From: Candidatus Bathyarchaeota archaeon
GTDB lineage: Archaea > Thermoproteota > Bathyarchaeia > Bathyarchaeales > Bathycorpusculaceae
Direction of reading: 5' to 3'
NCBI GenBank assembly: GCA_963720565.1
Contig: CAVRFW010000009.1
Span: 96,001 to 160,000, forward strand
Length of the DNA: 64,000 nucleotides
The position numbers and the translations under genes are program-made. The notes beneath the pieces were generated by a model. That model did not search any database, was not told the origin of the DNA, and saw nothing but the letters and a program-made list of their open reading frames with translations. This document shows, piece after piece, positions 1 through 64,000 of this stretch (positions within the stretch are counted from its first letter, which is position 1; the number at the start of each line of letters is the position of its first letter).

Positions 1-7
1 CCTGGTC

Positions 8-1822
8 TTGGCATCGTTTGTTTCAACTCCTCTCGCTCTTCTATCGGCGTTTGCCTTCACATTTCTTGTTCCAGGCTTAGTTTTCCATCGTTTTTTCAAA
101 ATGGAAACCTGCCAGTTGTTAGCCTTCATTCCGACTTTCAGCGTATTGGTGTCAACTCAGCTGGTTTACTACACTTCTCTTCTTTTTGGATATTCGTCGG
201 CAACAATAGCGGGTACATTTGTTGTATGGCTCCTGTTCTATGGTGTAGTCGAATGGCGAAAGCCGGCGACTATTTCATTGAGAAGTTTTATTAGAACTGC
301 CAAGCGCAACAGAGCAATTCTGGTAATTCTTGTTTTGACGTTTGCTCTGTCTTTTGCGGTTCTTTACAGAAGCGTCTGGTTTGAAAGCGATAACGGTATT
401 GTCTTGACAGGTTCAAACTGGCAAGATACACCCCTTCACTACGAGATTATTGAAAGCATAAACAGTGGCAATTTCCCGCCGCAAATGCCTTACTACTCTG
501 GGGAAAAGATGACATATCATTATTTCGTGGACTTTCACACGGCAATTCTTGAGAAGGTTTATGGATACCTGCCGCAGTTGTTGCCATTCCTGAACGCAGT
601 TTTCATTGCGGTTTTTGCCTTAGCCATCTATTCTCTTGCAAGACCAAATGGTAAACGAGCAGCTGCGTTTTCAACCATTATAGCCACATTCGGATGGGGT
701 TTCAGCTATTTCGGTTTCTTCTCGGCACTTGCTAATGGCACATTTAATCCTGCACAGAATTATGCCTACCAATACAATGGCTTGTTTGGTTTGCCGCCAA
801 TATTTGACAATCTGCTGCAGCAGAGGCCACTTCTGATAGGTTTGCCTGCTTTTGTATTGGTTCTCGCTCTACTGCGAAATATGGATAACAAACAAGGAGT
901 AATCTTGGCGGGTATTATGACTGGTTTTGTTTTTCCATTCCACGCTGTGTCGTTCATTTGCTGCTACCTTGCTTATTTTGCCTTTTTGTTGCTAAACATT
1001 AGGAGTTTCAAAACTCATTACTTTTGCTTTCTAATATCTGCTGTCGTGGCGTTGCCTTTCCTTTTTTCTGGTAGTGTTTCTGTACCTCTAGTTATAGCAC
1101 CTCTATGGTACATACTCTTCATGAAGGAAAATCCGATCTTGTTTTACTTTCTTAACCTTGGTGTTCCCTTCATTGTTTCTCTGGTTTTCATAAAGAAAGT
1201 TGACGGGGTCTTTCTGAAGCTTGTCTGCCTTTTTCTATTTCTGATTCCGAACCTGGTTTCTATCACGCCTAATCCATGGGACATGTACAAATTCTTTATT
1301 TTCGCTTGGATTCCACTTGCGGTTCTGAGCGGTGCTGCCCTATCCAAAATCAAGAAAAGTGTGGCGTTTGTGCTGCTTTTGCTTTCCATTCTAACTTCGG
1401 CGAATGTCATACTCTACAATCTCGGAACTAACTATACGGCAGCCAACTGGAATGAATACGAGTTAGGAATGTGGGTTAGAGAAAACACTCCAGAACGTTC
1501 TGTATTCTTAACTTATTACTCAATTCACTGTCCTCCAGTCATGATTGGAGGGCGCTTAACGGTTGCCTCATACGTTAACTGGGCGTACGGTCACGGCGTG
1601 CCCTGGGATGATATAAAAGCACGATGCGATGATATCGATTCTGCATACACTGGAAATTCAGACAATTTGATGCAGATTGTCAATGCATACAACGTAACTT
1701 ACATCTATGTTGGCGCGGATGAACTTCGCAATTTTCCTGGATGTGCAGAGCGATTTAACGTGGTAGAGTGGCTGCGACCAGTTTACAACGGAAGCTTGCG
1801 CATATACGAAGTAGTTCTCTAA
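8..1822 (+). CDS. Multi-pass membrane protein, probable GT-C-fold glycosyltransferase (5' end may lie outside the window)
   Basis: 604 aa with many TM segments. First-loop motif NWQDTPLH..PPQMPYYSGE..YHYFVD and a soluble C-terminal domain. First gene of a glycosyltransferase operon. Confidence 0.6.
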   Translation: MASFVSTPLALLSAFAFTFLVPGLVFHRFFKMETCQLLAFIPTFSVLVSTQLVYYTSLLFGYSSATIAGTFVVWLLFYGVVEWRKPATISLRSFIRTAKRNRAILVILVLTFALSFAVLYRSVWFESDNGIVLTGSNWQDTPLHYEIIESINSGNFPPQMPYYSGEKMTYHYFVDFHTAILEKVYGYLPQLLPFLNAVFIAVFALAIYSLARPNGKRAAAFSTIIATFGWGFSYFGFFSALANGTFNPAQNYAYQYNGLFGLPPIFDNLLQQRPLLIGLPAFVLVLALLRNMDNKQGVILAGIMTGFVFPFHAVSFICCYLAYFAFLLLNIRSFKTHYFCFLISAVVALPFLFSGSVSVPLVIAPLWYILFMKENPILFYFLNLGVPFIVSLVFIKKVDGVFLKLVCLFLFLIPNLVSITPNPWDMYKFFIFAWIPLAVLSGAALSKIKKSVAFVLLLLSILTSANVILYNLGTNYTAANWNEYELGMWVRENTPERSVFLTYYSIHCPPVMIGGRLTVASYVNWAYGHGVPWDDIKARCDDIDSAYTGNSDNLMQIVNAYNVTYIYVGADELRNFPGCAERFNVVEWLRPVYNGSLRIYEVVL

Positions 1823-1903
1823 CAAATGTTGCAAGTTCAACCTTAGGCTGGGTTTGAAGGGAATGCATGTAAGAAAACTTTTATTCACACGGTTCCTGAA
1901 CTA

Positions 1904-3196
1904 TTGATTCAACGGGAGGAGCAGAAAATTAACTTCTCGGTTGAGAAGCGCGAAGTCATCGGTGTAGTTGCAGTGCTGTCGATTTCGTTTTTGGTTAGGC
2001 TTCTCTTGTTTCCGTTGCCAGGATACAAACTGGATTCGACTACTTATCAGGCATGGTTCCAGACTGCAGCTAACGTTGGATTAAGAACTTTCTATAACCC
2101 CCCGAACTGGTGTGATTATCCGCCTCTGAATATCTATTTTTTCTGGGGTTTCGGGTCATTAGCGAAAACGCTTTCACTTTTCGGAACACCCGCAATGGGC
2201 TATCTTGTCAAGCTGGTTCCTAACCTGTTTGACGCTGCAACTGCGCTGATGATTTTTGTTTTTTCTAGAAAGCGTTTAGACTTCAAAATGGCGCTTTTGG
2301 CTACCGCCGCCTACTCGTTTAACCCTGCAGTTATCTTGAATGCAGCAGTGTGGGGTCAATACGACGCGATTTACACTTTCTTCCTTGTTCTATCTGTCAT
2401 GCTGGGATTGGCTTCAAAGCCTGAGCTTTGCGCTATTTCTTTCACGCTTAGCATTCTTACTAAACCGCAAGGCATAGCCTTAGCTCCTCTAATCGCCTTT
2501 CTGATTCTCAGAAAATATCGGCTACAATGGCGTCGTCTTCTGTCTTCACTATTCAGCGCGGTAGTTACCGTTTTCCTGGTAATAGTTCCTTTTGAGTGGA
2601 GCAACCCACTTACTTTCCTGACCAACATATACTTCGGAGCATATAGCGGCTACGCTGTTACATCCGTGAACGCGTTCAACATATGGGGACTAGTTGGGTT
2701 CTGGTTGCCTGACACAAACTACTATGTGATAGGATGGGTTCTTTTCGCAATCGTGGCTATCTTTACTTTGTATGTTCTGCATAGGCGGTTTGAGGTTTCA
2801 GGTGAAGTGCTCGTTCTTTTTTCAGCTTTCCTTCTTCTTTTCAGTTTCTTCATGCTTCCAACAAGAATTCATGAAAGGTATCTGTTTCCAACGATGAGCT
2901 TTCTGGCTTTGTTGTTTCCACTCCTAAAAAAGGCGCGCCCCATTTACTTGGTCTTAACTGGGACCTGTTTTGTCAATCAAGCATATGTTCTCTATTGGCT
3001 TAATGTTTACACAGACGCTGGTTACAACTACAGCCCCAATCTCACAGGCGACCCCGTAGCTATCGCAGTAAGCTTGATTAATTTAGTAGTGTTCCTTTAC
3101 GCTTTGACACTGATTCAGGCTGAGCTTAAAGGTGGATTAGGTATCCGAACTCGACCTGTTACGGCAGTACAGAACAAAACGAAGGAGGCTGGCTAA
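1904..3196 (+). CDS. GT-C membrane glycosyltransferase (Gpi18/GT87-like mannosyltransferase)
   Basis: Motifs DYPP, FNPA..N..WGQYD, TKPQ and HERY in a polytopic 430-aa protein. Confidence 0.75.
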   Translation: MIQREEQKINFSVEKREVIGVVAVLSISFLVRLLLFPLPGYKLDSTTYQAWFQTAANVGLRTFYNPPNWCDYPPLNIYFFWGFGSLAKTLSLFGTPAMGYLVKLVPNLFDAATALMIFVFSRKRLDFKMALLATAAYSFNPAVILNAAVWGQYDAIYTFFLVLSVMLGLASKPELCAISFTLSILTKPQGIALAPLIAFLILRKYRLQWRRLLSSLFSAVVTVFLVIVPFEWSNPLTFLTNIYFGAYSGYAVTSVNAFNIWGLVGFWLPDTNYYVIGWVLFAIVAIFTLYVLHRRFEVSGEVLVLFSAFLLLFSFFMLPTRIHERYLFPTMSFLALLFPLLKKARPIYLVLTGTCFVNQAYVLYWLNVYTDAGYNYSPNLTGDPVAIAVSLINLVVFLYALTLIQAELKGGLGIRTRPVTAVQNKTKEAG

Positions 3197-3202
3197 ACCA
3201 GA

Positions 3203-4936
3203 ATGGACATCGATAAGCGAGACTTGCTCACGATAACTGTCATATCCATAGTCTTCTTCTCAATGGCGGCTTGGAACCTTGGACTTACACAGGCACCCAT
3301 CACCACATGGCAAACTAGCCAAGACCAATCATTCTACATAGACATAGGCAAAACCGAAAGCATTGACACTGTTTATCTCTTAGTCAAGAATGGTTCCGCC
3401 ACAGCCCAAGCTTACACTGGGTTTCCAGGAAACTGGAACTCTCAAGGAATACTCCCACTTAGCATCACCTATCCATACGACTACTATAGTTGGAGCAAAA
3501 TTACCATTGAAAGCAGCACACAGTATGTACGTTTTCATTTCGAGAATGCATCCGTTGAAGTCGCTGAAATAGCGGTTCTCGACCAAGACAATCAGAAAGT
3601 TCCAATTGTCGCAATCGCAGGTGAAAACGAATCTAGCCAAGACTTAGCTAGGCTGATTGATGAACAGGGCTTGGTTGAGTGTCCTCCAACGTATATGTCG
3701 GAGACTTTCTTTGACGAGATCTACTACGTGAAAACCGCGGAGAACTACCTGAGACTTGAGTACCCTTACGAGTGGACTCATCCCCCGCTGGGAAAATTGA
3801 TAATTGCTTTCGGAATTTTCGCTTTAGGTTACAGTCCTTTCGTGTGGCGAATAATGGGCGTGGCTTTCGCAACATTAATGCTGCCTATAATCTACCTGTT
3901 GGGCAAGAGGTTGTTTGGAACCTGGATTGGCGCCTTCACCTCTGCTTTCCTGTTGGCTTTTGATTTTATGCATTTCACAATGGCGCGAATGGCAACCGTG
4001 GATACCTATGTTGTCTTTTTTTCGTTAGCTTCGCAGCTTTTCTTCTTAATCTACATTAAAGATTTGTTTAAGAACGGTTGGAAAGCCTCAATTATTCCAC
4101 TGTTCTTGGGATTTCTGTTTTTCGCGCTCGGTTTCTCAACAAAATGGTTTATTCTTTACGGTTTCATAGGGTTAATTGCCTTCATATTAATTCTAAGACT
4201 AAGAGACGTTATCAAACTAGAGGAAACTTGGGCCGCGAGGCTTAATGCTCTCCTGGATCCGCCATTCTACTTGTTGCCTCTATTCCTGCTGGTAGCAATC
4301 TTGATTTATTTTCTAACTTTCATACCAGACATGATAGTTGGGCGCTCCATAGTTGATGTTCTTGGGCTTCAAGGATCAATGTACATTTACCACTCCACTC
4401 TTTCGGCTACACATCCTTTTTCTTCCGCGTGGTGGAGCTGGCCTCTAATGTTGCGTCCTGTTTGGCTGTACGTCTCTTACCTGCCGCTTGACCTGAAGTC
4501 TACAATCACCTTGTTAGGCAACCCTGCAGTCTGGTGGCCTGGCTTCATCTCCATAATCGTAGTTGCGGCAAGAGCTATCCCAGGTCATTTCTGGAAAAAG
4601 CTGCCTAAACTACAAGTCCTTGCCAGAAATCAACCCGGTGTAGATTGGATTGCCTTATTCATCGTGGTTGTTTTCTTTTTCCAATGGGTTCCGTACGTTT
4701 TCATTTCTCGAATTACCTTTGTCTATCATTACTACCTCAATGTGCCGCTTCTCTGTTTAGCTTCAGCATACTTGGTAAGCAAGTGCTGGTCCAGCAAGTG
4801 GGGCAAGATAGCTACCATTATTCTTCTTGCAGCTGTCGTGATTCTATTCGCTCTGTTTTATCCCGTAATCTCCGGAAACCCCTCTTCTACAACATTTATT
4901 GACAGCCTGAAATGGTTTGAAAGTTGGGTGTTCTAA
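3203..4936 (+). CDS. Dolichyl-phosphate-mannose-protein mannosyltransferase family (PMT/GT39)
   Basis: FFDEIYY, EWTHPPLGK, FVWR, RMATVD, TKW, HPFSS.WWSWP..RP and YHYY motifs. Confidence 0.85.
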   Translation: MDIDKRDLLTITVISIVFFSMAAWNLGLTQAPITTWQTSQDQSFYIDIGKTESIDTVYLLVKNGSATAQAYTGFPGNWNSQGILPLSITYPYDYYSWSKITIESSTQYVRFHFENASVEVAEIAVLDQDNQKVPIVAIAGENESSQDLARLIDEQGLVECPPTYMSETFFDEIYYVKTAENYLRLEYPYEWTHPPLGKLIIAFGIFALGYSPFVWRIMGVAFATLMLPIIYLLGKRLFGTWIGAFTSAFLLAFDFMHFTMARMATVDTYVVFFSLASQLFFLIYIKDLFKNGWKASIIPLFLGFLFFALGFSTKWFILYGFIGLIAFILILRLRDVIKLEETWAARLNALLDPPFYLLPLFLLVAILIYFLTFIPDMIVGRSIVDVLGLQGSMYIYHSTLSATHPFSSAWWSWPLMLRPVWLYVSYLPLDLKSTITLLGNPAVWWPGFISIIVVAARAIPGHFWKKLPKLQVLARNQPGVDWIALFIVVVFFFQWVPYVFISRITFVYHYYLNVPLLCLASAYLVSKCWSSKWGKIATIILLAAVVILFALFYPVISGNPSSTTFIDSLKWFESWVF

Positions 4937-5706
4937 ACGTGCAAGAAACGGCATTTCAGTCGGAGAAAGTTTCGGTTGTTCTGCCAACCTACAATGAAGC
5001 GGACAGCATAGAGACAGCAGTGGAACAAGTGATTGCTGCACTAAAAGAATATGGAAAGCCCTACGAGATAATAATCGCTGAAGATGGTAGCACGGATGGC
5101 ACCGACAAGAAAGCGAGCATACTATCCAAAAAATATGTGGGCATAGTAAAACACATTCACAAAGAGAAACGCATGGGAAGAGGAAAAGCCCTCGAGAACG
5201 CCTTCAATCACTCGAGCGGCAAAATTCTTGTTTATATGGATGTAGATTTAGCTACCGACGTGCGGCATCTAGCTGAACTCGTAAGAAGCGTTCAAGTCGA
5301 AGGATATGAAATAGCCACGGGCTCAAGAATGCTGAACGAGAGCAGGGTCAGGAGAAGTGGCACCAGGAGCATCGCATCAAGAGTTTACAACCTCATGGTC
5401 CGTTGGCTTCTAGGCTCAAAGATTAAGGATCATCAGTGCGGCTTCAAAGCGTTCCGACGAGAACCTTTAATGCAGTTGCTCACTGAGGTAGAAGCTAAAC
5501 ACTGGTTTTGGGATACGGAAATCCTAGTGCGGGCTGCGCAGAGAGGTTACAGGATAAAAGAGATACCAGTGAATTGGAAGGGTGGTTCAGAAACGAAGGT
5601 ACTATTACTCAAAGACTCATCTGACATGTTTAGGCAGATACTATTACTCTGGTGGCACTTGAAGGTGTCTCGCCCACACGGGTTATCTTTGGGCTCTTCT
5701 AGCTAA
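4924..5706 (+). CDS. GT2 dolichyl-phosphate sugar synthase (DPG/DPM synthase-like)
   Basis: VVLPTYNE, EDGSTDGT, DVD, DHQCGFKAF and WFWDTE motifs. The true start may be GTG at about 4939. Confidence 0.85.
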   Translation: MGVLNVQETAFQSEKVSVVLPTYNEADSIETAVEQVIAALKEYGKPYEIIIAEDGSTDGTDKKASILSKKYVGIVKHIHKEKRMGRGKALENAFNHSSGKILVYMDVDLATDVRHLAELVRSVQVEGYEIATGSRMLNESRVRRSGTRSIASRVYNLMVRWLLGSKIKDHQCGFKAFRREPLMQLLTEVEAKHWFWDTEILVRAAQRGYRIKEIPVNWKGGSETKVLLLKDSSDMFRQILLLWWHLKVSRPHGLSLGSSS

Positions 5707-6246
5707 GAGAACCAGCGCTCTTGCTATCAACGACAAACCTGTGATTATTAGCATCCAGGTCCAGAAAATGAACCACGCGCTTACGTTTGTAGTTTGGTTA
5801 AGATAGGTGTTTACTAGGTAGGCTGCTCCAAACCAAAATACTAGGTTTCCAACGGTTTCAGCTGTGTTGCTTATTGATGATCCCAATGCAAACCTCAGCG
5901 TCAAGATTATGGTTTGCAGGATTCCCAACCCCAGACAAAGATGGAACAACGCGCCATAGAAGACTGCGTGGGCACCTGGGTTTGCGGGCATAGGCAAGTA
6001 TATCTCGGTGCCGGGAACTACAGTAGTTTCCAAGTTTTCGAAAAATGCTACTACGCTGTCCCAAAGACCAGAGGTGGTTATGTATATTATCCCAATTAGG
6101 ATAAAGACGAATCCTACAGCGATGGCACTCAAAAGGCCTTCTTGTGCCTTATGCGATCCTTTCAAAACACTTGGCTTTTTGTTCAATCTTCTTCCCCTTT
6201 CGCTTATTTGTTGCTTCTGCAAATATGCTTTTCCTTTTTTGTTCAA
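5683..6246 (-). CDS. Hypothetical membrane protein (4 TM)
   Basis: Four hydrophobic helices. The real start is probably downstream of the ORF start. Confidence 0.6.
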   Translation of the reverse strand: MNKKGKAYLQKQQISERGRRLNKKPSVLKGSHKAQEGLLSAIAVGFVFILIGIIYITTSGLWDSVVAFFENLETTVVPGTEIYLPMPANPGAHAVFYGALFHLCLGLGILQTIILTLRFALGSSISNTAETVGNLVFWFGAAYLVNTYLNQTTNVSAWFIFWTWMLIITGLSLIARALVLLARRAQR

Positions 6247-6298
6247 CCCTGAGTGTATGTTTTAAATACTAATTCTAAGATAACCATTCTATGCTAAG

Positions 6299-6727
6299 GT
6301 GAAGGTTATGTCGTACTGTCCAAAATGTGGTAATAAGGTTGAGGAGAACATGACGTTCTGCCCGCGGTGTGGTGCTCCTCTGAAGGCTGAAGCTCAAACG
6401 CAGACGACAGCAGTTACCGCTTCGAAGAGGAACGAAAAAGCTGAGAAAGGCGAGAAGCAGGAGAAAAACGAGAAGGACGAACCGGAAAAGGGTGAGAAAC
6501 AAGAGAAAGGCGAGTACGGCTTTGTTGGCTGGTTAATCGGCGGAATAATTCTGATAGTTATTGGCTTCTTCGCGTTGCTTCGTATATCCGGTTATATCGC
6601 TACGGGAATGGACACTGCTCTGATATTCTTGATAGTTGGTGTATTAATCATTATTGTGGCCGTATACTTTGCAAGTGTGGCGCGGAAACGGTATCCTCCG
6701 CCGCCTCCACCAGCCCCATCTTCCTAA
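6299..6727 (+). CDS. Zinc-ribbon domain membrane protein
   Basis: YCPKCG..FCPRCG zinc ribbon, EK-repeat linker, two TM helices and a poly-Pro tail. Confidence 0.8.
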   Translation: MKVMSYCPKCGNKVEENMTFCPRCGAPLKAEAQTQTTAVTASKRNEKAEKGEKQEKNEKDEPEKGEKQEKGEYGFVGWLIGGIILIVIGFFALLRISGYIATGMDTALIFLIVGVLIIIVAVYFASVARKRYPPPPPPAPSS

Positions 6728-7864
6728 AGCAGCCATCCTAGGAAAAATCGGTACAACCTGTGTTCCAAAAGCGTTAAGGTATTTCTTCGTCCAAATATTC
6801 GGAAATAGTTTTTCCCAGCTGATTCTATCATGTCGCCGATATCATAGCGTGGAAACATGCAAGAGGAGATAATGAGATTTCCCCATTCCCCCCTTTGCAG
6901 ATCATGTAGCATTTTCACTTCCTTGCCCGTGTCAACCTCAAAGAAGTAGGCATCATAATTCGGCGTAACATAGGGTAAGTCATCATATTGCTGGGCAAAA
7001 ACCCCTTCAGTAGCAGAATACATCTCCACGATTGGCGCAGGACCAAAATATTTGCGGAGAACTGGACCATACTTAAACTGTATCTTGCGCACGCTAGTGC
7101 AGAACAAGGCTTTAAAATCCCAAAGATCAGTAGGCTTCTTTCCATGTTTACGCTGCACATATTTGGCAAAAGCCAATATTACAGGTGTTACTCCCATCGT
7201 GGCCGTAACATTTTTCCCATTTGCCTGCTGATAAGCCAGTTCAAACCTCTTCTCCCAATCGCTTCTGGTGATTCCTGAACCAAGAATGTCTATGTCTTCT
7301 TGACGGGGCAGCAAGCTGACTCTGTCAAACATCGGATTAAGCCGAGCGTAAGTCCCCCCACTATAACCATAGGTTAGTTCTCTACCATCCTCGACTATTG
7401 TGTGAACACTGCTCGGGAAATTCAGGTTCAAAATATTGCCCATAAAGACCTGAAAGTTCTTTTTTCTTAGTGCATGATGAACAAGTGCTCTTGCACCACA
7501 CGAGAAAATTTGTTTAAGATGTGTTTGAGTTGCTGGAAGAACTTTTGATTTTCCCGTTGAGCCTCTTGTCATGACCCAACATTCAGGCGTTTCCGGCAAA
7601 ATTGCCTTATGGTTTCCTTCTTTTACTTGTGCAAGGTAGGGCAGCAATCCTTTGTAATCTATTATGGGAATCTTTGCTTGATAGTCGGGTATTCCCATCG
7701 CGTGCGACGCGCCTCTTTGAGCTTCCGTAATCTGTGGTTTCGTATTTCTTGAGCAAATCCTTCAAGGTTTGTTCCTGCGCCTTCTGTGGATTCTCAAGCG
7801 ATTCGTACCATGGGTTAATTATAGGCTTTAAGATGCTGTTTACGCTATCATTATCGGGCAACAT
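6724..7864 (-). CDS. GH3-family acyl-adenylate/amido synthetase-like protein (frameshift near 7700)
   Basis: ORFs 7607-7864 (P..AQE..L..LL....T.YG) and 6724-7698 (PIIDY, TRGSTGKSK..P, YSATEG, RYDIGD) join into one GH3-like protein. Confidence 0.75.
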
Positions 7865-7953
7865 TCACATGCACATTTTCCAAGGAGACTTGTTTCAATC
7901 GCCTTATATGTTTCTCCATTCATATTCGTTAACACAAGCTTTAGCCTCGAGTT

Positions 7954-8949
7954 GTGAAACCCATGGCGGAAAAGTTGCGGGATACTGCAGATAGAATTAG
8001 AAAACTGGAAGTGCAGGGCGCAAGAAATGTTGCAATTGCTGCCGTGAAGGCGATAGAAACTATGGCTCACGGGACAAAAGCTAAGACTCGGGAAAGTTTT
8101 GTGAAGGAACTCTTCGAAGCAAAAACCACGCTTTTTGCAACTAGGACGACGGAACCTCTTATGAGGAATGCCATCAAATGGATTATCAACCGCGTTGAAG
8201 ATTCTGACGAGAGAAACGTTGAAACCTTGGCTGCTTTGGTTACTTCGAGTGCTAACAGTTTTCAAAAGAAGCTTGAAGCATCAAAGGAGCGCATCGCTGA
8301 GATAGGTGCCAAAAGAATACGTGAAGGCATGGTGATTTTCACTCATTGCCACTCATCAACTACAACCTATCTGTTAAGTAGAGCAAAGAAAGAGGGCAAA
8401 AACTTCGAGGTGATATGCACTGAAACGCGCCCAGCCTTGCAGGGTAGAATCACTGCCAAAGAAATGGTTGAGCTTGGTGTCAAGACGACGATGATAGTCG
8501 ATTCAGCCGCGCGATCCTTCATGAATGATGCTGACATAGTAATCGTGGGCGCAGATGCATTAACCTCGGAAGGGAACGTTATAAACAAAATCGGAACAGG
8601 TGCCATTGCTCTACTAGCTTACGAGGCGCGAAAACCCTTCTACGTCGTTGCTGAGCTTCTAAAGTTTGACCCTGACACGCTGTGTGGAGATTACGAGAAA
8701 ATCGAGGAGCGCAGTCCGCTCGAAATCTGGACGGAAGCGCCAGAAAATCTAGTAATTCGAAATCCTGCCTTCGACGTTACGAGGCGCGACTACATTCATG
8801 GCATCATCTGCGAGGAAGGCATAATATCGCCTCATTCAATAGTTGAGGTTATGCATCGAAGACATCGAGTGGATTTTTCACTAGTCTACATACTTCCAGA
8901 GCTTCAAAGCGGCTTTCAATTCCTTGTGCGATTTCGCGTAATCCTCTAA
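7954..8949 (+). CDS. e2b2: Ribose-1,5-bisphosphate isomerase
   Basis: eIF2B-like fold with VQGA, THCHS (catalytic Cys), ETRP, GAD, NKIGT and NPAFDVT. Adjacent to rbcL and deoA. The last ~25 aa overlapping rbcL are probably frameshift read-through. Confidence 0.88.
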   Translation: MKPMAEKLRDTADRIRKLEVQGARNVAIAAVKAIETMAHGTKAKTRESFVKELFEAKTTLFATRTTEPLMRNAIKWIINRVEDSDERNVETLAALVTSSANSFQKKLEASKERIAEIGAKRIREGMVIFTHCHSSTTTYLLSRAKKEGKNFEVICTETRPALQGRITAKEMVELGVKTTMIVDSAARSFMNDADIVIVGADALTSEGNVINKIGTGAIALLAYEARKPFYVVAELLKFDPDTLCGDYEKIEERSPLEIWTEAPENLVIRNPAFDVTRRDYIHGIICEEGIISPHSIVEVMHRRHRVDFSLVYILPELQSGFQFLVRFRVIL

Positions 8950-10110
8950 GGTCTGGTTGTTCAAGACGGCGTTGACAGCCTGGCGAATTGCCTTGGCTCC
9001 GGCGACTGTTCCGTTTTTGTGACCGTGGATTCCTCCACCGGCCTGAATGATGAAGTCTTTGCCAAAAGTTTGCATCAGAGCTGGGACAAGGAGGGGATGT
9101 AAACCGCCTGACGCAACTGGCATAACCTCTTTTATGCCACTTATCTTGGTTTTTAACGCGTCGACGTTCTCAAGTACTTCCTGTTTGGTTTCTGACATTT
9201 TTCCTACAACTGTGCCCACGTGAAGCTGGTCGACTCCGATGATTCTGGAGATCTTGGCTATTACCCTCATGGCTATCCCGTGTTTAGGATTCTTAGTGAA
9301 GGCTGCATGTCCTGCTCTGTGAGCATGGATGACCAGCTTGTAGTTCTGGTTCCGAAGAGTCTGCAAAGCCGAAAAGCCACAAGTCAAGATGTCGATCATA
9401 ACGTATTCTCCACCGTGGTCCAAAACATATTCGGCGCGTTTGAGCATGGTGTTTGTTTCAGCCGTGATGTTGACCATGTATACTTTCCGCTCGCCGGTTT
9501 CGCTTTCTGCTTTATCTCTGCTCTCAAGAGTTTGTATGACGCGTTCTTCAAACGGGTTAAACTGTTGGTTGCTCAAGTTTTCATCGTCTTTCACTATGTC
9601 GCAGCCCCCAGACCAGGCTTCGTATGCTACTTGCGCGTGATCTTTGGTTCTAAGTCCAAGCTTAGGTTTGATTATTGTTCCGACAAGAGGACGTTCTGGA
9701 ATTTTTAGGAGTTTTCTGATTCCTGCTATACCAAAATGTGGTCCTCTGAAACTGCTAACGAGTTTATCTGGCAAATCAATGTCGCAGAGGCGCAAATTCT
9801 TGAGTGCTTTCAGTCCGAAAACATTTCCTGCAACACTGCTAAGAACATTAGGCATGTTTCCCATTTCGAATAGACCGATAGGATAAGCAATTTTAGCCAC
9901 GTTGCCTTCTATGTTGAAGACGCGGGCTGCTAACTGCTCCACATAGGGTCTTGTAGTAGTGAGTTCTGTCCAAGTCCCTACGGAACTTTCGGCAGCGACC
10001 CCGCCCGCAGCCTCTTTGAGGCTTATGCCCTCAGGCTCCACCGCAAAAGTGCATATTAGATCGTTCTCTTTTGGTTTGTACTTAAGGTCGACAAAGTCCA
10101 CGTACTTCAA
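8881..10110 (-). CDS. rbcL: Form III ribulose-1,5-bisphosphate carboxylase (RuBisCO)
   Basis: AAESSVGTWT, GTIIKPKLGL, KDDEN, HAHRAGH, HVGTVVGKM, SGG and QAGGG all intact. TTG start at 10110 follows GAGGAAGG. Confidence 0.95.
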   Translation of the reverse strand: MKYVDFVDLKYKPKENDLICTFAVEPEGISLKEAAGGVAAESSVGTWTELTTTRPYVEQLAARVFNIEGNVAKIAYPIGLFEMGNMPNVLSSVAGNVFGLKALKNLRLCDIDLPDKLVSSFRGPHFGIAGIRKLLKIPERPLVGTIIKPKLGLRTKDHAQVAYEAWSGGCDIVKDDENLSNQQFNPFEERVIQTLESRDKAESETGERKVYMVNITAETNTMLKRAEYVLDHGGEYVMIDILTCGFSALQTLRNQNYKLVIHAHRAGHAAFTKNPKHGIAMRVIAKISRIIGVDQLHVGTVVGKMSETKQEVLENVDALKTKISGIKEVMPVASGGLHPLLVPALMQTFGKDFIIQAGGGIHGHKNGTVAGAKAIRQAVNAVLNNQTLEDYAKSHKELKAALKLWKYVD

Positions 10111-10385
10111 AACAACCTTCCTCACGTTGTTTTAGAGTTGAGATTTCCTTAAAAACCTTCATTGGTAATCAAGAAAGCCTGAGTGACAAAATCCCTTCTA
10201 GAAAATCAGAGAATTCAATTAGTACTCTAGTATGACCGGTTTAGGTTTGCCAAGGCAAAAGATCTCAAGTTGCACGAGGAGTCTCCTTCTGAGTTCAGCG
10301 GAGTGCCTTCGGGAAACATACTTGCTCAGCTGGCTATAAAATCTTTAACTATTCCTTCCGCTAATCTGAGTTTGGTGTAGGCTTA

Positions 10386-11930
10386 ATGGAACTTGTCGCT
10401 GAATTGCTGAAGATTACAGCTAGCGGCAGATACGTTGCCATTATCGACGAGGAAACCGCTGGTTTGCTGGGTGTGCACTCCTCAGATAGGCTACGCGTTG
10501 CATATAGAGGAACAGAAGTTGTTGCCATGGCAAATATTGCCGCCGATTTTCCACTGAACCACGTTGGACTTTACGCTGAGATTTCAGGAATGCTCGGAAT
10601 TAAGGGTGGCGAGTTAGTGGAGGTGCAGCTCGCCAAAATGCCTGAATCCCTCGGTTACGTGCGAGCAAAAATCCGCGGCGAAAGACTAAGAGAGCAAGAC
10701 ATGGTAACAATAGTAAAAGATGTAGTGGAAAGGCACTTGAGCGAAGCGGAGATAGCCGCGTTCTTAACTGCGCTTAAAGTATACGGGCTGAGCATGGGCG
10801 AGACTGAAGCTTTGTCTCGAGCCATGTTTGAAACAGGAAAGACGATTGATTTCGGCGAGACACCACTACTTGACAAGCACAGCATAGGAGGCTTACCGGG
10901 CGACAAAACTTCCATGCTCGTTGTACCGATCGTGGCCGCCGCAGGATTCACAATTCCAAAAACATCCTCGCGGGCAGTCACTTCTCCGGCTGGAACAGCT
11001 GACCGAGTTGAAACACTATGCCCAGTAAACTTGTCTATCGAAGAGATAAGAAAAGTCGTCAGTAAAACAGGCGGCTGTCTTGTTTGGGGAGGAGCCTTGG
11101 ATTTAGCTCCTGCCGATGACTTGTTCATTCAAGTCGAATACCCATTGGGAATTGACCCTTTGCTATTGCCATCGATCATGAGCAAGAAGAAAGCAATGGG
11201 CGCCACGCACGTGACAATTGACATCCCAACTGGAAGCGGCGCCAAAATCAAAACCATGACGGAAGCATACACTTTAGCATCTGATTTCGTGGATCTCGGC
11301 AAGCGACTGGGGATGACCATTCAATGTGCGATTACTTACGGCGAACAACCCTTAGGCTATGCCATCGGACCAGCACTTGAAGCGCGAGAAGCACTGACAA
11401 CACTAATCGGAGGAGGCCCTCAAGACCTCAGGGAAAAGGCAGTCATTCTCGCTGGCATTCTTCTTGAAATGGTCGGTGTTAAGAGCGGGAGGCAACGTGC
11501 CGAAAACGTCCTACAATCTGGCAGAGCAGAGAAGAAACTTCGGGACATAATATCCGCCCAGGGTGGAAACCCAGACGTGAAGCCTGATGACATTCCAGTT
11601 GGCGACCAGAGAGTAGAAATTACCTCGGCACAGGCAGGTCGGGTCTTGTGGATGAGTACTGATAGCATAGTGCAAATAGCCCGGGCTGCGGGTGCCCCAA
11701 AGGAGAAAGGCGCAGGTGTACTGTTAAAAGCCAAATTGGGTGAAGCAGTTAAGAAAGATGGCTTACTGTTCGAGATTTATGCCGAGAGAAACAGCAAGCT
11801 GGAGTCGGCATTAGAGCTAGCTCAAAGGCTCAAACCAGTAGTTCTAAGCAAAAAGGCTGAAGAGCAAATGTTGCTAGACCAGATTCCAGAAAAAGTTACA
11901 GATGAAAAGCCATTTATGATAGAGCGGTAA
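10386..11930 (+). CDS. deoA: AMP phosphorylase
   Basis: DKHSIGGLPGDKT, PKTSSRAVTSPAGTAD and SIMSKK, plus the N-terminal extension typical of archaeal AMPpase. Confidence 0.93.
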   Translation: MELVAELLKITASGRYVAIIDEETAGLLGVHSSDRLRVAYRGTEVVAMANIAADFPLNHVGLYAEISGMLGIKGGELVEVQLAKMPESLGYVRAKIRGERLREQDMVTIVKDVVERHLSEAEIAAFLTALKVYGLSMGETEALSRAMFETGKTIDFGETPLLDKHSIGGLPGDKTSMLVVPIVAAAGFTIPKTSSRAVTSPAGTADRVETLCPVNLSIEEIRKVVSKTGGCLVWGGALDLAPADDLFIQVEYPLGIDPLLLPSIMSKKKAMGATHVTIDIPTGSGAKIKTMTEAYTLASDFVDLGKRLGMTIQCAITYGEQPLGYAIGPALEAREALTTLIGGGPQDLREKAVILAGILLEMVGVKSGRQRAENVLQSGRAEKKLRDIISAQGGNPDVKPDDIPVGDQRVEITSAQAGRVLWMSTDSIVQIARAAGAPKEKGAGVLLKAKLGEAVKKDGLLFEIYAERNSKLESALELAQRLKPVVLSKKAEEQMLLDQIPEKVTDEKPFMIER

Positions 11931-12059
11931 AACCTTCAAATATTCCGGGTCTTCGGAACCGAAACATCCTAGTTTTGCGCATTCCCTGAAATCTAGACCC
12001 AAATTGGTGGATACAATTTTAAACGTTGATACTGAGTGGAAGAACAAAAACTGGAGAGC

Positions 12060-12755
12060 TTAGCGTGCTCTTGAACGCACCCTAGGCTCCAACATTGTCC
12101 AAAGCCAATCTGCAAATTCTCGGAGGTTTTTTGTTTGTATATGCACTTCACCAGGACCAGTTATGTAGGTAACCAAGCCTTCTCCGCTCAGTAGCGTCTC
12201 TTTTAGGCCTCCGAACTTTTGTACTTTGTAGCTGCATGAATCACTGAAGCCAACCAAGTGAAAGTTGTCAACAACCAGTGTTTCTTCCTTGTTCAGAATA
12301 TGTGTGTCTATCGCGCCGAAAGTGTTTATGAACAGTTGTCCGTTTCCAGTCGCGTGAATCATGAATAGTCCTTGACCGAATAAGCCTTTGGTGAAGCCTT
12401 CCCATTTCACGTCCAAGTCAACGCCCTGCGTTGAGGCTATGTACGCGGATTTTTGTATTATGAAACCTTCGCCCGGTTTGACATCCAGTTTTTCGATGTC
12501 GCCAACTGGAGCTGCGACAAAGCTAACATCGGCAGAACCATTTTTGGCCGTGTAGTCGTTAACCCAAAAAGATTGACCGCCTATTATGCTCAAACCCAAG
12601 CTGCCCAGCAGGCTTTTTTCTCTCTTTCGCGTATGAACCTCTATCGTGGGATCCATGTACGTCATTGCACCGGATTCTGCCGTTATGGTCTCACCTTGAT
12701 CTAAGTTGATAACGAGCAGCGAGTAGGAAGGTTTGTACTTAATCTCGTATTTCAT
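12060..12755 (-). CDS. AIM24/TIGR00266 family protein
   Basis: AESGAM, APVGDI, GQGLF, FGAI, VVDNFHLV and SGEGLV..GPG...QT. Confidence 0.88.
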   Translation of the reverse strand: MKYEIKYKPSYSLLVINLDQGETITAESGAMTYMDPTIEVHTRKREKSLLGSLGLSIIGGQSFWVNDYTAKNGSADVSFVAAPVGDIEKLDVKPGEGFIIQKSAYIASTQGVDLDVKWEGFTKGLFGQGLFMIHATGNGQLFINTFGAIDTHILNKEETLVVDNFHLVGFSDSCSYKVQKFGGLKETLLSGEGLVTYITGPGEVHIQTKNLREFADWLWTMLEPRVRSRAR

Positions 12756-12964
12756 ACAAAATCAACTCTGTTTAACTCGCTTTAAGATTTAGGCATGAAG
12801 TGCCCAATAAGCTTATAGTATCAGATTGAACCCAAAGGTAGGTAGCGTTCCTTAAAAGGGACGACGGAGCAGCAGAAAAATAAGCGCGGGCTTCATCTGT
12901 ATTTTGTCATTATAAAACCTCGGCAAAAATCGCTTTTCAATTACCAAGCAACAACTTGAGTTTA

Positions 12965-13663
12965 TCAGTTTATTGGATCGAGCTGTTCCTTTTCTTTTGT
13001 AAGCGTAGTGCTGGAAAGCTTGCAGTTTATTTCACTTTCCCAGCAGTTTAAAACCAGTATTGAAAACATCAGCCAGAAGGTTCCCAATAGACATCCGCCC
13101 AAAACATCACTGATCCAATGAACATTAAGGTATATTCTGTCAAAACCTACAAGAGCGATTGTTATTAGAAAAAGCATAGCAGAAACTCCCCTCGTTTTTG
13201 ACGAATTCCAAATGTGCCATGCGAAATATGCTAGTAAACCGAAGAAGACAATTCCACTTGTTATGTGGCCGCTTGGAAAAGAATAGCCCATCTCTGTAAT
13301 CAATGCGTTGGCGGGTCTTGGAGAGAGAACAAGCATTTTGCTTATTAACAGAGAAAGAGTGGTTCCAACCATTCCCCCCAGGAACATGAGGCTGCATTTT
13401 CTGTAATTCTTGTAAAAGAATAAAATGGATAGTGCCAACGATAATGCAAGTAAGACGTTCGTGTCAAAGACAATGGAAATGATCACGGCGACATCCATAA
13501 ATGCGCTATTCTGAATTGTGATTGCCCAGTAGTTTCCGCTGCTGTCAATCGAAGCAAGACTGCCCCGCAAGAAGATAGTGAGCAGGAAACCAACCAGAAC
13601 AATCAACGCTACTAATAATCGTAAACATCGGTTATGGAGGTGCTCACTCAGCTTAAGATTCAT
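12965..13663 (-). CDS. PAP2-family membrane phosphatase
   Basis: K.....RP, YSFPSGH and RIYLNVHWISDV. Confidence 0.88.
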   Translation of the reverse strand: MNLKLSEHLHNRCLRLLVALIVLVGFLLTIFLRGSLASIDSSGNYWAITIQNSAFMDVAVIISIVFDTNVLLALSLALSILFFYKNYRKCSLMFLGGMVGTTLSLLISKMLVLSPRPANALITEMGYSFPSGHITSGIVFFGLLAYFAWHIWNSSKTRGVSAMLFLITIALVGFDRIYLNVHWISDVLGGCLLGTFWLMFSILVLNCWESEINCKLSSTTLTKEKEQLDPIN

Positions 13664-13836
13664 CTTTCCACAATATCGATCGCCAAGGATTAAAACTTTC
13701 CAACCCACCGTTCTGAAAGAAGAAAGCAGCGCGCCCTTGCTTGTCGAAACAATGCAACTATAGTTGTCCAGAAAGGTTCCGAATAATTCATAAACTGCAC
13801 TGCCAAGTTATCTGTCTCGAGGAAGGTTGCTATTCC

Positions 13837-14769
13837 ATGGAACAATGGGATCTCATAATAATAGGCGCTGGACCTGCAGGTTTGTCCGCAGGAATCTACG
13901 CTGCCAGAAGCGGATTGAAAACCATGATTATTGAAGAGAAAATGGCTGGTGGAACAACTTCCGACGCTCCAATCGTCGAGAATTATCCTGGTTTTGCCCA
14001 GATTAGCGGTGGTGAACTGGCGGAAAAGATGGTTCTTCACTGTAAAAAAATGGGCGTAACAATTAGAGAACTCGAAACCGTGTCTAGCCTAAGGCTTCGA
14101 GATGACGAAAAAATTGTGATAACTCACAAAACAGAACACGTTGCTAAGGCTCTTATATTCGCCACCGGCTCACATTACCGCGAAATCGGGGTGCCTGGCG
14201 AGAGGGAATTTCGCGGAAAAGGCATGAGCTATTGTGCCGTATGTGATGGCCCTTTCTTTAAGGGCAAGAAGGTTCTTGTGGTTGGAGGTGGCAACTCCGC
14301 AGCTACAGCTATTCTTTACCTTTCAGGAGTTGTCGGGGAGGTTGTGGTAGTGCATCGAAAACATGCTTTCCGAGCTGAAGAAGCATTGGTGAAAGATATT
14401 TCGGAAAAAAAGAACGTTCGAGTGTTGTGGAATACTGAAGTGCAGGAAATTAAAGGTGAAAAAACCGTTAACAGTGTTATTCTTTTGGACAACAAGACAG
14501 GAGAAACAAGCGAATTGGCAGTTAACGCTGTCTTTGTGCAGGTTGGTGAAGCACCGAACAGTCAAATAGCCAAAGAGGCAGGCGTTGAAGTTGATGAGCA
14601 CGGATACGTAAGAATTGATATGTATCAAAAGACAAACCTGCCAGGCGTTTACGCTGCTGGCGATGTGACAAGCCATCCCGTCAAGCAAGTAGGCACAGCT
14701 GTTGGTCAGGGCATCACCGCGGCACTTCAAGCATACGTTTACATTAGACAACCATACTACCGAAAATAG
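13837..14769 (+). CDS. trxB: Thioredoxin-disulfide reductase
   Basis: GAGPAG, ENYPG, CAVCDG, GGGNSA and AAGD. ATG start at 13837. Confidence 0.92.
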   Translation: MEQWDLIIIGAGPAGLSAGIYAARSGLKTMIIEEKMAGGTTSDAPIVENYPGFAQISGGELAEKMVLHCKKMGVTIRELETVSSLRLRDDEKIVITHKTEHVAKALIFATGSHYREIGVPGEREFRGKGMSYCAVCDGPFFKGKKVLVVGGGNSAATAILYLSGVVGEVVVVHRKHAFRAEEALVKDISEKKNVRVLWNTEVQEIKGEKTVNSVILLDNKTGETSELAVNAVFVQVGEAPNSQIAKEAGVEVDEHGYVRIDMYQKTNLPGVYAAGDVTSHPVKQVGTAVGQGITAALQAYVYIRQPYYRK

Positions 14770-14811
14770 AGGGAAAGGATTATATCATCCAAAAACCCTT
14801 TTCAATTTTCC

Positions 14812-14845
14812 GTAAGCATAATTAAGCAATGCTTACCGCTTTAAG
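14812..14845 (+). promoter_or_regulatory. Inverted repeat GTAAGCAT-N9-ATGCTTAC directly upstream of a CTTTAAG TATA-like box
   Basis: Perfect 8-bp arms at 14812-14819 and 14829-14836. TATA-like box at 14839-14845, about 35 bp before the 14880 ATG. Confidence 0.55.
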
Positions 14846-14879
14846 AGTCCTGTTGGAATAATAAAAGAGGTTCCATACA

Positions 14880-16091
14880 ATGAGTGAAAAGTGTCTCGCC
14901 GCTGTGGAAATCAATCAAGACTTGTGTAGCAAGTGTTGTGTTTGCCACTCGATTTGTCCTTACGAAGCAATACACCGTGACCCTGAAACAGGAAAAGTAG
15001 AAATTAACATAAAGGAATGCCAGGTCTGCGGAATATGTTATAGCGCCTGTCCTGTTTCTGCTATTAAAATGACTTACTACGATTATGATCATCTCTTGGA
15101 TTACGTAAATTGCGTTAGGAAGGGCGTCAGAAGCGACACCTTGGTCTTGATGTGCCGTGGGAACTCTCCTTCTTCATGCGAAGTTGAGGAGATACTGGAA
15201 GAACAAGGCCTAGGAGTCACGGATTACATCCCGTTGAGGTTGCCCTGTTCAGGCAGAATCCCAACTGATTTCATTTTCAAGACTTTGAACTCGGGGGTCA
15301 AGAATATTGTTTCAGTTCAGTGCGAGGATGACTTCTGTCGCTACAAGGAAGGCACGAAAATTAATACGCGAAGGTTTCAACTGAGTAAGAATGTTTTGCG
15401 TCAATTAGGCTATGACGAGGACGCTCTGAGAGTCGTAAAATACTCGCGAAAAGCGGTTTATGACACAGATAAGTGTGTGGGTTGCGACAAATGCGTTTTC
15501 ATTTGTCCTTATGATGCTATCAAAGCAGAACCGTTTGCCACACCGAAAATAATATTCGAGGACTGTGTAGGTTGCGGCGCTTGCGCTTTGGTCTGTCCAC
15601 ACCAAGCTATTGAAGTTAAGGGTTTTGAGTTTGAGAATGTTCTAAAACGCTACAGCGAAGCAGCAGCCAAGCTAAAGACGAAGAGCAAATCTCCTACGCT
15701 CCTGGCGTTCGTCTGCCAATGGTCTGAATTCTCAGCTTTAGATGACCCCGAAAGTGCTTTCAAGGGCAAGAACGCAATGGTCTTGGAGGTTCCATGCTTC
15801 AAGTCTATGGATCCAGTTCACATAATTAACGCTTTGAATTGCGGTTTTGACGGAGTGATGGGCGTGGTGTGTTCGGCTGAAGACTGCAAACTCGAAAAGG
15901 GCAGGGACGCCGCAGAAAGAAATCTGGTTGTGCTCAAAGTCGCGTTGAAGAAGATGAACATGCTTGACCGTTTCGAGTATTACGAGGCGTCGCCCAGATG
16001 TGAAGATGAATTCAAGCAGGCGCTGGATACTTTCTACGAAAAGCTTGCTGCAAAGAAGCAGGGCATGGTAGCTGTTGCGGAGGCGAAGTGA
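14880..16091 (+). CDS. Fusion of two 2x[4Fe-4S] ferredoxin domains and two MvhD/FlpD-like domains
   Basis: Four CxxCxxCxxxCP motifs. MvhD-like Cys sets RLPCSGR..CEDDFC and FVCQW..EVPC..CSAEDC. Confidence 0.8.
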   Translation: MSEKCLAAVEINQDLCSKCCVCHSICPYEAIHRDPETGKVEINIKECQVCGICYSACPVSAIKMTYYDYDHLLDYVNCVRKGVRSDTLVLMCRGNSPSSCEVEEILEEQGLGVTDYIPLRLPCSGRIPTDFIFKTLNSGVKNIVSVQCEDDFCRYKEGTKINTRRFQLSKNVLRQLGYDEDALRVVKYSRKAVYDTDKCVGCDKCVFICPYDAIKAEPFATPKIIFEDCVGCGACALVCPHQAIEVKGFEFENVLKRYSEAAAKLKTKSKSPTLLAFVCQWSEFSALDDPESAFKGKNAMVLEVPCFKSMDPVHIINALNCGFDGVMGVVCSAEDCKLEKGRDAAERNLVVLKVALKKMNMLDRFEYYEASPRCEDEFKQALDTFYEKLAAKKQGMVAVAEAK

Positions 16092-16095
16092 AAAA

Positions 16096-16938
16096 ATGTA
16101 CAAAATAGTGACTAAGAGAGAGATAGCTCCAAAAGAAAAACTGTTCGAAGTTGAAGCTCCAGACATCGCTGCAAAAGCACAACCCGGACAGTTTGTCATA
16201 CTTATCATCGGTAGCAAAGGTGAGCGCGTTCCGCTTACAATATGCGACTGCGACGCGAAAAAGGGCACAGTTTCATTCGCTTTTCACGAGGTCGGAAAGA
16301 CTACAAAGGAACTTGGTCTCTTGAAGGAAGGCGATTGTTTAGAAAACTTGACAGGTCCTTTGGGAAATCCCTCAGAAATAAAGAATTACGGCAAGGTGCT
16401 ATGCGTCGGCGGCAGCATTATGATTGCTCCTTTGCTGTTGCAGGTCAAGGCAATGAAAGAGGCAGGCAACAAAGTGACAACCTTGTTGGGCGCCAGAATA
16501 AAAGATGGTCTGTCAATGGAGAACGAAGCTGAAGCCATGAGCCAAAAAGTTTACATTGCCACCGATGACGGCTCAAAAGGTTACAAGGGCTTAGATTTCC
16601 TCAAGAAGGTGCTTGAAACGGAAAAATTCGATCGTTGCGTCGTGATGGGTCCAGTTGTTATGATGAAGGCTGTAAGCGAAATCACAAAACCTTTTGGGAT
16701 TCCAACGATTGTGACATTGACGCCGATAATGATTGATGGCATGGGTATGTGTGGTGTCTGCCGTGTCACGGTTGGCGGAAAAATGCTGTTTGCATGTGTG
16801 GACGGTCCGGAATTTGATGGTCATCAAGTTGATTTCGATGAACTAATTTCACGTCAGCGTTTATTTCTTCCAGAAGAACGTCTGAACTCTGAATTGTGGG
16901 AACTTGGAGGTTGTAAATGTGGCCGAAACAAAGCCTAA
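16096..16938 (+). CDS. nfnA: NfnA/SudB small subunit (FNR-like FAD and [2Fe-2S])
   Basis: PGQFV, GERVPLT, GPLG, TDDGS.G and DGMGMCGVCRV..ACVDGPEFD. Confidence 0.85.
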   Translation: MYKIVTKREIAPKEKLFEVEAPDIAAKAQPGQFVILIIGSKGERVPLTICDCDAKKGTVSFAFHEVGKTTKELGLLKEGDCLENLTGPLGNPSEIKNYGKVLCVGGSIMIAPLLLQVKAMKEAGNKVTTLLGARIKDGLSMENEAEAMSQKVYIATDDGSKGYKGLDFLKKVLETEKFDRCVVMGPVVMMKAVSEITKPFGIPTIVTLTPIMIDGMGMCGVCRVTVGGKMLFACVDGPEFDGHQVDFDELISRQRLFLPEERLNSELWELGGCKCGRNKA

Positions 16939-18328
16939 ACCGAAGATTAAGAAAGAAGCTATTGAGATGCCCAAGCAGGAGCCTAAAGAACGCGTTAAGA
17001 ACTTCAGCGAGGTTGCTTTGGGCTACAGTGAAGAACAGGCTCTTGAAGAAGCCAGTCGATGCTTACAGTGTGTTAAGCCCCAGTGTGTGAGTGGCTGTCC
17101 CGTAGAAGTGCCTATTCCGGAATTCATCAAATGCATCCGGGAAAAGAAGTACGCAGAGGGCATCACTACGATAAAGACTAAGAACGCTCTGCCGGCCGTG
17201 TGCGGTCGCGTTTGTCCACAGGAAGAACAATGCCAAGTTAAGTGCGTTGTTGGAAAGATTGGTCAACCAGTCAGTATCGGTCGTTTAGAAAGGTATTTGG
17301 CTGATTGGGAGCGTGATAATGGCTTTCAGATGCCGGAGAAAGCCAAACCGACAGGCAAGAAAGTAGCTGTTGTCGGAGCGGGTCCTGCGGGACTTACGGT
17401 TGCCGCAGACTTGGTGAAGCTGGGTTATGATGTTACACAGTTTGAAGCGCTTCACTTGGCTGGTGGGGTTCTGGTTTACGGTATTCCTGAATTCCGTCTC
17501 CCAAAGAGGATCGTTCAGAATGAGGTTGATTACATTCAGAAATTGGGCGTTGACCTGCGATTGGGCAACTTGATTGGCAGAACACATACTATTCCTGAGC
17601 TTATGAAAAACGGGTATGACGCCTTTTTTATCGGTTCTGGTGCTGGTTTGCCTCAGTTTATGGATCTTCCAGGGGAGAACTTGGGTGGTATATACTCCGC
17701 TAACGAATTCTTGATTCGAGTTAATCTGATGAAAGCTTACAATTTTCCCGAATACGATACACCAATACGGATCGGAAAACACGTTGTGGTTATAGGCGGT
17801 GGCAACGTTGCAATGGATTGCGCAAGAAGCTCAATGCGATTGGGAGCCAGTGTGTGCTTGCTTTACAGACGCTCCCGGGATGAGTTGCCAGCAAGAAAAG
17901 AAGAAATCGAAAACGCTGAGGAAGAGGGCTTGGTATGCAAGTTTTTAGCTGCGCCATTGAGGTTCATCGGTGACGAAAGAGGCTGGGTGAAGGCTATGGA
18001 TTGCGAGTGCATGGAACTCGGTCCCCCAGATGCTTCCGGAAGACGTAGACCAGTCCCGATTAGAGGTTCCGAATTCACCATGGAAACCGATACTGTCATA
18101 ATTGCCATTGGACAAACTCCTAACCCGATTATCCAGCGAACGACTGAGGGCTTGGTGGTTAATCCAAAACACGGTACCATAATAGTTGATGAAAACGGCA
18201 AGACAAGCTTGGATGGCGTCTATGCTGGCGGCGATGTCGCTACGGGTGCAGCCACAGTCATTAGCGCGATGGGTATGGGTAAGAAAGCAGCAAAAGCGAT
18301 ACACGCTTACCTCTCAAGCAAGAAGTAG
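16919..18328 (+). CDS. nfnB: NfnB/SudA large subunit (GltD-like bifurcating transhydrogenase)
   Basis: RCLQC..CVSGCPV, CGRVCPQEEQC, GAGPAG, GIPEFRLP, GGGNVAMD and YRR. Overlaps nfnA. GTG start after GGAGG. Confidence 0.87.
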   Translation: MAETKPKPKIKKEAIEMPKQEPKERVKNFSEVALGYSEEQALEEASRCLQCVKPQCVSGCPVEVPIPEFIKCIREKKYAEGITTIKTKNALPAVCGRVCPQEEQCQVKCVVGKIGQPVSIGRLERYLADWERDNGFQMPEKAKPTGKKVAVVGAGPAGLTVAADLVKLGYDVTQFEALHLAGGVLVYGIPEFRLPKRIVQNEVDYIQKLGVDLRLGNLIGRTHTIPELMKNGYDAFFIGSGAGLPQFMDLPGENLGGIYSANEFLIRVNLMKAYNFPEYDTPIRIGKHVVVIGGGNVAMDCARSSMRLGASVCLLYRRSRDELPARKEEIENAEEEGLVCKFLAAPLRFIGDERGWVKAMDCECMELGPPDASGRRRPVPIRGSEFTMETDTVIIAIGQTPNPIIQRTTEGLVVNPKHGTIIVDENGKTSLDGVYAGGDVATGAATVISAMGMGKKAAKAIHAYLSSKK

Positions 18329-18480
18329 CCAATCAAGAAAGGCAACTCTCAGAAACCTAATCTGCAGTAGGCACAAGCCATCCCCAATCAATAGCTCTTT
18401 TCTTTAAGAGCCTAATTTTTCAACTACATCGGCAATGTTAAGTAACAGACTTTATATCCTCTTACTGCACCCAAAATGGG

Positions 18481-20205
18481 ATGGTGACAATAACGTCTGA
18501 AAAAGTTTTAGTGACGTCGGCATGGCCATACATCAATGTAACGCCTCACTTGGGTAACCTCGTGGGTTCGGTTTTGTCTGCTGACGTTGTAGCCAGATAT
18601 CATAGGCTCAAGGGCGATGACGTGCTAATGGTGAGCGGTTCAGATGAGCATGGTACACCCATCGAAGTCGAGGCTCTGAAAGAAGGAATAACGCCTAAAG
18701 AGCTGACTGACAGGAACCACGCGCGGGTAACCGACCTTTTCAAACGCTGGGATGCATCATTCGACAATTACACACGAACCGAAAGCCCCGTGCACAAGGA
18801 ATTCGTTCAAGAGACACTCATGAGAATCTTCAAGAATGGCTACATTTTCTCCCAAGAAACACAGATGCTGTACTGCGAACATGACCAGCGCTTTCTGCCT
18901 GATAGGTTTGTTGAGGGCAAATGCCCCCATTGCGGCTGTGAACGTGCCCGCGGGGACCAATGCGACAAGTGTGGCCGGCTTCTAGAGACAATATTGCTTG
19001 TTGAACCTCGATGCGTTCTGTGTGGTAATACTCCTGCGACCAAGATCACTCGCCATTGGTACATTGACCTGTCAAGATTCGCTGACCAATTAACTGCGTA
19101 TATCAAAAGCAACAAGCAGGTTCCAGCAAACGTCAGGAACTTCAGCTTAAATTGGATAACCGAAGGCTTGAAACCTCGAGCCGTAACGCGAGATGTAGAT
19201 TGGGGGATTCCGGCGCCCTTTCCAGGCGCAGAAGGCAAGACTATCTATGTCTGGGTTGAAGCCGTTTTGGGTTACGTTTCAGCCACAATAGAATACTCCA
19301 AGCTTATTGGAAAACCTGAAAAATGGCGGGAGTTCTGGTTTAACAAGAACGCGAAGACGATGTACTTCATTGGAAAGGATAACATTCCATTCCACACGAT
19401 AATCCTTCCCGCTTTGCTGATGGCCTCGGGCGAGGATTACAACCTTCCTTGGAATGTTTCAGCCACAGAGTTCCTCCAGTTCAAAGGGGAAAAAGCTTCA
19501 AAAAGCCTTAGGATTGGAATATGGATAGATGAAGCACTTGAACTGTTTCCTGTTGACTATTGGCGCTTCTTCCTCATCGCAACTAGACCAGAAGTCAAAG
19601 ACTCAAATTTCTCATGGGAAATCTTTATCGAAAGAATCAACGCAGACCTGAATGACACCTTCGGCAACTTCATACACAGAACCCTGACCTTCATAAACTC
19701 CCAGTTCAAAGGGGAAATCCCTTATCCACAAAAACTAACCGCGGAAGATGAGGCGATACTTCAGACTGTCAGGGAAAAAGTTGCAATTATTACTCAAGAA
19801 CTCGAAGATGTCAAACTGCAAGCGGCAGCTAACACTCTAATAGGCATAGGTCGCGTCGGGAACCAGTACCTAAACGAGAAAGAGCCTTGGACCCTTATCA
19901 AAACAGACAAAGAGAGAGCGGCCACTGTTCTCTACGTTACTGCGCAGATCGTCAAAGCCATCGTTACCGTCTCGGCTCCATTTATTCCATCAACTGCGGA
20001 GCAGCTTTGGCAAACGCTGAACCTCGGAGGTCGTGTCCTTAAGAGCAGATGGAAAGAAGCCATCGAGCCTTTGGAAGCTGGACACAAAATAGCTAAGTCG
20101 AAACCCCTCTTCCGTAAGATAGATGCTGACGAAAAGGAACTTGATGAGCTGCTGATTAAAATCAGAGAGAAAAAGACTAATGCCCTGAATAATTGTGGAA
20201 GTTAA
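18481..20205 (+). CDS. metG: Methionine-tRNA ligase
   Basis: PHLGN, GSDEHG, Zn knuckles, YVWVEA, GKDNIPFH and KASKS. Confidence 0.96.
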   Translation: MVTITSEKVLVTSAWPYINVTPHLGNLVGSVLSADVVARYHRLKGDDVLMVSGSDEHGTPIEVEALKEGITPKELTDRNHARVTDLFKRWDASFDNYTRTESPVHKEFVQETLMRIFKNGYIFSQETQMLYCEHDQRFLPDRFVEGKCPHCGCERARGDQCDKCGRLLETILLVEPRCVLCGNTPATKITRHWYIDLSRFADQLTAYIKSNKQVPANVRNFSLNWITEGLKPRAVTRDVDWGIPAPFPGAEGKTIYVWVEAVLGYVSATIEYSKLIGKPEKWREFWFNKNAKTMYFIGKDNIPFHTIILPALLMASGEDYNLPWNVSATEFLQFKGEKASKSLRIGIWIDEALELFPVDYWRFFLIATRPEVKDSNFSWEIFIERINADLNDTFGNFIHRTLTFINSQFKGEIPYPQKLTAEDEAILQTVREKVAIITQELEDVKLQAAANTLIGIGRVGNQYLNEKEPWTLIKTDKERAATVLYVTAQIVKAIVTVSAPFIPSTAEQLWQTLNLGGRVLKSRWKEAIEPLEAGHKIAKSKPLFRKIDADEKELDELLIKIREKKTNALNNCGS

Positions 20206-20207
20206 TT

Positions 20208-20849
20208 ATGCAAGTGAAAGCGGACCTACACGTTCACACGGTGTACTCAAACGATTCAGTAATAACTCCTAAAGAACTAGTTACTTACGCTAGAAAGCGC
20301 GGGTTGACGGCTGTAGCTGTTACGGACCACAACCAAATCGAAGGAGCCCGAAAAATTGCAAAGGAAACTGACTTCTTGATTATTCCAGGCACAGAGGTTT
20401 CAAGCCTCAATGGGCATATAGTCGGTCTCAACGTTGAAGAACTAATCCCGAGAAGGTTAACCCCGCAAGAAACGGTTGACAGAATTCATCATGCGGGCGG
20501 TATAGCGGTAGCATGCCACCCATTTGTGTTGTTCAAAGGAAGCATTGGAAAACACGTAACCGCTAAATTCGACGCTGTTGAAACAATAAACTCGTCAGCA
20601 TTCCCATTTAGAAGCTCCACAGAAAGAGCTAACGCCCTCGCAGAGAGGCTTAGACTGCCAAAAGTAGCTGGCACAGACGCACATTACGGGCCAATAATAG
20701 GTCAGGCCTACACACTTATTGATGCTGAACCAAACGTGGACTCTGTGCTGAAGGCTATAATCAACGGGAGGTGCCAGCCTCTCGGCGGACCAATTTCTTT
20801 CCCGTTGAGAATCCAGAACCAGTTCAGATTCTTCAAGAAATACCTCTAA
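20208..20849 (+). CDS. PHP-domain phosphoesterase
   Basis: DLHVHT..S.D, TDHN, HP and GTDAH. Confidence 0.88.
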   Translation: MQVKADLHVHTVYSNDSVITPKELVTYARKRGLTAVAVTDHNQIEGARKIAKETDFLIIPGTEVSSLNGHIVGLNVEELIPRRLTPQETVDRIHHAGGIAVACHPFVLFKGSIGKHVTAKFDAVETINSSAFPFRSSTERANALAERLRLPKVAGTDAHYGPIIGQAYTLIDAEPNVDSVLKAIINGRCQPLGGPISFPLRIQNQFRFFKKYL

Positions 20850-21027
20850 CAGGCAGCCTCTGACTAAGACAAACAGAAACGTTTTCCTTGTTATTTGGCT
20901 TCTTGTCTTCAGCTTTTTACTTAGTGCTCGACGCTGATTCTGGAGATTGGTGCCTCTGTTTTGTTAGGGTAGCAAGACTTATCAAACTGACAGCCACAAA
21001 GACAAGACAAAACAGGGATAAACACAC

Positions 21028-21687
21028 TTGAACGCCGCTGACTTACAAGCACAAGGCGTTATCTTCGACTTGGACGGCACAATCGTCGATTCGAGAAACG
21101 CCTACCTGGAGGCAGCTAGAACCACCTTCAGGGCAATGGGACAAGAACCGCCAGCGCCAGAAATCCTCCTAGAGATTCCACGAAGCTTGGAGTTGAAAAA
21201 GCCCATCAGCAGCATTGTCAGATTCGACTCTCGCAAATTCCTGGATTTGTACCTCAAAACCTACTACGCCCTGACAAAAGAGAGGACTAAACTCATACCC
21301 GACATCCCTAAAACCCTTGAAAAACTATCCGGAAAAGTCAAACTTGCGATGGTAACGATGCGGTACGTCCCAAGACAGGTTATTCTCGATGAGCTTGAGT
21401 CCTTCGGCATAGCTCAGTACTTCCTCCACGTTGTGACCGCTTTAGATACACGTGAACCGAAACCGGCGCCTGAAGCTCTCATAAAAACCAGCCAAGCGAT
21501 AGATGTTCCAATACATGACTGCGTCATCGTGGGCGATTCAGTATGCGACATCCGAGCGGGAAAAGCTGCAGGTGCCAAAACAGTAGCGGTTTTATCTGGT
21601 CTTTTCTCTTTTGAAGAGCTCGCTAGAGAAAATCCTGATTTAATCCTCAAAGACGCCGCTGTAATCCAAAATTATGTGGGAAAATAA
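21028..21687 (+). CDS. HAD-family hydrolase (phosphoglycolate phosphatase-like)
   Basis: FDLDGT, KPAP and VGDS..D..AG. Confidence 0.88.
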   Translation: MNAADLQAQGVIFDLDGTIVDSRNAYLEAARTTFRAMGQEPPAPEILLEIPRSLELKKPISSIVRFDSRKFLDLYLKTYYALTKERTKLIPDIPKTLEKLSGKVKLAMVTMRYVPRQVILDELESFGIAQYFLHVVTALDTREPKPAPEALIKTSQAIDVPIHDCVIVGDSVCDIRAGKAAGAKTVAVLSGLFSFEELARENPDLILKDAAVIQNYVGK

Positions 21688-21808
21688 TATTTCGAAAGCG
21701 GAATATTGCTAAAAACCGCCTAAAGCAGTTATATCCGTTTAAGATAGAAGGTTTAATTAAAACCTCTATCTCTATGAAATATGGAGAGGGCTTCAGAGCG
21801 GATTTCAA

Positions 21809-22420
21809 ATGAATTTCCTAGAAATACTGATAAGTGAAAAGTTGAAAGATGCGGATCAAGCCTTGGATATTACGGGCTCCGACCGCAAGGTTCTCCAAGT
21901 AGCATGCCAAGATTTCACTAATTATCTCAAGTATCACTGGAACCTTATCGGAAAAGAGGCAAGCCAATGCGAACTTGTTGAGAAGCTGGAGAAACTGTTC
22001 AAAGAAGACCCGGATGAACTGGAGCAGTTCCTTACAGTATGGATTGGCATGTGGTTTAAGAAGTGGAAAGAACGTGTCAAACTGTTAATAGGCGAGCAAA
22101 ACGCGAACAAATGGAGTAAGGTCTCAAAAACCCTTAGCGTTGCCGAGCCTCTGTGGAGAAAAATCGAACGGAAACAAGAGATCATAGAGATTGTGGTATC
22201 GACTCTGATCAAGAATGGGGAGATCTGCGGCACTGAAATTTTAGCAGAGAATCTTCTAAAGATGGAGTTAGGAGAAAAACGCGTTCAATACCTAAACGAC
22301 ATGGAACAAGTCTGCACCATTATTAACAACGCACTCAGAAAAGGCCGAGACATGGCTCAAAGCAGAGGGCCATTAATCTTCGTAAAGATTGACAAGGGCT
22401 ACTACGGATCATCCAACTGA
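21809..22420 (+). CDS. Hypothetical protein
   Basis: 203-aa helical ORF with an upstream TTTAAT box and no recognised motif. Confidence 0.65.
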   Translation: MNFLEILISEKLKDADQALDITGSDRKVLQVACQDFTNYLKYHWNLIGKEASQCELVEKLEKLFKEDPDELEQFLTVWIGMWFKKWKERVKLLIGEQNANKWSKVSKTLSVAEPLWRKIERKQEIIEIVVSTLIKNGEICGTEILAENLLKMELGEKRVQYLNDMEQVCTIINNALRKGRDMAQSRGPLIFVKIDKGYYGSSN

Positions 22421-22476
22421 CAATTAACACAGAAGTTATGCATTTAATAACTTTTTTCTAAATTCAGAAGTATGGT

Positions 22477-22665
22477 TTAGAGGACCCTTTGTCTCTGGAG
22501 AGTCTTCGTTTGCCACGCGTAATGCCTTATAGTCTTGGTTTCTCCATAGCCACAAGCACCGCATCGCTTATCGCGCACATGGTAAGAGCGTCTTCCGCAG
22601 CGTCTGCAACGTATGTGCACAACTTTGCCGGCGCCCTTGCCCTTTGCTGGTGTTCCTTTTCCCAC
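22477..22665 (-). CDS. rpl37e: 50S ribosomal protein L37e
   Basis: GKGT..HIRCRRCGRRSYH..CGACGYG. Confidence 0.95.
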   Translation of the reverse strand: MGKGTPAKGKGAGKVVHIRCRRCGRRSYHVRDKRCGACGYGETKTIRHYAWQTKTLQRQRVL

Positions 22666-22671
22666 TTGATG

Positions 22672-22900
22672 TCACCTAGGCGGAGGTGAAATTAAGACTA
22701 CGTTGTCTCCGCGAACTATTATGAGACCTAGTCTTTCTCACAGATTCTGCGTTTGTTGTGTCTTCTGTCTCTTCCAGAACCAAGTTTAAGTGCTGGTCAA
22801 AACCCTTTAGTCGTCCTCGGAGGCTCTTTCCTCCTTTCAAGCGTACGAGCACTATTTTGCCAAGGTTCTGTTCAAGGATTTCAGTCGTCATTTCGCTCAA
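22672..22900 (-). CDS. Sm/Lsm snRNP-like protein (frameshift near 22735)
   Basis: Sm1 motif GRLKGFDQHLNLVLEE. Sm2 motif LGLIIVRGDNVVLISP is in another frame. The Lsm-rpl37e adjacency is conserved in archaea. Confidence 0.9.
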
Positions 22901-23135
22901 TGTTGAAACCTCATGATATGATTATGTCTTGTATACTTGAACTTTCGACATTTAAACCTATCTAAGGATCTTTAGCTTTGGGAAGGGTCGTTTTCTCCAT
23001 TAAACCTGACGTTACTCGTAACATAGGCCCACAGTGCTAACTCCTCCAGATAGTGCAGTGCCAAGAAGAATAGCAAAACTTCCTCACTTGAATAGGATTA
23101 GAGAACAAAGGCAAGCATCTTGCCATGTCGGGCAA

Positions 23136-23612
23136 TTACTGCTTCTCGTAGAGGTATATTGTGTGTGAAGGGTAGCCTAATTGTGGGTTCTCGCAGAAAT
23201 TGTCAATTTTGAGGGGTTTCCAGCCTGCTATCTCATAGTCATGCGAGATCACTCTCGCGCCTTTCTTTAATTCAGTTTCCAGCTTCGGTTTGATTTTCTC
23301 GTTTGCGCTCGTCGTTAGGTATAGAAAAACCACATCAGCAGAGGATAGATTCAAGTCAAACATGTCGCCGTTCACGATTGTTACTCTGTCCCCGAGTCCA
23401 TTTTCGTGAATTGTGCTTAACGCTTTTTTTGCGAGATCTTCTCTCAATTCGACACCGACAGCTCTCGCGCTGAAAGACTTAGCTGCCATTGTGACGGTTC
23501 GGCCGTCTCCAGCGCCCAGATCGAATAGTACTTCACCTGGCTTCAAATTGGCTAGTTTGAGCATGCGCTGAACAACCAAAACTGGGCTTGGAACAAAAGG
23601 CGCTATAAACAT
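23136..23612 (-). CDS. Class I SAM-dependent (protein-lysine-type) methyltransferase
   Basis: APFVPSP, DLGAGDGR, ADVVFLYL and GARVISHDY. Confidence 0.85.
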   Translation of the reverse strand: MFIAPFVPSPVLVVQRMLKLANLKPGEVLFDLGAGDGRTVTMAAKSFSARAVGVELREDLAKKALSTIHENGLGDRVTIVNGDMFDLNLSSADVVFLYLTTSANEKIKPKLETELKKGARVISHDYEIAGWKPLKIDNFCENPQLGYPSHTIYLYEKQ

Positions 23613-23647
23613 TTCTTAACCGTTCTCCCAAAGGTTTGCTCATCGTG

Positions 23648-23974
23648 CTATGCTACGTAAGTCTCTCTTTTCGGGGTTGGTCTTTTTGCCTCCCCGCATT
23701 TGACGCAGCTTTGAGCACACAACTCTAAGTATTTTTCTTCGTCCTTTGAGCCTACCGCTTGAGCCGCTTTTTGACAGAGTTCGCTTGGCTCTGAGCAGCC
23801 CCCTTCCTTGCAGAGATGCGATATTTGGACGCAGATGTTTTGTACGTCTTTGGGTTCCAGAACGGCTCGATTGGTGCGGACTAGAAGGCATAATTCTCTA
23901 GCCATAACGCAGGTTTTCACGTATTTGACTCGTTCAAGAACTTCCTCGCGTAGCTTTTTACGGCTAATTTCCAC
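23648..23974 (-). CDS. Cys-rich hypothetical protein
   Basis: 108 aa with 9 Cys in a helical pattern. GGAG SD upstream. Confidence 0.65.
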   Translation of the reverse strand: MEISRKKLREEVLERVKYVKTCVMARELCLLVRTNRAVLEPKDVQNICVQISHLCKEGGCSEPSELCQKAAQAVGSKDEEKYLELCAQSCVKCGEAKRPTPKRETYVA

Positions 23975-24115
23975 CTTCTAAGTCTCCTGTTGGTGTAGTG
24001 GATGTTTAGGCACAAATAGCTTTTCTGGGCTTAAAAAGTTGTTGATGTTTGCTTCCAACCTAAGCTGTCGAGTTTGAAGAGCAACAAACGTTTGTTTAGT
24101 GTGATGAGCATTTAA

Positions 24116-26992
24116 TTAGCTGAAACGTTTGCTGAGTGCCTTTCGTTCTGCTTCAAGAACCAGCTCGTAGAACTTGTCAGTAAGCTTTTTTTCTTCTTGA
24201 AGGATTCGTGCGACCTCTTGGGGCTGAACCTTCCTGGCGCTCAAGGCTACGGCTGCTTCCCTACCGTGCTTTGCTATCAGTTGTCCGGTTTGAACTGCTT
24301 GTCCTTGTAGTTTCTCTTCAGCTTTTGTCAGTTTCTGTCCTTTTTTCTCCACAAGTGGAAGTGCTGTTTCCTCATCTACCTTCAAGAGACCAATGTTCTG
24401 AGAGCCGCATCGCGGACACTTAGGTTTGTCAGGCAAGTCCTTGATACGGATCATCTCAATGTAGTCCCAGCAGTTCGTGCAAACGAAGTTGCCTGTCTCA
24501 TTTAGCAGCCTTGCCTTGGCGGATTCCACGAGCACAGCCCGCATTCTCTCGGGTGGAATAAGATCGGTTTTCATGCTTACTCGTTCGATGCCTACTCGAG
24601 CAACTGGAGTTGCGGTGCCACCGGTTTCCAATACTTGAAGTTTGATTTCTCCGTTTCGAATTCTGCTCAAAACTTGGATAAGCCCTTCAGGGTCAAGGTC
24701 ATTGGTTAAGACTTCTTTCAATGCTTCCTCATAAATGGGCGTTCCTTCAAAACTTGTCACCAGCTTCTGGAGGTTTACGTTGCTAAAATCCGCCCACCTC
24801 TTTAAAGCCCCAAAACGGCGAGCCACGTGGATGATCCTCCGTTTGAAGAGCCCGGTCTTCACAGTCGACTTGGTTAACGTATCTTTCACTGCTTGCCCAG
24901 TCATGTTTTGCATTTCCTCAAACACTTCCAGCACACGGGGTGCATTTGTGGCGCCCATGGTTTGGACGAATATTCTGTAGGGGTCGTGTTGCACCACAAT
25001 CCCACGTCCTAGCTTGTCCGAAAGTATTTGCCCTAAAAGTTGAGCCAAGGCACGGTTTGTCAGGGAACCAAAGTTGGCGTGGACCAGCACGAACTCGTCC
25101 CAGTCCTCAAAGACTACTCGATTCTCAGTCGGCACTGCCAAACCCGCCTTTACCTGCTCAATTGTCTCTGCCAAAGCACGTAGTATAGTGTCTTTGTCAG
25201 CTTGGTACCGCTCAGTTAGCAGCAGGCCGATTTCTTCTGGTGAGAGTCCGCTCTGCATTTTCTCTTCAACAAATCCTCTTATCGAAGCTAGTTCTTGGGC
25301 TATTTCAAAGGGTACTGGAATTTCTTCACCAATCCAACTCGGAATCGAGCCAGTGGGGTCATCAACCGGTTTAACGTAAACTTTGTCTTCAGTTGTGTGG
25401 ATAATCTGCCACGGACTGCCTCTGATGATGAATTTAGTGCCAGCCTTGCCGAACTCTGCCATGAACGCCTCGTCTAAGACGCCTATTGAAGTGTCGCTTG
25501 ACTCGTCAATCACGAGGAACTGCTTTTCTTCAGGAATCATGGAGAGGTTGTCAAAGTAGTATTCAAAAAGTGCCTTGGATCGTTGCGGCTTCAATACAAC
25601 TTGATCCTCGACTGAAACCCAAGCCAAGCGTGGAAATCGCCCATGCATGAATTTGAGCACTTTCTCGATGTCTTCCAACGTTAAGTCTTCAAAAGGATAA
25701 GCGTTTCGCGCCAACTCCAAGATTTCGCTGAATCCCAGTCGTCTGGTCTTCAGGAGTAGTCCGGCCACTTGGTGTGTTAGAACATCGTAAGGCTTGTGTG
25801 GAATTTCAACGGGTTCTAGTTCTTCTTTCAAGGCTCGTCTGGCGATTACCAATGCCTCCAATGTGTCGTCGGAGTCTAATCCGATAATCACGCCCTCGGC
25901 TACTCGACCGATACTGTGTCCAGCCCTTCCCACGCGTTGAATGAGCCTGCTGACTTGTCTAGGGCTCATGTACTGGATGACCAAGTCTATCCGGCCTACG
26001 TCTATGCCAAGTTCTAGACTGCTTGTGGCGATTAGCCCCTTAAGGCTGCCTCTTTTCAATCCTGTCTCAGCAGCTATGCGCGATGGTTTGGCTAGACTGC
26101 CGTGGTGTATTGAGACTGGGAAGTCTATGTCCCACACTTTGAACCTGCTTGCCAGCACCTCTGAGACCGAACGGGTGTTCGTGAATAGAAGCACAGATTT
26201 ATGGTTGCTCATGTAATCGCGAATTATTCTCAGCCTTGCTGCCACCTCCGGATGTGTGTACAGTCTCCCAGCAAGCCTCACGTCTTCATCGGTGGGCTTG
26301 GGAAAAATTACGCGTAAACGCATCAGTTTGGCAATTGGAACACGTGTGATTTCGACGCTTCGATTGTCTCCAACAAGAAACTTTGCGACTTTGTCGGGGG
26401 TGCCAACGGTTGCGGACAAGCCTATCATCTGGAAGTCCCTTCCAATAAGGTTCCTGATCCGTTCCAAAGCCAGAGACAGTTGACTTCCGCGTTTGCTGTC
26501 TGCCAGTTCGTGCACTTCGTCGATTATCACCCACCGCAGACTCTGCAGGTGTTGTCGCAATAACCAGCCCGACAATATAGCTTGCAACGTTTCGGGTGTG
26601 GTTATCAGTATATCAGGAGGACTGCGTGATTGTCGGGTTCTTTCTTTTGTCTCCGTGTCACCATGTCGAACTGCCAGTCTTATGTCAAGGTTGTTGCACC
26701 ACCATTCCAGTCGCTCCAAAAGATCACGGTTTAATGCCCGTAGCGGGGTGACATACAACACTTTTATTCCTGGGGTCTTCGGCTGCTGAAGAAGCATGCT
26801 AAGGACTGGAAGAAAAGCAGCTTCGGTCTTTCCTGTCGCAGTTGGAGATATTAGAAGAACGTTTTTACCGGCGAGAATCTTCGGTATCGTCTGCTCCTGA
26901 GGCTCAGTAGGCTTGGGAAATCCCTTATGCTCAATGAGTCTTCGAACTGGCTTTACAAGCATTTCAAAAACATTTTCTGAAGATTCCTGCAA
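24116..26992 (-). CDS. lhr: Lhr-type SF2 DEAD/DEAH helicase
   Basis: PTATGKT, DEVHE, SAT, HHGSL, LELGID, QRVGRAGH and a C-terminal CxxC..CPxCG zinc finger. Confidence 0.9.
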   Translation of the reverse strand: MQESSENVFEMLVKPVRRLIEHKGFPKPTEPQEQTIPKILAGKNVLLISPTATGKTEAAFLPVLSMLLQQPKTPGIKVLYVTPLRALNRDLLERLEWWCNNLDIRLAVRHGDTETKERTRQSRSPPDILITTPETLQAILSGWLLRQHLQSLRWVIIDEVHELADSKRGSQLSLALERIRNLIGRDFQMIGLSATVGTPDKVAKFLVGDNRSVEITRVPIAKLMRLRVIFPKPTDEDVRLAGRLYTHPEVAARLRIIRDYMSNHKSVLLFTNTRSVSEVLASRFKVWDIDFPVSIHHGSLAKPSRIAAETGLKRGSLKGLIATSSLELGIDVGRIDLVIQYMSPRQVSRLIQRVGRAGHSIGRVAEGVIIGLDSDDTLEALVIARRALKEELEPVEIPHKPYDVLTHQVAGLLLKTRRLGFSEILELARNAYPFEDLTLEDIEKVLKFMHGRFPRLAWVSVEDQVVLKPQRSKALFEYYFDNLSMIPEEKQFLVIDESSDTSIGVLDEAFMAEFGKAGTKFIIRGSPWQIIHTTEDKVYVKPVDDPTGSIPSWIGEEIPVPFEIAQELASIRGFVEEKMQSGLSPEEIGLLLTERYQADKDTILRALAETIEQVKAGLAVPTENRVVFEDWDEFVLVHANFGSLTNRALAQLLGQILSDKLGRGIVVQHDPYRIFVQTMGATNAPRVLEVFEEMQNMTGQAVKDTLTKSTVKTGLFKRRIIHVARRFGALKRWADFSNVNLQKLVTSFEGTPIYEEALKEVLTNDLDPEGLIQVLSRIRNGEIKLQVLETGGTATPVARVGIERVSMKTDLIPPERMRAVLVESAKARLLNETGNFVCTNCWDYIEMIRIKDLPDKPKCPRCGSQNIGLLKVDEETALPLVEKKGQKLTKAEEKLQGQAVQTGQLIAKHGREAAVALSARKVQPQEVARILQEEKKLTDKFYELVLEAERKALSKRFS

Positions 26993-27092
26993 TTTAGTTT
27001 AGCCTTCAGGAGTTGGGAGGACTAAGCAGGAATCAGGCTGTAAAAAATGTTTTGGATTGCCCTTCCTCTTTCAAGAGCTCGATTTTTGTTAT

Positions 27093-27956
27093 TTACTGTA
27101 GAGTTGGATTTGCCATATCCACGTATGTGTATGAATCAACATGAATTTCGATATGACCATTTTGATTTGCTTTAGCTCTTGCGTTTATCAATCGCACGTT
27201 TGCGTTTAGACTTATGGTTTTTTCAACTTCTTCGGCTTTTGCGTTCCAAACTACAACGGGGATTTCTCCAGTGTCGTCTGACAGATTGAAATGCAGTACT
27301 GTTCCAGTCATGGTCTCAGTTTTGAATTTTGTCGAAGGAGAGAGCTTTTTCACAGTACCTTGCAGATGAATGTTGTTCTGTGATCTTGTTACGTCCTTTA
27401 TTTTCGTTGCGAATTTGCAGACGAAACGGCCGTCTTCCTTCTTGCATTGAGGTTCGATTTCGATTTCGCTCTTTTCTCCAATGTGCAACTCTATTTTGCC
27501 GTTTCGGTCCTCGCGTGTATATCCATGAGCAAACCGAGCGACTTGCCCGACTTTCAATTTTCCTGTCTCGATTAACTCGACTCTTTCATTCCACAATACA
27601 ACACGGATTATGCCGTTCTCGTCAAAAGCCATCAGGCTTGCGATTTTTCCACTCTTCTTGCCCTCAAAAGTCTTGGGCGGGTAAATAGTCACAACACGAC
27701 CAGTGACTGTTACGTCATTTAGCCCTGGGATTAAGTTGCCTATGGATAGGTTTCGATCAAAATCTCTATTCCGCAAGTCTTGTATACCGTATCTGGCCGC
27801 GATCAACCGCAAGAGAGTTGCGTTTGAGATTAGTCCAGCTGTTTTGGTCTTCTCAGTCTCTAGGTCTTCAAGGATCTGTTTTAGCTTGACTTCTGGATTC
27901 TTCGATAGGATTTGCTGAATTAACTCTTCTTCAGTAGCCATCTTCTTCAGAGCCAC
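27093..27956 (-). CDS. Replication protein A-like OB-fold ssDNA-binding protein
   Basis: Two OB folds (DENGIIRVVLWN and DDTGEIPVVVWN). Confidence 0.85.
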   Translation of the reverse strand: MALKKMATEEELIQQILSKNPEVKLKQILEDLETEKTKTAGLISNATLLRLIAARYGIQDLRNRDFDRNLSIGNLIPGLNDVTVTGRVVTIYPPKTFEGKKSGKIASLMAFDENGIIRVVLWNERVELIETGKLKVGQVARFAHGYTREDRNGKIELHIGEKSEIEIEPQCKKEDGRFVCKFATKIKDVTRSQNNIHLQGTVKKLSPSTKFKTETMTGTVLHFNLSDDTGEIPVVVWNAKAEEVEKTISLNANVRLINARAKANQNGHIEIHVDSYTYVDMANPTLQ

Positions 27957-28289
27957 TCCGAATAGAAGACTTGCTTGGTTAAAAATTATTTGTGTATAAG
28001 CAAGAATTTATGAAAAACTGGGTAAGTTCATCATAACGCGCGGGCTGGATTGTTCTTGGCTGTGCTGAGTATGCTGTTTTGGGTTGCAAACAGAAAGGTT
28101 AGAAGATATAGCAGCTAGAGTTTTTGCCCAGTTTGCTCTTCTTCTTTTCCGTAGAAAGAGTATAAGAATATTAGAAGAAGGGCAACAAACGTTGATGTCA
28201 TGAGGATGTATTCCAGAGTTATGAAGTAGGCACTTAAGTCCATTCGAATTCTCCCTTTTGTGTTGCTTATTGTTGTGGTGTTTTAATAT

Positions 28290-28700
28290 TTAAGCAGTAG
28301 GTTTTGTCCACTCGCTCATTAATGTATTGTGGAGTTCGTCGGTTTCTTCTATGGTATCAAACCATGATAAGTTGTGGGCGATTTTCTGTGCAATCAGGTG
28401 GTAGCATAGGTGAACTTTCTTGTCCATGACTCGGAAGTAGAAGTCGTCGCAGGTGCAGAATTCGGCCTCAGGTATTATCAGATAATCCCGTTCTCTGCCG
28501 ACAACTATCCAGATTGTTCTGCCACTGGGTTTAAACACGTATTTCTTGACTCGATTCTCTTTTAGGGCGTCAAGCGCTTTTGTGAAGCGTTGATTGAAAA
28601 GCTCGTAAAGCACTGTTAAGCTCTTGCCTGATAGTTTCCCTTCTAGTTTTGCTTGTCGGCAGATGGAGTTTAGAGTGTCGATTTCTGAGTTGATGCTCAT
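28290..28700 (-). CDS. SWIM zinc-finger protein
   Basis: CTCDDF..CYH. Confidence 0.8.
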   Translation of the reverse strand: MSINSEIDTLNSICRQAKLEGKLSGKSLTVLYELFNQRFTKALDALKENRVKKYVFKPSGRTIWIVVGRERDYLIIPEAEFCTCDDFYFRVMDKKVHLCYHLIAQKIAHNLSWFDTIEETDELHNTLMSEWTKPTA

Positions 28701-28736
28701 TTTTGGACAGCTTTTCAGGAAAATTGTTGAGGCGTT

Positions 28737-29333
28737 CTAGCCTATGTCGATTGGTTCGCCTTTCGACTTAAGCGCCTCTACTTTGGGGATGACAACTTCC
28801 AAGACACCGTTCTTGTAGGTGGATTTTGCGTCTTTCACTCTGACTTTTACTGGCAATGTGACTTCTTTGTAATACTTGTATTGAGCTGTGTCAACTGATA
28901 CTGTCAGAGAGTCTTCAGTTCCATGAAGTTTGATGTCTGTTTTTTCCACGCCTGGGAGTTCTGTGACCACGCGTACTTCACTGTCTGTTTCAACAACGTC
29001 TACTAGTGGTTCGCGTTCCTCTTTAACCTCGGGTCCTTTGAGACTTTTCTTGAGATTTCCAAATTCCTGGATTTCAGGTTTGCCGTCTGGGCCAATTTTC
29101 ATGCTATAGCCGTATACAAATGGCCCCCATTCTTTGACGGTGCTGCCGTCCGGCAGTTTTCGTTCTTTAACGTAGTCTTTTGGGACTTTCTCTGTGAAGT
29201 TCTTGAATTCCTCTTCCATCATTTTTTCCATCTGGCGAAACATTTGGTCTATGTCGCCGAAAAACGGGTCTTTCGTGAATGGGCTGCGTTTTCGCTTGAA
29301 CCATTCTGGGTAGTCTTCATCGTCTGTTGACAT
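28737..29333 (-). CDS. hsp20: Archaeal small heat-shock protein Hsp20
   Basis: GPFVYGYS..GPDGKP, EREPLVDV, ELPGV and YKNGVLEV. Confidence 0.93.
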   Translation of the reverse strand: MSTDDEDYPEWFKRKRSPFTKDPFFGDIDQMFRQMEKMMEEEFKNFTEKVPKDYVKERKLPDGSTVKEWGPFVYGYSMKIGPDGKPEIQEFGNLKKSLKGPEVKEEREPLVDVVETDSEVRVVTELPGVEKTDIKLHGTEDSLTVSVDTAQYKYYKEVTLPVKVRVKDAKSTYKNGVLEVVIPKVEALKSKGEPIDIG

Positions 29334-29524
29334 CCATTCTTCACATGTTAATTGTGAGTTGTCAGCTTTCTATAAGGTTTATGCTGGTTTCCTTGGAAAT
29401 CACTATGGTTTTCGGTGACGTATGGAAAAACTGGAACGGTCCTTTTAGGATGAACTGTAAAAGGACGGTGGAGAACAGAGCTTTGTTTTGGCATATTGAC
29501 CTTTAGGAATAGTGGTGTTTGGTC

Positions 29525-30880
29525 TTATTGTTTCAGTAGCTTTGCCACAAAGAAACCGTTGCTATCATGGGTGTGTGGATAGAGTCTCTGACACTTTTCC
29601 ATTCCTCTGAGCCCAGGCAAACCAAACCTGGGATTTATTTCCGTGAGCGAGAATTCTAGATGCGCTTCCAAGAACCGTTCGATTATCATTTCGTTTTCCT
29701 CAACTGTGATGCTGCATGTCGAATAGGTTAAGACGCCTCCAGGTTTCACTTTTTCAGCGCAGTTGTTAATCATTTTCCATTGAATTTCAGCCATTTTGCC
29801 TATAGATTTAGGCGTCAGCCGCCACTTGGCTGAAGGGAATTTCCCGAAAGCGCCCGTGCTCGTGCACGGTGGGTCTAAAACCACGACGTCTGCTTCGACT
29901 GCCAAAGGAAGCCACGTGTTTGCGTCCGCTATCACTGGCTCGGCGATTTTCAGGCCCATGCGGGACGCTTCCTTACTCCAAACTTGCATTCTTCGAACGG
30001 AATAGTCTATTGAGTACACGTTTCCTTCGTTTTGCATGAGTTGCACTAAGTATGTGGTTTTCGCGCCGGGAGCTGCACACACATCAAGAACGGTTGTGTT
30101 TGGTTTTGGGTCTGCCGCTTCAGCAGCGAAGCAGCTTGCTTGGTCTTGAATATAGAACCATCCTTCCTGAAAACTAGCTGAGCTTGTTAAAGGTTTTTTT
30201 GTGTTTAGGACTCTGTAAGCGTACTTTAGTGGTTCAATTTTTTCCGTTCCGATGTCTTCTAAGGCGAGTTTCTCTAGGATTTCCTCATGAGAAGCCTTGA
30301 GCGTGTTCAACCGAATACATGTTTGTGGGGGGTTCAAGCTTTTTTCCAGAAATGCTATTGCTTCTTCGCGTCCTAAGAGACTGATACAGTATTTGACAAA
30401 CCATATGGGATGAAATGTTTGAAGTGCAATTTTCTCTTCGTCGTCTGCTACTTCGAGAATTGGTTGGATTTGCCGTGTGAGCAGAAATCCAAGTATCGGC
30501 TCTGCTTCTCTGAGTGTTTTCCAGCCTAGAATTGCCCGTCCCAGCTTGGCGATCAATTCAGCCTCTTTGAGGTCGATATCCTTCCAGTTTTTTCTTATTC
30601 GAGTTTGGTAAACGTAAAGACGTAAGAATGCCTGAACGCCAATTGTAAGTTCATCTATTGCTTGGGGTTTGAGTACACTGTTTACGAATTTGTCTATGAG
30701 GTTCTTGCGCCTGATAGTTTCTACGACTATTCCGTAGGCATATCGAATAGCGTCTGGGTTGCCTATACCGAGCTGTTTAACCGTCTTGTTCAGCGCTATA
30801 CGCTCGCTGAGTCTTTGTGTTTCTATCCAACTCAAGGTTTCGATGGCGATAGTCCAGGCGTCTTTTAGCAATATTTTCAC
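29525..30880 (-). CDS. RsmB/NOP2/Sun RNA m5C methyltransferase
   Basis: QDQAS, DVCAAPGAKT, LDPPC, YSTCS..EENE and GFF. Confidence 0.9.
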   Translation of the reverse strand: MKILLKDAWTIAIETLSWIETQRLSERIALNKTVKQLGIGNPDAIRYAYGIVVETIRRKNLIDKFVNSVLKPQAIDELTIGVQAFLRLYVYQTRIRKNWKDIDLKEAELIAKLGRAILGWKTLREAEPILGFLLTRQIQPILEVADDEEKIALQTFHPIWFVKYCISLLGREEAIAFLEKSLNPPQTCIRLNTLKASHEEILEKLALEDIGTEKIEPLKYAYRVLNTKKPLTSSASFQEGWFYIQDQASCFAAEAADPKPNTTVLDVCAAPGAKTTYLVQLMQNEGNVYSIDYSVRRMQVWSKEASRMGLKIAEPVIADANTWLPLAVEADVVVLDPPCTSTGAFGKFPSAKWRLTPKSIGKMAEIQWKMINNCAEKVKPGGVLTYSTCSITVEENEMIIERFLEAHLEFSLTEINPRFGLPGLRGMEKCQRLYPHTHDSNGFFVAKLLKQ

Positions 30881-31257
30881 TCAGCGTTAAACAATGAAAT
30901 CCGTTCTAAGTATATAAGGTGTCTAAACCTGAATCCGTTTACCCTTTTGAATGGACACTTGTACTTGGGATGGAGACTTTGGCTTTTCCTCAGCCCATTT
31001 TCTCCATTTCTTCTTCCTTTTTTACTGATTCTGAGTGTTTTTTCTGCAGTTGCAGCACTGAAGAGTAAGTCGTCAATTGTGGCGATGAAAGTGGCAAGTT
31101 TTCCTTTAGACTCTAGAATAGTGAGAACTTTATTCCCAGTGCAAACTGTCTTTATTGATAATTCCTTAGGTGTTTTGAGGTTGTCTGGGGAAACCGCGTT
31201 TGCTACCGCTTCAGCTGTTTTTGCATCATAATATTCAAGCGTTATCGTGGCTTCCAA
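30877..31257 (-). CDS. pcc1: KEOPS subunit Pcc1 (C-terminal ~45 aa probably spurious)
   Basis: A.AV.PDN..TIDDLL..A pattern, located downstream of rps15 and the DHH gene. The tail contains the next gene's TTATATA box. Confidence 0.75.
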   Translation of the reverse strand: MEATITLEYYDAKTAEAVANAVSPDNLKTPKELSIKTVCTGNKVLTILESKGKLATFIATIDDLLFSAATAEKTLRISKKGRRNGENGLRKSQSLHPKYKCPFKRVNGFRFRHLIYLERISLFNAE

Positions 31258-32698
31258 TATGTTCGCCCTTCAACTGTTTTCCAACTAAATCGTTTACAGT
31301 CTTGACAAAGTTATCCACTTGGTCTAGTGGGACTTGGGCACCTGCCGCCACGTTATGTCCGCCTCCTTTGCCGCCGAATTCCTTGGCTGCTTGCATTACG
31401 TCTCCAAGGTTGACTCCCTTGCTTAATGCAGAGTCTGTTGTCCTGGCGGAAAACTTGGCGAGGCCCTCATTTTCCACGTTGGCAAATGCTATGAGTGGTT
31501 TCTCAGGGTGGGCAACGCTGTTTATGAGAATGGATGAGATTGTTCCGATTATCTTCTCGTTTATGAAGTTTTCACCATATATGACGTAAACGTTTTCTAG
31601 TTCCTTCATCCGCTCGGGTTTCTCTAGTACCCAACCCAAGTACTTGCTAATGCTTTTCTTGTAGTCCTCCAAAACCCTGTTAGCCTCTTCAAGCGCTGCA
31701 TTTCTATCTCCCATGCAAATTGAGATTCCAAGGCTTGGTCTGTCCAGACGCCCAGTGCTGTTCAGCAACAGGGCGAATTCTCTAGCGTCGCGGAGCGGGG
31801 TCCACGGTTCTTCCCGCTCCAAGACATAAACGTTGCCTATTAGATTCGCCACCTCGAGATGTAATCCTTTTGACAGCAGATATTCGGCTAGGGCAGATGA
31901 CAACCTTTTCTTTTCCTCTTCCGTGAGGTCTCTGAGCGCGCGCCATTTCTCTCCATCTTTCAGTTTAATGTCCAATTTGCTAAGAAAAGCCACACAGGCA
32001 TCTTCTTCTCCGCTGAGGCCGGGGATAAATGGACTAGTCGTTGCTGACAACGCCCTGTGGATTGGTCGTGTTTCTCTGCCGAAAAAAGTTAAATCCTTCT
32101 CGACTCTGACTAGGTTAGCGGTCACAGCATCTCTGACGATTGACTCGTTCAAGCCGCCCAGTTGTCTTTGTTCACGCTTGTCCTGCATGTCACCAAGTGC
32201 GCCAACCAGAGCTATGGGTGACAAGTCGACGTTACTTGAATTGACTGCTTTAGCGACAAAATAAGACACTCCGGAACCGCTTACTTCAGTTGCTCCGTCA
32301 ATGCCGTGCAGATGTGGATTTACCTGGATGAAGTTTTCGTTGTCGGTTTTTCCAATAATCTGGTGATGGTCAAGAATTAGGATTTTAAAGTCTGGTACCT
32401 TTTCATCCAGCAATTCAAGGTAGCCGCTTCCAAAATCAGTTAGAATCACGAGTTGCGGCTTGTCAGCAATAATCTCGCCTATGATTTTCTCGTCAACCCA
32501 CTGCGTTATCCTAACCCGGAATCTCGCGTCAAGTCGGAACAATGCTTTGCCAACTATTCCTGCAGCGGCAATGCCGTCTGCATCTAAGTGTGAAAAAACG
32601 TGTATGAACCCGTCTTTGTCTACGGTTTCTAGAATTGCCTTGGCAGCTTCTGCGGCTGATTTCAAGAAGGCTTCAGGGGGATTTTGCTCTACTGTCAT
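31235..32698 (-). CDS. DHH phosphoesterase, RecJ/Cdc45-like
   Basis: HLDADG, TDFGS, LDHH, GALGD and GGGHNVAAGA. Confidence 0.88.
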   Translation of the reverse strand: MTVEQNPPEAFLKSAAEAAKAILETVDKDGFIHVFSHLDADGIAAAGIVGKALFRLDARFRVRITQWVDEKIIGEIIADKPQLVILTDFGSGYLELLDEKVPDFKILILDHHQIIGKTDNENFIQVNPHLHGIDGATEVSGSGVSYFVAKAVNSSNVDLSPIALVGALGDMQDKREQRQLGGLNESIVRDAVTANLVRVEKDLTFFGRETRPIHRALSATTSPFIPGLSGEEDACVAFLSKLDIKLKDGEKWRALRDLTEEEKKRLSSALAEYLLSKGLHLEVANLIGNVYVLEREEPWTPLRDAREFALLLNSTGRLDRPSLGISICMGDRNAALEEANRVLEDYKKSISKYLGWVLEKPERMKELENVYVIYGENFINEKIIGTISSILINSVAHPEKPLIAFANVENEGLAKFSARTTDSALSKGVNLGDVMQAAKEFGGKGGGHNVAAGAQVPLDQVDNFVKTVNDLVGKQLKGEHIGSHDNA

Positions 32699-32797
32699 GA
32701 GTTTTCACTCTTGCCTAAGAACTGATTTGGACATTTAAAGCTGGCGATACAAACTTCTTGTGCCAAGGCACCTGTAAAAACCGGTCTTGTACAAGTT

Positions 32798-33238
32798 TCA
32801 AGTTATTGAGGCAACTTTTGCTACGTACTTCCAGTTCTTGGGTAAGATGCCTTCTCGTTTGTAGTACCTTGAGAGCTTGTAGATTCTTCCTTCGATCATT
32901 TGCATTGAGCGTTTGTTATGGAGGTCTTTCTTGTTTTTCTCAATGTGAACCCCAAGACTGTGTGCTTTCTTAATCAAGTTTGCTAAATCCTCAGGCATTG
33001 AGACTTTTAGTCCTGCATCTTCAAGAATGTCGCTCACGCTTTTGCCCGTTATCGGTTTTACCAAGGGAATAGCATACTGATCGCGGAGGATTGTTCCTAT
33101 GCTGCTGAGCGAGTGACCTTCCTTAGCGAGTCTGATGACGAATGCTTCTACTTCTTCAGGCTGATACTTGCACCAGCTAGGCGGTCGTCTGCTAACTGGA
33201 CGCGTTGAATGAGCCTTTCCTTTTTCCTGCTTTGGCAT
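32798..33238 (-). CDS. rps15: 30S ribosomal protein S15 (uS15)
   Basis: IG..LRDQY.IP, PEDL.NL and KDLHNKR..RYYK. Confidence 0.95.
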   Translation of the reverse strand: MPKQEKGKAHSTRPVSRRPPSWCKYQPEEVEAFVIRLAKEGHSLSSIGTILRDQYAIPLVKPITGKSVSDILEDAGLKVSMPEDLANLIKKAHSLGVHIEKNKKDLHNKRSMQMIEGRIYKLSRYYKREGILPKNWKYVAKVASIT

Positions 33239-33279
33239 CGATTATCACTTAAGCACTAAAATCCACAGTACACAAATTA

Positions 33280-33960
33280 TTAAAGATACTGGTGACTTTC
33301 ACGATTTACTTTTTCTGTTTTCTGCCTTAAGAACTGTGATCTGTCTCTAAATTTTTCATACCATTCTGCGAAGCGATGGACTGCTTTCGCCCGGTGAGAT
33401 ACCTCATTCTTCTCTTCAAGAGTCATTTCGGCAAATGTTTTATTGCTCTGTGAGGGTAGAAAAACAGGATCAAATCCGAAGACAGTCTTATTTTTGCCCC
33501 ATTTCTCCTCATTTGCTATTCTCCCAGCAACTTCTCCCATGAAGCGCACAGGCTCAGATTGTCCGTCATAGAACGCTATCGCTGACTGGAACGTGGCTTT
33601 CCGGTTCTGTGCACCTTCCATCAGCTTCAGTAATCCAGGGTTGCCTATTGTTTTGTAAACATATGATGCATAGGGTCCTGGAAAACCCTTTAGTGAGTCG
33701 ACGAACAATCCAGCGTCTTCTACCACAACTGGCAAATGGCAATGATTGAACGAGTCGATAACACTAGCAGTGGCGATTTCGGCTAGTATGTCGCTTTGAA
33801 TTTCCAGAGCTTTGACCCTGAGCATGCCTGCTGAAATGCCTTGTTTGGACAGGATGACACGGGCTTCGTTGAATTTGTGGAAATTGTTGGTAGCGAAAAA
33901 GACGACTCTGCCTTTCAACTTGAATTCTGAGCTATTCTTCTTCTCGTCTCTCTGCAACAT
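33280..33960 (-). CDS. rdgB: XTP/dITP diphosphatase (Ham1)
   Basis: ATNN.HK..E, EDAGL, GFPGPY, FGFDPVF and KNEVSHR. Confidence 0.92.
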   Translation of the reverse strand: MLQRDEKKNSSEFKLKGRVVFFATNNFHKFNEARVILSKQGISAGMLRVKALEIQSDILAEIATASVIDSFNHCHLPVVVEDAGLFVDSLKGFPGPYASYVYKTIGNPGLLKLMEGAQNRKATFQSAIAFYDGQSEPVRFMGEVAGRIANEEKWGKNKTVFGFDPVFLPSQSNKTFAEMTLEEKNEVSHRAKAVHRFAEWYEKFRDRSQFLRQKTEKVNRESHQYL

Positions 33961-34597
33961 AGCGCCCCCGTCGTTCTATTTGTTTGATTTTCTCTAAAAC
34001 CTTTGTTGTCTCTTCGGCACCCAGGACTTTTGAATATCCGTCAATTACGTTTTGGAAGCACTCTTCGGCAAACTTGTAATGTGTACTCTGCAGAGCCCTT
34101 TTCATTAGGTGTAGATCTACTCCTTTCGCCTCGAGTTCAATGCTTTTTTCCCCTAGTCCAAAGTCAACTAAGAAAACCTTGTCATCTGCGTTTAGAATCA
34201 TGTTTGAGGTCGTTAAGTCACCGTGAATAACGCCTTGCCCATGCAACTTTCCAATTAGCTCGCCTAACTTCATGCAAAGTTTTTTCCTCTCCTCAGTTGA
34301 GATTTTGTCGAGCAACTGCTTAACCTGGTTGCCTTCAATGAATTCCATCGTTATCGCTGCGTTGCTAATGTCTACGAGGAAAATCGTCGGCGTCGGTACT
34401 CCAGCCAACTTGGCTTCATGCATCAACTGTGACTCGTGGGCTGTCCGGTAGACTCGAATTTGTTCATCGAGTTCGGAGGGGCGATATTTTTTTGGAAACC
34501 GCATCTTAACAATGACTTTTCTGCCATGCCACTCCGCGAGGTAGAGTCTTGCCTCTGCCCCCTTCTTAATTAGGGTCTGAGACGCTACTTCAGCCAT
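33932..34597 (-). CDS. bud32: KEOPS kinase Bud32
   Basis: GAEA, HGDLTTSN and DFGL..DLHL. Confidence 0.93.
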   Translation of the reverse strand: MAEVASQTLIKKGAEARLYLAEWHGRKVIVKMRFPKKYRPSELDEQIRVYRTAHESQLMHEAKLAGVPTPTIFLVDISNAAITMEFIEGNQVKQLLDKISTEERKKLCMKLGELIGKLHGQGVIHGDLTTSNMILNADDKVFLVDFGLGEKSIELEAKGVDLHLMKRALQSTHYKFAEECFQNVIDGYSKVLGAEETTKVLEKIKQIERRGRYVAERREEE

Positions 34598-35601
34598 GGG
34601 ACATCAGCCTTCTCTACGCGCCATCTTAACTTCGCATAGCTATTCTCTAATGGTGTAACTACGCCGTTAGTATATGCTAGGACTCCGGTCCATGCAATCA
34701 TGGCACCGTTGTCTGTCGCAAACTCTTTTGGCACTGTGTTGAACAAGGCACCATGTTCTTCTGCGATAACTGCAATCATCGCCTGCAACCGTCTATTCGC
34801 TGCTACCCCTCCTGTCAGAAGGACTTCTCGTTTTTCAGTGTGCGCAAGTGCCCTTTCTGTTACTTCGGTAACCATCGAAAACGCGTGTTCTTGGAGGCTG
34901 TAGCACAAGTCTTCAAGTCTGAATTTTTCTTTGTGAAGCGCAGTAGTGGCTGCTGTGAGTAAACCGCTTAGTGAGATGTCCATGCCTTTCACCACGTATG
35001 GCAATGGGATCAGTTTATCGCCTTTTGCGGCTAATTGTTCTATAGCCGCTCCCAACGGTGTGCCCTTTTTGTGTTTGAGTCCTGCTTCTCTGGCGAACAC
35101 GTCTAGGCAGTTGCCAAGTGCAATGTCGAGTGTCTCGCCGAAAACCCGGTAGCGACCGCAGTCGTAAGCGGTTACCATGGTGTTTCCTCCGGAAACATAG
35201 AGTGTCACTGGGTCATGTGCCCCTGTCGTAAGTTTTCCTATTTCGATGTGAGCGATTGAATGGTTGACTCCTACGAGTGGTATGTTGAGGTACGACGATA
35301 GGGCTCTGGCCACGGTTGCCCCAGTCCGTAGGCATGGTCCTAAGCCAGGGCCTTGAGAGAACGCTACTATGTTCAAGTCTCGGGGTTTTACTTCTGCCTT
35401 GGTTAGCGCTTCGTTCAAAACCTCGTCTGCTGCTTCGGCGTGGTGTCTAGCAGCCTCTCTGGGGTGTATCCCGCCTTCTTCAGGTATGTAGCTGCTCGAA
35501 GCGTTAGCTACTATGTCTCCTTTGAAGGTAGAGATGCCAACGCCGAAGTCGTCCGCCGTGGATTCTATTCCAAGGCAGTATTCTTCAATAGCTCTTTTCA
35601 T
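34585..35601 (-). CDS. kae1: KEOPS tRNA t6A synthase Kae1
   Basis: GIESTA, GGIHP, GPGLGPCL, VNH..AHIE, SGGNT, GGVAAN and DNGAMIA. Confidence 0.95.
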   Translation of the reverse strand: MKRAIEEYCLGIESTADDFGVGISTFKGDIVANASSSYIPEEGGIHPREAARHHAEAADEVLNEALTKAEVKPRDLNIVAFSQGPGLGPCLRTGATVARALSSYLNIPLVGVNHSIAHIEIGKLTTGAHDPVTLYVSGGNTMVTAYDCGRYRVFGETLDIALGNCLDVFAREAGLKHKKGTPLGAAIEQLAAKGDKLIPLPYVVKGMDISLSGLLTAATTALHKEKFRLEDLCYSLQEHAFSMVTEVTERALAHTEKREVLLTGGVAANRRLQAMIAVIAEEHGALFNTVPKEFATDNGAMIAWTGVLAYTNGVVTPLENSYAKLRWRVEKADVPWLK

Positions 35602-35692
35602 CACGCCTTTTCCTTCGTGCTTTCTACTGTTTTCTAGAGTACATATTTTTATCTGAAGTCTGTACATATATTCAATGTGACGTTCGGAACTG

Positions 35693-36103
35693 ATGGTTAT
35701 GCCTAAGCGTAATGATCTGGAACAGAAAGCCCTTCACTTCGTTATAAACACGGGCTATTCTGGTGTTCTTCAGTCGGAATTATGGCGAGAACTAGGCGCT
35801 AGCAGCCGGGAAGGATCTAGAGTAGCGATAAAACTAGAGGAAAAAGGGTTAGTCCGCCGAGAAAAAGAATTGGAAGGCGGAAGATGGACATATCGGCTTT
35901 TCCCCAAGAGACTACCTGCATCAATAGAATCAATTGTCGACTGCCCGTGTCTCTTGTGCCAAGATAACGCAAGATGCGACCCGACGACGACGATTTCCCC
36001 CAAGACCTGCGCAAAGCTTACCGACTGGATCTTATCTTTAGACAAAAGCAGTCCAGACGCGCTAGGTGACACGGATTTTGCCCAAAGCATGGATTCAAGA
36101 TAG
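35693..36103 (+). CDS. Winged-helix protein with C-terminal Cys cluster
   Basis: LQSELWR.L..SSREGSR..LE.KG HTH followed by CPCLLC..C..C..L..W. Confidence 0.75.
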   Translation: MVMPKRNDLEQKALHFVINTGYSGVLQSELWRELGASSREGSRVAIKLEEKGLVRREKELEGGRWTYRLFPKRLPASIESIVDCPCLLCQDNARCDPTTTISPKTCAKLTDWILSLDKSSPDALGDTDFAQSMDSR

Positions 36104-36710
36104 ACAACGAGATTATTATTACAAGAAAGCGAAGGCAGAAAACTACCGTTCAAGGGCTACCTACAAGCTGTCTCAAACGGTGGATAAATACCAGTTTATA
36201 CGAAGAGACGACATTGTGGTCGATTTGGGTGCTGCTCCTGGGGGATGGATACAAGCTGCTAGAAAAGTAGCTGGTAAGCGAGGTTTCGTTCTTGGGGTGG
36301 ACTTGAAACCGATTGATCCATTTACACAAGAGTATATACGGACGATCGTTGGCGATATGACTGATCCTGAAATGCCTCACATAATTGAGAGTTTTCTGCC
36401 TAGAAAGGCAGATGTCGTAATTTCAGATGCTTCGCCGAATATTTCGGGAATATGGGAGGTCGATAATGCTCGGCAGATAGACTTAGCAACCCAGGCTCTA
36501 AACATAGCCACCTGCACGTTGCGCCCCGGAGGCAACTTTTTTGTCAAGGTTTTCGAAGGCAAAATGCTTGATGGTTTCATAAAGAAAGTTCAAGCGCGTT
36601 TCGAGGAAGTCAAAATTATTAAGCCAAAGGCAAGTAGGGCTCAGAGCTCCGAAATGTACCTTTTGGCGATGAATCTGAAATCAAGCAGCCGAAAAGAAGA
36701 GCAAAGCTAA
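36066..36710 (+). CDS. rlmE: 23S rRNA 2'-O-methyltransferase RlmE/FtsJ
   Basis: YRSRA.YKL, DLGAAPGGW, SDASP and KPKASR..SSE.Y. Confidence 0.93.
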   Translation: MTRILPKAWIQDRQRDYYYKKAKAENYRSRATYKLSQTVDKYQFIRRDDIVVDLGAAPGGWIQAARKVAGKRGFVLGVDLKPIDPFTQEYIRTIVGDMTDPEMPHIIESFLPRKADVVISDASPNISGIWEVDNARQIDLATQALNIATCTLRPGGNFFVKVFEGKMLDGFIKKVQARFEEVKIIKPKASRAQSSEMYLLAMNLKSSSRKEEQS

Positions 36711-36731
36711 TTCTTAACCAACGCTTATTCT

Positions 36732-37442
36732 ATGCACGGGGTGGATTACTTGAAAGTTGTTTCAGCAGATTCTTCAGCTGCTATACTTGATGATAAGTTT
36801 AGACCGTTACGACTTATCGCATCAGCTTCAGTTCTGGCTGAACCCCCATACAGAGAAGCTGACTTGCGTTTGGCTGAGCCGATTTTCAGGGAAGTAGAGA
36901 ATAGCTATGATGTGATAGTGCATGAGGCAGAGCTTTGCAGTGACCTACTTGGCAAAGTGAAAGCCGACGTTGTGCATCTTGATATTTCATTAGGTGCTGT
37001 TTCGATTGAAGAGTTGTCGCCGGTTCAGCTCGCAAATATGAAAATTTCCAAGCAAGCCCGGCAAAATATTCTGAGAATGCTGCCTAAGCTGCGAAAAATC
37101 GCGGGTGAAATTCAGAGAGTCTACGGATTGGAGGTGTTGGCGATTGGCAAAGAAAGTGTTCCAGTAAGGATTGCGGAGCTTACCGCTGGAGCTGAAGCCA
37201 TATTGTTCGCTTGCGCAAAAGTTGCGGAAGAGAAAGAGTCTGTTCTTCTTGGTTTGCCAACGAATTGCCAGCCAATCATATTTGGAAATAGGATCTATTT
37301 GAATTCGCTCTTGCCCTCTGAACACGATGTCCGCGGTTACGCCGAAGATGCGGTGGGAGTCTTAAAAAAAGTTAATATCTTGGAAACGCTAAACCCATGT
37401 GCGCGAGGTTTTCGCGCTCTGAGAATACGTTCAATGAGCTAG
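36732..37442 (+). CDS. DUF4152-like conserved archaeal protein
   Basis: VVSADS..AIL, VHLD and GKESVPVRIAEL. Confidence 0.65.
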   Translation: MHGVDYLKVVSADSSAAILDDKFRPLRLIASASVLAEPPYREADLRLAEPIFREVENSYDVIVHEAELCSDLLGKVKADVVHLDISLGAVSIEELSPVQLANMKISKQARQNILRMLPKLRKIAGEIQRVYGLEVLAIGKESVPVRIAELTAGAEAILFACAKVAEEKESVLLGLPTNCQPIIFGNRIYLNSLLPSEHDVRGYAEDAVGVLKKVNILETLNPCARGFRALRIRSMS

Positions 37443-37453
37443 AAACAAGGAGG

Positions 37454-38011
37454 GTGTTTGAAGTGATTCCTTCAATTTGGAGTAGTGCTTCGCCGAGGCG
37501 CAAGAGAATCTACTCTGTGCTTGCGGTTTTCATTGTGTCAGTAATATTTACTTCAATAGGTAGTTTGATGCCAGTTGACCCTGAACTAGCACAGCAGATT
37601 AGCGATGAACTTAACCAAACGACCACTGTGGCAACTCAGAGCGGAATGCTAACACAATACATTCTGGGTAACAACTTCTTAATATGCCTCATAATGTTTA
37701 TCCCGGTATTGGGACCGATTTTTGGATTATTCGTGCTCTTCAACACAGGCATGGCTGTTAGCGCCATTGCCCTTGTCGAAGGGTATCCCTCAATTCTAGT
37801 TTTGTTCGCACTGGTAGTGACTCCGGTGTTTTGGCTGGAATTCATTGCTTACTCAGTTGCCATGGCTGGGAGTGTTTGGCTGTTTCGCCGGGCCCTACAA
37901 CGGCGAGGTTGGCATGAACTCAGAAACACTTGCATATTTGTTTCATTATGCGCGGTATTGCTCGCTATAGGCGCTGTAGTAGAAGCGGCGCTGATTGCTT
38001 TTGGAGCATGA
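37454..38011 (+). CDS. SpoIIM/DUF95-like membrane protein
   Basis: I..NN, N.G, LEF.AY and A.VE pattern across about 5 TM helices. Confidence 0.7.
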   Translation: MFEVIPSIWSSASPRRKRIYSVLAVFIVSVIFTSIGSLMPVDPELAQQISDELNQTTTVATQSGMLTQYILGNNFLICLIMFIPVLGPIFGLFVLFNTGMAVSAIALVEGYPSILVLFALVVTPVFWLEFIAYSVAMAGSVWLFRRALQRRGWHELRNTCIFVSLCAVLLAIGAVVEAALIAFGA

Positions 38012-38058
38012 AAAGCCAGAAATACTGCGGAGTGAGTTGAGTTTGCCTTTTTCCTTTC

Positions 38059-38916
38059 TTAGATAGGTTTGATTTCCAAACTGACATCCAACGCTCTAAC
38101 ACTGTGAGTGATTTCTCCAAGGCTTATGATGTTGACCTGTGTTTGCGCGTATTCTAAGAGGTTCTCTTGTGTAATTCCACCGCTTGCTTCCAGAAGGATT
38201 TTTTCGTGGAATCCAGCTTCTTTTAGCAGTCCAATGGTTTCTCGGATTAGTTTTGGGGAAAAATTGTCGAGCATAATTACGTCGGCTCCAGCTTTCGCTG
38301 CTTTCAAGGCGTCAGCAACTTTGGTGACTTCTACCTCAATTTTCTTGGTGAAAGAAGTGTTCTGCTTCGCCAGTTGCACTGCTGTCTCGATGTTTTCAGA
38401 GACTGCAAGATGATTGTCTTTGATTAAGACCATATCGTCTAAGTGTAGCCTATGGGTGTCGCCGCCTCCGATAAACACGGCTTTTTTGTCAAAGTAAAGA
38501 AGTCCAGGCGCAGTTTTGCGTGTTGCCGCAATTCGCGTGTCCAAACGGGCTTTTCTCACCTTTTCCACGAGTCTCCTCGTTGCCGTAGCTATGCCGCTCA
38601 TGCGTGAGAGAAGGTTCAACATTGTTCGTTCAGCTGAGAGAATCGTTCTTGCGTCTCCAAAAATCTTCAGCGTAACCTGCCCTTTCTTCGTTTCTTCTCC
38701 ATCCGAAACCAGGACTTTGACGCTTAAACCTAAACTTTCAGCAAGAATTGTAGTTTCCTCGATTCCTGCCGCAACTCCTGCTTCCTTAGATACAACCTCA
38801 GCCTCAGCCGTCAGGTCACTGGAAACAAGGGCGGCCGTGGTAACATCGCCTTGCCCAACATCGTCGGCTAGCAGTTGTCTTAGTTTTTCTTCCAAAACCT
38901 TTCGCGGAACAAACAT
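38059..38916 (-). CDS. nadC: Quinolinate phosphoribosyltransferase
   Basis: GDVTT, ER..LN, TRKT.PG, HR..L.D..LIKDNH, EVEV, MLDN and EASGGI. Confidence 0.95.
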   Translation of the reverse strand: MFVPRKVLEEKLRQLLADDVGQGDVTTAALVSSDLTAEAEVVSKEAGVAAGIEETTILAESLGLSVKVLVSDGEETKKGQVTLKIFGDARTILSAERTMLNLLSRMSGIATATRRLVEKVRKARLDTRIAATRKTAPGLLYFDKKAVFIGGGDTHRLHLDDMVLIKDNHLAVSENIETAVQLAKQNTSFTKKIEVEVTKVADALKAAKAGADVIMLDNFSPKLIRETIGLLKEAGFHEKILLEASGGITQENLLEYAQTQVNIISLGEITHSVRALDVSLEIKPI

Positions 38917-39007
38917 GGTTTGTATTCTCATCTTCTGAGCTTAAAACCCTTGCTTCATCAAGTCTTTTGGAGATAAATAAATTAAATCCACGCACGCACA
39001 TGTTCCT

Positions 39008-40153
39008 ATGCGTCTGATGATAAGCTGCGCCGAACTAGGCTTAGGGCACGTTTCCCGTATTATACCGTTAGGCAGGAAACTCGAGGAGAAAGGACATGAA
39101 CTGTTCTTTTTCTCAGGAGGCAAAGCTTATCAACTTCTGCAGAAAGAATTCGAAAACGTTTACCCATGCACGCCCGTCGCGTGGTACGAAAACTCACACG
39201 GCATAGTCACTTCAGCCTCGATAATAAACGCGCTTTTTTCTTTACCACGCTACAACTACGAGAAACGCGCCTTCGAAGTTAAAAGCTCAAGCGCAATGGA
39301 AACCATTCATCGATACTACGACCTTAGAAGAGACATCAGGAAAATCAAGCCTGACCTGCTGATTTCAGACGGTGACATACATGCTCTTCGACTTTCTGGA
39401 AGATGGAAAATCCCCTCTGTTTACATAGCTAACTTGATAAGACCGACGTACGGCTTCTCTGCTCTGCTGAGCCCTGGCGAACGATTTGTCGAACGGTACG
39501 TGAAACAATGCAGCAAAATTATTGTTCCTGACAATCCGCCCCCAAACACGGTTTCGGAGTATAATTTGGGTGATTTGAGCGGCATGGGCATAGCGGATAA
39601 AGTTGAATTCGTAGGCGCTTTTTTTGACACCACCCCTGTGGACGGATCGGAAGAACACATCTATGCACCTATAAGCGGACCGTTTGGAACGAGGGCGAAA
39701 CTGGAGAAAATCATACTTCCCGTTCTAGAAGAGAATCGCGGTAAGAGCATTGTTAGTTTGGGTGTACCTGGCGAGATGCGGACAAGAAGAACAGGCAATT
39801 GCGAGGTACATACTTGGCTAAGTCTGCGAGAACGCGAAGAATGCATGAGAAAGGCCAAATTAGTAATATTCAGCGGTGGGCATGCAACTTGTTTTGAAAC
39901 AATAAAGTATGGCAAACCTAGCATCTGTGTTCCGACACAGCCTGAGCAGAGGGGTAACGCGGCGAAACTTCAGAGCCTTAACTGCTCGATAACGGCTAAT
40001 AACGAGAAAGAGCTCCGTTTAGCTATCCAAGAAATTGAAGATAACTACGGGTTTTTCAAACAGAATGTTACTGTGCTTAACACTTGGTCTAACAGGTTCA
40101 GTGGTGTAGATCGAGCCGTTGAAATCATCGGAGAAACCCTTAGAGGATCGTAG
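39008..40153 (+). CDS. GT-B glycosyltransferase (GT28/MJ1255-like)
   Basis: GLGHVSR, ISD, SGGH.T..E and P.QPEQ..NA. Confidence 0.8.
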   Translation: MRLMISCAELGLGHVSRIIPLGRKLEEKGHELFFFSGGKAYQLLQKEFENVYPCTPVAWYENSHGIVTSASIINALFSLPRYNYEKRAFEVKSSSAMETIHRYYDLRRDIRKIKPDLLISDGDIHALRLSGRWKIPSVYIANLIRPTYGFSALLSPGERFVERYVKQCSKIIVPDNPPPNTVSEYNLGDLSGMGIADKVEFVGAFFDTTPVDGSEEHIYAPISGPFGTRAKLEKIILPVLEENRGKSIVSLGVPGEMRTRRTGNCEVHTWLSLREREECMRKAKLVIFSGGHATCFETIKYGKPSICVPTQPEQRGNAAKLQSLNCSITANNEKELRLAIQEIEDNYGFFKQNVTVLNTWSNRFSGVDRAVEIIGETLRGS

Positions 40154-40157
40154 TTCT

Positions 40158-40802
40158 CTACTTCGATTCCAAGAGCACAGATTTAATGTTGCCTTCTGGT
40201 GTTTCCTCTTCAAAGATTATGGCTTGGAACTTGTATATCTTGACGCCTTTTGTTAACCAGCTGTCGAACGGTAGCCCAGCTTTGCCACAGCATTGACAGA
40301 GGAATTCTTCTCCGTTCCAATTCCACTCCACCGGTACCTGAGGAAGAAGAAGTCCTTTAAAATAGCCTTTCTCAACAATTAACCCATCTTCCCCAACCTT
40401 GATTTTGGTTGGGTACTCCTCTGGTTTTTTGACTTCTATAAGCTCTGGCGGTGTTAGCACGCTTACTTCAAAGACGATCTTTCCAAGCTCTTTAAGAGAC
40501 AGCGGATGGAACCGTGGGTCCTGAGTTGCTGCGTTTATAGCTGAATCGATAACTGCTTCCACAAGAGGACTTGTGGGGTACGGGTAACCTATGCAGCCTC
40601 GAAGTTGTTTTTGTCCTTCCTCCTTAATGCTTAGTGTGACGAAGACTCCGCAGTGTTCCCAGAGCTTTTTCGGAGTGCTCTTCGGAGGGCTAATGGTTTT
40701 CCTTGTTTCTAAGTAATGTTTCACTGAATTTCGGGCAAGCTTGATTAAGAATTTTCCTTCTTCGAGGTTTAATTCGAAAGGCAAGCTTATGTCCCCTATC
40801 AC
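40158..40802 (-). CDS. AMMECR1/TIGR00296 family protein
   Basis: GVFVTL, LRGCIG, DPRF and GLLLPQV. Confidence 0.92.
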
Positions 40803-40868
40803 AATTCTTGTCTTGATGTAGATAAGCTTGTAGTTTGAGTTTTGAACGTTATGAAAAAGAGAAGATTG

Positions 40869-41504
40869 CTAGAATTTTATTGAGTCTTCTGCTACTCCGT
40901 CTTTGGTTATGATTAGGAAATCAATGCCGTCTCCGCTCATTGCATCTCTGCTTATGGCTGATTTTATGGATCTTATAACCAATTCTTTCGCGTCTTTGAT
41001 TTTCATGCCTTCTTTGTAGCCTTCTTCCAAGACACCCATAGCGATTTCTGTTCCAGACCCCACTACTGCATACTTGTCAGGTATTAACGAGCCCAAGACA
41101 TCGAGAACATAGAGTGAAGCGCCTTCCCCGTCTAAACCGCCAACGATTGTTTGCGTTATCAAGGGTGCATAACGGCGGTTGAAGAGGATGTTTGCCATTA
41201 GCTTAGCTGCGGAGCGAACCGAAATCGGTCTGCCCACGTCCATGCTGAAGAGTTCAGCTTGTGCTTCCACTTCTCTAGCGAGGATTTGCATATCGCCTAC
41301 TAGTCCGGCGCATGCTACGCCTATCTGACTGGTGATTTTGAAGACTTTTTTGCCGCCTTTACTGGCAATAAAGTTACCGTATGTTACTCTTTTTTCAGCA
41401 GCGAGTATGACTCCATCGTGGCAGACCACTCCTACTGTGGTTGCGCCGGGAACCCATGCCAAACCGCCTTGCTGAGCTTGTGTTTGCGGTCCATATCCTT
41501 CCAT
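40869..41504 (-). CDS. psmB: Proteasome beta subunit (probably the non-catalytic paralogue)
   Basis: GATTVG, AEKR, AGLVGD, GSG and RDAMSGDG. Confidence 0.92.
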   Translation of the reverse strand: MEGYGPQTQAQQGGLAWVPGATTVGVVCHDGVILAAEKRVTYGNFIASKGGKKVFKITSQIGVACAGLVGDMQILAREVEAQAELFSMDVGRPISVRSAAKLMANILFNRRYAPLITQTIVGGLDGEGASLYVLDVLGSLIPDKYAVVGSGTEIAMGVLEEGYKEGMKIKDAKELVIRSIKSAISRDAMSGDGIDFLIITKDGVAEDSIKF

Positions 41505-41650
41505 GTTTTTTCGCCTTTTCCCGTTGATATACACAAGACGAATTATTAAGCTTACTTATGCAGTTCTGGGAGTAATAGCAGCCATTACGAGGCGTTAAAG
41601 TAACGGCTATAAGGAGTAGATACGCTTTAGGTAAATGGAGAAAGAAGAGA

Positions 41651-42241
41651 ATGATTGGGATCTATACCAAAGAATTCTCCAGCGTGTGGGTCGGAGTTGC
41701 TTGTGACGATCAACGGGTTTTTGGTGTGTATTTCGCTTGTTGCGAGGGGTCTGTTTGTCTCGGTCTTTTGGAGTGTTTGCCTTTCGGGGTCTCGTTTCAG
41801 GTTTTTCGGAATCTTTCCCCGTTTGCGGAGCAGGTTATTGCGTGGGTGAAGGATGTTTATGACGGAAAAGATGTTTCCCGCGGCTTTTGTTTGGCGATGG
41901 AGCATTTGCCAACTTACACCCGGCGAGTTCTTGAAGTTACTTCGGCGATTCCTGTGGGTTATGTGGCTTCTTATGGCGAGATAGCTAAAGCGGCAGGTGG
42001 CGGGGCAAGGGCTGTGGGCAATGTTATGGCGCGGAATCCTTTTGCTCCCGTAGTTCCTTGTCATAGGGTGGTTGGTTCAAATCTTCATTTGGGAGGATAC
42101 AGCGGGGGTTTGGATGCGAAGCTTGCGTTCTTGGGTCGCGAAAAACGTGGTTTCACGAATCCTTGCGACATCAGCGTTGCGGGAGGAACACTTCAGGTCT
42201 TTCCGGTTGAATTCTTGCTGGGAAAACTTGGGAAGAGTTAG
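41651..42241 (+). CDS. ogt: Methylated-DNA-protein-cysteine methyltransferase
   Basis: IPVG...SYG, RAVG, PCHRV and GGY. Confidence 0.9.
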   Translation: MIGIYTKEFSSVWVGVACDDQRVFGVYFACCEGSVCLGLLECLPFGVSFQVFRNLSPFAEQVIAWVKDVYDGKDVSRGFCLAMEHLPTYTRRVLEVTSAIPVGYVASYGEIAKAAGGGARAVGNVMARNPFAPVVPCHRVVGSNLHLGGYSGGLDAKLAFLGREKRGFTNPCDISVAGGTLQVFPVEFLLGKLGKS

Positions 42242-42298
42242 CTTTTTCTTTGTGAAGTCTTTATCAGGTCGTTCGAGCAATAGAACGACAAAGAAGGC

Positions 42299-43135
42299 GT
42301 GTTGATGAAAAACCAAGATGCTTGGTTGGAGATATTCGCGAGTTGCAAAGATAACATCAAAGCGTGTATCAAACCGCATCTCAATACGATCGGCAAACCG
42401 CAGCCTACCTTGGGTATGGGTGCTGGTGGCGACCAAATGAAACCGGTGGATTTAGCCGCGGAAAAAGCAATAGTCGAGACTATTCGACAGTATGATGTTT
42501 CTTTCACTCTCATCAGTGAGGAATCTGGCGTGCAGGAATACGGTAAAACGCCTAAAGAGTGTTATGTCACTGTCGATCCAGTTGACGGTACAACTAATTT
42601 TGTTCGTGGGCTACCGTTCTTCGCTTCGTCGATAGCTGTTTCTTCTGCGCCTGTTCTCTCGGCGGTCTACGCGGGCATAGTAGCGGATCTCGTTCACAAC
42701 ACCGCTTATACTGCGATAAAGGGCAAAGGCGCTTTTTGTAACACAAAGAGGATTTCCTCCTCCACAGTGTCTTCCCTTGACGATGCAGTGATTGGATTAG
42801 ATCTTAACACTAACAATGTTGCTGACATTGCACCGCAGCTAACAAGCCTAATCCAGAAGACAGGACACATCCGCCATTTTGGCGCCAACGCGCTTGAGCT
42901 CTGCTACGTGGCCGAGGGCTTAACTGACGCTTTCGTTGACATCCGCGGGAAACTCCGAACAACCGACGTAGCAGCAGGAATGCTCATACTGAAAGAGGCA
43001 GGCGGAACAGTAACCACACATAAAGATGAAGCTTTTGACGCGAAGCTAGACCCGAAAGAAAGGATAAGATTTGTAGCCTCCGGAAACAAGCAAATACATA
43101 AGTCAATTCTCAATTTGGTAAAGCCAAAATGTTAA
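42299..43135 (+). CDS. Inositol monophosphatase/FBPase family protein
   Basis: SEE, DPVDGTTNF and DVAAG..I.KEAGG. Confidence 0.88.
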   Translation: MLMKNQDAWLEIFASCKDNIKACIKPHLNTIGKPQPTLGMGAGGDQMKPVDLAAEKAIVETIRQYDVSFTLISEESGVQEYGKTPKECYVTVDPVDGTTNFVRGLPFFASSIAVSSAPVLSAVYAGIVADLVHNTAYTAIKGKGAFCNTKRISSSTVSSLDDAVIGLDLNTNNVADIAPQLTSLIQKTGHIRHFGANALELCYVAEGLTDAFVDIRGKLRTTDVAAGMLILKEAGGTVTTHKDEAFDAKLDPKERIRFVASGNKQIHKSILNLVKPKC

Positions 43136-43971
43136 AGCTACTGCTACCACACCCTGCAGCGCTCATAAAAAATGGGAAAGCAAAGATCATCGTAATAGCT
43201 GATCCGCATTTAGGTTGGGAGACTGGGCTTCAGCAAAAAGGTATCCATATCCCAAGCCAAACACCTAAAATTCTAAAAAATCTCATAACGCTCCTTTCCA
43301 AATACAAACCCGACACGCTGGTGATTTTGGGCGACGTCAAGTACACCGTGGTATCTGCGGAACCGGGCGAGTGGCGAGAGATACCGGAGTTTTTCGAAAA
43401 ACTAGGAAGTCATGTGAATGAAATAGTTGTGGTACGGGGAAATCATGATGCTAACCTCGAACCATTGTTGCCAGAAAACGTCAGAATTCTCCCTGCTACG
43501 GGCACAGTCATAGGCAACGTCGGTCTTTTTCACGGGCACAAGTGGCCCTCTCCACTGCTCTTATCCTGCAAAATCATGATTATGGGGCATCTTCACCCAG
43601 TTATGGTCTTCCGAGACCCGGCGGGATTCAAAATTACCCGCCCGGTTTGGATGAAAGCATCATGCAACACTAGCAAGTTAACCAAGGTTTTACTGCAGAA
43701 GAATGGAGTGAAAATAGAAGGCACGCCTGAATTGACTCTCCTCAGACATTACGATTTCAAGCCGAGGACTGCTCAGATTTTCGTCATGCCTAGTTTCAAC
43801 GATTTTCTCGGCGGCAGACCCATTAATGAAACTCGACCTCGGAAGGAATTGGATAGCGAATCTTTGATCGGTCCCGTGCTGCGTTCCGAAGCAGTGAATG
43901 TTGATGGTTCGGAAATATACCTTCTGGATGGAACATATCTTGGAACCCTCAACCAACTCAGGAAACTGTAG
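43129..43971 (+). CDS. Calcineurin-like metallophosphoesterase
   Basis: DPHLG, GDVK, GNHD, HGH, GHLHP and PSFN. Confidence 0.85.
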   Translation: MLKLLLPHPAALIKNGKAKIIVIADPHLGWETGLQQKGIHIPSQTPKILKNLITLLSKYKPDTLVILGDVKYTVVSAEPGEWREIPEFFEKLGSHVNEIVVVRGNHDANLEPLLPENVRILPATGTVIGNVGLFHGHKWPSPLLLSCKIMIMGHLHPVMVFRDPAGFKITRPVWMKASCNTSKLTKVLLQKNGVKIEGTPELTLLRHYDFKPRTAQIFVMPSFNDFLGGRPINETRPRKELDSESLIGPVLRSEAVNVDGSEIYLLDGTYLGTLNQLRKL

Positions 43972-44060
43972 ACTAACGCGGCGGTCTCATGAAAGGAAAA
44001 CGACGTTGCTTCGATACATTTTTTATCTAAAGCTTCTACTGCTCTAGGCGGGAGCCCATA

Positions 44061-45302
44061 TTGGTAAGACTCAAAGGATTTCAGAAACTCACAACTACAA
44101 ATGACGCACTCCAACTCTGGCTTAACACTTTGCGCCTTCAGAAGTCCCAAACAGTTGCGGTGCCTCTGAATGAGGGTTTGGGTCGCGTATTAGCTGAGAA
44201 TATAATTGCCCAGGAAGATTTACCTCGTTTTGACAAATCAGCTGTTGATGGTTACGCGGTAACTGCCAGAAGTACGACTGGCGCGACTCAGTTTAAACCA
44301 TCAACATTTCAGTTAACGGATGCACTAGAAATTACCTCAAAGCAAGCTAGACCTATCTGGACTGGAAATCCGATTCCTAGAGGAGCAGATGCTGTTGTAA
44401 TGATTGAGGATACGAAGAGAATAGATGGTGACCTTGAGGTTTGGGTTCCACTTGTTCCTGGAGAGAATATTTCTAGGAAAGGTGAGGATGTGCAGAAAGG
44501 TGAATGCGTCGCGAAAACTGGAACACGACTGAATCCTTATCATTTGGGTTTGCTTGCTGCTTTGGGTAACGAGAGTGTCAAGGTTTTTGAGAAGCCGAAA
44601 ATAGCTGTATTGGCTACTGGAAGCGAGTTGGCAGAGGTTGGAGCTATTCGTAGGGAGAACCAGATTTTTGATTCAAATAAGACTATGATTTCTGCGATGT
44701 GCAAGGAGCTAGGCGCGGAGCCAGTCAGTTTAGGAATAGCGAAAGATGATGTGAACGAAATTGCTGAGAGAATCAGGGTGGGTCTGCGAGATTGCGATGC
44801 AGTGATAACTTCTGGTGGAACAAGTGTCGGAGGGCACGACCTTGTTCCTGATGCCGTTAACAAGGTCGGAAGCCCAGGTGTTGTCGTTCATGGCGTAGCT
44901 ATGAGACCTGCCATGCCTACAGCCCTTGGAGTACTAGAGAACAAGCCCGTGATGATTCTCTCGGGCAATCCAGTGGCGGCTGTGTTTGGCTTCGAAGTTT
45001 TTGCGCGACCATTAATATCCAAGATGCTTGGTATGAGCGAAGGAGAGTTGAGGCCTTCGATAAAAGCAGTCATGACCCGCAAAGTAGCCACAGCGCTTGG
45101 AAGAAAAACCTTCGTCCGAGTTCGAGTAATAGAGAAAAACGGTGAGTTCTATGCGGAGCCTGTGAGCACTCGCGGTTCAGGTGCGATATCTACGATGACG
45201 CGGAGCAACGGCTTCATTGTAGTTCCTGAGAACAGAGAAGGTGCGAAGGAAGGCGAGCTCGTTACTGTTCACTTATTTGGTCCGGTAGAGGCGGCAAACT
45301 AA
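44061..45302 (+). CDS. moeA: Molybdopterin molybdotransferase MoeA
   Basis: SAVDGYAV, TG.PIP.GADAVVM.E, TGSEL and SGGTSVG..D. Confidence 0.92.
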   Translation: MVRLKGFQKLTTTNDALQLWLNTLRLQKSQTVAVPLNEGLGRVLAENIIAQEDLPRFDKSAVDGYAVTARSTTGATQFKPSTFQLTDALEITSKQARPIWTGNPIPRGADAVVMIEDTKRIDGDLEVWVPLVPGENISRKGEDVQKGECVAKTGTRLNPYHLGLLAALGNESVKVFEKPKIAVLATGSELAEVGAIRRENQIFDSNKTMISAMCKELGAEPVSLGIAKDDVNEIAERIRVGLRDCDAVITSGGTSVGGHDLVPDAVNKVGSPGVVVHGVAMRPAMPTALGVLENKPVMILSGNPVAAVFGFEVFARPLISKMLGMSEGELRPSIKAVMTRKVATALGRKTFVRVRVIEKNGEFYAEPVSTRGSGAISTMTRSNGFIVVPENREGAKEGELVTVHLFGPVEAAN

Positions 45303-45303
45303 C

Positions 45304-46546
45304 ATGTTTAGGCAACTTATGACTTATGAAGAGGCAAAGAAGGCTATTCATGTTCATCTTAAGCCTGAAGCATTAGGTGGAGAGGAGCTTTCTCTGCTGG
45401 AATCACTCTCTCGCGTCTTAATGGAGAACATAACTTCCTCTCTTGATATTCCACCTTTCAACAGATCTACCGTTGACGGTTACGCGGTAGTAGCGGAGGA
45501 TACCTTCGGCGCAGAAGAAAACAAGCCTATAACCTTGAAGGTCTTAGGCGTTGTTAATGTGGGCGAGCTTCCTGAGACTAACCGTTGCAAAGAATGGAAC
45601 CGCGGAAATAGTTACTGGTGCTCCCATCCCCGAAGGCGCAGACGCAGTTGTTATGGTTGAGAACACTGAAAAAGCGGCTGATGAACTTCGCGTTTACACC
45701 GCTGTCGCAAAGAACGAAAATGTGATGAAGAAAGGTGCAGACATAAAAAAAGGCGAAATCATTCTCAAAGCGGGTCAGATTCTGGGTTCCTCGGAGATAG
45801 GGGTTCTAGCCGCTTTGGGATTAACAAAAGTAAAAGTTTTTCGTACACCCGTGGTGGCGGTTCTCTCCACTGGAGGAGAAGTAACTGAACCAGGCATGAA
45901 GTTGCCTCCTGGAAAGATTTATGACATTAACGCGTCCAGCCTCAGCGCTGCGGTCTTGGAGAGCGGGGGGCGACCGGTTTACATGGGTGTGGTTCCAGAT
46001 GATAAAAATGCGTTACGCAAAGCTTTAGAGCATGCTCTTGCTTCTGCGGACATTGTGTTGACTTCTGGAGGGGTTTCAGTAGGGCCGAAAGACATTACGC
46101 CGGAGACTGTCGCTTCTCTGGGTGAACCAGGGTTGATTGTTTGTGGAGTAGCTCTTAAACCTGGCAAACCCTTTACAGCGGCTTTTGCGGGTCGAAAACC
46201 TGTTTTCTCGATGCCTGGGCATCCCACTTCAGCTTTGCTGCTGTTTCATTTGTTTGTACGTCCGGTCATTCAGCTCTTGTCTGGTAGACCTGTACAGGAA
46301 AAAGCGCTTGTTAAAGCTGTGGCGGGTGCCAGAATGTTTTCAGCTAAGGGAAGGCGCACGTTTGTCATGGTTAAGCTGAAACGCGAAGGACCGGATAGAA
46401 TTGTTGCTTTGCCTGTTGAGACCGGAGCTTCGGGTGCAATAACGACTCTCGCGAAAGCTGACGGGTTCGTTGAGATTCCTGAAAACCAGCAGTTCATTGA
46501 TGCTGGAGAAGAAATTTCTGTAGCCCTTCTCAGGACTATTGTCTAG
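45304..46546 (+). CDS. moeA: Second MoeA (frameshift near 45580)
   Basis: ORFs 45304-45660 (STVDGYAV) and 45551-46546 (TGAPIP, STGGE, SGGVSVG, KPGKP) join. Confidence 0.88.
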
Positions 46547-46547
46547 T

Positions 46548-46904
46548 CTATGCAGCTTCTGCTCTGCTTTTCAGCGCCAGGTATAAGGTGACAATTAGAG
46601 TTAGTACAGCGTAGGCGATAATCATCAGGCTTACGACCAAGTTGTTTAGTCCGATGAAGTATAGTGTGTAAAGGGAGAGAGTCATGGCAATAATGAACAA
46701 TGCGGCAACTAGCCACATTGCCCAGAATCTATTCTTTAGAAGGCCATATGCAGTGACCAAGCTGAGCGCTCCCGTTAATCCGATGTGCGGAGGAAAATTG
46801 GCGAAAGGCAGTAATACGAGGAATATGATGCCGACCGCAGCGTAGAATATGATTGGCGCTAAGGTTTTGATGTCTGCGGTTTTAAGTTTAGATGCGAATG
46901 ACAC
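46548..46904 (-). CDS. Small 4-TM hypothetical membrane protein
   Basis: 118-aa hydrophobic ORF with an upstream TTTAAA box. Confidence 0.65.
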   Translation of the reverse strand: MSFASKLKTADIKTLAPIIFYAAVGIIFLVLLPFANFPPHIGLTGALSLVTAYGLLKNRFWAMWLVAALFIIAMTLSLYTLYFIGLNNLVVSLMIIAYAVLTLIVTLYLALKSRAEAA

Positions 46905-47077
46905 TTTAAATCGCCTTTAACCTATTGCATTAATGGCTCAATTTAAATTTAATGTTTAGCTACTCAGTAAAAGTTCGGAGTTGGTCTTGCTTCATTTCTC
47001 TGAGTAGGTCATGCGTTGTGAGATAGTGAAGCGAAAGAGTTTAGAGGAGCCCCCGTAGAAGACAATATGAAAGAGGC

Positions 47078-47980
47078 TTGGATATGAGTTATTTGGAACT
47101 TTTCGTTTCGCAGTCTAATGTTTTCGGCGGTGTGCAAAAACCTCTCGAGAAGGCTAAGTATGTTATCTTTGGCGTTCCATTTGATGTTACCAGCACATAC
47201 AGAACAGGGGCTCGATTCGGACCCAACGCCATTAGAGAGGCTTCGCTTAATATTGAAACCTTCAGTTTTCGCACGGGTGTAGACCTCGAAGATTTGCTTA
47301 TTCATGACTTGGGCGATTTGCACGTGTCTACTAGTCCTAGGAAAACTGTTGGAATGCTGACGCACGTAGTTGCCGATGTTTTGTCTGCCGGGAAGATGCC
47401 GGTTGCAGTAGGTGGTGAACACACGATTACTCTGGGCGTTCTGAAAGGATTAGGCAGCATCGCCAAGAAAACGGCGATTGTAAGTTTCGATGCCCATCTT
47501 GATCTGCGCCGAGAGTTCCAAGGCTTGACGCTTTCCCACACGACCTTCATGCGCCTAATTAACGAAGAGGTTAAACCTGCAAGAATATTCGAAGTTGGAA
47601 CTAGAGCCGTTTGCAGAGAAGAATTGGACTACGCAAAGAAAGCCGGAGTAGAGTTTATCACTTCTCTGCAACTCAGAAGAGAAGGACCAGAAAAGACTAT
47701 CCAAAACCTCAAGGAAAAACTAGCGCCGTACGATAGCGTCTACTTGTCAGTTGACATGGACGTCTTGGACCCTGCTTTTGCTCCTGCGGTTCAAAATCCA
47801 GAAGCTGGGGGAATCGACACTAACACGCTGATTGATGTTTTGTGTGCATTGTGCGATAAGCGCGTGATTGGATTTGATGTCCTGGAGATTGCGCCCGTTT
47901 ACGATCAGGGAATTTCTGCAGTTGCCGCTGCAAGAATCATGTTTGAAGTGCTGTGTCAGCTGGAAAAGAAGCGAAAATAG
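47078..47980 (+). CDS. speB: Agmatinase
   Basis: GARFGP, GGEH, DAHLD and DMDVLDPAFAP. Confidence 0.92.
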   Translation: MDMSYLELFVSQSNVFGGVQKPLEKAKYVIFGVPFDVTSTYRTGARFGPNAIREASLNIETFSFRTGVDLEDLLIHDLGDLHVSTSPRKTVGMLTHVVADVLSAGKMPVAVGGEHTITLGVLKGLGSIAKKTAIVSFDAHLDLRREFQGLTLSHTTFMRLINEEVKPARIFEVGTRAVCREELDYAKKAGVEFITSLQLRREGPEKTIQNLKEKLAPYDSVYLSVDMDVLDPAFAPAVQNPEAGGIDTNTLIDVLCALCDKRVIGFDVLEIAPVYDQGISAVAAARIMFEVLCQLEKKRK

Positions 47981-48010
47981 CGAATGCTGCTGTTGGAATG
48001 CGGCTGAAGA

Positions 48011-50894
48011 CTATTCTATGAATATTGCTGGCTGATAAGGCGTAGCCATCGAAGCTCGCTGCTTAGGATCGTAGCGTTGCGCGTCGTTTTCGTTGTAAAC
48101 CGAGATTTCCGCCTTGAACCGGTCTTTTAGGAAGGGGATGGCTTCTTGGATAATTTCTTTCTCGTTGAGTTCCCTTATCTTTTGGATGTTCCCTTTTCTA
48201 TCGTTGGAGAGCTTCGCTAGTGATTTGATAACGCGTGGGACGAGTCCTGCAATCTCCTTCATGTGCGGCTTCAAATCGGGGTCAGCGGCTAACTCCTTCA
48301 TTATCTCGTTGATTTTCGGGTCTCCGGAAGTCGCTTTCTCTATGACTTTTAGGTATGCTTTCCACTTCCAGGGGGCAGCGGTGTAGAAGCATAGTCTTTT
48401 AGGCGTGATTTTTGTGGCTTTCAAGATGTTGAGTGTGTCGGCGATCATGTCTGTTATGATGTTCTCCTCTTCCTCTGCCTTGACGTCGATTTTGCCCTGT
48501 TCTACTCTGGGCCACTCGGCAAGGGCGATGAATCCCTTCTTTCCTGTTTTGCTCCAGAGCTCTTCGCATACGAACGGTGCGAAAGGAGCCATTAGTCTGA
48601 GCCATATTTCTAGGGCTTCGCGAACTGCTTTGGCTTCTGTTTTTCCTTTTCTTTGAGCGTACCAGCGGAAATCGTTCCAAGTTTCAAACAGTGCATTCTC
48701 TAAGGCTGTACGTGTTTTAAGCTCCTCAAGCGCCGCTGAGACTTGTCCTAATTCGTTGTTGTATTCTGCTGAGCAGCCATTTTTCCATATGCGTGGTTTC
48801 GTCGCTGCTTGCCGTCTCGATTATGTTAATGGCAAAGTTTTGCAGGGCTTCGAATTTGTTTTGGATTTCAGCGGCGTTCTCGCCTCTCCAGTCTGGGTCG
48901 TCCATGCCTTCAGCGCCTAACAACAGGGCGCATCGAGTGGCGTCTGCGCCGTAGCGGTCAACCGCTCCTTTCATTGTTACGAAGTTGCCCTTGGACTTGT
49001 GCATCTGTTTGCCCTCGATCATGAGCATCCCGTTTACACCTACGGCTCGGGGCCAAAGTTCGCGTGGAAACAATGCCGCGTGGTGGAAGATGCAGAAACT
49101 CAGATGGTTAGGCACCAGCTCTTTCGCTGAGACTCTAAGGTCGAAGGGATACCAGTACAGGAATTCTTCTCGCATTTCCTTCAACAGTTCCGTTGATATT
49201 CCAGATTCTTTGCTGACTTGGGCGGTTTCGCCTTTGCCGAAGAAAAGGTAGTCGAAGACTTCGCGCTTTAGCGCCTCAGGTTTTATGTTGTGTTGTCGTA
49301 TGTGTTTGTTTATTGTGTAGAAGGACATGTAGATTGTTGAGTCGCTGAGGGTTTCTATGATCCAGCCTTTTCCCCATGGCAGTGGTGTTCCGAAACCCGT
49401 GGTTCTGGCGCAAGCCCATTCTTTGAGCCAGTCGATTACTGTTATGAACCATTGCCTTGCTGATTCGGGGTAGATGTTCATTTGTGCAACTAGTTCTTTG
49501 GCTTTTTCTTTCCATGCGGAATCGGAGTAGTTCAGGAACCACTGGTCTGAGAGTATTTTAACAATGCATGGTGTCATGCAGCGGCATACCACAGATTCAG
49601 GTAGATCGTACATGCTGTCGGCTGCGCCTATCTTCTTGAAATCCTGTATGAGTATATCTTTGACTTCCCTGACTGTTTTTCCAGCGTACGGTCCACAGTT
49701 TTGCTTCAAGATTCCTCCGTGGAACTCTTTCTTGTAGAGCGTTTTGGTTGCTTCGTCCGCTCTTGGGTCATGTTGGTCTTTGACTCCCATCTGTTCAACC
49801 AGTTCCACTGCGGGGTACTCGCCGAAGCCCTCGACTTGTATGAGCGCAATAGGTTTTATCTGCTTAACAAATTCCGGGTCAATACCGAATTCTTGGAGCA
49901 CTTCAGGTTTTTCCTGCAGGTCTTTTAGTGCGAGCCAATCGTAGGGGGCGTGGGCAGGAACACTGTACACGACGCCAGTAGCCTGGTTCGCGTCGACAAA
50001 CCAGCCTGGCAATATCGGAAACTTGGCTTTTGTGATTGGGTTCTGGAAGCTTTTTCCGATTAGTTCTTTGCCTTTGAACTTGCGTTTCACTTCAACGGTT
50101 CTTTCTTGTTCCTTGAGTTTCTCCGCAGCTTCTTGGCTGACTATCCAGTTTTCCCCATTTACCTTCGCCTCTACATACGTGGCGTCGGGGTTTATCCACA
50201 TGTTTGTTATGCCATAGATAGTTTCAGGTCTAAACGTTGCCGCAGGCAGGAAAGTTCCATCGTCAAGCTTGTACTTTATTAGCGTGTACTCTTCGGGCGT
50301 GACGCCTTCGCCCACTTGGCGGTCATGGTCGCCGGTTGGGCTTTGATCTTTGGGGCACCAGACAACGGGGTGTGTTCCCCTCGTGACGTAACCCAATTCT
50401 CTAAGGCACTTGTATTGCCATTCGATGAATTTCTGGTAGGTTGGCATTATTGTGTTGAATTCTCTTCGCCAGTCAATCGAGAAACCGATACGCCTGGCAA
50501 TTGAGTGTCCTTCGTTAGTGTAATACTGCGCCATGTAAAGCGGGTCAACAAACTTTTTCAGCTCCTCCTCTGGTACGCCATCCATTTCCCGCAATACTCG
50601 AATGTATTCTGCGTCGCCCTTTGCGACGCGTTGGCTTGCCCCCAAAAGTGGTTGTCCAGTCCAGTGCCAAGACCAAGGCCACAGTACGTTGAAGCCTTGC
50701 ATGCGTTTGAAGCGTGCGTAAACGTCTACACGCGACGCTGTGAACGTGTGACCGACGTGCAGCGGACCATTCATGTAAGGATAGGGAAAAGTTACCATGA
50801 TTTTTTTGCGGTTGACGTCTGGGTCTGCTTCAAAAATGTGGGCTTGTTCCCAGCGTTTTAGCCATTTGCTCTCGTTTTCCTTGGTCTGACTCAT
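48011..50894 (-). CDS. leuS: Leucine-tRNA ligase (single frameshift near 48748)
   Basis: PY.NGPLHVGH, editing domain (ATFRPET, GVVYSVPAHAPYD) and QMHKSKGN. The frame continues as QVSAALEELKTRTAL..FRWY into ORF 48011-48592. Confidence 0.93.
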
Positions 50895-51012
50895 GAAACT
50901 TGTTGAATTAAGTCTATGGCTATTAAGAGTTGTGTTTAAGGCCAACTGCAATTGGAAACGGACCTAAAAAGGTAAATAGCGCTCGCATCAATGAAATATG
51001 TTTGATGCTCAA

Positions 51013-52007
51013 ATGTCCGATAAGAAGAGCCTCGTGAAACAGACAGTTGCTCTCCTTAGAAAGCGTGGTAAGAAATCTCTGGAAATCGCCCGACGTTCTA
51101 TTGAGCAAGATGAAATTAAGCACCAGCCCCTCGGAGATGCTCTTAGATATTTTGCTGACGAAATGTTCGCTCATATTGGGCACCCTGGCTTGCTCTCAGT
51201 TTACTGCGAAGCAGTAGGTGGCGATCCGGACAAGACAATTCAGATTGGCGCGGCAATGGTTATGCTGGTTTCTGCAGCAGATATTCATGACGATTTAATT
51301 GACGAGTCAACGGTGAAGAATGGCAAGCGAACTCTCTTGGGCAAGTACGGTAAGGACTTAGCGATTCTGGCAGGCGATGCGTTCCTAATGAAAGGCATGT
51401 ATCTCCTTGACGACGCAATGTCGAAATTCTCTATGGACAAGAGAAATGCGGTTCTTAAGTTGATAAAGCAGGCTTTTTTCGACCTCAGTAGTGCTGAAGC
51501 AGAAGAAGCTGCCCTCAGAGGTAACATTGACCTATCGGGACGCGTGTTTTTTGAGCTAATTAAGGGAAAGAGCGCGGTTTCAGAAACAACTGGCAGAATA
51601 GGGGCAGTTCTTGCAGACGGGACAGAAGAAGACTTGCAGACTCTTGGCGAGATAGGTTACATCGTAGGTTTGCTCAGCACGATTAGAGACGAGTTTATAG
51701 ACGTTTTCGAACCCGACGAACTCAAAAACAGGTTTAATAGGGAAATTTTGCCACTTCCTTTGCTTTACGTTTTTCAGGACTCAGCAGAAGAAAAATCGAA
51801 TCTTGGAGTTGTTACGAGAAGACAAAATAACAAAGAAGAATACTGAGCAAATTGTCAGAATTGTAATGGAAGCCAAAGAAACAAAGGACATTGAAGGATG
51901 AGATGCGTTTGCTAATTGAGAGGGGTTTAACTTCCTTGGCAACACTCAGAGGTGAAAAAGAGCCTCTACGACTGCTACTAGAATCCGCAGCGGAAGACCT
52001 ATATTAA
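51013..52007 (+). CDS. Atypical polyprenyl-synthetase-fold prenyltransferase (ComQ-like); two frameshifts near 51785 and 51890
   Basis: First Asp-rich motif HDDLID and AILAGD are present. The second motif is degenerate (RDEFID), and GKRxRP and RRG are absent. The C-terminus continues as ..NRILELLRE..LKDEMRLLIERG..AAEDLY* to 52007. Confidence 0.75.
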
Positions 52008-52016
52008 TAAGCAACG

Positions 52017-52037
52017 CTCGAAGTAAAAAAATTCGAG
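52017..52037 (-). terminator. Oligo-T terminator of the micro-gene, within a short inverted repeat
   Basis: A7 at 52025-52031 (T7 on minus) begins 12 nt after the peptide stop and is flanked by CTCGAA/TTCGAG. Confidence 0.5.
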
Positions 52038-52043
52038 GGTATT

Positions 52044-52088
52044 TTACTTCCAGAATTTAACTCTAACCGGAACTTTGGCTTTTTGCAT
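52044..52088 (-). CDS. Unannotated 14-aa peptide MQKAKVPVRVKFWK (candidate prenylated-peptide precursor)
   Basis: ATG CAA AAA GCC AAA GTT CCG GTT AGA GTT AAA TTC TGG AAG TAA. GAGGGG lies 8 nt upstream, with a TATA box further up and a T7 run downstream. Confidence 0.6.
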   Translation of the reverse strand: MQKAKVPVRVKFWK

Positions 52089-52092
52089 GAAT

Positions 52093-52144
52093 CCTTCCCC
52101 TCTTGTGTATATCTGTTGTACAGTATAGAGCTTAAAAGGTTTGC
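52093..52144 (-). promoter_or_regulatory. BRE/TATA box and SD-like tract of the micro-gene
   Basis: Minus strand GCAAAC-CTTTTAAG (52144-52131) and GAGGGGAAGG (52102-52093). Confidence 0.55.
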
Positions 52145-52233
52145 GTTTGCCTCATGGACTCTGAATCCAATTCTTCAATTCTGAACCTTTATTTTGTGTT
52201 CAAAAACTAGGTATTCAATCGGTAAAAGTCTCA

Positions 52234-53467
52234 ATGCTAAGACGACTACTGTCAGGACTCACTCTAAGAGCTGCGTTTCTGAGTGTAATGATAGTGTCCA
52301 ATGCGTTCGTTTGGTATTACCTTGTAGACGACATTATTGTAGGACTGTCAGCAACACTATCCAATGACTATATTACCCAGTTGCAGATATGGGCAACGTA
52401 TTTTGCCGCGCTCATCGGAGCAGCTTTTGTTGGAGCGCACCTGTCAAGTAGGTTTGAGAGCAAGAAACGATTTCTTTCTATTTGGATGCTTTTGGGAGTC
52501 GTTTTACCTTTTGTTTCCCTTTTGGTCAATCCACAGAACGTTTGGGAGTTAATTCTGCTGGGAATCGGTTTCAGCGTTTCCTTAGGTTTTGGATTGCCCT
52601 GCTGCATGGAGTATTTCACGAGTTATAACTCGGTGGAAACACGCGGGAGAATAAGTGGTTTTGTTTTTCTCTTCACGGGTTTGTGTGTCGTAATGTTGAC
52701 AAGTATTCCAGACGGCGACCTTCTTACACAGACCCTGATTGCTTCAATATGGAGGACTATAGGGTTGCTATCCTTCGGTCTCGTAAAGTCCAGCAAAATC
52801 TAGGGTCTCTGAAGGCAAAGCGACCTCTTATAATTCGATACTCAGGGATCGATCTGTCCTTCTGTACTTAGTTCCCTGGATAATGTTCTCCCTAGTAAAT
52901 TACCTCGCTGCACCAGTATTAGACAGGGTGTTCAGTGACGCGTCGATGGCGGATACTTTAGATACTCTGTCTTTAGTCGAGAACGGCTTAGCAGGAGGCT
53001 TTGCAGTCGTTGGAGGGTTCTTGGCGGATGCAGTCGGACGCAAACGCATGGCAATTACTGGGTTTGTTGCGCTTGGTCTTGGTTATGCAATTTTGGGTAT
53101 ATCACCTTTAGATCTTAATGCGTGGATTTTCCACACTATTGCCGACGGTTTAGCTTGGGGAATGCTGTTAGTGTTGTTTGTTACAACACTGTGGGGTGAT
53201 TTAAGCCACAATACACCAAGCGAAAAGTATTATGCAGTGGGCGTTTTCCCCTTTTTCTTGTCAAGATTTCTTCCTTGGGTAATTAAGGATCAACTCGTTA
53301 ATGCAATTCCTGATTCCGCAATCTTTTCTTTCACAGCCTTCTTCTTGTTCATAGCAGTTCTGCCATTGGTTTATGCGCCTGAGACTCTGCCTGAAAAAGT
53401 CATGAAGAAAAGAGAGCTCACGCTTTATGTCGCGAAAGCTCAGGAAATCGCGGAAAAATACTATTAA
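52234..53467 (+). CDS. MFS transporter (frameshift near 52787)
   Basis: ORFs 52234-52803 and 52883-53467 join via ..RDRSVLLYLVPWI. Motif A GFLADAVGRK, RGRISG and C-terminal APETLP. Confidence 0.8.
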
Positions 53468-53492
53468 ACTCGTATCTCGTTTACGATAATCC

Positions 53493-54617
53493 ATGTTCTT
53501 CCACGTAATCCTAACGACTGAATGTAACTTGCAGTGCCGTTACTGCTTTGGTGAGACGCTTGAAGATTTCGATGAGGATTTCGCCGAAATGGATGTGGAT
53601 TATTCCCTTCCAAAAAAGGTTGCTTACGATTTCAAATTGCTTGCTAGGTTTTGCGGGCGAGATTCCGAATGTGTCTTGACTTTCTATGGAGGAGAACCCC
53701 TCCTCTGTGTTGATGAGATAAAGCAGATTATGGATTTGGCGAAGCCGCGTCACTTCATGATCCAAACAAACGGGCTTTTCCTGGATCGTTTGCCTGCTGA
53801 GTATGTTAACCGTTTTCATACGATTCTTGTTTCTATCGACGGGGAAGAGGCTTTGACCGATTCTTGCCGGGGGAAAGGCACTTTCAGGAAGGTCGTTGAT
53901 AACTTGAAGTTGATTATGCGGAACGGTTTCAGCGGAGAGTTGATTGCGAGGATGACGGTTATGGAACCAACGGACATTTACAAGCAAGTGACGTGGCTGC
54001 TAAGCAACGATGAGTTTTCGTTTTCTTCTGTTCACTGGCAGTTGAATGCTGGTTTCTGGGGAAACGATTATTCAAGGCGAGACTTCAAACGGTGGAGCGA
54101 GTCGTCCTATATTCCAGGTGTCGAAAGGTTGGTGCATTTCTGGGTTGACCAAATGGAAACGCATGGAAAAGTGGCTAAACTTTATCCCTTACTGGGAATT
54201 GCCAACTCACTCCTGCGAGGCGAGAAGGAGAGTTTGCTCCGGTGCGGGGGCGGATGGATAAACTACGCGGTGCAAACCGACGGTTACATTATTCCGTGCC
54301 CTACAATGTGGGGAATGAAAGACTACTACGTTGGACACCTAAGCAATGCGAACCCGCTTACCCTCAAGAAGTTCTTCGTCGGTGTGCCATGCAGTGAATG
54401 TGAAATTCTGAATGTATGCGGAGGCCGTTGCCTCTACGCGAACATAACCAATCGCTGGAACAGAGAAGAATACGCCACAGTATGCAACACTGTGAAAGGG
54501 CTGATAAACGCCGTGAATATGGAGCTGCCGCGCATAAAACGACTGATAGGGGAGAAAAAAGTGGGCTTGAAGGACTTTGAATTCGTGAAGTACAACGGGT
54601 GCGAGATAATCCCTTAA
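53493..54617 (+). CDS. Radical SAM/SPASM enzyme, AF0577 (TIGR04084)-like putative peptide modifier
   Basis: CNLQCRYC, FYGGEPL, QTNG and SIDG. SPASM Cys CGGG..DG.I.PCP..CSEC..CGGRC, with C-terminal NGCEIIP. Confidence 0.85.
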   Translation: MFFHVILTTECNLQCRYCFGETLEDFDEDFAEMDVDYSLPKKVAYDFKLLARFCGRDSECVLTFYGGEPLLCVDEIKQIMDLAKPRHFMIQTNGLFLDRLPAEYVNRFHTILVSIDGEEALTDSCRGKGTFRKVVDNLKLIMRNGFSGELIARMTVMEPTDIYKQVTWLLSNDEFSFSSVHWQLNAGFWGNDYSRRDFKRWSESSYIPGVERLVHFWVDQMETHGKVAKLYPLLGIANSLLRGEKESLLRCGGGWINYAVQTDGYIIPCPTMWGMKDYYVGHLSNANPLTLKKFFVGVPCSECEILNVCGGRCLYANITNRWNREEYATVCNTVKGLINAVNMELPRIKRLIGEKKVGLKDFEFVKYNGCEIIP

Positions 54618-55326
54618 GTTCTCGAATAGTCCTTCGCCTGTTTTTCGCTCACGGGATAACTTGTATCACTCGATTTCAAAGTGGCACTTGAAACCGCGCC
54701 TATGCGCAGTCGCCTTGATTCCCTTCTTCCTTCCGCACTATCTGGCAGTCTTCGGATAGCTATATCGTTTCCCTCTTGAAAGTCTTAACTTCGTAGCAGT
54801 TTAGCTTGGCTAATCTGTGCGTACTCAGCAATGTGTGCTATCGATCGCTAGGGCCGCTATAGTGGGCACTCGCGAAATCGCTAATTTTGTTAAGTGCCTA
54901 TTCTTGGTTATTTTAGGTTTTAGGCTATTGAAACATGGATTTTTTGGATTTTATCCAATTTTTAAGGCTATTTTCGTTTTATAAGACTAAGATGGGCTCT
55001 GAAGGCATGTGGACACACGACACATCGAGGTATCGAGTGGAAAACCTCATGATAGTGTTCTTCTGGTTGGGTTGTCTGTTCTTTTTGGTCTTTTCGTGCT
55101 TCATACTTGTGTGGGTAGTTGAATGTTATTGGAAGGCTTTTCTGTTGTGCGGTTGTCTCATTGTTAATAGCCCGATTGTGCTGTGTTTCACATCAAGGTT
55201 TGTGGAAATATGTTTCAGCAATTTCTTCTTCCATCCACTAACGCGAAACGAGCAAGAAGAAGAAAAACGGCCGAGGGACTGTATTGCTTCTGTTCTTTTT
55301 CTTCTATTCTACAGAGTGTATTCTTT

Positions 55327-55511
55327 GTAGCAGTATCCCACTGATTTTGATGGGCGACTACTACCAGCTTGGATTGTGCGGAAGCCTGTATTGTCCGCTT
55401 GAGCCTGGTTTCACACCTGCAAAAATCCGACTCACACTTTTTGTTCTTCATGTTCTTTTCTTGGATTTATTGGTAGTAGTCGTCTTCTGATTTTCTTACG
55501 GGACGACTACT
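55327..55511. repeat. Two related imperfect palindromes (GTAGYAGT..CTGATTTT..CGACTACT), 146 bp apart
   Basis: 55327-55364 GTAGCAGTATCCCA-CTGATTTTGA-TGGGCGACTACTAC and 55473-55511 GTAGTAGTCGTCTT-CTGATTTTCTTAC-GGGACGACTACT. Confidence 0.6.
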
Positions 55512-55687
55512 TTCAGTTTAGTTTTTAGTATACACTCGAACTAGTTGCTGTGTTCCTTCGCCAACAGCATCCTAAATCTATTTCTTTTACCTCTATCCAT
55601 GGTCCAGCCTCTGACGCCGTTTGGAGCATAGTCTACCACAGGTCCACCGATGAAGGTTCGAATCCGATTAATTGCTTGAGCCCTTTC

Positions 55688-56396
55688 TCATAGCAAGAAA
55701 CTTCCCAAGGCATACCCGACAATTATTATTCCAATCAATAGGAAAGCAACTCCGAAACCCTTGGTCAGCCACTCGCCCTTCTCGGATATTCTTTGAGTTA
55801 TCAGCTTACGCGTGGTTGTCAGCACAGTGCTAAGAAAAATCACTGGTAACGCATGGCCCAGACCGAACATGAGAAGCAACAGTCCTCCATGGAAAGGAGT
55901 CGGGGCAGTAAGCATTGTTAAGAGGACCGCAGGCAAGACAATCGAAAGGGAGCATGGGCCTAAAGCCACAGAAATCACCACTCCAAATAGAAAAGAGCTA
56001 ATGGCGTAGTTGTATTTGGAAAAACGTGTTAGTGCAGTCAGTTTTAAACTGTTGGTACGTTCATTTATGGTACTTCCTACTCCGGTTTTCAATCCAATCT
56101 TTTTGAAAAAGCCAAGGTTGTTGAGGCCGAAAAGAATCAGGAGGACACCCGACGCACCTAAGAACAACTGATAGTTAAGTAATTCTAATGGAACCAGAGA
56201 GGTTATTGCGAACCCGATTAAGAAGAAGACTAAACACATGGCTGCTGCAAAGCTGCTGCCGATAATGAAGCCCTTTAAGGCGTTTTTGCCAATTCCAACA
56301 GAGTAAGCTAAGATAGACTGATATCAAGGCGATTGAGCAAGGCGACAGAAAAGTCGCGATTCCCAGAAAGAATAAGCTTGTGTAAGCCTCAAGCAC
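55688..56396 (-). CDS. ccdA: CcdA/DsbD-beta-like disulfide-transport membrane protein (frameshift near 56300)
   Basis: FLSPCS in ORF 56175-56396 and GPCS..FGLG..LP in ORF 55688-56239. Confidence 0.8.
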
Positions 56397-56403
56397 GTTA
56401 CCG

Positions 56404-57111
56404 CTAAGCCTCTAGTAACTGATTAATTTTTGAGGATAGGGTATTTGCGTCTACGCCGCCGCTGAAGACCTGTGCAACATTGAAGTTTTTGTCGATTAGA
56501 ACGATGGATCCGTCTCCAATTTCATAGGGTACATAAGCGTTAACGATGTCAAGTACACTGTCAGCGTAGTCATTTCCCAAGGGCCAGGTAACACCGTAAT
56601 TAGAGCGTATTTGATCAAGTGCACTGTTTTCGCATGTAGCCACGGCAACTGTTAGGAAACTGGCTGACTCATTGCCTTTGCCGCAATAGCTGGTGCAGAC
56701 GCTTTTTATTTGAGCAAGCTGATACTCGTTCACTGGGTATATTTGTCCTCCGCAGCCAACCGACATGAAGTGGATTCCGATTACCTTGTCATTAAACTGG
56801 CTTAAGGCTACTGAAGTTCCGTTAATATCTGCGAGCGAGAAATTGGGCGCTGACCCTGTGGTTGGGAGGTCATTGTTTGTGCCACCTATTGTTGGAGGTT
56901 TTTGTCCTTCATAATACTGCCATATACCATAGGCTGTTAACACCAAAACAATCAGAGCCACTCCGTAGAATATTCTTTGCACCTGGAATTTTTGTGATTT
57001 TTTCTTCTGATTGCGTTCGTTTTGTGCTTGATATGCTTGCTGAGCCCTCTGTTGTTTTATTTGCCTTTCACGTTGTTTTGCCTTGAGGCTCTTCTTCTCT
57101 TCTTTTGGCAT
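56404..57111 (-). CDS. Membrane-anchored redoxin (TlpA/ResA-like), no canonical CxxC
   Basis: Basic N-terminus, one TM helix, APNFSL.DING..V.LSQF..K and IVLIDK. Upstream of ccdA. Confidence 0.7.
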   Translation of the reverse strand: MPKEEKKSLKAKQRERQIKQQRAQQAYQAQNERNQKKKSQKFQVQRIFYGVALIVLVLTAYGIWQYYEGQKPPTIGGTNNDLPTTGSAPNFSLADINGTSVALSQFNDKVIGIHFMSVGCGGQIYPVNEYQLAQIKSVCTSYCGKGNESASFLTVAVATCENSALDQIRSNYGVTWPLGNDYADSVLDIVNAYVPYEIGDGSIVLIDKNFNVAQVFSGGVDANTLSSKINQLLEA

Positions 57112-57233
57112 TGTCTTTCACCGCGCATGATTCTGTTTAGAAGATATAGCATAATAAAATTTAAATATTGTTCTACACTTGAGTAGAAACGCACTGAGAA
57201 AGTCAAAAGGTAAATCGAAGGGAGACATTTGCA

Positions 57234-57491
57234 ATGGTAAGAACAGTGAATTTGGAAGTTTTTATTCCCACAGATAAATGCGCTTGTCATTATACAGATT
57301 TCACGCAAAAAGTTTTTCAAGCCATAGAGCCTCACAAAGACATGGTTAATGTAGAGATTAAAAGGCTTAATTCACCTGACAGCGTCAAGTATGGGATCAA
57401 AGACTTAGCCATAGTCATAAACAAAAAAACAGTATTGTCTGCCAGTTTCAAAGAAGAAGAACTCTTGGATTTAATATCACCGTACTTTTAG
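57234..57491 (+). CDS. Small thioredoxin-fold-like protein with CxC
   Basis: EVFIPTDKCAC..KYGI..AIVIN, with GGGAG upstream. Confidence 0.55.
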   Translation: MVRTVNLEVFIPTDKCACHYTDFTQKVFQAIEPHKDMVNVEIKRLNSPDSVKYGIKDLAIVINKKTVLSASFKEEELLDLISPYF

Positions 57492-57558
57492 ATGATATGA
57501 CACCTTCAGTTGCATTTCATTCATGGTGCAGTACCGGACAAAATAGGGCGAAAACAAA

Positions 57559-57893
57559 ATGGGTGAAGGCCATGTCAGGGTTAAGAGCTGGGAGGAATTC
57601 AAACGGTTAGTAAGAGAAAAGAAACCAGGCTCGATCGTGTTTATTCTGGAACAAAATGGCTTCTCGCCAAATAAGGAACTTACCTTGCTCAGACTCATTA
57701 TGCTCCATGATAGACGCTACTACATTTTCATAGACTCTCCCGGAGGCGGAGAACACGCTTAGAGGAACTGGGCTTCCATTTCACAAAGACAAGAATGGAA
57801 TCCCCAACTTGGATGAGGATGAAGTCAAAGCGTTTCTTGAAAAAGAGTTCGGGAAAGAGAACGTGAGAAGTTTATTCATTCTGGACAATCTAG
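57559..57893 (+). CDS. Hypothetical protein (frameshifted)
   Basis: ORF 57559-57762 continues out of frame as ..TGLPFHKDKNG..EVYSFWTI*. Confidence 0.55.
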
Positions 57894-58003
57894 CGCAATT
57901 TAGTAAAACCCGTGATCTATGAGGCTCTAGCGCGGTACTGAATAGTGACAAAATTTAAATGTTGATTTTCTCGTTACCGCTAAAATGAAGACGGGTGATG
58001 ACA

Positions 58004-58316
58004 GTGTCTGAAGAAATGTTTCACGGCGTTGCCAGAAGTAAGATACCCTGGTATCCTGTTATAGACTATGAAAAATGCTTAAGCTGTGGAAAATGTGTAA
58101 GCTTCTGTAAACATGGCGTGACTTGAATCTGAAGATTTCAACGGTAAAAAGAAGTCAATAGTCAAGAATCCAAACAACTGTATTGTATACTGCAATGAAT
58201 GTGACAAGATCTGCCCATCTGGTGCCATTAAGCATCCTTCAAAACTGGAAACAGGAAAGATCATTAGCATACTGCGAAGGGCAAGAACCGTCAAAAAGGC
58301 ACACAATCAGTCCTGA
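58004..58316 (+). CDS. 2x[4Fe-4S] ferredoxin (frameshift near 58120; absent from the ORF track)
   Basis: IPWYPVIDYEKCLSCGKCVSFC, then after the shift NCIVYCNECDKICPSGAI. GGTGA SD. Confidence 0.8.
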
Positions 58317-58431
58317 ATAGTTGCCAGTGCCTAAAACAGGATGACTGAGCTTGTAACCGCGAGAGTAACATAAGCGGCAGTCACAGGTCTGATAGAAGGC
58401 GTGTGTGCATTTTGTCTTGGGAATCTGAGTT

Positions 58432-59085
58432 TTAGGTGTCGCTCATGCCATGGACTCCAATTCCGTACCACATGAAAACTTTAGCAATAACTGGAATTAT
58501 GACTCCGGCAGCCATACGTGTTAGGACGGTAAGCAAGAAGGCATCCATTCCAGTCATCACGTTTGAAGGCGAAAGTTGAAACATCCCAAAAAGCAACACG
58601 CCACCCACAGTTGTAGACACTACTCCGGCGATGACCATTCTGCGAAAGTTCTCAGAACGTTTGTTCAAAGCTCCAGCCATATATCCTATCAGCATAGCGC
58701 TGAGGAGCCAGCCAAGCATGGTTGGGCCAAAACCCATGGTTCCAAAATGACCAGTGGCTTGAGATGCCCCGCCAAACTTGACGGCAAACCACATCGCGTA
58801 GATGCTGCCTAATAGAAAGCCTGAGGCGCCGCCTGCCCATCGGTTCCAGACAAGCCCAAGCAACAACGGAACCGCAACGATGATGACTAGTTCCTCAATT
58901 TCGCTTATTATTCCAAATACAATCCCAAAAGATTCGAATCCTCCCCCTTGGCTCATCAGGAAGGGCGTTACCTGTGAAAGACCAACTATAACCAAAATCA
59001 CGACAAGAGGCGCAATAATCCCGTAGATGATGTCGCTTCGATTCCAATCTTTCCATCCTAATGTCCACAAAATGCACACTCTCAT
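58432..59085 (-). CDS. Membrane protein (ECF S-component-like topology), paralogue of 62516-63118
   Basis: About 6 TM helices with PLLLGLVWNRWAGGASGFL.GS and SAMLIGY.AGALNKRS. Confidence 0.6.
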   Translation of the reverse strand: MRVCILWTLGWKDWNRSDIIYGIIAPLVVILVIVGLSQVTPFLMSQGGGFESFGIVFGIISEIEELVIIVAVPLLLGLVWNRWAGGASGFLLGSIYAMWFAVKFGGASQATGHFGTMGFGPTMLGWLLSAMLIGYMAGALNKRSENFRRMVIAGVVSTTVGGVLLFGMFQLSPSNVMTGMDAFLLTVLTRMAAGVIIPVIAKVFMWYGIGVHGMSDT

Positions 59086-59110
59086 TTCAGTTTCATATTC
59101 CGTTTGACTG

Positions 59111-59530
59111 CTATATAGTTATCTCGGGTTTAATTACTAATTCAGCTTTTATTGATTGGGCTACAAGACTGAACTTTTCTGCTAACGTTAGAGCACGTCT
59201 AACCGCCTTTTCTCCGCAGTCACGAACTTCTATCTTTGGTCTAAGCACTATCTTTTTGAAAACCGAAGTGCGATCTAGCAGTTCCTCAACGAAACCTTCT
59301 GCTTCACATTCGTAGGAGACTAAGTCAATCTTCAATTTTTCAACGCTCCAGATGAACATCAACTGGAAACACATATTCAAAGCCCCTACGAAGGCATCCT
59401 CAGGCGTAAGCACATTAGGTTGACCATATAATGCCTCTGGCGCTGAGAAATCCATTTTCGCGCCATTGCTACACGTTATTTCTCCTGCGTGACCGCCCTT
59501 CCACGTGGTTGTTGTCTTGTATGAAGTCAT
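59111..59530 (-). CDS. OsmC/Ohr family protein
   Basis: P....G..TPEDAFVGAL..C. The second Cys position reads EKFSLVAQS. Confidence 0.82.
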   Translation of the reverse strand: MTSYKTTTTWKGGHAGEITCSNGAKMDFSAPEALYGQPNVLTPEDAFVGALNMCFQLMFIWSVEKLKIDLVSYECEAEGFVEELLDRTSVFKKIVLRPKIEVRDCGEKAVRRALTLAEKFSLVAQSIKAELVIKPEITI

Positions 59531-59536
59531 ATCCCA

Positions 59537-59941
59537 TCATCTACCTCGCGCACAGATATCATCCATAGCAGCTGCAATTTCTTCAGCCACCTTCGAGGCT
59601 GCTTCTTTTCCCTGTTCATTTAGTTCTCGCCTTGAACCGGTATCCTTCACATCCCATTTTTTCAGCAGATCGGAAACTATTATTGAACGTGCTGTTTTTC
59701 CACTGTACTTCTCTATAGCGTGCCCGGCGCATCTTTTCTCGCAGCCCTCAACCGCTATTGTTGGAAAGAGCTTGGCGAACATTCGCTCACCCTTCTCTCC
59801 AATTGAGAAAAGAGGAAGACAGATCGTTACAGTATTATCCGGTCTTAATTTTTCTAATACAAAACGAGTGGCTATCCTAGAGATAGTTCCTTCAACGCAA
59901 CATTCGCCACTGCAGGAGACAACTCCGATCTTGCGATGCAC
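59537..59941 (-). CDS. DGC-domain putative zinc-binding protein
   Basis: SCSG, TICL and IAVEGC..RCA. Confidence 0.8.
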   Translation of the reverse strand: MHRKIGVVSCSGECCVEGTISRIATRFVLEKLRPDNTVTICLPLFSIGEKGERMFAKLFPTIAVEGCEKRCAGHAIEKYSGKTARSIIVSDLLKKWDVKDTGSRRELNEQGKEAASKVAEEIAAAMDDICARGR

Positions 59942-60352
59942 TCATGAAACAACACCTTTATGGTTCAATTCATCTACCTTCGATGCAATCTTCTCAGCCA
60001 ATATCCGAGCTAGTTTTCGTCCGTCCTCGTCAAGAAAGGTTACATCGTTAGGTTTCAGGTTCCTGTTTTCCCTGAGGATGTCGATTACTCTGAAATTTGC
60101 GACTAATTTGGCATCTGAGTGTTCAAGGCTTTTCTTAGCACATTCATTAGGGCAGCCGTCGACGGCTATGCATCTGTGAGATTTGACCGAGAGTTTGGCA
60201 TCTTCATCCCCCATTACAAGGAGGGAGAGACAGATGGTGTCTGTTTCACCCTTCTTCAGGTCTTCGACAACGCAGTATGTTGCCTCTCTGCTGATGGTTC
60301 CGAATGGTTTTCCTATGCCACTGCATGGAATGATGAAGAAAGGATCAGACAT
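59942..60352 (-). CDS. DGC-domain putative zinc-binding protein
   Basis: PCSG, TICL and IAVDGCP..CA. Confidence 0.8.
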   Translation of the reverse strand: MSDPFFIIPCSGIGKPFGTISREATYCVVEDLKKGETDTICLSLLVMGDEDAKLSVKSHRCIAVDGCPNECAKKSLEHSDAKLVANFRVIDILRENRNLKPNDVTFLDEDGRKLARILAEKIASKVDELNHKGVVS

Positions 60353-60355
60353 ATC

Positions 60356-60817
60356 TTATGCCTCTCTTTTACTCTTCTCATCTTTGATCTTTGATTTCAT
60401 TAATTCAAAATATTTTTCTGCAGTCATAAGGTACCGTTTGTCTTCTTCAAGATGGGAGGGGGAGACTAAGGCTATCCAACCTTCGCCATAGGGGTCCTCG
60501 TTAATCAATTCAGGCTTATCCTTAAGCATGGTGTTGACTTCTGTGATGACACCGTCGAAGGGAGAGGCTATGGACACGATTGCCTTTATTGTTTCGAAAC
60601 TCGAGATCTCCTCATCTTCTCGTTTTACAGTGGTTCCCTTTTTGGGGAGGGCAAAAAACGTAACATCTCCGCTTCGTCTTTGAAGGAAGTCTGTTACACC
60701 GATTTGAGCTTCGCCGTCCTTAATCTTAGTCCAAACATCGTTCTCGGTGTAGAGAAGCCCCTTCTTCACATTGAAGATGAACTTGTCGGCTACTTCTTGA
60801 TAGAAATCGTCGCTCAT
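60356..60817 (-). CDS. Glycine-cleavage H-like lipoyl carrier protein
   Basis: IGVTDF, ETIKA (lipoyl-Lys position), SP..G...EVN and PELINEDPYGEGW. Confidence 0.85.
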   Translation of the reverse strand: MSDDFYQEVADKFIFNVKKGLLYTENDVWTKIKDGEAQIGVTDFLQRRSGDVTFFALPKKGTTVKREDEEISSFETIKAIVSIASPFDGVITEVNTMLKDKPELINEDPYGEGWIALVSPSHLEEDKRYLMTAEKYFELMKSKIKDEKSKREA

Positions 60818-60952
60818 TTTTATCAGCCCAATATATTAGCGCATCGCCTGTTTGACGGCGGTTATTTCCAAAAGAAATAAGAATATTTAAATATTGTTAT
60901 TTAACGCATATTTGCCAACAAGAAAGCACTGTGAAAACAAGAGGCGACACTT

Positions 60953-61246
60953 GTGAAAGAAGAAAAATTTGAAGGCGTCCCTCGAAACAAAATACCATGG
61001 GCGCCAAAGATAGACTATGAAAAATGTATTACTTGCGGAAAATGCGTAGACTTCTGCCACAATCGCACGTTCGAATTTGAAGAGAAAGAAGGCAAGAAGA
61101 GAACCGTCGTGAAGGACAAGAATGCGTGTGTTGTATTTTGTAGAGGCTGCGAAGATATTTGTCCTGTCGGCGCCATCACGCATCCTTCAGAAAAGAAAAC
61201 CCGAAGAATAATTGAAAAACTGAAGAAAACCAAAGCTAAACCGTGA
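60953..61246 (+). CDS. 2x[4Fe-4S] ferredoxin
   Basis: CITCGKCVDFC and CVVFCRGCEDICP. Confidence 0.88.
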   Translation: MKEEKFEGVPRNKIPWAPKIDYEKCITCGKCVDFCHNRTFEFEEKEGKKRTVVKDKNACVVFCRGCEDICPVGAITHPSEKKTRRIIEKLKKTKAKP

Positions 61247-61280
61247 TATTGACTCTAACAAGAATGGAAGGTGGATCGAT

Positions 61281-61661
61281 TTGGTTGATACAGATGGTCC
61301 TTGGTTTCCAATAATTTTTTCCGAAAAGTGCGATGGGTGTGCTGGAACTGGAAAACCCCGTTGCGTAGAATTCTGCCCAAATGGAGTTTTCACGATTGAG
61401 GACGGAAAAGCGATAGTTGCTTATCCAGCTAAGTGCGGCGGCGATTGCAGTACAATTCATTGTTCAGCATGTGCTCCTCTATGTCACAATAAGGCTATAA
61501 GCTTCCCAATAGGAGCTGGACACGATGCGAAGTTGATGGCGTCGGATAAAAAGGATCTCATCCGAAAAACTACATGTGAAGCATGCAAAAAACAGTATTG
61601 GACAAATAGAGAGGATAATATTTGTTTTGATTGCGAAAAGAATCGGAGCCCCCTGATTTGA
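61281..61661 (+). CDS. Ferredoxin-like protein with C-terminal CxxC..CxxC zinc ribbon
   Basis: CDGC..CVEFCP, CSACAPLC and CEAC..CFDC. Confidence 0.75.
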   Translation: MVDTDGPWFPIIFSEKCDGCAGTGKPRCVEFCPNGVFTIEDGKAIVAYPAKCGGDCSTIHCSACAPLCHNKAISFPIGAGHDAKLMASDKKDLIRKTTCEACKKQYWTNREDNICFDCEKNRSPLI

Positions 61662-61733
61662 TCGTTTGGGGTTCAAAAGACACTACAGCAGATTTAACTA
61701 TGAGACTACATTTGTCTATGACCGTTAACTAAG

Positions 61734-62502
61734 GTGGTTTATCTGAAAGATAAGAAGGTAAAGCAGACCGTCAAAAAGGCTTATGCAAAAATAGCCTCAG
61801 AAAGCCAATCTTGCTGCAGTAGCAGCTGTTGCGGTGACCAGATTAGTTCAAAGGAAATATCAAAGAGCATAGGTTACTCAGAAGAGGAAATAAACGCCGT
61901 TCCAGGAGCCAACTTGGGTTTAGGTTGTGGAAACCCCACAGCCCTTGGAAAAATAAAGGAAGGCGAAATTGTGCTTGACCTCGGAAGCGGAGCAGGATTC
62001 GACTGTTTTATCGCAGCGAAGAAAGGTGGGCAAATCAGGTAAGAGTAATCGGCGTCGATATGACCAAAGAAATGATTAAGAAAGCAAGGATCACTTGCAA
62101 AGAAACACGGATATACTAACGTAGAGTTCAAGCTCGGCGACATAGAAAAACTTCCAGTTGAGAATGAATCAGTGGATGTGATAATCAGTAACTGCGTCAT
62201 AAACCTCGCCCCAGACAAGTTAAAAGTCTTCAAGGATGCATATCGAGTGCTGAGAGAAAGGGGCAGAATGTACATTTCTGACATCGTTCTTCTAAAAGAA
62301 CTCAGTGAGTCACAGAAGAACGATGAAGGGCTTCTCTCGGGCTGTGTCGCAGGTGCTTTGCTCAGAGATGACTACCTCAAAAAGATCGAAAAAGCAGGTT
62401 TTAAAGTAAAGGTTCTCTCTGAAGACAAAGACATTAGCGAAAGACAATACAAAGGAATTGCACTCAGAAAGCATTAAGCTCGAAGCGACAAAAGCGATGT
62501 AG
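61734..62502 (+). CDS. arsM: Arsenite S-adenosylmethionine methyltransferase (several frameshifts)
   Basis: [39 protein letters not shown] and GCVAGA across ORFs 61734-62042 and 62172-62477. Confidence 0.88.
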
Positions 62503-62515
62503 ATCTAACTTTTTG

Positions 62516-63118
62516 TTACTCTTTCTTTTTTCGGGTTACCTCATGTCTGTAGGAACGCTCTAGCCACCAGCGGAACTAGTATCCCAGCAAGTACTCGCGA
62601 GTAGAAAGGACAAAACAGCCCCTTCTATTGTTGCTGGTCCCAGAATAGACGAAAAATTACTAGCAAAAACCACAATTAAAGATCCCATAATTCCAGCAGT
62701 AACTCCGGCAATGAGCATTCTCTTGTAACTATCTGAACGCTTGTTTAATGCTCCAGCAACATACCCTATCAACATGGCGCTGACCAAGTTGCCCAATAAG
62801 CTTATGTCGCCACTTCCTTGAGAAGCATAGACTTGATCTGCAAAATACAGCGTGTAAAGACTGCCCATCAGGAATCCTGATGCTCCACCTGCCCATTGGT
62901 TCCAGACCAACCCAATCAGCATGGGCACTGCAACCACGACAATGGCTTCCAACAGAATGTATCTTAAGTGCTATAGCGGCGACAGAAGATGACATTGCGA
63001 TGCCAACTATTAGAAAAGCAACAATAGTCGGGACAATTACTCCGAAAACTAAATCTCTAAACTTCCAATCCTTCCAGTTATGAGCTGTCTTGATTTGTGT
63101 TTTCCAATAATTTTCCAT
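62516..63118 (-). CDS. Membrane protein, paralogue of 58432-59085 (frameshifted)
   Basis: The WKDW N-terminus in ORF 62729-63118 joins VPMLIGLVWNQWAGGASGF in ORF 62560-62952. Confidence 0.65.
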
Positions 63119-63139
63119 CCTAGTACTTGTAATGTCAAT

Positions 63140-64000
63140 CTAAGCGTTTGCTTCTTCCTTATTTGTCTTCTTTTTTCTTGGGAAATACTTTCTGGTGCGC
63201 AGTCCAAGCCAGACAAGCGAAAGCATCAGAGGCACCTCAAACAGGGGACCGATGACTGTTGCCAGAGCTGCACCCGATCCGATGCCGTAGAGCGTTACTG
63301 CCACTGCTATCGCCACTTCAAAGTGGCTGCTGCTTCCGATGAGTGTTGTATCGATTGCCGTTTCGTATTTCCAACCAAGAAAATACCCCAAGGGGTATGT
63401 CCAGGCAATCATGGTTGCATAGTGCAACAGGTTTGGAAGTGCAATGTAGGCTACAAGAAGAGGATCATTAAGGATTGTTTGGCCAGCGAACGAGAAAAGT
63501 ACTATCAATGTTAAGAGCAAAGCAACGATGGATACCTTGCCGATGGCAGCGGTGTACACGTTCTTGAACCATTCCTCCCCTTTCCTGCCAATTATTAGTT
63601 TGCGGGATACCGCGCCCGCTGCGACGGGAAGTGCGATGAAAGCTACAACGCTTAGAGCTATCAAATCCCATGGAACAGGGATGCTGCTAACGCCCAGGTA
63701 TAACGCTGCAAGAGGTGCGTACAGGATGAGCATCAGCATGGCGTTGACGGCTGTGTTGATTAAGCCTTGGGCCATGTTTCCCTTTGCGAGCAGCATCCAC
63801 CACATGACCATGGCGGTGCAAGGTGACAGGCCGAGAAGTATAACGCCTGCGATGTACTGTGGATTTCCGGCGAGAAAAACATTAGCGTAAACAGTCATTA
63901 TGATGAGGAGCAACGACCCAGTTGGCAAACAAGGTGACCAGAAGCGGTTTAGGGTTTCTTGAAGCCATTTTCACGTCGCTAAACCTGATGCCCAAAACCG
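63140..64000 (-). CDS. acr3: Acr3-family arsenite efflux permease (5' end outside the window; frameshift near 63905)
   Basis: LSPCTAMV, SSHFEVAIAVA and GPLFEVP. The upstream frame reads NPKPLLVTLFANWVVAP. Confidence 0.9.

Follow-up and report, generated by a model that had tools for sequence, protein, structure and literature searches.

A conserved 14-codon gene convergent to an isoprenoid-synthase-like enzyme in Bathyarchaeia: a candidate prenylated-peptide system

A 14-codon peptide gene, a convergent gene for an isoprenoid-synthase-like enzyme and a divergent gene for an MFS transporter travel together, and the promoters of the peptide gene and of padR genes share one operator. The set lies in a 64,000-nucleotide stretch of a Candidatus Bathyarchaeota contig, hereafter the window. 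By analogy with known systems, we consider it rather probable that the peptide is prenylated on a Trp residue by the convergent enzyme and that the lipopeptide is then exported. The original prediction, a self-contained small gene with its own control elements, overlooked the near-constant linkage to the enzyme and to the divergent MFS gene.

The small gene and its conservation

The features of the locus, in order of window coordinates, are as follows.

50998..52007, plus strand: trans-isoprenyl-diphosphate-synthase-like enzyme (PF00348), a predicted peptide prenyltransferase; DDxxD kept, IPP site lost
52025..52031, minus strand: run of seven T, a possible terminator, 12 nt 3' of the stop codon; weakly conserved
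52044..52088, minus strand: precursor peptide gene for MQKAKVPVRVKFWK; 14 codons plus TAA, marked by conservation and third-position bias
52097..52102, minus strand: Shine-Dalgarno-like GAGGGG, 8 nt 5' of the ATG at 52088
52107..52129: operator, a palindrome of 23 bp that follows the TATA box and precedes the predicted start site; consensus GTATATnTGT-N3-ACAnATATAC
52131..52144, minus strand: archaeal BRE/TATA-like element GCAAAC-CTTTTAAG; spacing conserved in 80 loci
52234..53467, plus strand: MFS transporter, a predicted exporter, transcribed away from the peptide gene; this assembly splits it near 52801

All elements of the original prediction sit where it placed them: GCAAAC-CTTTTAAG at 52144-52131, the palindrome, GAGGGG at 52102-52097, the ATG at 52088, the stop ending at 52044 and the T7 run at 52031-52025. 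The product, MQKAKVPVRVKFWK, has four Lys, one Arg and no Asp or Glu, for a net charge of +5, and consists of a basic leader, a P-V-R motif and a Trp in the penultimate position at the C-terminus. Its gene lies tail-to-tail with the PF00348 enzyme gene on the other strand, with 36 nt between the enzyme end and the peptide stop (the median stop-to-stop gap across loci is 15 nt), and is divergent from the MFS gene starting at 52234. The view of it as a self-contained small gene with TATA box and Shine-Dalgarno sequence is upheld by its relatives: 68 of 80 have a Shine-Dalgarno-like motif, and the 80 promoters share an A-rich and then a T-rich block at fixed spacing 5' of the palindrome box. The terminator fares less well. 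The T7 run is present 12 nt past the stop, but a run of seven or more occurs at only 5 of 80 peptide loci (genome background, 0.5%), and a run of five or more within 40 nt past the stop at 20 of 80 (background, 7.4%). Rfam models gave no matches over 50500-53500, nor did a scan for sigma-70 promoters and hairpin terminators, whose models do not cover archaeal promoters.

A loose P-x-R..W pattern fits ten short ORFs in the source genome (G000), so the sight of a 14-codon ORF in a single genome is unremarkable; it is conservation across loci that marks this one as more than chance. We gathered enzyme loci from 41 related genomes plus the best 80 of 208 matches in a genome collection and removed six duplicate and two truncated loci, leaving 96 distinct loci, mostly from Bathyarchaeia. 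A fixed rule, drawn up after peptides had already been seen and hence not blind, called for a convergent ORF of 10-24 residues that has a net charge of +3 or more, contains [PVILAMFT]-R and closes with a short hydrophobic tail. Of the 96 loci, 80 satisfy it. On the other strand of these regions it fires in 4 of 96, in random windows in 137 of 1529 and in shuffles in 133 of 1920. Demanding the promoter box as well brings the figures to 79 of 96, 5 of 1529 random windows and 7 of 1920 shuffles. Ten of the 16 misses hold a peptide by inspection, five with ACG starts and the rest just outside the thresholds. Counting these ten with the 80 that pass the rule, 90 of the 96 loci have a similar peptide 3' of the enzyme; in the other six, neither rule nor inspection found one.

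Among the 80 rule-passing peptides, Pro stands at position -2 from the Arg in 68 and Ile or Val at -1 in 59. Trp occurs in the tail of 64, as last or second-last residue in 60, and is absent from 16. Residues R+1 to R+3 vary, so the alternating amphipathic strand seen in the window peptide by the original prediction is not kept in the family; its conserved features are P-[IV]-R and the near-terminal Trp. Conservation in related genomes had been proposed as a check, and the gene passes it: in the contigs of close relatives the frame is kept, GTG replaces ATG, three codons (that of the Arg among them) differ silently and two differ in the amino acid. Mismatches by codon position number 59/52/106 in 27 related pairs, which are not independent of one another. 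Given this conservation of sequence, the 14-codon ORF is a real, conserved small coding gene, and we infer that it is translated.

The pattern extends to other classes, from which 14 loci were fetched later. A convergent peptide is found in ten, and these are all ten loci of one family, f46, whose peptides are of the type MKxY[NST]PT[PM][VI]RxW (for example, MKNYNPTPVRLWVPG) and weakly basic. Of the remaining four, one has an upstream co-directional peptide, two have no peptide and one is cut by a contig end. The peptide gene is upstream and co-directional at L142, L143 and L165, the last with PIY in place of PIR and its Trp kept. No peptide was seen at several more distant enzyme loci, nor was such a partner at the control loci of canonical GGPP synthases (L026-L030, L138 and L139).

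Several side observations concern the gene and its distribution. One clade (L035, L041, L052, L053, L054 and L056) appears to use ACG as a conserved non-canonical peptide start, with a strong GGAGG-type ribosome-binding site ahead of it. Four f46 loci (L158, L159, L164 and L169) carry two identical tandem copies of the peptide gene, each with its own ribosome-binding site. The peptide-less loci L106, L107 and L108 are highly similar over about 200 nt 3' of the enzyme, possibly the end of a mobile element or a structured RNA. Named records of close homologs are mostly Candidatus Bathyarchaeia. The enzyme also occurs in four records binned to other phyla (L063, L081, L090 and L102); three of these have the peptide and branch inside Bathyarchaeia, so mis-binning is likely.

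The convergent enzyme and its long-partner relatives

The enzyme gene of the window has two frameshifts near its 3' end in this assembly. A model of an intact ortholog, L002, adopts an all-helical isoprenoid-synthase (trans-IDS) fold with a pLDDT of 93.8. The best structural match is the Pyrococcus GGPP synthase 1wy0 (TM 0.83), with the indole prenyltransferase Ord1 among the top matches. By sequence, too, an archaeal GGPP synthase (E 5e-40) outranks Ord1 (E 4e-27) as the best solved match; Ord1 is 24-26% identical to the family in structural alignments. A reading of the enzyme and MFS genes as pseudogenes was rejected: the extra bases at 51785 and 52801-52802 do not occur in the contigs of relatives, which are not of the same strain, and the MFS gene is not split there. 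Since genes for leucyl-tRNA synthetase (leuS) and MoeA in the window are split as well, assembly indels are more likely; the frameshift-split genes at 45304-46546 (moeA-like), 48011-50951 (leucyl-tRNA synthetase), 50998-52007 and 52234-53467 suggest an indel-prone assembly.

We aligned 128 proteins, comprising 119 family members and nine GGPP-synthase controls, with two short and two unmatched rows excluded. In this fold, motifs of the GGKR, RRG, GQxxD, KT and FQxxDD type bind IPP and diphosphate. The nine controls retain all five. In the family, GGKR, RRG, GQxxD and FQxxDD are replaced, the second aspartate motif (SARM, whose role in IDS-fold enzymes is described in PMC13290415) reading mostly R-[DE]-E-F-x-D. 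The Lys of KT is retained in 89 of 94 short-peptide enzymes and is doubtful in the long-partner clades, where the alignment is uncertain. The first motif (FARM, DDxxD) is intact as D92/D93/D96 in all 94 short-peptide enzymes, that of the window included. With the first DDxxD kept and the IPP-site residues lost, the enzyme seems equipped to bind an allylic donor and unequipped to extend it. The motifs have to carry this argument: scores against NCBIfam models of canonical synthases fall far under every cut-off, but so do those of the control L028.

Retention of the Mg/donor motif with loss of the IPP site is the state described for ComQ, PalQ and StheQ (PMC10853753, PMC13290415, bioRxiv 10.64898/2026.08.29.745113), and it is this ComQ/PalQ logic on which the prenylation reading is built. 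In published accounts of ComQ, PalQ, StheQ and Ord1 (bioRxiv 10.64898/2026.08.29.745113, PMC12510300, PMC13290415), a Gln that precedes the second aspartate motif has a key part in recognizing Trp. That Gln, one turn before the SARM, is present in nine of nine GGPP-synthase controls and in none of the 119 family members; the enzyme is therefore not classed as a member of the ComQ family, only as one that may work like it. Its pocket gains conserved acidic residues, E161, E164 and E190. The missing Gln, the 16 of 80 peptides without Trp and the 6 of 96 loci without a peptide all speak against Trp prenylation. In the enzyme tree, 17 Trp-less peptides fall in one subtree: a well-supported clade of 12 with tails such as YIIP, VML and AGP and no common acceptor, one nearby row, and four Tyr-tailed peptides among Trp-bearing relatives.

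Members of the enzyme family occur in 36 of the 48 genomes sampled from the window's own family, in 64 of 301 of its class and in 12 of 17 genomes of a family in another class. Seven loci show two enzyme matches each (L004, at G030 C13:75578-77633, and L035, L056, L073, L080, L086 and L090), and in G030 they are shown to be tandem copies. The extra copy might take part in a heterodimer; alternatively, some of the pairs could be split genes.

Two sister enzyme clades are paired with longer partners of 55-99 residues, which are helical proteins and not notably basic. Trp is among the last five residues in 14 of 15, the ends reading KWPxxx, DIIW, VSW, NPIW, SIRW, GGWA or RAPW, with one KYP. A profile of these partners matched 8 of 301 genomes of the class, and all but one weak match were convergent to such an enzyme; no partner was seen at the sister-clade locus L113. 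The source genome itself has two further paralogous loci of the same layout, with convergent partners of 73-76 residues. These Trp-ending partners (L118 and L119, at G000 C11:45186-45416 and C4:1122-1343) lie beside enzymes frameshifted in this assembly, and the 23-bp operator has no match in either cassette. An identity with NHLP or Nif11 leaders was rejected, since five long partners matched none of the Pfam and NCBIfam models and the window peptide is too short to contain such a leader. For these partners the ESM Atlas offered YuzC, at 0.80, as a lead only.

The sister clade offers a view of how enzyme and partner might meet. A complex model of the L111 enzyme with its own 73-residue partner scored 0.73, against 0.20 for the best of three controls; of 157 solved complexes 116 attain this mark, as do 2 of 215 mismatched pairs, rates that are a rough guide for our own alignments. 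At least 65% of contacts recur between runs, and partner pLDDT is 77 or higher. Leader helices dock on the loops after both aspartate motifs and on the C-terminal helices, and none of the confident contacts involves the Trp. The model supports partner binding in the sister clade, not catalysis, and may reflect likeness to solved structures. In the stretch 225-236, mean net acidity is 5.4 and 6.1 in the short-peptide enzymes, 1.4 in the modeled clade and 3.9 in GGPP synthases; such an acidic stretch would explain the basic leader, with the caution that the contrast follows clades and is not independent evidence.

Operator, regulators and the possible uses of the peptide

The original prediction had proposed that an imperfect palindrome between TATA box and Shine-Dalgarno sequence might be an operator. 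It proves to be the core of a conserved 23-bp element common to padR promoters. The palindrome is the consensus across 80 peptide promoters, with a second box upstream in 28; its core columns served as the alignment anchor, so only the flanks and the matches outside are independent. A matrix was trained on 79 peptide promoters and used with a threshold score of 14. The window's site, with core TGTACAACA at 52122-52114, scores 15.4 when left out of training. A divergent padR pair is linked to 37 of 79 loci, and the intergenic regions of such pairs score above 14 in 33 of 41 cases, against a single match in 345,182 other positions. The source genome has no linked pair; of its four best sites, three are found immediately 5' of its three close padR homologs, and the window's own site ranks eighth. 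Genome-wide it has 14 matches above 14, against 5-7 in shuffles. Because that excess is modest, we posit no regulon members other than the padR and peptide promoters. Four sites scoring 18-25 away from these promoters (G000 C12:70549, C13:23654, C9:476181 and C8:29810) may be regulon members or chance.

By eye, a second palindrome, ATATGTC-N8-GACATAT, of the TGT-N10-ACA type, adjoins the 23-bp operator in padR promoters, for example at L005, L040, L094 and G000 C10:52545-52570; either pairing of regulator and site would be possible there. Two padR copies of the source genome, in near-duplicate loci, stand beside chaperone genes (C7:1123-3655 and C10:53042-55500) that we take to be ClpB-like. 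Since palindromic TGT-Nx-ACA sites are of the PadR/MarR operator type (PMC7145548), PadR control of the peptide promoter is likely. The likeness extends to the TGT..ACA core, to a site length of 20-25 bp and to a place at the promoter of the regulator itself; the spacers published there are N4, N8 and N10, against N3 here.

The MFS gene is present in 75 of 79 loci. A cluster with a PAS histidine kinase is found in only 8 of 79, at varying positions; the lack of a constantly linked histidine-kinase receptor counts against the prenylation and signaling reading. A radical SAM gene (TIGR04084, 53493-54617) was considered as a second maturase and set aside: it follows the MFS gene in 50 of 79 loci, yet is unlinked in f46, and it occurs in 82 of 201 genomes of the phylum against 26 of 201 for the enzyme. 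Being commoner than the enzyme, and unlinked in f46, it is treated as a mere neighbor.

Under the prenylation reading, the K/R-rich leader would dock on the acidic stretch after the degenerate second aspartate motif, and the enzyme would transfer a prenyl chain onto the near-terminal Trp. P-[IV]-R might be a recognition or cleavage mark, with possible trimming there. The adjacent MFS protein would export the lipopeptide, a PadR-family regulator would bind the operator, and a secreted signal could feed back through PadR. Such a secreted signal with PadR feedback is the most likely use of the peptide, plausible though short of probable; a membrane-active lipopeptide is another possible use of the same chemistry.

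Four other readings have to be weighed. The one that survives best, unlikely as we judge it, makes the enzyme-like protein a receptor or sensor that binds a prenyl diphosphate and the unmodified, re-imported peptide and relays to PadR; Rap-Phr is the model for a peptide exported and then re-imported. The absence of the catalytic Gln (119 of 119), the persistence of enzyme, promoter and MFS gene in the Trp-less clade, an L111 model that supports binding only (0.73 against 0.20) and the doubtful KT-motif Lys of the long-partner clades would all suit such a role. It is harder to reconcile with invariant metal-binding aspartates, with the Lys that 89 of 94 short-peptide enzymes retain, with the persistence of a terminal Trp, the known acceptor of the fold, in three clades with unlike leaders, and with the lack of a fused output domain or enzyme-regulator fusion among six long matches scanned.

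Somewhat less likely again is prenylation on an atom other than Trp C3, be it Arg, Tyr, indole N1 or the amine freed after a cut at P-[IV]-R. Arg is present in all rule-passing short peptides (the rule required it) and survives a synonymous change in relatives, Trp-less peptides exist, the Gln-free pocket gains E161, E164 and E190, and unrelated cyanobactin enzymes prenylate Arg, Tyr or the terminus (PMC10853753); however, the characterized trans-IDS-like prenyltransferases covered in PMC13290415 all modify Trp. Long partners ending in DIIW, VSW, NPIW and GGWA have no nearby Arg, and L165 has lost the Arg to PIY yet keeps its Trp.

The original prediction had also offered an unmodified cationic toxin or antimicrobial peptide, to which the MFS protein would be exporter or immunity factor, and we now find this very improbable. 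Type I toxins and cationic antimicrobial peptides are marked by a conserved hydrophobic or amphipathic membrane segment or an antisense antitoxin RNA, and these features were absent when the family was tested for them. The window peptide is indeed cationic, with its +5 charge and aromatic end, and MFS adjacency (75 of 79) would fit; but charge is not general, the f46 peptides being weakly basic and the long partners helical proteins with no notable basicity, the amphipathic pattern is not conserved, Rfam gave no antitoxin match, and the near-constant enzyme linkage would be left unexplained. Least credible is a cis role, in which an antisense or attenuating transcript acts against the enzyme 3' end and the peptide is incidental or its ORF chance: the stop codons are close (median gap 15 nt) and the T-run is absent at many loci, but the codon-position bias, an amino-acid motif conserved across classes, tandem gene duplicates and the upstream co-directional genes at L142, L143 and L165 weigh heavily against it.

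Comparison with known peptide prenylation systems

Among the nearest parallels to the proposed chemistry is StheQ/StheX of Sphaerobacter thermophilus (bioRxiv 10.64898/2026.08.29.745113), which shares the all-helical IPPS fold, an intact FARM and a degenerate SARM, and a small ORF beside the enzyme whose product is prenylated on a second-last Trp, the position it has in the window peptide. StheX is longer, at 69 residues, and in StheQ the pseudo-SARM is NDxxx and Q212 is present; the SARM here is R-[DE]-E-F-x-D without the Gln, and the precursor is mostly of 10-24 residues, convergently encoded and from an archaeal host. PalQ of Paenibacillus alvei, likewise an IDS-superfamily enzyme and first annotated as a terpene synthase, acts on PalX, which has a basic and aromatic core ending in Trp (DNVRRFFW) and a leader that aids binding (PMC10853753). 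PalX differs in its NHLP leader and in having a histidine kinase linked to it; no NHLP/Nif11 match was obtained here, an MFS gene and a PadR pair stand where the kinase would be, and the Gln is missing. In ComQ/ComX of the Bacillus ComQXPA system, too, a ribosomal peptide with near-terminal Trp is encoded beside an IDS-like enzyme (PMC10853753, PMC13290415), whereas here no ComP/ComA pair is linked, the layout is convergent and the peptide has a separate promoter. Ord1 (PMC12510300; PDB 9V4G-J) is all-helical and derived from the synthase fold as well, but acts on free indole and depends on Q216, the Gln that is absent here.

IDS-fold peptide prenyltransferases are described from bacteria in PMC10853753, PMC13290415 and bioRxiv 10.64898/2026.08.29.745113. 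A literature search at the level of listings, covering few subscription papers, found no archaeal ComQ-like peptide system. By analogy, the system described here would be an archaeal counterpart of the bacterial lipid-tagged signaling peptide. The species-variable tails of its peptides recall ComX pherotypes, and should it prove to act as a lipidated signal, cells of abundant sediment archaea would be communicating through peptides with such variable tails. On this reading its enzyme genes are mis-annotated as lipid-synthesis enzymes and its partner ORFs are too short for gene callers. Both the Trp-less clade and the lack of the Gln suggest that catalysis is solved in another way. Put most fully, and only as a tentative picture that we think less probable than not, this may be an archaeal peptide-pheromone system in which a Gln-free prenyltransferase arose independently from an archaeal GGPP synthase to act on one of the shortest RiPP precursors, the product would be exported by an MFS protein, and a cytoplasmic PadR pair would serve as reader in place of the membrane kinase; the Trp-less clade would then prenylate another residue, a new chemistry for the IDS fold.
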